A stretch of 24,199 bases of DNA from a virus. Taxonomy: Duplodnaviria > Caudoviricetes. Both the position numbers and the translations under genes were made by a program. Below the pieces are notes generated by a model. That model was given only the letters and a program-made list of their open reading frames with translations, was not told the origin of the DNA and did not search any database. The DNA lies in the IMG/VR virus record IMGVR_UViG_3300021598_000365, positions 1 through 24,199 of that record. One strand, 5' to 3'. Of this stretch, positions 1 through 24,199 are shown piece after piece (within the stretch, counting starts at the first letter, position 1; every line of letters starts with the position of its first letter).

Positions 1-2
1 GC

Positions 3-290
3 ATGAGTGCGACACCAGATCCGACCGACGCGAAAGCTGATGGCAACTTCGGGAGCGCGGGAGGCAATCACCGCGCCGGATACGGAGACAGACTCGCCAA
101 CGCCGAGAAGTGGGCACGGAAGGGCGGCACGTTGAACGCCGGAGAGGGGGCGATTTTGTGCGAGGAGATCGACCGGCTGCGCGAGGTAGTGAGAATGGCG
201 TTCTTTGAGGGGGCTGCGCTTAACGGTCCCTGCGCGAGTGAGTGGGAATGGGAACAGTCAGAATCATGCAAGGCGCAGGAGGGCGCATGA
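3..290 (+). CDS. Small accessory phage protein (95 aa) with EEIDRLRE coiled-coil motif
   Basis: Starts in GCATGA and ends in the CAGGAGGGCGCATGA junction, overlapping the next start (ATGA coupling). Confidence 0.75.
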   Translation: MSATPDPTDAKADGNFGSAGGNHRAGYGDRLANAEKWARKGGTLNAGEGAILCEEIDRLREVVRMAFFEGAALNGPCASEWEWEQSESCKAQEGA

Positions 291-573
291 CCGACGAAAC
301 GAAGTACCTCAAAAGCCTTGAGCGTGAGACAGTTGAATACTTTCATGCGTTGCTCCCTGACGAACATGACCGCGAGTACCTCAGCGATGCAGACATCGAA
401 GAAATGTGGGGCGAATACTCACGCTCCATGTTTGCATCGTGGTTGTGCCACGACAGTCTTACGGCAGATGTGGCACTTGGCATGGTCAGGGGATGGTCTG
501 CGGCACGATACAAGAGGGTCGATCTAGAAAATGAGCGTGACGCTGCGGTGCAGGAGATCGACCGGCTGCGCGA
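163..573 (+). repeat. 22-bp exact direct repeat AGGAGATCGACCGGCTGCGCGA (163-184 and 552-573)
   Basis: Read directly from the sequence. It is in frame in two adjacent genes and encodes (E/Q)EIDRLRE in both. Confidence 0.9.
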
Positions 574-760
574 ACGGCTCGCCGCTGCGACACGGGTGAC
601 GGATGAGATGGTGGAGCGGGCGGCGGAGGCGCTGTATCTGCGCGGTGATCTGTCCCATTGGGGAACGTGGGAACAGGAGATATGGCGATACAAGGAGACG
701 TACTACGAAGATGCCAGAGCTATTCTCGCAGCCGCGCTTGAGACGCAGGAGGGCGCATGA
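274..760 (+). repeat. 17-bp exact gene-junction repeat CGCAGGAGGGCGCATGA (274-290 and 744-760; partial GCATGA at 1-6)
   Basis: Read directly. It contains the SD AGGAGG plus an overlapping ATG/TGA, so both upstream proteins end in QEGA. Confidence 0.9.
287..760 (+). CDS. Modular accessory phage protein (157 aa): coiled coil plus C-terminal VTDEMVERAA...ARAILAAAL module
   Basis: ATG at 287 follows SD AGGAGG and overlaps the previous stop, so it is preferred over the track start at 242. The C-terminal module resembles one often seen in small phage proteins (recognition only). Confidence 0.8.
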   Translation: MTDETKYLKSLERETVEYFHALLPDEHDREYLSDADIEEMWGEYSRSMFASWLCHDSLTADVALGMVRGWSAARYKRVDLENERDAAVQEIDRLRERLAAATRVTDEMVERAAEALYLRGDLSHWGTWEQEIWRYKETYYEDARAILAAALETQEGA

Positions 761-984
761 GCGCAAAGCAGGGGCTACGCTCTGGCGACCGCATCATGAC
801 CGGGACCGGCGCAAACCGGCGACGACTGACCACCGCAGAGGCAGAGGCAGGAGCATTGCCAGAGCTGATGACGAACGAGGAGTGGGACGCGATGCACACC
901 GCATCTCACATGGCATCCTATGGCGCGTTTCTCTGGTGGAAGCGATACGCGCAACGAGTCATCCACCGCGAGAGGAATCCATGA
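757..984 (+). CDS. Hypothetical phage protein (75 aa)
   Basis: AGGAGG SD in the junction repeat; ATGA overlaps at both ends. Confidence 0.75.
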   Translation: MSAKQGLRSGDRIMTGTGANRRRLTTAEAEAGALPELMTNEEWDAMHTASHMASYGAFLWWKRYAQRVIHRERNP

Positions 985-1304
985 GCGACGAGGAGCTGCC
1001 GAGGATCTTGCGGCAGATGGAAGTGCAGTGCTACACAGTGCTGCGAGCGATTCAAGAGTATCGCATAGAACCCAACGAGCGACGGCGCGACCAAGCCATC
1101 AACCGGATCGAACGGTCCTGCCTCCAGATCGCACAGACCATTGGCATCATGCCTGACGAGAAACGGATGTATGTGGACATCATCGCCAGATGCCGCGAAG
1201 AAGTTGATCGACTCACCCGCGCCAACATCCGAATCTTGGGCGGGACGCCACCCGAAGCGACCACGAAGGCCGCTTCACCAACCACCAACACCCCCAACAA
1301 ATGA
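981..1304 (+). CDS. Hypothetical helical phage protein (107 aa, MSDEELPRIL...)
   Basis: ATG at 981 follows GAGG and overlaps the stop at 982-984. This is the 3' part of track ORF 603..1304. Confidence 0.75.
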   Translation: MSDEELPRILRQMEVQCYTVLRAIQEYRIEPNERRRDQAINRIERSCLQIAQTIGIMPDEKRMYVDIIARCREEVDRLTRANIRILGGTPPEATTKAASPTTNTPNK

Positions 1305-1645
1305 CACCCGACACCCCCACCACCACGAAGGCCCGCCGCCTGTACCTGACCCACGGCACCAAGTACAAGCTGGAACTGCGAGACAAGCACAAGACCCAGA
1401 CCAAAGGCGTGTGGAACGCCGAGAAGTTCTGCTGGATGTACAACATGGGGCGCAAGCGCATCCCCGTGGAGATGGTGCGCCGTGTGGCCGTGATTGACAG
1501 CACGATCACTGACCGCAGCGCCACCTACGGCTGGTTCCACACGATTGATGTGTTCCTCGACAAGTGGGATCCGCGCCAGCGCAACATCTGGGTCCATCCG
1601 TATGCCGGAGGCCGTCCGATTCAGCGACGGATTCCCCGTGTCTGA
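1301..1645 (+). CDS. Hypothetical basic phage protein (114 aa)
   Basis: ATGA coupling with the upstream gene; strong GC3 codon bias. Confidence 0.75.
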   Translation: MTPDTPTTTKARRLYLTHGTKYKLELRDKHKTQTKGVWNAEKFCWMYNMGRKRIPVEMVRRVAVIDSTITDRSATYGWFHTIDVFLDKWDPRQRNIWVHPYAGGRPIQRRIPRV

Positions 1646-1976
1646 GGTGGACCCGACCGAGCAGGACCGGATCGACCCGCGTGACCCCGAGGTGCGCGTG
1701 ACCCCGATGCCACCTTACGGAGAACCGCCCCGACTGCCGAAGTTCGTCCGCAAGGCCGGGGACATTCGCAAGGACATCATCCGAGCGTATGTGCGCCGAG
1801 GGGAGTCCGACCCGCTCAAGATCGCCAAGAGCGAGCGGTGTACGAAGGAGCTGATCCTGTACTACGCGAGGCGCATGGAGGACATCGCGGTGGAGATTTA
1901 CCAGCCCAAGCCGGGGGTGCGCTCGAAAGCTCGCATCGTGCTGAAAGATCCATCGTTTGATAGACCCCTGTATTGA
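1638..1976 (+). CDS. Putative DNA-binding protein, possible (winged) HTH (112 aa)
   Basis: GTG at 1638 overlaps the upstream gene end. KDIIRAYVRRGESDPLKIAKSERCTKELILYYARRM has HTH-like spacing and is followed by two beta-like segments. Function is inferred. Confidence 0.55.
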   Translation: MSEVDPTEQDRIDPRDPEVRVTPMPPYGEPPRLPKFVRKAGDIRKDIIRAYVRRGESDPLKIAKSERCTKELILYYARRMEDIAVEIYQPKPGVRSKARIVLKDPSFDRPLY

Positions 1977-1989
1977 CAAGATTGACAAG
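1972..1989 (+). repeat. Tandem 9-bp repeat ATTGACAAG x2 over the -35 element
   Basis: Read directly: 1972-1980 and 1981-1989. Confidence 0.9.
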
Positions 1990-2001
1990 CTGCCATAGGT
2001 T
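1973..2001 (+). promoter_or_regulatory. Sigma70-type promoter for the replication module (TTGACA-17 bp-TAGGTT)
   Basis: Perfect -35 at 1973-1978, 17-bp spacer, and -10 TAGGTT at 1996-2001 retaining the key T, A and final T. It lies in the only sizeable gap of the + arm. Confidence 0.75.
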
Positions 2002-2039
2002 GCATCACGAAGTCCCCACACACTTTCCCATGAGGATGT

Positions 2040-2504
2040 ATGCCGATTCACAAGCTCGCCAACGGCCCGATCACGCTGAACCCTGTCACCGCCATTGAAT
2101 CCGCCGAGGGCAACTTCGGCCCCCAGATGGTGTTCAAGGGCAACGCCGACGACATCGTATTCATCAGCGAGATGAGCGGGGCCAAGGGCCTAGCGCGGCT
2201 CAACCTGACCCCCGAAACCGCCATCGGGAAGGCGCTGACGCTGGAGCAGATCAAGAAGGACGGCAAGACGTTCACGAACATCCACTTGGCGGGCAACGCA
2301 CCGGCTGGGGCGGCTCAGGCGGCTCCGGTGGCGCGAGCGGCGACCCCGCCGATGGATGTGGCGGCACTGGGCGCGATCTACAACCAGTGCGTCGATCAGG
2401 CGATGGCAACCCTCGGCGTCAAGTGCGAGGCGCTGGGCCTTCCGATTGATGCCAGCGCGATTCAGGCGGCAGCGGCCACCCTCTTTATCAAGGCGACCCG
2501 CTAA
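2040..2504 (+). CDS. Putative single-stranded DNA-binding protein (OB-fold-like N-terminus, Ala/Pro linker, helical C-terminus)
   Basis: SD GAGGA at 2032-2036. The ~85-aa N-domain is beta-rich (EGNFGPQMVF...KKDGKTFTNI) and the gene is first in the module, near the exonuclease. The CDS is solid; the function is inferred. Confidence 0.45.
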   Translation: MPIHKLANGPITLNPVTAIESAEGNFGPQMVFKGNADDIVFISEMSGAKGLARLNLTPETAIGKALTLEQIKKDGKTFTNIHLAGNAPAGAAQAAPVARAATPPMDVAALGAIYNQCVDQAMATLGVKCEALGLPIDASAIQAAAATLFIKATR

Positions 2505-2719
2505 TGCCGACCCTCGACTTCACCCCGATGGAACACGCCACGCTGATATCGCTGGCCGCGCTGGGCATTGCGGTCATGCAGAACGACGAGGAGCGCGGGA
2601 AGGAGCATATCGGCATCCTCTCGTCGCCCGGCGTAGAGGAGGCAGCGGAGGCCGTCCTGACCAAGCTGGTGGCACCGCTGATGCCGCAGGAGCCGCCGAA
2701 GCTCCACTTGGAGTCCTGA
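2504..2719 (+). CDS. Hypothetical protein (71 aa)
   Basis: TAATG and TGATG one-base overlaps with both neighbours. Confidence 0.7.
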   Translation: MPTLDFTPMEHATLISLAALGIAVMQNDEERGKEHIGILSSPGVEEAAEAVLTKLVAPLMPQEPPKLHLES

Positions 2720-3552
2720 TGGGCACGATCACCAACGTCCACGGCTTGCCACAGAGTATCGTGGCAGCTGTGACGGCGGACCCGTATGTGGGGGGCGGGG
2801 ACATCAGTGTGACCAAGCTGATCGACGCCCCACAGATTCGGACGCTGATGGCGCAGCACAAGGATAAGATCACCACCGATGTCTCGGAGCGGATCTGGTC
2901 GCTGCTGGGACAGGCGGTGCATACAATTCTAGAACGGGCGGCACTCCGGCAGGAGGGCATGGTGGCAGAAGATCGCCTGTATGCCGAGGTCGCGGGGTGG
3001 CAGGTCTCTGGGCAGTTTGATGTCATACAGATGGATACGGGCGTCCTGAGCGACTACAAGGTGACGACCGTGTACAAGCTCCAGAACATTGACGGCTGGA
3101 CGCAGCAGCTCAACGTGCTGCGCTGGCTGGCCCACAAGAACGGCATTGCCGTGACCTCGCTGGAGATCATTGCCCTCCTGCGCGACTGGAAGAAGGGGAA
3201 GGCCGAGCGCAAGCCCGACTCCTACCCGCAGACGCCGATTGTGCGGGTGGAGATCCCGCTCTGGTCGCTGGAGGAGGCCGAGGAGTACATTCTGGATCGG
3301 GTGCAGCTCCACCAGTACGCGCAGCAGGGTGGGCGCGTAGACTGCACAAACGAGGAGCGGTGGTACACCGGGACGCAGTTCGCGCTGATGAAGGAGGGCG
3401 GCAAGCGAGCGGTCAAGCTGTTCGACGAGCGCCCGACCGAGATTCCAGAAGGCCACCATGTAGAGGAGCGCCCGGGCGAGTACCGCCGCTGTGCGTCCCA
3501 CTGCGAGGTGCGGCACTTCTGCCGTCAAGCACAGGAGACTGGACATGGATAA
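2719..3552 (+). CDS. PD-(D/E)xK superfamily exonuclease, Cas4/RecB-like (277 aa)
   Basis: Motifs ISVTKL, LGQAVHTILE, E-x-R, GQFD...DYK, and a C-terminal C-x3-C-x5-C cluster. Start ATG 2719 is coupled to the upstream stop. Confidence 0.85.
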   Translation: MGTITNVHGLPQSIVAAVTADPYVGGGDISVTKLIDAPQIRTLMAQHKDKITTDVSERIWSLLGQAVHTILERAALRQEGMVAEDRLYAEVAGWQVSGQFDVIQMDTGVLSDYKVTTVYKLQNIDGWTQQLNVLRWLAHKNGIAVTSLEIIALLRDWKKGKAERKPDSYPQTPIVRVEIPLWSLEEAEEYILDRVQLHQYAQQGGRVDCTNEERWYTGTQFALMKEGGKRAVKLFDERPTEIPEGHHVEERPGEYRRCASHCEVRHFCRQAQETGHG

Positions 3553-3745
3553 CCCCCCAAAGCTCAGTATCCCTGAGCGCCGTGCGCTGATCGCGTCCCT
3601 CTATGCCCAGGGACAAACGACCAGACAGATTGCCGAACGGCTCGGCATTAGTTATCAAGCCGTGCATCAGATGTTGCAACGCCTCGACATCCCCCGCCGT
3701 CCGCGTGGCGGCAACATGGGCAGTCACTCCCGCCGCAAGAAATAA
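3545..3745 (+). CDS. Small helix-turn-helix DNA-binding protein (66 aa)
   Basis: LYAQGQTTRQIAERLGISYQAVHQML is a classic HTH; SD AGGAG lies upstream of ATG 3545. Confidence 0.85.
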   Translation: MDNPPKLSIPERRALIASLYAQGQTTRQIAERLGISYQAVHQMLQRLDIPRRPRGGNMGSHSRRKK

Positions 3746-3749
3746 CCCG

Positions 3750-4145
3750 ATGACCCACCCCGCCATGACACCCAACCCGCTGCGCCGTTACGGGCCGACC
3801 CGCAAGGAACACCTGTCGTTTGCCAACCTGCTGGTGGGCGACATCCACGACCTGTACCCCGAGCGCGATGTGCCGCATCCCCATGTCCCGACCCGTACCG
3901 CCGTGCTGGACCTGCTGAAAGAAGGCGTGGAGCCGATGGACCTGCTCCGTGCGGCACGGAACTACGCCGCGTACTGCGAGAAGGAAGGCACCCCACCGAA
4001 GTACCGGATCGGCTCGACGCGCTTCTACCGCGACGGGGTCTGGCAGCAGTTCAATCTCGTGACCGTACATGGCCGCACCCGCGAGGAGTGGGCACGGTCT
4101 GGGCAGGATGTGGCCGAGTTCGACCGACTGGCAGGTGGCGTATGA
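3750..4145 (+). CDS. Protein resembling the C-terminal domain of phage replication initiators (131 aa)
   Basis: Pattern LYP...LLRAARNYAAYC...KYRIGSTRFY...W recalls lambdoid replication protein C-termini. The start could be 3750 or 3765. Confidence 0.5.
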   Translation: MTHPAMTPNPLRRYGPTRKEHLSFANLLVGDIHDLYPERDVPHPHVPTRTAVLDLLKEGVEPMDLLRAARNYAAYCEKEGTPPKYRIGSTRFYRDGVWQQFNLVTVHGRTREEWARSGQDVAEFDRLAGGV

Positions 4146-4360
4146 AGATCACGCGCACATCCTGTGTGACCGGCGAGGAGCGGTCCCGCCATATCCCGAT
4201 CACCCAGGAGCAGGTGGACGCGATCCGTCACCTGACCGATCCGGCGCAGGTGGACGCCATCGTGCCCAACCTCACCCGTGCGGACCAGTGGTTCCTCGTG
4301 TTGGGGATCACGGACTACGAGTGGGATGCGCTGGGCGCTCCCGTTGACGAGGAGTGCTAA
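4142..4360 (+). CDS. Conserved-type small phage protein (72 aa, MKITRTS..TG...PITQEQ...GIT..EW)
   Basis: ATGA coupling. The motif pattern is recognised from small aquatic phage proteins of unknown function. Confidence 0.75.
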   Translation: MKITRTSCVTGEERSRHIPITQEQVDAIRHLTDPAQVDAIVPNLTRADQWFLVLGITDYEWDALGAPVDEEC

Positions 4361-4363
4361 CCT

Positions 4364-4933
4364 ATGCCGCACAACATCAGTCTGCCGCGCCACCGCTATG
4401 TGTGGGTGGAAAGCGAAAGCGTCCTGTCCGACGAGTTTGACTTGCAAGCACGAACGCCAGCCGTGTGGTGGGGGGTCAGTGTCACCCCGAACCGAACGCT
4501 GGCCTGTCATGTCGTCCTAGAGAACGGCGCGATGGTGGTGGATCTCCCGCTCGACTGCTTGCGGTGGGTTGATCCGCTCTTTGAGAACGAGCGAACCGTA
4601 CAGGAAGATGTCGCCTCCGCGACATGGGACTGCTATGGGTGGGATGCGGAGATCGTGTCCTGTGACTATCTGGATCAGATGCCCGTGACCATTCTGTGCG
4701 CGGACCACAAGGAAACGTCAGTGCGTGGATCGCTGTGGTTCGCCGTGGATCACAAGAAAGACGGCTTTAGCATGGAACCCGCGCAACACAAGCACCTGTG
4801 GGTCGTGGCCGTGGAGACTGGAGAGTTTATGTGGCTCCCACAAGACCAACTGTTGCTGCATGACAAGTCGTTTACCGATGTGCAAGGGATTCCGAAGATC
4901 AAGCGTCAGTCGGTGATTCGGAGCAACGAGTGA
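4364..4933 (+). CDS. Conserved-type phage protein of unknown function (189 aa)
   Basis: SD GAGGAG. Motifs LENGA..LP, WDCYG, P.QHK and D.SFT recall a widespread phage family. Confidence 0.75.
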   Translation: MPHNISLPRHRYVWVESESVLSDEFDLQARTPAVWWGVSVTPNRTLACHVVLENGAMVVDLPLDCLRWVDPLFENERTVQEDVASATWDCYGWDAEIVSCDYLDQMPVTILCADHKETSVRGSLWFAVDHKKDGFSMEPAQHKHLWVVAVETGEFMWLPQDQLLLHDKSFTDVQGIPKIKRQSVIRSNE

Positions 4934-6666
4934 ACCATCTCGACGCCCACGGGCTGCTGAAGTCCGCGCTGTTGCGTCGGAAGGGCACGAAGAAGTCGGG
5001 CGCAAAGCTCGCCTTCTGCTGCCCACGCCATACGGATAGCAATGCGTCCGCGTGGATGGGCGACCATGCGTGGGGCTGCTCGGCCTGTGGCTTTACCGAG
5101 CCGCTGCGCTCGCTGGCCGAGGAGCTGCACGTTGACCTCCCTGCCGCGACGGGCAGCAACGGCCTGACCCTGTTCGACTACGCCGAACACAAGAAGCTGG
5201 CCCTCGACTCGCTGGCGAAGTACGGCGTCACCGAACGGACAGGGAAGTACGGGGAGCCGCTGGTGGTCATTCCGTACTATGACGCGAACGGCACCGTGCT
5301 GCGAACCAAGCTGCGGACCCGCAAGGGCACGTTCTGGGACAAGGACGGGGAAGGCGCACCGCTCTACGGCCAGCAGGTATTGGCCGCAGCACCGAAGGAT
5401 GCGCCCGTCCTACTTGTAGAGGGCGAGTCCGACTGTCACGCCGCGTGGCAGCGGGGCATCTGCGCGGTCGGCTTGCCGGGGGCGTCCCAGTGGCGTCCTG
5501 AGTATGCGACCCTGCTCGCCAACCGCACCGTGTATGTGTGGCAGGAGCCGGATCAAGGCGGGGCCACGCTGATTGCCTCCGTCGCCAAGTCGCTCCCCAA
5601 GGCCAAGGTGATCCGGGATGTGACGGTGGGCGGAACGGGGATCAAAGACCTGTGTGACCTGCACGGGGCGGTCAGCGACTTGGGCGAGGACTGGACCGCG
5701 ATCTGGACGGCGCTGCTCAAGACCGCCACGCCTATCGGGGCAGAACCGCCCGTGGTCGCGTTCGACAGCATCACGGGCCTGACGCTCGAACGGATCTTTG
5801 AGCAGAAGCAAGCGCCGATTGAAGCGGTGCCTACGCCTCTGGCGCTGTGGAACCTCTGCTGTGGGGGCGGTGGTGGCGGGATCGGGTTGGCGCGAGGGTG
5901 GAACATCGTCATCGGCGCAAACACCGGCACGGGTAAGTCGTTGATTGCCTTGAACTTAGCGAACACCGCGATCCGTCACGGCGAGGTGGTCACTTTTATT
6001 TCGCTGGAGATGGGACGCGATGAGTTGGCGACCCGCTTCTTGGCGATCGCGGCGGATCTGCCGGTCAAGCAGTTAGAGCAGGGCAGCACGTTCGATCCGC
6101 TGACGTTCACGAAAGCGGCGATGGCCGTGGACGCCATCCATCGGGAAACGGGTGGGCACTTGATCGTGAACCGCCTCCCCATCAGCAAGATCGACGACAT
6201 CGTTCACGCGATGCGCTACCACCACGACCATGCGGGGTGCAAGTATTTCATCGTGGACTACTTGCAGCTCATCTGGGCACCCAACGTCCAAGCCATCCAC
6301 GACCGGATGGAGCTGGTGTCGCACCAACTGCGGGAAGCCGCCCTGTCGCTCGGGGTGACGCTCGTGACCCTCTCGCAGTTCAACCGCCAGACCTCGGCCA
6401 ATCGGCAGGAGCGTCCGGTGGCGCAAGGGTTGATGGGTGGCAGCGCGGTGGAGAACGATGCCCACCAAGTCCTGCTATTCGACCACTCCCGCTTCATCCG
6501 CAACGGCCTCACGGCAGACACCTTTCTCATCATCGACAAGAACCGCCACGGCAGCGTGGAGGACATCCCCGTGCGGTGGAACTATCAGAACCTCAGACTG
6601 GAGCCACGGGTGGCCCCGCCGGAGAAGGACGGCTGGAGCGCCCGGATCGGGAGAAAGGACAAGTGA
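4930..6666 (+). CDS. DNA primase-helicase fusion (Zn finger + TOPRIM + DnaB-like SF4 helicase)
   Basis: CPRH...CSACG Zn finger; VEGESD and GLPGA TOPRIM motifs; Walker A GANTGTGKS; FISLEM; Walker B IVDYLQL; LSQFNR; GSAVENDA; KNRHG. Confidence 0.95.
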   Translation: MNHLDAHGLLKSALLRRKGTKKSGAKLAFCCPRHTDSNASAWMGDHAWGCSACGFTEPLRSLAEELHVDLPAATGSNGLTLFDYAEHKKLALDSLAKYGVTERTGKYGEPLVVIPYYDANGTVLRTKLRTRKGTFWDKDGEGAPLYGQQVLAAAPKDAPVLLVEGESDCHAAWQRGICAVGLPGASQWRPEYATLLANRTVYVWQEPDQGGATLIASVAKSLPKAKVIRDVTVGGTGIKDLCDLHGAVSDLGEDWTAIWTALLKTATPIGAEPPVVAFDSITGLTLERIFEQKQAPIEAVPTPLALWNLCCGGGGGGIGLARGWNIVIGANTGTGKSLIALNLANTAIRHGEVVTFISLEMGRDELATRFLAIAADLPVKQLEQGSTFDPLTFTKAAMAVDAIHRETGGHLIVNRLPISKIDDIVHAMRYHHDHAGCKYFIVDYLQLIWAPNVQAIHDRMELVSHQLREAALSLGVTLVTLSQFNRQTSANRQERPVAQGLMGGSAVENDAHQVLLFDHSRFIRNGLTADTFLIIDKNRHGSVEDIPVRWNYQNLRLEPRVAPPEKDGWSARIGRKDK

Positions 6667-7064
6667 GCGCGGTGCGGACCATGACCTTTAGCGTCCCGTG
6701 GGCGGCACTGATTTCCGACAACCGGAAATACGTTACCGGCTACATTCTGAGCAAAGAGTACCGCGAGGCCAAGACGCTCATCGGGCAACTGGCGATGGCC
6801 GCTGCAAAGAAGGCGGGCTGGACGCGGCAGGAGGGGCGCTTGCTGATTGATGTGGTGGTGCGGGAGCCAGACAGGAGGCGGCGGGATCTCAACTACCAGA
6901 AGGCGTTCTTGGACGGCATCACCGACAGCGAGGCGATCTGGCACGACGACAGCCAGATCCGGCGAGCGGTGTGGGAGTTCGACGACCTGAACGAGCGGGA
7001 CAAGACCAAGGCGGGGGCGGTTGTCACCATTGCCGTCCTTGACACGCCAGTATCAGCCCCATAA
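6663..7064 (+). CDS. rusA: RusA-family Holliday junction resolvase (133 aa)
   Basis: PDRRRRDLN-x2-K-x3-D and WHDDSQI motifs; GTGA coupling to the helicase stop. Confidence 0.88.
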   Translation: MSAVRTMTFSVPWAALISDNRKYVTGYILSKEYREAKTLIGQLAMAAAKKAGWTRQEGRLLIDVVVREPDRRRRDLNYQKAFLDGITDSEAIWHDDSQIRRAVWEFDDLNERDKTKAGAVVTIAVLDTPVSAP

Positions 7065-7067
7065 GTT
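7039..7067 (+). promoter_or_regulatory. Sigma70-type promoter (TTGACA-17 bp-TAAGTT) embedded in the 3' end of rusA
   Basis: Perfect -35 at 7039-7044 and -10 at 7062-7067. It has the same CCATARGTTG context as the promoter at 1973. No + strand gene follows it. Confidence 0.75.
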
Positions 7068-7073
7068 GTCGGG

Positions 7074-7158
7074 CATGGGTAGTCTCTGGCGGGGTTTCCC
7101 ATAGCATCCTCTTGGGTGGGTGTGCCAAAGCCCTCGGATTGTCTTCCGGGGGCTTTGT
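7074..7158 (+). ncRNA. Candidate trans-acting small RNA (~85 nt) with anti-SD seed
   Basis: Lies between a promoter and a terminator-like hairpin. It has a 5' hairpin (7075-7102) and a seed (7100-7124) complementary to 2019-2042. G-U pairs favour the + strand. Ends are approximate. Confidence 0.65.
7126..7157 (+). terminator. Intrinsic terminator-like hairpin between convergent arms, possibly bidirectional
   Basis: CAAAGCCCTCGGA-TTGTCT-TCCGGGGGCTTTG forms a 13-bp stem with one G-U on the + strand. The U tracts are short (3 nt) on both strands. Confidence 0.7.
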
Positions 7159-7182
7159 GCTACCTACCACTGCCAAGTGCCG

Positions 7183-7662
7183 TTAGATCGCGTTGACGGC
7201 CTTCCAGACGGCTTCCACGCCCCCAGTCTCTAGGAGCTTGGCGGCACTCGGGGATGGGCTCCGACGCATCGGGGCACCCCACTGAATGTGCGGGTAGTCG
7301 CGGAACGTCCAGTCACCACCCCAGACCAATCCCTGCGCTTTGGCGGCGGCTCCGAGCTGCTGCCACCACTGCATCGGAGCCTCCCAGCCCTTCGCCTGGT
7401 GGATGATGTCCGCCGCCAGCCCGTAGTGGTGCCAGGTGTCCAGCGCGGTTTCGCTGTGGGTGACGATGCCACGCCCGTCGTCATACTGCCGCCCAAAGCC
7501 ATAGAGATACCGCTGCCGTGCGTCCGTCCGCAGCGTTTCCGCCACGGTCGCATACGGCACCGCCTCCAGCACCCGTTCGATCTTGGCGCGGAAGGCGGGA
7601 GCCAGTACGTCAAGGCTCTTGACCACCGCCACCGCCCGAGGGAGCGTTCCGCGCTTTGGCAT
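7183..7662 (-). CDS. Endolysin, M15 family metallopeptidase (L-Ala-D-Glu peptidase-like)
   Basis: ETLRT..RQ..LY..GR, IVT, H-x2-GLAAD, GLVWGGDW and D.PHIQ motifs. Confidence 0.92.
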   Translation of the reverse strand: MPKRGTLPRAVAVVKSLDVLAPAFRAKIERVLEAVPYATVAETLRTDARQRYLYGFGRQYDDGRGIVTHSETALDTWHHYGLAADIIHQAKGWEAPMQWWQQLGAAAKAQGLVWGGDWTFRDYPHIQWGAPMRRSPSPSAAKLLETGGVEAVWKAVNAI

Positions 7663-8700
7663 TTACTTTGAGCCTTTTGCGTTGCGGTTATTCGCAGCAG
7701 ACATCCCAAGCGTACCAGCAAGTGCGCCCATAAGTCCCGCCTTTCCGACGTTAGCGGGGTCAAACTTTGCGAAGCTGGAGCGCAAGTTCTCTGGCTTTAG
7801 TACCATGTAACTCACATCTCCTGCATGGCCGCTTTTGTACCGCTGTCCGCCTTCGATTGCGTTAACGTAAGGAATAACATCATACCCTTGCTCAAGAAGA
7901 TCTTGCTTCATTAGCTGCTTAGCGGCAAGACGATCTGTTTCTCCAAGTTTCGGGGCGTTCTCTCTAATCCACTCCCCAACGTGCTTCTGGAACTCTCGCT
8001 CTGTCCACGGAGCGCCAGTGGCAGGGTTTAAGTACGGGCGCTCCGCTTTCATCATCAGTGGCATGATTGATGGGGCAAAATCTTCACGGAGAACACCTCC
8101 TTGTGCTGAAGCAGCCGCATTATCTGGCGACCATCCGCGCCGTGTATTTGCTGCTTTCGCGGATTGCATTTGCAACCCGCTTGGCGTGGAAAGCACATGG
8201 ACAGCCCCAGCCCTGTCGTTCGCGCTTTTCTTCGTGCCAACATGGATCGCATTTAAGTCCATCAGCAATCCGTTGGATGGCTTTAGCTCGTCAATAGGGG
8301 TCGTGCGAGAAGTTGCATGATACACAGGCGAACTAAATCCCTGCTCTGCTGCCCGCGCCATACGACTTGGCGTATCCATAGGCAACGACTTCGCACCGCG
8401 CATCGCAGACTTCGCTACATCAGCCACTTCGTCCGCGTACTTCAACGCGCCAGCAAACGGAATTGCTCCGAGTGCTGCCATCCCCGCACCAGCATAGTCT
8501 CTGTCGGCAAGAGCGTTCGCTGTATCAAACAGGCCCATCGGAGTGCTTGTCGCTGGGGCAACACGCAACGCCTCTGGGATGGCCGTTGTTGCCATCTGCA
8601 TGATGGCTTCTAGATCACCAATCCCCTGCCCCTGCCGCGCCGTTTCCGTAGCGTCACGGGGGACAAGCAAACCCTTGAGAGAACGGCGCGGAGGGATCAT
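7663..8700 (-). CDS. Putative ADP-ribosyltransferase effector (ART-PolyVal-like domain) with helical N-terminal region
   Basis: VYHAT, IHVGT..A..R, IMPL...P, GYD.I.Y.N..E and SYMVL.P..LRS.FA.FDP match the motif order of ART domains in phage polyvalent proteins (recognised by eye). Confidence 0.7.
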   Translation of the reverse strand: MIPPRRSLKGLLVPRDATETARQGQGIGDLEAIMQMATTAIPEALRVAPATSTPMGLFDTANALADRDYAGAGMAALGAIPFAGALKYADEVADVAKSAMRGAKSLPMDTPSRMARAAEQGFSSPVYHATSRTTPIDELKPSNGLLMDLNAIHVGTKKSANDRAGAVHVLSTPSGLQMQSAKAANTRRGWSPDNAAASAQGGVLREDFAPSIMPLMMKAERPYLNPATGAPWTEREFQKHVGEWIRENAPKLGETDRLAAKQLMKQDLLEQGYDVIPYVNAIEGGQRYKSGHAGDVSYMVLKPENLRSSFAKFDPANVGKAGLMGALAGTLGMSAANNRNAKGSK

Positions 8701-8706
8701 GAGAGG

Positions 8707-9012
8707 TTAGCCCTTCTTCTGCTTGGCGAAGTGCAGGACGTAGGCCACGGCCGCCGCAAGGATGCCCTTCACCGCGCCAGCGTCCAGCGTGTTGAGGCAG
8801 TTCTCCACGCCATTCGGATCACACGAGACATCCACGCCCGTCACCTGCGCCACGACGGTCAGCAGGACGGCAATGGCCGCGACCGCGAACCGCTTGGCCG
8901 TGATCGGCAGCGCATCGACCGTCTTCGATAGCGCCTTGATGCCCTGCATCAGGACGAAGGTGATCGGGCCGAGGAACAGGGGGAGGGTGGCCGACAGCAA
9001 GAGCTTGTTCAT
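8707..9012 (-). CDS. Putative holin (about three hydrophobic segments, basic C-terminus)
   Basis: Hydrophobic helices, KQKKG tail, located near the endolysin. SD GGAG is 5 nt before ATG 9012. Confidence 0.65.
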   Translation of the reverse strand: MNKLLLSATLPLFLGPITFVLMQGIKALSKTVDALPITAKRFAVAAIAVLLTVVAQVTGVDVSCDPNGVENCLNTLDAGAVKGILAAAVAYVLHFAKQKKG

Positions 9013-9024
9013 CACAACTCCACG

Positions 9025-9312
9025 TTAGGAATGAGAGTCCAGTCGCCCTTCCAGCTTGGCGACTTTGGTGAGGCTTTCCCGCACCAGCGTATAAATGTCG
9101 CTCATGTCTTTCCGCATATCACGCACATCGCGTTCCATCTTCTGCACGGTCGTCTTGAGTACCGCGTAGCTCATCAGCCCCCCGACCACCGCTGAAATAA
9201 TCGGCACTAAGAGCGAAGTCATGGACATCCCAGTAGGGGGAGCGTTCTGGAGGACGGCACTGCTGACACCCAACAGGGCGCTGATCTTGAGGGAGGCTGA
9301 TTCAGTGGTCAT
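9025..9312 (-). CDS. Single-TM plus coiled-coil lysis-associated membrane protein (holin/antiholin-like)
   Basis: LLVPIISAVVGGLMSYAVL transmembrane segment followed by a heptad-like charged helix; first gene of the lysis block. Confidence 0.55.
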   Translation of the reverse strand: MTTESASLKISALLGVSSAVLQNAPPTGMSMTSLLVPIISAVVGGLMSYAVLKTTVQKMERDVRDMRKDMSDIYTLVRESLTKVAKLEGRLDSHS

Positions 9313-9322
9313 AGCCTACTGC

Positions 9323-10708
9323 CTAGCGTGAAGCGCCGATTGATGTGCCAGCGCGTTGTGCCATGCGCTGACCGAACGATCCGCCGCCTAGCCGTGCCGC
9401 AATGTCGGCAATGTCCCCTACACCACGGGGACCACCAGTCAGCAGTGTGCGAGCGCCCTGCGCTACGGCTCCACGAAGCGTACTTGGCATAGCCGTATTC
9501 GCTTCACGGATTGACGCGATGAGCGCCTGTGCAGCAGCTTCCCGCTCAGCTTGCGAAACATAGGGACGACTCATGCGCTCTACGAGGACTTCCCCGCCGA
9601 CCTGCTCTGGAGCGCCAGCCCCAGTGCGAAGATATTCGCCAGTCTGTCGTCCACGGGTAATTGCCTTGCCAACATCCATTGCCTCAGCATACCCACGAAT
9701 CCCCTTAGACAGCGGGCTGATATTGGAGTTCCCAATCAACGGCTGTGCGGCTTCATCAATGGCTGACAGGAACGGCGAGAGGATTGTTTTCTTGAAGACT
9801 GGCGACCCAGTAGCCGCCAATTTGCTATACGCTTCTGTCAAAACATTTGGGTCCGTTGCTGGAAGCCCAAGCGACTCGGCGGCTTCCGTAACAGCCTGAC
9901 GCAACGGCTGTGACCGCTCATACAACTTGGCGAGTGCCGGAGTCACTTCAAGCTGGCCGATCTCGCGCCATTGGTTAATGATCTGCCCAGCTTCCTGCGC
10001 TTTGGCGGTCGCCTTAGCCGCCATCTTATCAATGGACTTGCCGAATCGCCCAGCAGCATAGGTGCCAGCCACTTCGCCAAGCCGACCGAATGGCAGAGAA
10101 ATAGCAGCAGATTTCAGGGCTTCGGCCAACGGCGACTCGCCTTCCTCTGCCTGAGATGCCCCACGCGCCCCCTCAATCGCGGCGATCTGCGCTACTGTCT
10201 TCCCAGCTTTCGGCAACACCTTGCTCGCCAACGGAACCGCTGCCCGAGCGAACTGATAGGCTTTCCCAGTTCGTGCAGCAGCGCCAGCCATACCAGGGAT
10301 GCTACTGAGAGCGGCTGCTGGGGCTGAGGCAAAGTATGGAGCAATCTCTCCAGCGAATTCGGCAACGGCAGACTTTCGAGGAGCGGCCTGTCGGTATTCA
10401 CTCATATACTTCGCCAGCTTCTCGGCGTCAGCCTTCCCATCGCCACCAGATAGCGATGACAACGCTCCGACCATCTTCGGATACTGGCCGAACGTAACGG
10501 CGTTCATCGCCTGTCGCGTCATACCGACAACATCTTCTCGGGCAGTGGTGCCAGTGCGCCGGGGAGTCTCCGTCTTCTGAGCAGCAGGTCGTGGCGAAGC
10601 AACAGCCACTTCTGGCGATGAGCCGAACTCTCTGTCCAAATCTTCGGGCTTGTAGCCCATCTCAATCAGCTTCTTCCGCTCGGCGGCGCTAGGGGGTTGC
10701 ATCGCCAT
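9323..10708 (-). CDS. Putative internal virion/DNA ejection protein (461 aa)
   Basis: Ala/Gly-rich and helical; AMNAVTFG...EFAGEIAP pattern typical of podoviral ejection proteins; position in the operon. Confidence 0.6.
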   Translation of the reverse strand: MAMQPPSAAERKKLIEMGYKPEDLDREFGSSPEVAVASPRPAAQKTETPRRTGTTAREDVVGMTRQAMNAVTFGQYPKMVGALSSLSGGDGKADAEKLAKYMSEYRQAAPRKSAVAEFAGEIAPYFASAPAAALSSIPGMAGAAARTGKAYQFARAAVPLASKVLPKAGKTVAQIAAIEGARGASQAEEGESPLAEALKSAAISLPFGRLGEVAGTYAAGRFGKSIDKMAAKATAKAQEAGQIINQWREIGQLEVTPALAKLYERSQPLRQAVTEAAESLGLPATDPNVLTEAYSKLAATGSPVFKKTILSPFLSAIDEAAQPLIGNSNISPLSKGIRGYAEAMDVGKAITRGRQTGEYLRTGAGAPEQVGGEVLVERMSRPYVSQAEREAAAQALIASIREANTAMPSTLRGAVAQGARTLLTGGPRGVGDIADIAARLGGGSFGQRMAQRAGTSIGASR

Positions 10709-10710
10709 CG

Positions 10711-12015
10711 TTACTTTCCTCCAGTGGTGGTTCCCTTACGCAGACGCCGCAGTGCTTCAGCCGCAGACGGCATAGCACCGCCAGTGGCAGGCTGTTGCTT
10801 CCCGCGCATGGCGTCCACACCCTCTCGCACACCAGCAAGAATGTCGTTGCGGAACGTCTGCACTTGTCCAATGGACTCCGCATCTGTGCCAGCAGGACCG
10901 ATGCCAGCTAGCGTCTGCTCCATCTGCATCATCAAGTTGGAGCCACCACGAGGCGTGATTTCACGCACTGCACCAGAAATCCCCTTACCCGCACGGACAT
11001 ACCGAAGAAGCGCTGGATTCGGAGGCATCACACCAGGTATGCCTTTCGCCAACCGATCTTCCGCAACTGCCGACCCCTTCCCACCAGACAACGCAAATCG
11101 CGCTGCCTCAAGTTGGAGTGCGGTAATCTGCGCCTTCCCGTCAAGTACGTCCTTCTCAAAGCGGTCCATGAGCTTTGTGTTTGTTTCCAATAGATTCAGC
11201 GACGACGAAGCGCGAGCCACGCCCATTGCCTGTAGCCCACTCTGAATCTCATTGACACCCTCCGCGTCTTTCCGCTTGTCAGCCAAGTCTTGCCCACGAC
11301 GAGCCGTAGCCGCGCTAATATCTTGCCCACGCTTAGTCGCCGCGACGGATGGGGTTTCCTCCACATCGGCATACTTCGCTTCAAGCGCTACGATACGCGC
11401 TGCTCGCTTTGGTTCAATGCCAGACGCAACAAGAAAGTCAACCTTGGCCTTGTTCGCTGCTGCATCTGCCTCAGCCTTGAGTCGTGCATCTTGCGCGGAG
11501 AGCGCTCGCTTGCCTTGCTCAATTCGCATCAAGGCATTGTACTCGCGCTGCGATTTCTCCTCCTCTGTCTCAGGCGGACGGAAGCCGAGCGTCCCAATGC
11601 CCTTGATTGTCGCTCGCGTTTCAGGGCTTGCTGGCTGCATCCCCTTCGCTCGCTCAAACTGACTGATCTTTGAGGAGTCTAGCGCCAGCGATACTGGCGA
11701 GGTCAACGGGCTGGTCGGCTGCTCCGCTACGCCAAATCCCCGCTTTTGTGCTGCGCCAAAGGCACGGCCCATCGTCGTGTCGAAGGCTGGCTTCGGCACC
11801 TCGGCGCTAATGTCGCCCACGATGTTCCGTGCCGCCTCATCCGGCGTTTCACGCACGGGGCCGGTCGCTCGGAAGCCCAACTGATTCAGCATTGCCAACT
11901 GCTTAATCTGCCGGTCCTCCTCGTCCTTCTGCGCCTGGAGGTCTTTGGCCTTCTTCGCTTCGTAGCCCTGAAACCCACCAGCCGCGCCACCCAAGAGATA
12001 GTCAAGTAGTGCCAT
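10711..12015 (-). CDS. Putative internal virion/DNA ejection protein (434 aa)
   Basis: N-terminal LLGGAAGGFQGY followed by coiled coils; two RGQD repeats; position in the operon. Confidence 0.6.
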   Translation of the reverse strand: MALLDYLLGGAAGGFQGYEAKKAKDLQAQKDEEDRQIKQLAMLNQLGFRATGPVRETPDEAARNIVGDISAEVPKPAFDTTMGRAFGAAQKRGFGVAEQPTSPLTSPVSLALDSSKISQFERAKGMQPASPETRATIKGIGTLGFRPPETEEEKSQREYNALMRIEQGKRALSAQDARLKAEADAAANKAKVDFLVASGIEPKRAARIVALEAKYADVEETPSVAATKRGQDISAATARRGQDLADKRKDAEGVNEIQSGLQAMGVARASSSLNLLETNTKLMDRFEKDVLDGKAQITALQLEAARFALSGGKGSAVAEDRLAKGIPGVMPPNPALLRYVRAGKGISGAVREITPRGGSNLMMQMEQTLAGIGPAGTDAESIGQVQTFRNDILAGVREGVDAMRGKQQPATGGAMPSAAEALRRLRKGTTTGGK

Positions 12016-12027
12016 CGTGTCCTCTGG

Positions 12028-14730
12028 TTATTCGCCGGTGCGGTAGGCGCGACCCGTATCGTCACGCAACACGCCATTCAGGAGCGTCAACGTCACCCCG
12101 AAGTAGGAGAACTTCTGCCCGTTCGCGTACCCGCTGAGATCGTTCGGGATCTGCGTAATTGCAATCGGCGTGTTCGGGTTCGTCGTGTCAGTCGGACCCC
12201 TCGGATTGGTGGTCGTCGGCGTGGTCGTGGTCGGCGTGGTCGTTGTGGTACGCGTGACGTTCGGACGCGGATACTTCGTCGGGTCCACACCCAGCGAACG
12301 GAGCAGGGACTCCCACGCTTCCACCGGAATCTCCCCAGCGTACATCCCACGGAGGATCTGCGCGATCTGCACCCCCTGGCTCAGGGTCAGCTCGCCCGTG
12401 CGAATCCCTTCCAGGACCTCGGCGCTGCGCTTCTGTTCGTCAAGCTGTGCGCCAGCGATGCGCTCACGGCTTCCCATCTCAGCGTACCCGAGGCCCAACT
12501 GCCCACGCTGGTACTCCGAGGTTGCCATATCACGGGCGCTCTGGAGATCCAACTCCCGCCCACGCAGCGCGGCTTCCTGCTGCAACTGTGCGGCACGGAG
12601 TTCGATGTCCGATTCCGTCTTGGTCAGATCGCTGAGGCCGGTGAAGTACATCTGCTGACGGCGCTGATCCGCCTCGGCTTGCTGCTGCAACAACTCCGCC
12701 TCAAAGCCAGCAATGGCTCGCGCTTGCTGCCCAGCCAGATCACCATAGCGACCGCCGCCAATCGTGGACGCACTCAAGCCACGCCGCGCCAGTTCTTCTT
12801 CCAGCCGTGAGCGTTCGGCCCCATACTGCGCGGCCAGTTCATCGGCCTTCGCCTTCCGCAGCGCCTCGTATGCCTGGCCCTGAATCTCGGACGGACCTTC
12901 CAGCTTGGTCAGTTGCTCCAAAAGCTTCGTGCGAAGATCTCGCGCCGCGTTCGACAGGTTCATCGTCGCGGGAGGTACTGCTCCCGTCGGCGCAGTAGGC
13001 GCAGTGTAGAACGGGGGAAGCGTCGGGATAGGCGTTCTCGGGATCAGCCCACCACCAGCCGTCGCAGGAGTGCCACCACCCGTCACGCCACCGCCCGTGG
13101 GTCCACTGACAGGAGTCCCAGTCGGACCACCCGTGGGGCCACTCGTCGGCGGGAACGGACCAAAGGGACCGGGGACATTGCTGCCCGTGCCCATCGTCGA
13201 TACCCAGCGCCCGTTCTCAAACTTCCAACGGTTCGCTTCCGGCCCACGGGGAATCCATGACCCGGGTTCAATCTCCAGCCAGTTGTCCTTGTCGTAGGAC
13301 CACGGGCCGTTCGGATCGTTCGGCGCAAACGAGGTGGTCGTCGGCGTCTGCTTGAGGACCGGCGTAGTCCCACCCGTGAGGAGATCCACCGCGCCAGCCG
13401 CTCCAGGCGTCCCACCGCCAGTCGGAGCCGTCAGCCCACCGAAGCGGGTGAGGAGGCCGAGGGTGCCCGTCTGCTGCGCTGCGGCAAGATCGTTCGCCAG
13501 ATTGTCATACGCGGCACGACCGCCATACGGCTGGAACCCACGCGCCACTACTTCGTCATACGACAGCTTGCGGAGGCGAGGACCGCCCTCGCTGGCCGGG
13601 ACGAAGGCGTAGTTGTACGGGATCTCACCGACGTTGTTCTGCGCCTTCCACGCCTGTTCTTCGGCGCGAACTTGGATGTCACGCTGGCTCTCAAACCGCA
13701 GCGGCCCTCTAACCGAGGCGATGTAGTTCTTGAGGGCATCCACCGTCATACCAGACTGCTGTGCGAGCGCGAAGTACTGCGACTCATTTGCGGGGATGCC
13801 GTACTGACGGAGGAACATCTCTACCCCGCTGGGGCCAAGCGTTCCTGCACTAAAGCCCTCGGGGAGATTGGCTTGCGTCTGCGCCAGCAGTTCAGGCGGC
13901 GTCAGCGCAGCGTACCCTCTAGGCATCCCATCGTTCGGAGCGCCAGCCCGTGCCTCAACCGTCCACACGCCACCACGCTTCGTCCATGTGACGCCCGTAT
14001 CCGCCACAAACGTTGAGCCGTTCGGGGCAGTGGCAGGAGGCGGATTACCGGGGCCAAAGCGCGGGGCGTTCGCCACCGGCACTTCGACGTTGGAGTAGGT
14101 CGCCGTGTTGGTCGTCCGGTCGATCTGCGGAGTACCCGTGATCCCACCCGTGGCGCTATAGCCCATGCCAGCGGGAGCTGGTGGTACGACGGGAGTGGTC
14201 GGACCAGCACCGCCAGCACCACCGGCACCACCCGCACCGCCAGCACCGCCCGTGTCCTGCCCACCGCCACCGCGCTGCTCCTCCTCAATGTCCTCTGCCG
14301 AGCGAAGCCGCGAGGTAAGAGTGGACAGCATCGGGACCGGAGCCGCTGCACTCGGAGCCATTGCTGCTGCTTGCGGGGCCGCAGTCGGCGCAGCTGGAGC
14401 AGCTGGAGCAGTCGGAGCAGTCGGAGCCATCTCCGGCTGGAACATCGTGGCCGGAGTCGCGGTCTGTCCCAACTGGGCGCTCAGTGCGCCAAGCATCGGG
14501 GGCTGCTCTTGGAACGCCTGTGGCGCTTGCGCCATCTGCGGGGCAGGACGGGCACGGCCCTGCTTCTGGAGGTCGGCAAACGTATCGCCGCCCACCGTCC
14601 CCGGCGCTTGCTGCTGTTCGATCTGACCCGTACCCGCTGTGCCACCACCCGTGCGGGGCTGGGGACGATTGCCAAAGAGCTGCGTCTTTGGGCTGGGGAG
14701 CGAACCAAACGCGGTGTTAAAGGTTGCCAT
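12028..14730 (-). CDS. Large low-complexity internal virion protein (900 aa)
   Basis: Pro/Gly/Thr/Ala-rich N-terminal two thirds; Gln/Ala coiled coil with LARRGLSASTIGG typical of ejection/pilot proteins. Confidence 0.6.
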   Translation of the reverse strand: MATFNTAFGSLPSPKTQLFGNRPQPRTGGGTAGTGQIEQQQAPGTVGGDTFADLQKQGRARPAPQMAQAPQAFQEQPPMLGALSAQLGQTATPATMFQPEMAPTAPTAPAAPAAPTAAPQAAAMAPSAAAPVPMLSTLTSRLRSAEDIEEEQRGGGGQDTGGAGGAGGAGGAGGAGPTTPVVPPAPAGMGYSATGGITGTPQIDRTTNTATYSNVEVPVANAPRFGPGNPPPATAPNGSTFVADTGVTWTKRGGVWTVEARAGAPNDGMPRGYAALTPPELLAQTQANLPEGFSAGTLGPSGVEMFLRQYGIPANESQYFALAQQSGMTVDALKNYIASVRGPLRFESQRDIQVRAEEQAWKAQNNVGEIPYNYAFVPASEGGPRLRKLSYDEVVARGFQPYGGRAAYDNLANDLAAAQQTGTLGLLTRFGGLTAPTGGGTPGAAGAVDLLTGGTTPVLKQTPTTTSFAPNDPNGPWSYDKDNWLEIEPGSWIPRGPEANRWKFENGRWVSTMGTGSNVPGPFGPFPPTSGPTGGPTGTPVSGPTGGGVTGGGTPATAGGGLIPRTPIPTLPPFYTAPTAPTGAVPPATMNLSNAARDLRTKLLEQLTKLEGPSEIQGQAYEALRKAKADELAAQYGAERSRLEEELARRGLSASTIGGGRYGDLAGQQARAIAGFEAELLQQQAEADQRRQQMYFTGLSDLTKTESDIELRAAQLQQEAALRGRELDLQSARDMATSEYQRGQLGLGYAEMGSRERIAGAQLDEQKRSAEVLEGIRTGELTLSQGVQIAQILRGMYAGEIPVEAWESLLRSLGVDPTKYPRPNVTRTTTTTPTTTTPTTTNPRGPTDTTNPNTPIAITQIPNDLSGYANGQKFSYFGVTLTLLNGVLRDDTGRAYRTGE
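14203..14250 (-). repeat. 9-bp imperfect tandem repeat encoding (GGA)n
   Basis: About five NCCNGCACC units on the + strand. Confidence 0.8.
14381..14425 (-). repeat. 9-bp tandem repeat x5 encoding AP(T/A)
   Basis: GCAGTCGGC GCAGCTGGA GCAGCTGGA GCAGTCGGA GCAGTCGGA. Confidence 0.85.
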
Positions 14731-15368
14731 TAGGCACCCCCAAACATGGCACGAACCGCTGCGCGAGCCGCCATCAGTTCGTCTTCACGGCGCTTCCGGT
14801 CGGCTTCCTGCGCGGCGAGGATGTCCGCCTCACGCGTCTTGAGGCCCAGCGTAGCATCGAACTGGCGCTGCGCTTGCTCCATCTTCTCGCGCTCAAAGTC
14901 CATCTGCCGGTTCGCCTGGCGCTCGCCATACAAGCCCTTGGCAATCCCGCCCAGCACTTCGGACGACCCTAGCTTGTTGCCCGTCTTCTGATTGGCAAGG
15001 CTAAACAACTGCTTGGCCCGCTCCGTGAGGGTGCCAGCGCCACCGCTGCCCGTCACCATCGTTTCGGGGCCACCAGTAACGCCCACCTTCATCAGCGCAG
15101 GGGGCAGCGTCTTTGCGCCGGTCAGGAGGCCCTTGACGCCCTGCGTCCCCTTGCCGAGCGCATAGCCCTCAATGCCACCGAGTGCGCCCTGTCCGATATC
15201 AAAGCCAATGCCGCGCTTGCCTTCACGGTCCAACCCACGGAACGCTGCGCCTGTCGCCGCGCCAGCCAACGGACCACCGAGAAGTGACGCGCCAATGGTC
15301 GCCCCCGTGCGGATCAATCCTTTGTTGCGGTCGTACAACCCCGCCAGCCCACCACGCTTTCGTGCCAT
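14730..15368 (-). CDS. Putative small ejection/pilot protein (212 aa)
   Basis: Gly-zipper hydrophobic segment ATIGASLLGGPLAGAATGAA, C-terminal coiled coil, SD GGGAG. Confidence 0.6.
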   Translation of the reverse strand: MARKRGGLAGLYDRNKGLIRTGATIGASLLGGPLAGAATGAAFRGLDREGKRGIGFDIGQGALGGIEGYALGKGTQGVKGLLTGAKTLPPALMKVGVTGGPETMVTGSGGAGTLTERAKQLFSLANQKTGNKLGSSEVLGGIAKGLYGERQANRQMDFEREKMEQAQRQFDATLGLKTREADILAAQEADRKRREDELMAARAAVRAMFGGA

Positions 15369-15389
15369 GATCTGAGTCTCCCGTGAAGA

Positions 15390-15566
15390 TTACTTGCGCT
15401 TCATAACGGCGGTGCGAGGCTTGCTCTTTTCCGGCATCTTGCCGTACGCCTTCTTCGGCGTGGCCTCGATCATCTCTTTCGCAACCTTGCGCGATGGGCC
15501 GTTCTTCACGGTGCCAGCGGCAGCGGCGTACATCAAACGCTGCTGACTACGACTCTTTATAGGCAT
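15390..15566 (-). CDS. Small basic phage protein (58 aa, MPIKSRSQQRLMYAAAAG...KRK); absent from the ORF track
   Basis: Translated by hand. SD AAGGAG, start abuts the upstream TAA, and it fills the gap exactly. The MP.KS..Q.R.M.A pattern is common in phage late regions. Confidence 0.8.
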   Translation of the reverse strand: MPIKSRSQQRLMYAAAAGTVKNGPSRKVAKEMIEATPKKAYGKMPEKSKPRTAVMKRK

Positions 15567-15743
15567 TTAGCTCTCCTTAGTTTTACGCGCAACGGCGGCG
15601 TTGTCAACCAAATTCGGGAAGGGTCTTCCGGCAGCTTTTGCTCGCGCCTTCGCCTCCCGCTTCTGTGCAGGGGAGAGCTTTGTACGCTCCTTCTTGGGCA
15701 GCGGATTGTCTTTGCGCCAGAACACGGCTTTACGCTTAGGCAT
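15567..15743 (-). CDS. Small basic phage protein (58 aa, MPKRKAVFW...AKAAGRPFPNLVDN)
   Basis: ATG at 15743 lies just after the upstream stop; KLSP.QK..AKARAK.AGRP.PNLVDN pattern. Confidence 0.8.
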   Translation of the reverse strand: MPKRKAVFWRKDNPLPKKERTKLSPAQKREAKARAKAAGRPFPNLVDNAAVARKTKES

Positions 15744-15745
15744 GG

Positions 15746-17134
15746 TTAGACCTTGGAGATGGTGCAGATGATAGATGCCGTGGACGGGTGGACCGCCGTG
15801 GACGGCAGGAACTCCAGCGTCACATCCAGATCGCTCACGGCCCAGTACAACTGGAGGTAGTCGTTCGCGGCCAGTTCGACGTAGTAATTCCACCCCGGCA
15901 ACACATGGCCGTTGACCCCGCCGTGCCGCTCAGGGACGGACACCACGCCGTTCGACCCCGTGACGTAGGTGCTGTTCTTTGCCAGCCAGATGTTTACGTC
16001 ATGGATCTGCGTGTCGGAATTGGTGAACTGCCCCGACCACTGGAAGTTGTACACCCCCGCCTGACTGACCGTGATCTTGGAGTTGGTCAGCCCCGTATCA
16101 ATCGACACGCCATAGGCCGTATCAATCGTGTCGAACGTGATGAGCTTGGCCGTGTTGATTGAGGTGTGCGACTGGTCCGTAAAGTCTTGGAACGCGCCCC
16201 AGCGCCGTCCGCTCTGGCCCGTATCGCCAATGGTGATCCATGCGCCATTGACGTAGAAGTAGATCAGCCCCGTGTCCGTGCCGACGTACATCCCGCCGTT
16301 GGGCAGGACCGCAGGACGGAGCGCCAGCGTCCCAGACTGCACATGGATCAGCGAGTTGCCGTCATGCGCGGTGATGGCCGACCCCACCAGATTGTCATTG
16401 GCGCGGACGATATTGGCATCGACCGGCCCTTGCTGGTTGACCGGCGAGGGGAACGGATCGACCTTGTTGCGCCCGATCTGCGACTGCGTGTAGATGACAT
16501 CGGCGGTCTGGCCGGTCAGCGTATAGCTGCCATGCGCGGCGACCAGCAGCGGCCCCTTGCGGAGATCCGCTGTCTGCCCTGCTAGACTGAACGCGCCATA
16601 GCCTGCCGCCACCCGTCGAGCGGGGATCAGCCCAGCCGCTTCGCCCGTGAAGGTGAAGTGCCCCGTATCCGGCGCAAAGGCGTAGCCCTTGCCGAACGCC
16701 GTCGCTTGGCCGTCCAGCGTGAACGTGCCGTGGTCTGCCGTGACGAGGCGAGTGACAGGGAAGCCAGCGTCCTGTCCCGTCAGCGCAAACGTCCCGTGGT
16801 CCAAGGGGAACGTGCGGCTGCTGGTTAGCGTAGCGTCTTGGCCCGACAGCGTGAAGGTGCCGTGGACAGGGCTAAAGGCATAGCCCAGCCCGAAGGCCGT
16901 GGACTGCCCATCCAGCGTGTACGTCCCGTGGTCCGCGACAAGGCGAGCGCCCTTGAGGAACGTGACCGCCTCACCCGAGAGCGTGTACGACCCGTGCGCG
17001 GCAGACAGGCTGAACGAGGCGCTGGTGGCTGCATCCTGCCCACTCAGCGTAAATGTGCCCACGGCGGCGATGAGGACTCGCGCCACCCCCGTCGAGGAGA
17101 GTGGCGCACCGCTGATCGGGAACCCAGAAAGCAT
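15746..17134 (-). CDS. Fibre protein: nine 22-aa repeats + tail-anchor-like domain + C1q/TNF-like C-terminal domain (462 aa)
   Basis: G(T/S)(F/Y)TL.GQ repeats; C-terminal WGAF...ITFD...ITVSQAGVYNFQWS...VELAANDYLQLY jelly-roll pattern. Confidence 0.7.
   Translation of the reverse strand: MLSGFPISGAPLSSTGVARVLIAAVGTFTLSGQDAATSASFSLSAAHGSYTLSGEAVTFLKGARLVADHGTYTLDGQSTAFGLGYAFSPVHGTFTLSGQDATLTSSRTFPLDHGTFALTGQDAGFPVTRLVTADHGTFTLDGQATAFGKGYAFAPDTGHFTFTGEAAGLIPARRVAAGYGAFSLAGQTADLRKGPLLVAAHGSYTLTGQTADVIYTQSQIGRNKVDPFPSPVNQQGPVDANIVRANDNLVGSAITAHDGNSLIHVQSGTLALRPAVLPNGGMYVGTDTGLIYFYVNGAWITIGDTGQSGRRWGAFQDFTDQSHTSINTAKLITFDTIDTAYGVSIDTGLTNSKITVSQAGVYNFQWSGQFTNSDTQIHDVNIWLAKNSTYVTGSNGVVSVPERHGGVNGHVLPGWNYYVELAANDYLQLYWAVSDLDVTLEFLPSTAVHPSTASIICTISKV
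16490..17059 (-). repeat. 66-bp/22-aa period coding repeat, 8 full units + 1 partial
   Basis: Counted in the translation from aa 26 to 215; the period is strict, with no indels. Confidence 0.85.
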
Positions 17135-17145
17135 CGGCTAGTCCC

Positions 17146-17643
17146 TTAGCGGGGAGGAAGCGGCCACGCGGGAGGATGGAACGGATCGGTCACGCTGCCC
17201 ATGTAGTCCCGCAACTGCTGACGATAGACGCGCCATGCGGCCACCTGCTCCGGCGTCAGCGTCACATCGGGCAACTGCGTCCAGTCACAGGCCGTAAGCA
17301 GGGCGTTCTTCTTCCCGCGCAGTGCGTCAATACGCTGCTGCTTGACGGCTTCCATCTGCTCAGGCGTGTACGGCGTCAGGATATAGGTGTTCGTGTAGGC
17401 GTCCTCCGTCGCGTCCCAGACGATTGGTCCGTCCGCGCAGTTCTCAAACTGCGGGATCGGTGGCTGGTTCGTGTGCTTGAACACCTTGAAGCCGTAGTCC
17501 ACCAAAAACGAATTGTCTGGCAGCTCAGGGAACGAAGTCTGCGGGTGGATCAGTCGGAAGTTGCTGTAGGTAATCGGGAAGCCTTCGGCGTGGCCGTCCA
17601 CTTCCTTGATGACCAGCAGATCGGAATCAGAGAGAATGTTCAT
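17146..17643 (-). CDS. Tail fibre assembly chaperone-type protein (165 aa)
   Basis: C-terminal LR.KKNALL..CDWTQLPD...W..YRQ.LRD...WP.PP motif. Confidence 0.85.
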   Translation of the reverse strand: MNILSDSDLLVIKEVDGHAEGFPITYSNFRLIHPQTSFPELPDNSFLVDYGFKVFKHTNQPPIPQFENCADGPIVWDATEDAYTNTYILTPYTPEQMEAVKQQRIDALRGKKNALLTACDWTQLPDVTLTPEQVAAWRVYRQQLRDYMGSVTDPFHPPAWPLPPR

Positions 17644-17646
17644 CGG

Positions 17647-18603
17647 TTATACGTCCGCTGCGTTAGAAGGATAGGATCGACCAGCTCCCCACATGATACG
17701 AACTGCGCCGTTGCCGCCACTTCTGTCATAATCCAGTTGCAAAAGTGTGCCACCTGAATCACCCGGTGGGTCCCATTTCCACCCGTAAACCCACGATGCG
17801 GCCCCGCCGCCATAGGCTCCACCAGTACCATCGCTTCCACCGACCCCGCCAGACCCACCATTGCCACCAGAGCCGGTGCTGTCGTTGTACACGCCACCAG
17901 CCCCACCAGAGCCAGAACTCCCAGTGCCCTTTATGCCAGTTCCTCCGCCAGCGCCGCCACCGTTGGAGTAATACTCCTCAAAGTATTGCGTACTATTAAA
18001 TACCCCTGCCCCACCACCACCTCCTCCACCACCACCGCCAGAGCCGCTTCCGCCAGCAGAACCACTGTCAGTGGTATTGCCGCTATTGTTGTTACCGCCA
18101 GCACCACCAGCGCCACTGTACCCGCCAGCGCCGCCTCCGCCGCCGCCACCGTTGCCAGTACCACTACCAGAGCCGCTATACCCAACATTGGATGTGCCGC
18201 CAGCGCCACCAGAGCCGCCAGTCCCATAGGTGACAGAGCCGCCAGCTCCGCCGTTAAATCCAGACTGCCCACCAGACGCAGCGCAGGATGTGGTGTTGAA
18301 ACTTGACGCGCCGCCATTGACTGTGCCACTTGATCCAGCACCAACGATCACGGTAATGCTCGCCCCCGGCGTAACGCTAATGGCATTGGCGTAGGCCAGA
18401 CCACCGCCCCCGCCACCTTTGCATTGCGCTTGCGACACAGTGCTATCGGAGCGCGAGATTGCCCCGCCGCCGCCACCAATGCAACAGACATCAACGCTCG
18501 TCACGCCAGCGGGAACGGTAAACGTGTACGTCCCCGGCGTGGTGTACAACTGCTGCCCAGCTACGGCAGCTTTGTTGGTCATCCGTAGTCGATCTGCCAG
18601 CAT
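17647..18603 (-). CDS. Glycine-rich fibre tip/adhesin protein (318 aa)
   Basis: YTTPGTYTFTVPAGVTSV.V.CIGGGGG ... GG.GAVRI.W framing motifs with many polyglycine tracts. Confidence 0.8.
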   Translation of the reverse strand: MLADRLRMTNKAAVAGQQLYTTPGTYTFTVPAGVTSVDVCCIGGGGGAISRSDSTVSQAQCKGGGGGGLAYANAISVTPGASITVIVGAGSSGTVNGGASSFNTTSCAASGGQSGFNGGAGGSVTYGTGGSGGAGGTSNVGYSGSGSGTGNGGGGGGGAGGYSGAGGAGGNNNSGNTTDSGSAGGSGSGGGGGGGGGGAGVFNSTQYFEEYYSNGGGAGGGTGIKGTGSSGSGGAGGVYNDSTGSGGNGGSGGVGGSDGTGGAYGGGAASWVYGWKWDPPGDSGGTLLQLDYDRSGGNGAVRIMWGAGRSYPSNAADV

Positions 18604-18604
18604 C

Positions 18605-19531
18605 TTAGGTCGTCACGAAGTTTTGGGCAGCGGTCATGGCGTACCATGTCGTACCCGCGTTGTTGGTGTAGAACACGAACATATCAGAGCGCCCGTTCGT
18701 GGTCGTGATCGTCGGAGCAGTCCCACCCGGCCACTTCACCGCCGCAGGCCATGTGATCGTGTAGCTCGTGCCGTTGGCGTCAAAGATCAGCGTGAAGCTA
18801 CAGGCGTTGCCGCTGGCGGCTGGATTGCTAATCGTCAGCGTCGAGATGTTCGCATTGCGCGTCACACGGAACACGTTGCCGTTTTCCAAGTTCAGCGTCA
18901 GCGTGTTGCTGCTAATCGCTGGCGTGGTGTACGTCTCGGCGTAGTCCGTAAAGCGCGGACGGCTGATGACGTTATCCGCCATCGACACCGTACCGCCCAA
19001 CGTCAGCGCCGTAAGGGTGCCCACGCTGGTCAGCGAGGACGCCGTAACACCACTGGCAAGCGTTGCGCCCGTTAGTGTGCCAGCCGCCGCTGCCACCGTC
19101 CCGCTTGCGCCAAGGGCAATCGCGGTGCCGTTGACCGTCACGCTGCTATTGGTCAGCGCAGCGTTGCCAATGTTGGACAGCGTGTTGCTGGCCCCGCTGA
19201 TCGTCTTGTTCGTCAGCGTGACGGCATCGACCGTCGTGACGGCACGATCCGCGACATAGGAACAGAAGACATCCTTAGTCCCCGCCGAGAACACCACCTT
19301 GGCGTCTGCGTTGGAGGACTGCAACACGGTGTCCCGTGAAAGCGTCCCTGCGCCGGTCGTGCCGATCCCGACCTCCCACTCACTCCCGCCAGCAATGACG
19401 TAATAGACCGATACGCCATTGCCGAACGCGGTCGTGAACGACTGGAAGCCTGTGGCTGCGCCGTCAAGCGTCAGCGTTCCGGTGCCAGTGGTTGTCGTAC
19501 TTTCTTTGACGCGATCTGCTAATGCTGGCAT
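18605..19531 (-). CDS. Fibre protein (308 aa, LADRVKESTTTTGTG N-terminal type)
   Basis: LADRVKE.TTTTGTG and EWEVGIG N-domain; TLTNKTI shaft motif; C-terminal ITWP..VKWPGGTAP domain. Confidence 0.8.
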   Translation of the reverse strand: MPALADRVKESTTTTGTGTLTLDGAATGFQSFTTAFGNGVSVYYVIAGGSEWEVGIGTTGAGTLSRDTVLQSSNADAKVVFSAGTKDVFCSYVADRAVTTVDAVTLTNKTISGASNTLSNIGNAALTNSSVTVNGTAIALGASGTVAAAAGTLTGATLASGVTASSLTSVGTLTALTLGGTVSMADNVISRPRFTDYAETYTTPAISSNTLTLNLENGNVFRVTRNANISTLTISNPAASGNACSFTLIFDANGTSYTITWPAAVKWPGGTAPTITTTNGRSDMFVFYTNNAGTTWYAMTAAQNFVTT

Positions 19532-19556
19532 AAGGCGGTCCTGTCAGAGAGAGAAC

Positions 19557-19973
19557 TTAGGACAACTGGAGGATGCCGTTCGTGGCGTCAAAGTCCACCG
19601 TGAAGGTATCGCCCGAAGCCAGCGTCACGCTCGACCCGTAATCCCACCAGCCAATAAGGTCCTGGTTGGTTGCCGTGCTGTTGTAGAAAACGGCGTAACG
19701 AAGCGGACCCACCGCACCCGTGGCCGTGAACACCACATCGTTGCCGACCAGCTTGTACAAGCCGCTCGACTGCGCCGACGAGGTGATGGTGACGGTCGCG
19801 CCACCAGCGGTGTAGCCGTTGCCCGCCGAGATCTCCGTGATGTCCGCCTTCACGCTATTGGCCGACGACGGCGCGGTGTTGGTCAACATGATCTTGAGCG
19901 TGTCGGAGCCGAGGTTGTGCTTCTTTTCCGCGACCGCTTCGACGAAGGCGTTGAACTTGTTAAACGAAGCCAT
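19557..19973 (-). CDS. Small beta-rich virion fibre subunit (138 aa)
   Basis: DTLKIML, EIS.GNGYTAGG, RYAVFYN, LIGWWDYG and GDTFTV motifs of a common minor structural family. Confidence 0.75.
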   Translation of the reverse strand: MASFNKFNAFVEAVAEKKHNLGSDTLKIMLTNTAPSSANSVKADITEISAGNGYTAGGATVTITSSAQSSGLYKLVGNDVVFTATGAVGPLRYAVFYNSTATNQDLIGWWDYGSSVTLASGDTFTVDFDATNGILQLS

Positions 19974-19990
19974 AGGTCATCTCTCAGTGG

Positions 19991-20854
19991 TTACAAGTTT
20001 TGTCCAGCAACGAAGCCGTACCATGTCGTCCCTGCGTCCATCGTCACGAACACCAGCACATCCACCTTGTTGTTGGTGGATGTCAGCGTCGGGGCCGTCC
20101 CACCGGGCCACTTGACTGCCGCGCCCCATGTGATCGTCCGGGCCGTGCCGTCCGCTTGCAGCTTGAGCGTGAACGATCCTGCCGTCCCGCTGGCCGGAGG
20201 ATTGCTAATCGTCAGCGTGGTCACGTTGGCGTTCAGCGACACCTCAAAGACATTGCCGTTCTCCAAGTTCAACGTCAAGGTGCCGGTGGAGATGGTCGGC
20301 GCGGTGCGGGTTTCCCCGTAGTCTCGGAGGGTCGGGCGCTGCAAGGTGTTGTCCTGCAAGTTCGCCGTGCCGCCCAGCGTGAGGCCCGTCAGCGTCCCCA
20401 CGGTGGTCAGCGAGGAGGTGACGACATTGGAGGCCAGCGTGGTCCCCGTCAGCGTCCCTGCCGCCCCAGCGGGGATGTTGGTCAGGTTCGCACCACTGAC
20501 CGCTGGCAGGACCGAGGGGAACCGTGCGTCGGGCACCGTCCCGCTGCTCAGGTTGCTGGCGTTCAGGTTTGACGAGCTATTGAGATAGCTGATCTCCTCC
20601 CACGCCGAGCCGGTGTCAAACCAGAGCTTGACCGACCCCGTATCGGTCGTGAGCCACTTGCGCCCCGCCGACCCTGCCACGGGGCGAGTAGCCAGCGTGG
20701 AGGACTGGAGGTGGATGCCGCCGTCGTTGTCGTGATCGACGTAGGCGCTGCGTACTGTATTGTCGTTGGCCTTGACCACCGTGGCGTTGAGCGGGTCGCC
20801 GTTCGATGGGTTGGTAAAGGCGGCAACGCCGTGTTGCCCAACCGTTTGTCCCAT
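19991..20854 (-). CDS. Tail fibre/adaptor protein (287 aa)
   Basis: Directly follows the nozzle gene. Contains the LNASNLSSGTVPDAR shaft motif, and its C-terminal domain is paralogous to 18605-19531. Confidence 0.75.
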   Translation of the reverse strand: MGQTVGQHGVAAFTNPSNGDPLNATVVKANDNTVRSAYVDHDNDGGIHLQSSTLATRPVAGSAGRKWLTTDTGSVKLWFDTGSAWEEISYLNSSSNLNASNLSSGTVPDARFPSVLPAVSGANLTNIPAGAAGTLTGTTLASNVVTSSLTTVGTLTGLTLGGTANLQDNTLQRPTLRDYGETRTAPTISTGTLTLNLENGNVFEVSLNANVTTLTISNPPASGTAGSFTLKLQADGTARTITWGAAVKWPGGTAPTLTSTNNKVDVLVFVTMDAGTTWYGFVAGQNL

Positions 20855-22389
20855 TAGCGCCTCCCCAGCGCAAAGGTTTCCAACTGGAACCGACTAAAGA
20901 TCGGCGCAGCGGTGCCCGAGTCGATGATGTACATATCGACATAATAGCCCGTTCCGCCCATAGGAATACGATAGTTGCGGCTGCTGGCCCCGCCCCACGT
21001 TCCTGACCCCCACGTTCCTGCGCCCCAGATACCGGCGCTCGAAAAGTCGGTCGGCAGGGTGTAGGCTCCCGCGTCCGTTTCCGTACTCCATGTGACGCTG
21101 GTGGACAGCGACCCCTTGAGCTGGGCGGTGAGGTAGCCCCAGCGCAGCGACTTGGCGAGCGCATCATCGCCGCAGTAGAGGCGGTGCATCTGCGCCGTCA
21201 GCGTGTAGGTGGTGCCGCCCGTCCCGTCCGCCAACTGGTTGTCCACGAACACCCCGCTGGCATCGCAGACCGTCACATACCCGTCCGCATCGCCCTTGAG
21301 GGTGGCGGGGAGGCCGTTGGAGTCCACCGAGTCGAACAGGGCGGTCGTGGAGGGCGAGACATAGCCCGTATCCCACGGGCCGGTCCACGCTTGCAGGATC
21401 GTGTGGTACGCGAACACGCCGTAGTTCGGGAAGCTAATCAGCAGCTCGCGGGTGGCCCGATTGAACGTGGCGCGGATGTTGGCAAAGTCGCTGGCCGACA
21501 GGCTGCGGATAATTGCCAGCGTCGGGTCTGGCGTATCGACCGTGCCGACCGGAGCCACCTCCGCCTCGTTGCAGCGGAACAACCCGCGCTCCGAGATGAA
21601 GAAGCCAAGGTTGCCGATGCTGACGATGGACTTGGGCGCGATGGTTCCGACATCTGCCGTCAAGCCTTGCGGGGCCACGTTGATGTCGTCCTGCCCGTAG
21701 CCCGTCAAGCGCGAGATACCGCGCCGGTGGAAGATCAAGAGCGAGGTATTGATTGACGCGAGGCCGACCACGGTTTCGTCGGAGAACGTGCGGACAATGA
21801 TCTGCCCACCGCCTGACGCGCCCACGCCCAACGTATCACCGTTGTTCAGCGCCGAGTAGAAGATCGAATCGGGGAAGGTGCTGTTGCCGCACCCCCATAG
21901 CCGCTCGTTATGCACGACGATGGTTTCCACCGCAATCGTGCCAGCGAGGTTGGTGTTGAGCGCACTGCCCGTCCAGACGTTGAGCGTCCCGCCGTCTGCG
22001 ATATAGACCACATCGGCGCTGCCATTCTGGAACTGGGCAAACGAGGGCGGGACCGTCGTGGACAGGCTTCCAGACTGCGCAACCCATGTCCACGGGTAGG
22101 TGGCGCTGAACGTGGAGGTGTAGAGCGTCCCGTTGCAGACCGCCATCAACTGCTGCGTCCCGCCGTCCTTGCGCCATGTGTAGCCGTTCAGCACGGCGGC
22201 ACTGGCAAGGGGACTCGTCGAGGTCCGCTTGGTGCCCCCGCGCTTCGTGATCGCCCCGTAGTCCGTCAGCCGCGCATTGTCAGCCCGACGCAACTGGTTC
22301 GGGAGCAGCGCGGCGTCATCGGACACATTGTTCAACCCCCCGTCAAACTTGGGTTGCTGGTCAACGACCTTCTCGCGCCCCGCCGCCAT
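20854..22389 (-). CDS. Tail nozzle/tubular protein B-like (P22 gp10/T7 gp12 analogue, 511 aa)
   Basis: FDGGLN, ADNA...GAITKRGG, HNERLW...IFYS, GTIAPKSI and FFISERG beta-propeller-type motifs; position after the adaptor. Confidence 0.75.
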   Translation of the reverse strand: MAAGREKVVDQQPKFDGGLNNVSDDAALLPNQLRRADNARLTDYGAITKRGGTKRTSTSPLASAAVLNGYTWRKDGGTQQLMAVCNGTLYTSTFSATYPWTWVAQSGSLSTTVPPSFAQFQNGSADVVYIADGGTLNVWTGSALNTNLAGTIAVETIVVHNERLWGCGNSTFPDSIFYSALNNGDTLGVGASGGGQIIVRTFSDETVVGLASINTSLLIFHRRGISRLTGYGQDDINVAPQGLTADVGTIAPKSIVSIGNLGFFISERGLFRCNEAEVAPVGTVDTPDPTLAIIRSLSASDFANIRATFNRATRELLISFPNYGVFAYHTILQAWTGPWDTGYVSPSTTALFDSVDSNGLPATLKGDADGYVTVCDASGVFVDNQLADGTGGTTYTLTAQMHRLYCGDDALAKSLRWGYLTAQLKGSLSTSVTWSTETDAGAYTLPTDFSSAGIWGAGTWGSGTWGGASSRNYRIPMGGTGYYVDMYIIDSGTAAPIFSRFQLETFALGRR

Positions 22390-23075
22390 TAGCCGCCGCT
22401 CCAGTCATACTTCTGGTCGGGGTAGGCCATGCGCGTCGGGTTGATCGTGTAGCGGCGAATGTCGTCCAGCAGCGTCTTGCGGTCGTCATCGGCCAGCGCC
22501 TTGAGGTTCGCTGCCGCTGCCGCTTCCGTGCCGCCCTTGAGGAGCAACTGCGCCGCCGCGTTCCAGACAAGAATGAGGTGGCAGTTGTCGGGGTAATCCA
22601 CGACCGACGTATCGCTGGCAAGATCCAGCAGCGCGGTCGGCTTGTAGTTCACCCCGACGTACAGCCCCGTGCCAGAGGCGACAGGAAGGATCTGGACCCC
22701 CTGCCCGATGATGTAGTACAGGCGCGGGTAGGTCGGCAGATAGTTCGTCGTCGTCGCCAGCGGCACATCTTGGAATCGCGTCTGGTCGTACAGCACGTTG
22801 CCGTCGCTGACCGACATGACGCGATAGAAGTTCTGCTGCGTGTCGCCCGACCCTGCGTTGAGGGAGGCAAACGTAAACTGGCCGTTCACATCCGTCGTCA
22901 CCTGCCGCAACCCGAAGGTGTAGTACGGCGCAGCGTTCAGGATGTTCGACCACTCGTTGTCAAACACGTTGTTGAGTACCGTCTTGATCGTGTTATCCGA
23001 CCAGCGCGTAGATCCCACCGCGTCCATGTACTCGCGTGTGTCCGTGACAAGTTGCTGGAGGGTAACTGATGGCAT
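22389..23075 (-). CDS. Head-tail adaptor/tail tubular protein A-like (228 aa)
   Basis: TLQQL...R...D...WSD..I...LN N-terminus, P..YY...I.PV, P...HLILV..AA; position in the operon. Confidence 0.7.
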   Translation of the reverse strand: MPSVTLQQLVTDTREYMDAVGSTRWSDNTIKTVLNNVFDNEWSNILNAAPYYTFGLRQVTTDVNGQFTFASLNAGSGDTQQNFYRVMSVSDGNVLYDQTRFQDVPLATTTNYLPTYPRLYYIIGQGVQILPVASGTGLYVGVNYKPTALLDLASDTSVVDYPDNCHLILVWNAAAQLLLKGGTEAAAAANLKALADDDRKTLLDDIRRYTINPTRMAYPDQKYDWSGG

Positions 23076-23084
23076 GACAGTCTC

Positions 23085-23522
23085 TTAGGAGTTCTTGCGG
23101 GGGCGACCACGACCGCGCTTGGCGGTGCCAGACGGGTCTGCGCCATCCAACACTTCGGCAATCGCCGCTTCCACCGCCGCCTGTGCTGGCTGCGCGTTGA
23201 AGGCGTCGAGCGCATCAAGCATCCGGTTTACATCGGTGCGAGGGAACTCGCGGAACATCTTGGACAAATACCCCGGCGCAGAGTCGGGGGGACAGTCCAT
23301 CGGCAGGTAGCCAATGATGTCATACGCTTGGGCGGGACTGTAGGACTCGTTCTGAATCCACTGCCGCCGCGTATCGTCGTCCGTCCATGTCAGGCACACA
23401 CCCCATGCGCCTTGGACGAATCGGAGATGGAGGCCCGAATGGATCTCCCGAAGCCGCCGCTCAATCGTGGGCGACGGCTCAGGAGAGCCAAGGGCGTTCA
23501 AGAGAACGACCGGAGATGTCAC
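23085..23522 (-). CDS. Hypothetical late protein with C-terminal AT-hook-like motif (145 aa)
   Basis: GTG start overlaps the upstream stop; ends in KRGRGRPRKNS. Confidence 0.7.
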   Translation of the reverse strand: MTSPVVLLNALGSPEPSPTIERRLREIHSGLHLRFVQGAWGVCLTWTDDDTRRQWIQNESYSPAQAYDIIGYLPMDCPPDSAPGYLSKMFREFPRTDVNRMLDALDAFNAQPAQAAVEAAIAEVLDGADPSGTAKRGRGRPRKNS

Positions 23523-23962
23523 TAGCCCTGCACCAGCAGCTCGACGTTGACCTGCAAATCCACTGCCGCCGTCGTCACGGTGTTGTTCGTCGTCACGACA
23601 AAGCGCACCGTATCGCCAACGTCCAGCGTCTTCTGCGCGTCCGTCAGCGTGGTGAGCAGCGTCACCGCCGTTCCTTCGTGCGCGACCAGCGCCTCCAGAT
23701 CGACGTTGCCCGTCAGCGCCACCGCTGCGTCAGCCGACGCATCGTACTTCTGCAACACGCCAAGAATCGTCCCGCTCGTCGAAGCCGGAACCGTGCCAGC
23801 AGACACGACGGCGCGGTTGATGAGGCATACCGCAGGATGACCACCAAAGCTGTAGGTGGTCGTGGTGTTGTTGCCAATGGCCGCATCGCAGCGACCAGCC
23901 AGCAGGTTGGGGAACACCCCAAACCGACCCGGCAACGGCGCAAAGATATTGCCTACGCTCAT
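23522..23962 (-). CDS. Putative capsid decoration/cement protein (146 aa)
   Basis: Immediately after the capsid gene; beta-rich, Thr/Ala/Val-rich; SD GGAG before ATG 23962. Function is inferred from position. Confidence 0.5.
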   Translation of the reverse strand: MSVGNIFAPLPGRFGVFPNLLAGRCDAAIGNNTTTTYSFGGHPAVCLINRAVVSAGTVPASTSGTILGVLQKYDASADAAVALTGNVDLEALVAHEGTAVTLLTTLTDAQKTLDVGDTVRFVVTTNNTVTTAAVDLQVNVELLVQG

Positions 23963-23987
23963 GTAAGTCTCCGATGGGATCAAGGGC

Positions 23988-24029
23988 ATGGATGGGGAGC
24001 GACCCAGAGTGAGCCGCCCCCCGATCCAT
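23988..24029 (-). other. Long RNA hairpin directly after the capsid stop codon
   Basis: On the - strand: ATGGAT(C)GGGGGGCGGCTCA-CTC-TGGGTCGCTCCCCATCCAT, about 19 bp including G-U pairs. No poly-U tail. Confidence 0.7.
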
Positions 24030-24032
24030 TAC

Positions 24033-24199
24033 TTAGACATGGCTGTAACGCGCCGTGTCGGTGTAGCCCGTGATGCTGCCGTGAGCGTTACGGGCAAGGC
24101 AGGCAAGGTTGCCGTACCAGCCGTAGGTCGTCTCGAACGCATCGCGGCCCTGAATCCAGCGCCACGGACCCGCACCCTCGAACTCGACGAAGCCCCAAT
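24033..24199 (-). CDS. Major capsid protein, C-terminal 54 aa (truncated by the window edge); absent from the ORF track
   Basis: Hand translation WGFVEFEGAGPWRWIQGRDAFETTYGWYGNLACLARNAHGSITGYTDTARYSHV*. The DA.E....Y.NL....RNAHG.I.G pattern matches phage capsid C-termini, and the position fits. Confidence 0.75.
   Translation of the reverse strand, partial: WGFVEFEGAGPWRWIQGRDAFETTYGWYGNLACLARNAHGSITGYTDTARYSHV

Follow-up and report, generated by a model that had tools for sequence, protein, structure and literature searches.

A small RNA predicted to be encoded between the converging gene arms of an uncultured tailed phage likely keeps the first genes that the phage expresses from being translated, through base pairing that covers their ribosome-binding sites and start codons. 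As judged from comparison of related loci, the predicted sRNA is one member of a family that is real and unannotated; it likely shuts down the earliest genes and, in the phage considered here, probably also two replication genes.

The stretch of DNA analysed (24,199 nt of IMG/VR record IMGVR_UViG_3300021598_000365, hereafter the window) is part of a tailed phage in which a rightward arm, with genes for an exonuclease, a primase-helicase and lastly a rusA-like resolvase (6663..7064, plus strand; PHROG 34, PF05866), converges on a leftward late arm. The final gene of the late arm encodes an endolysin of the M15 peptidase type (7183..7662, minus strand), identified by PHROG and Pfam scans, and the 118-nt gap between rusA, the final gene of the early/replication arm, and the endolysin gene contains the predicted RNA gene. 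A predicted promoter for the replication module (TTGACA-17-TAGGTT, 1973..2001, plus strand) is kept in the close clade, as is a doubled TTGACAAG repeat at 1973-1987, which is possibly an operator or a second -35 element. The 154-aa product of the gene at 2040..2504 (plus strand) is called SSB-like on weak evidence: it has an OB-fold-like N-terminal domain but no PHROG or Pfam match, and the best Foldseek matches to its structural model (pLDDT 84) were PrgE and SSB at E 0.02-0.05, with none at E≤0.001. The gene at 3768-4145 (plus strand) is assigned to an initiator family, its homologue in L030 matching replication initiation PHROG 270 with E 1e-20. A second record, G003, is 99.5-99.8% identical to the window, carries an identical RNA and reaches 4 kb further upstream. 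Several rearrangements were observed among the relatives. The SSB-to-rusA block (window 1977-7182; L054:16269-16615) is inverted between the window's clade and L054; in most relatives, holin and endolysin genes are co-directional and lie upstream of the SSB-like gene; and L006 exceeds the window by 48 nt over the shared stretch. Within the gene at 17134-15746, the window itself has two 77-nt copies, ∼78% alike and 198 nt apart (16676-16947). A host search with the alignment of 2040 homologues returned no homologue among species genomes. No close cultured phage was found, and primase-domain matches were of only 36-40%, in three Chloroflexota assemblies. Of 36 proteins scanned against PHROGs, none pointed to an immunity region.

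The preliminary description of this DNA had placed a plus-strand sRNA gene with a TTGACA-17-TAAGTT promoter at the end of rusA, and had read the transcript as a 5' hairpin, a linker and a 3' hairpin. All of the coordinates hold for this promoter, which is predicted to be of the sigma-70 type (7039..7067, plus strand; TTGACA at 7039-7044 and TAAGTT at 7062-7067), the -10 hexamer overlapping the rusA stop codon. TTG occupied the -35 position in 19 of 25 member contexts versus none of 14 non-member matches, in a search that was blind to the -35 region. As judged by this conservation only, the predicted RNA has its own promoter, and a conserved internal promoter argues for a primary transcript. 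A consensus scan called neither the RNA promoter, the -10 element of which matches at 3/6 positions, nor the terminator, which has a short U tract. The predicted RNA of ∼86-88 nt (7073..7160, plus strand) would start at 7073-7075 and end near 7160, and has a predicted fold of −42.8 kcal/mol (z −4.4). Both of the hairpins described fold as claimed. The conserved 5' hairpin (7075..7102, −8.3 kcal/mol), with a UGGC loop at 7087-7090 followed by a GGGG arm at 7091-7094, folds on the plus strand only; its loop presumably resembles the UUGGCG loop of CopT-type systems. The linker (7103..7125, plus strand) is variable, contains an anti-SD UCCUC, overlaps the seed proposed in the preliminary description and appears to be a second, lineage-specific pairing module. 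The terminator-like hairpin (7126..7160, plus strand; stem 7126-7157, −23.5 kcal/mol) has a weak UUUGUGC tail in the window, whereas the U tracts of relatives are canonical; it probably also ends the converging late transcript. Rfam returned no matches at E≤1 in the window, and none in seven relative loci. Assembled contigs from three runs, with small shares, were also inspected, and carry neither RNA ends nor strand: those from two RNA runs leave 7062-7125 uncovered, one RNA contig ends at 7126, and a contig probably derived from DNA has seven listed changes in 6989-7058 and none listed in 7062-7160.

Relatives of the predicted RNA were sought from an alignment of 37 among 120 listed homologues of the 2040 protein, leading to 30 viral and 80 metagenome loci, many of which matched an element pattern defined only by a -10-like hexamer and the loop. 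Members of the family have a promoter and then a hairpin, the core of which is an invariant (U)GG-GGG, followed by a linker that varies and a terminator. When 20 distinct homologues were aligned, six loop and G-arm columns were invariant, and the 5' stem paired in 81% of cells (3/500 shuffles). The inner four pairs of the stem vary only between C-G and U-G, indicating that the G arm is held by something besides the stem. This plus-strand wobble pattern, together with the conservation of the family, supports the earlier proposal of RNA-level selection. A model (R1) built on the members found one held-out member (L141, E 0.013), and the window also matches. The RNA occurs in three settings, namely after rusA, where the early arm ends but on the opposite strand, and just before the promoter of the SSB-like gene; in L030, L097 and L103 it directly follows an early gene. 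The linker is absent or tiny in seven members (L009, L029, L030, L033, L035, L097 and L103). Five genomes picked as 'RNA-less' controls (G005, G008, G012, G014 and G021) failed in that role, since they carry variant RNAs. A second subtype, with a variable 5' hairpin and an invariant anti-SD linker, was observed at L148:19587-19664, L150:6458-6488, L152:9913-9936, L065:7451 and L110:11060. In L015 (minus strand, 15710) and L074 (plus strand, 5485), the spacer of the RNA promoter is an inverted repeat of the RNA's own linker (13 bp in L015), so that a read-through transcript from upstream could pair with the RNA. In L041, from 8533 onward, a gene is inserted between the RNA and the endolysin gene, and its start region is strongly complementary to the L041 linker (−16.5).

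The 5' hairpin is antisense to a CCCGCC start box of the first early genes. These genes are situated beyond the upstream edge of the window, in the 99.5%-identical record, where early genes have an SD sequence plus CCCGCC just before the start codon. All five SD-CYCGCC-start sites in the 39-kb record lie within 1.9 kb, in one early operon. Boxed sites numbered 45, against 14.8 expected, in 21 records with a UGGCGG loop, and three, against 6.5 expected, in five records without the loop; the box pattern was drawn after inspection of the window's clade, which supplies 21 of the 45 sites. Net pairing energies were calculated with our own accessibility-aware routine based on Turner tables, checked against duplexfold on one duplex only. 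Among 51 homology-supported starts in G003, five early genes and the SSB-like gene took the first six places, with 15 of the 51 starts located in that arm. The first early gene (L118, minus strand, 6509) encodes 64 aa with no family match, had been hidden by an SD filter and was found by reading the sequence. Its leader has an 11-nt perfect match to RNA positions 7081-7091, and the 5' end of the RNA pairs over its AUG; the linker pairs just upstream on the same leader, so that the hairpin and linker modules pair simultaneously. The net energy is −20.6 or −18.0 kcal/mol, depending on the RNA start, a value reached by 28 of 500 shuffles, and three other 11-nt matches exist in the record. When 1,295 ATG/GTG starts were ranked, the top four were the first early gene (rank 1 or 2), the gene at 3768 (1 or 3), the gene at 2040 (third or fourth) and an early gene at 5733/5721. 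The predicted hairpin target at 3768 is a CCCCGCC-AUG (3757..3774, plus strand; net −19.2 kcal/mol), and CCGCC immediately precedes the ATG of the initiator family in 12 of 50 distinct relatives. Taken one at a time, most early sites stand out only modestly from shuffles of the same composition, the observed energy being reached by 7 to 56 of 200. In L016, L030, L033, L046 and L049, and not in the other seven sets, the best of 400-630 starts belongs to a gene of the first early stretch; in two of those five phages it encodes an AAA_5 ATPase. As a side observation, in several relatives the first or second early gene (L122:18528, L132:17595, L137:12548 and L134:6649) encodes a 460-500-aa protein and is a top predicted target; Pfam assigned AAA_5 ATPase to two of the proteins tested and gave no match for a third. 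A CCCCGCCAGA site complementary to the seed was also observed in the terminase small subunit region, on the strand opposite the gene (L046:798; L004, minus strand, 1106; L049, minus strand, 918).

The correspondence between RNAs and early starts was then assessed across phages by scoring every RNA against every phage's starts, with the early region, which was chosen after hits had been seen, delimited with reference to the terminase small subunit only (opposite strand, +300 to +3,500). In 15 phages, cognate RNAs paired with early starts 3.4 kcal/mol better than foreign RNAs (p=2e-5), with L029 an exception in the wrong direction (+2.4). With own loci removed, and L029 and L074 left out for lack of control regions, the difference in 13 phages was −3.83 kcal/mol (p=2e-5); in two sets of 10, with one phage per clade, it was −3.79 and −3.63 kcal/mol. 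Control regions showed no such effect, with differences of +0.07 for late starts, +0.01 for the antisense strand and 0.00 for replication genes (range −0.4 to +0.4, all p>0.26), the replication control requiring an SD-like motif, so that starts such as 3768 fell outside it. The best cognate energies averaged −15.9 on early starts versus −7.6 to −10.2 on controls. Differences in the loop are accompanied by differences in the leaders. RNAs with a GUGGUG loop go with CCACCAC leaders (six versus 0.3 expected) and no CCCGCC box, although CCACCAC leaders are common in UGGCGG phages too (10 versus 0.9), and the G021 loop goes with a repeated CACCGCCAC. In G005, G008, G012, L065 and L110 the hairpin varies and the anti-SD linker is invariant, the early leaders of G005 and G012 reading CAGAG-AGGAG; the window's RNA carries both modules, the hairpin seed and the anti-SD linker. 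Three earlier tests, each run with filters that let the first early gene slip through, were weak or mixed: counts of boxes based on a noisy gene caller (0/63 in the window's genome), a whole-genome best-4 matrix (cognate ranks 1 to 22 of 28), and hairpin pairing without accessibility (p=0.007 for all 21; 0.17, 0.015 and 0.13 for subsets, with the window's phage off-diagonal). On the evidence of covariation, imperfect pairing with start regions encoded elsewhere appears to be conserved. The predicted RNA thus mirrors early start sites and changes with them between lineages, which argues that it likely shuts those genes down.

The preliminary description had centred instead on the linker, as the seed that masks the start of the SSB-like gene. 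The duplex that it described, between 7100-7124 and 2019-2042 (plus strand), was reproduced exactly: 20 Watson-Crick and two G-U pairs, two U-U mismatches and one bulge, covering the SD and AUG of 2040, with an energy of −30.7 kcal/mol, this being the duplex on which the routine reproduced the duplexfold value. The upstream promoter from which the leader around this site is predicted is present, with TTGACA (1973-1978), a 17-nt spacer and TAGGTT. With accessibility, the net energy is −17.7 kcal/mol; opening the linker, part of which is self-paired, costs 9.4 kcal/mol, and read-through to 7168 weakens the net value to −13.9. Leader shuffles with the SD and start fixed reached the observed value in four of 300 cases in one run and in none of 200 in another, and two of 300 linker shuffles that kept UCCUC reached the observed pairing. 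This is the most significant single pairing in the window's phage (0/200). Without accessibility, several other 40-nt windows score equal to the 2019-2042 site, and the expectation that this site would rank first among all starts was not borne out, since it came third or fourth of 1,295. Across 24 RNA-leader pairs, a set that kept the G014 RNA begun mid-molecule and a shortened L074 in the counts, cognate fits beat permuted ones (p=0.007; 0.047 with one per clade in 13 clades; 0.11 without the window's phage). Among the 24 RNAs, the cognate one fitted the SSB-like start best in the window, L041, L034 and L087, and came second in L054, the letters differing. In L046, a close relative, the pairing of the SSB-like leader is at shuffle level (147/300), and linkerless members show none. 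Conservation of the pairing in relatives is therefore upheld as far as some covariation goes, but fails in L046 and in the several members from which the linker is missing; since the cognate fit is limited to some lineages, pairing with 2040 is not the conserved feature of the family. The linker-2040 pairing is nonetheless real for some lineages, as these comparisons indicate, and the SSB-like gene is most likely a lineage-specific extra target of the predicted sRNA: pairing with its start is better than chance in the window, but that start is not what the family targets. It is the 5' hairpin, not the linker, that appears to be the conserved seed, with the early genes and the initiator-like gene as its predicted targets. 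A possible further linker target is the SD region of the gene at 981 (960..976, plus strand; −12.9 kcal/mol, 3/200 shuffles, rank 5 or 8 of 1,295). On paper the loop could also pair with codons 6-8 of the SSB-like gene, but this was rejected as weak by energy (−5.2 in L046, −3.2 in L049).

The mechanism that we propose is as follows. Transcription from 7073-7075 would be driven by the RNA's own promoter, situated where the early/replication arm ends, and the RNA would accumulate as infection runs. Pairing would begin between the UGGC loop and the CC(C)GCC box that lies between SD and AUG, after which the G-U-rich stem would unzip to cover the SD to AUG stretch, blocking ribosome loading. The best partners here would be the first early gene (L118, minus strand, 6509), several other boxed early genes and 3768, while anti-SD pairing by the linker would extend the reach to 2040 and perhaps to gene 981. 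Overall, the RNA would act as a negative feedback with a delay, bringing early host-takeover synthesis to an end and limiting the proteins of replication start. Repression of translation by occlusion of the SD or start is established (PMC12197685; for c4, PMC5320573, each as described in the available text), and repression is favoured here because the SD or AUG of leaders that are open falls within the predicted duplexes. That the pairing is real and not repressive, serving instead to activate or stabilise boxed mRNAs, or that the loop is kept for a host target, is unlikely. Several boxed initiator starts have no clear SD, as might suit activation, but the predicted duplexes cover the SD or AUG, and boxed leaders have A/C-rich sequences that take little energy to open (4.6 kcal/mol), such that there is little to unmask. 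In favour of a host target, the phage boxes vary more than the loop core does, and lambda PreS acts on host dnaN according to part of a review (PMC12197685), whereas the covariation observed is with phage early starts. It is rather unlikely, too, that the linker represses the SSB-like gene only, with the 5' hairpin as a stability element, as the preliminary description would have it. The significance of the linker-2040 duplex in the window's phage, and the first-placed cognate RNAs in the four phages named above, are in favour of this single target; however, the linker is missing or tiny in seven members and L046 pairs at shuffle level, the core sequence of the hairpin is invariant, and early starts covary far more strongly.

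Other readings dispense with base pairing altogether. The box might be a DNA or RNA site for a phage protein, with the element as a reversed copy of that site acting as an operator or decoy. The reverse complement of the RNA does resemble an early leader, and protein or RNA binding was left open for a similar box in the part of Pope et al. (2011; PMC3203893) available; this is nevertheless quite improbable, given that the stem tolerates only G-U changes, on the plus strand, and that the element has its own conserved promoter and terminator-like hairpin. Moreover, the element is the complement of the box and so cannot be an RNA decoy. That the gap holds only a bidirectional terminator between converging arms, the 2019-2042 match being due to chance or an inversion scar, is very unlikely, though the gap needs a terminator in any case, both sites lie at inversion junctions and L054 has the SSB-rusA block in the other orientation. 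Against it, L041 keeps the RNA's terminator hairpin even though its endolysin gene has a separate hairpin ∼650 nt on, the promoter and 5' hairpin are conserved beyond the terminator, and the RNA is found in three genomic settings; these settings, the -35 test and the covariation largely refute it. The inversion-scar idea was dropped because L054 retains the RNA after rusA plus a pairing leader in the other arrangement, and because the RNA moves around the genome. A coding function is exceedingly improbable. On the minus strand, GAGGA and an ATG precede a 69-codon ORF (7102 to 6893), and on the plus strand an ATG 7 nt after the -10 element could begin a leaderless 9-codon peptide, but neither frame is kept among the window, L041, L044, L046 and L054; a coding element on either strand was rejected, as starts, frames and lengths differ among these five. 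An attenuator or leader was likewise rejected, since convergent members have no sense gene downstream of the RNA.

The predicted sRNA that represses early genes resembles several known regulators in part. The C4 antisense RNA of phages P1 and P7, as described in portions of PMC5320573 and PMC8546580, acts in trans on the phage's own mRNA by two-part recognition at the ribosome-binding site, with co-changing targets. Both traits have a likeness here, in that the hairpin and linker are predicted to pair side by side on the first early leader and RNA and target change together between phages. However, C4 is a three-stem RNA cut out by RNase P and targets the ant region, whereas the predicted RNA has a hairpin-linker-terminator form, its own promoter and no Rfam match, and would target many early genes in a phage whose 36 scanned proteins do not point to an immunity region. 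OppZ and CarZ of Vibrio cholerae are autoregulatory 3'-end sRNAs, cut from mRNA by RNase E, that block translation (PMC7398697, in part). The predicted RNA similarly lies at the 3' end of a transcription unit predicted to be repressed, in a negative feedback by translation block, but it is phage-encoded, has a conserved promoter of its own and reads a box shared by many genes. Among the phage sRNAs reviewed in PMC12197685 (sar, OOP, aQ, PreS, VpdS, DicF and 24B_1), the likeness lies in phage-encoded base-pairing regulation and a DicF-like layout of seed and terminator; as described there, these RNAs either oppose a single gene as cis-antisense transcripts, target host mRNAs or take part in the choice between lysis and lysogeny, and in the available text of the review none targets a box common to a phage's own early genes and the term 'early gene' is absent. 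No prior report of this arrangement was found in the literature searched, subscription papers and the review's 38 function-less phage sRNAs lying outside its scope. U-turn (YUNR) kissing loops occur in plasmid and type I antitoxin RNAs (PMC2943612, in part); the predicted loop reads C/U-U-G-G, a fit of sequence only that would suit loop-first pairing, but the predicted targets here are trans-encoded and imperfect.

A similar box has been described in cultured phages. In the portion of Pope et al. (2011; PMC3203893) available, Cluster K mycobacteriophages carry start-associated sequences (SAS) at the starts of non-structural genes, beyond 16S pairing, together with one reversed copy that is not tied to a gene start; no partner RNA is named in that portion. 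The likeness lies in a shared start box confined to non-structural genes, with five of five boxed starts here in one early operon; the box here, however, is SD plus CYCGCC and not the 13-bp SAS consensus, and the phages are unrelated. In Anaya, 12 forward copies of SAS and one reversed copy were found in the 20.8 kb scanned. The reversed copy (JF704106, about 59850-59902; L160:19851-19903) lies in the unannotated gap between gp96 and gp97, in the loop of a long hairpin (z −4.8), and the stretch was found in 150 records. This hairpin also folds in Amelie, Amohnition and Shandong1 (in the L164-L168 set), where the loop is C/U-rich and the stems differ (z −0.6 to −2.5), and does not fold in Hurricane. 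The hairpin is a candidate anti-SAS sRNA in a cultured phage.

To our knowledge, early-gene shut-off in phages without a known repressor or sigma switch is mostly unexplained. A tentative generalisation, for which the odds fall somewhat short of even, is that phages can end the early phase via one self-encoded sRNA that reads a private box across the early regulon, the seed moving between hairpin and linker as boxes change, and that the same design explains the Cluster K SAS. The question raised in 2011 of whether these SAS are RNA-binding sites becomes testable, as the phages are cultured on M. smegmatis and a candidate partner has been located. If true, the arrangement would do at the RNA level what a transcriptional repressor does through its operators. 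A phage sRNA controlling a set of the phage's own mRNAs that a co-evolving start box marks out would be a compact answer to early-gene shut-off, and would offer a rare case in which a seed and its targets can be watched changing together.
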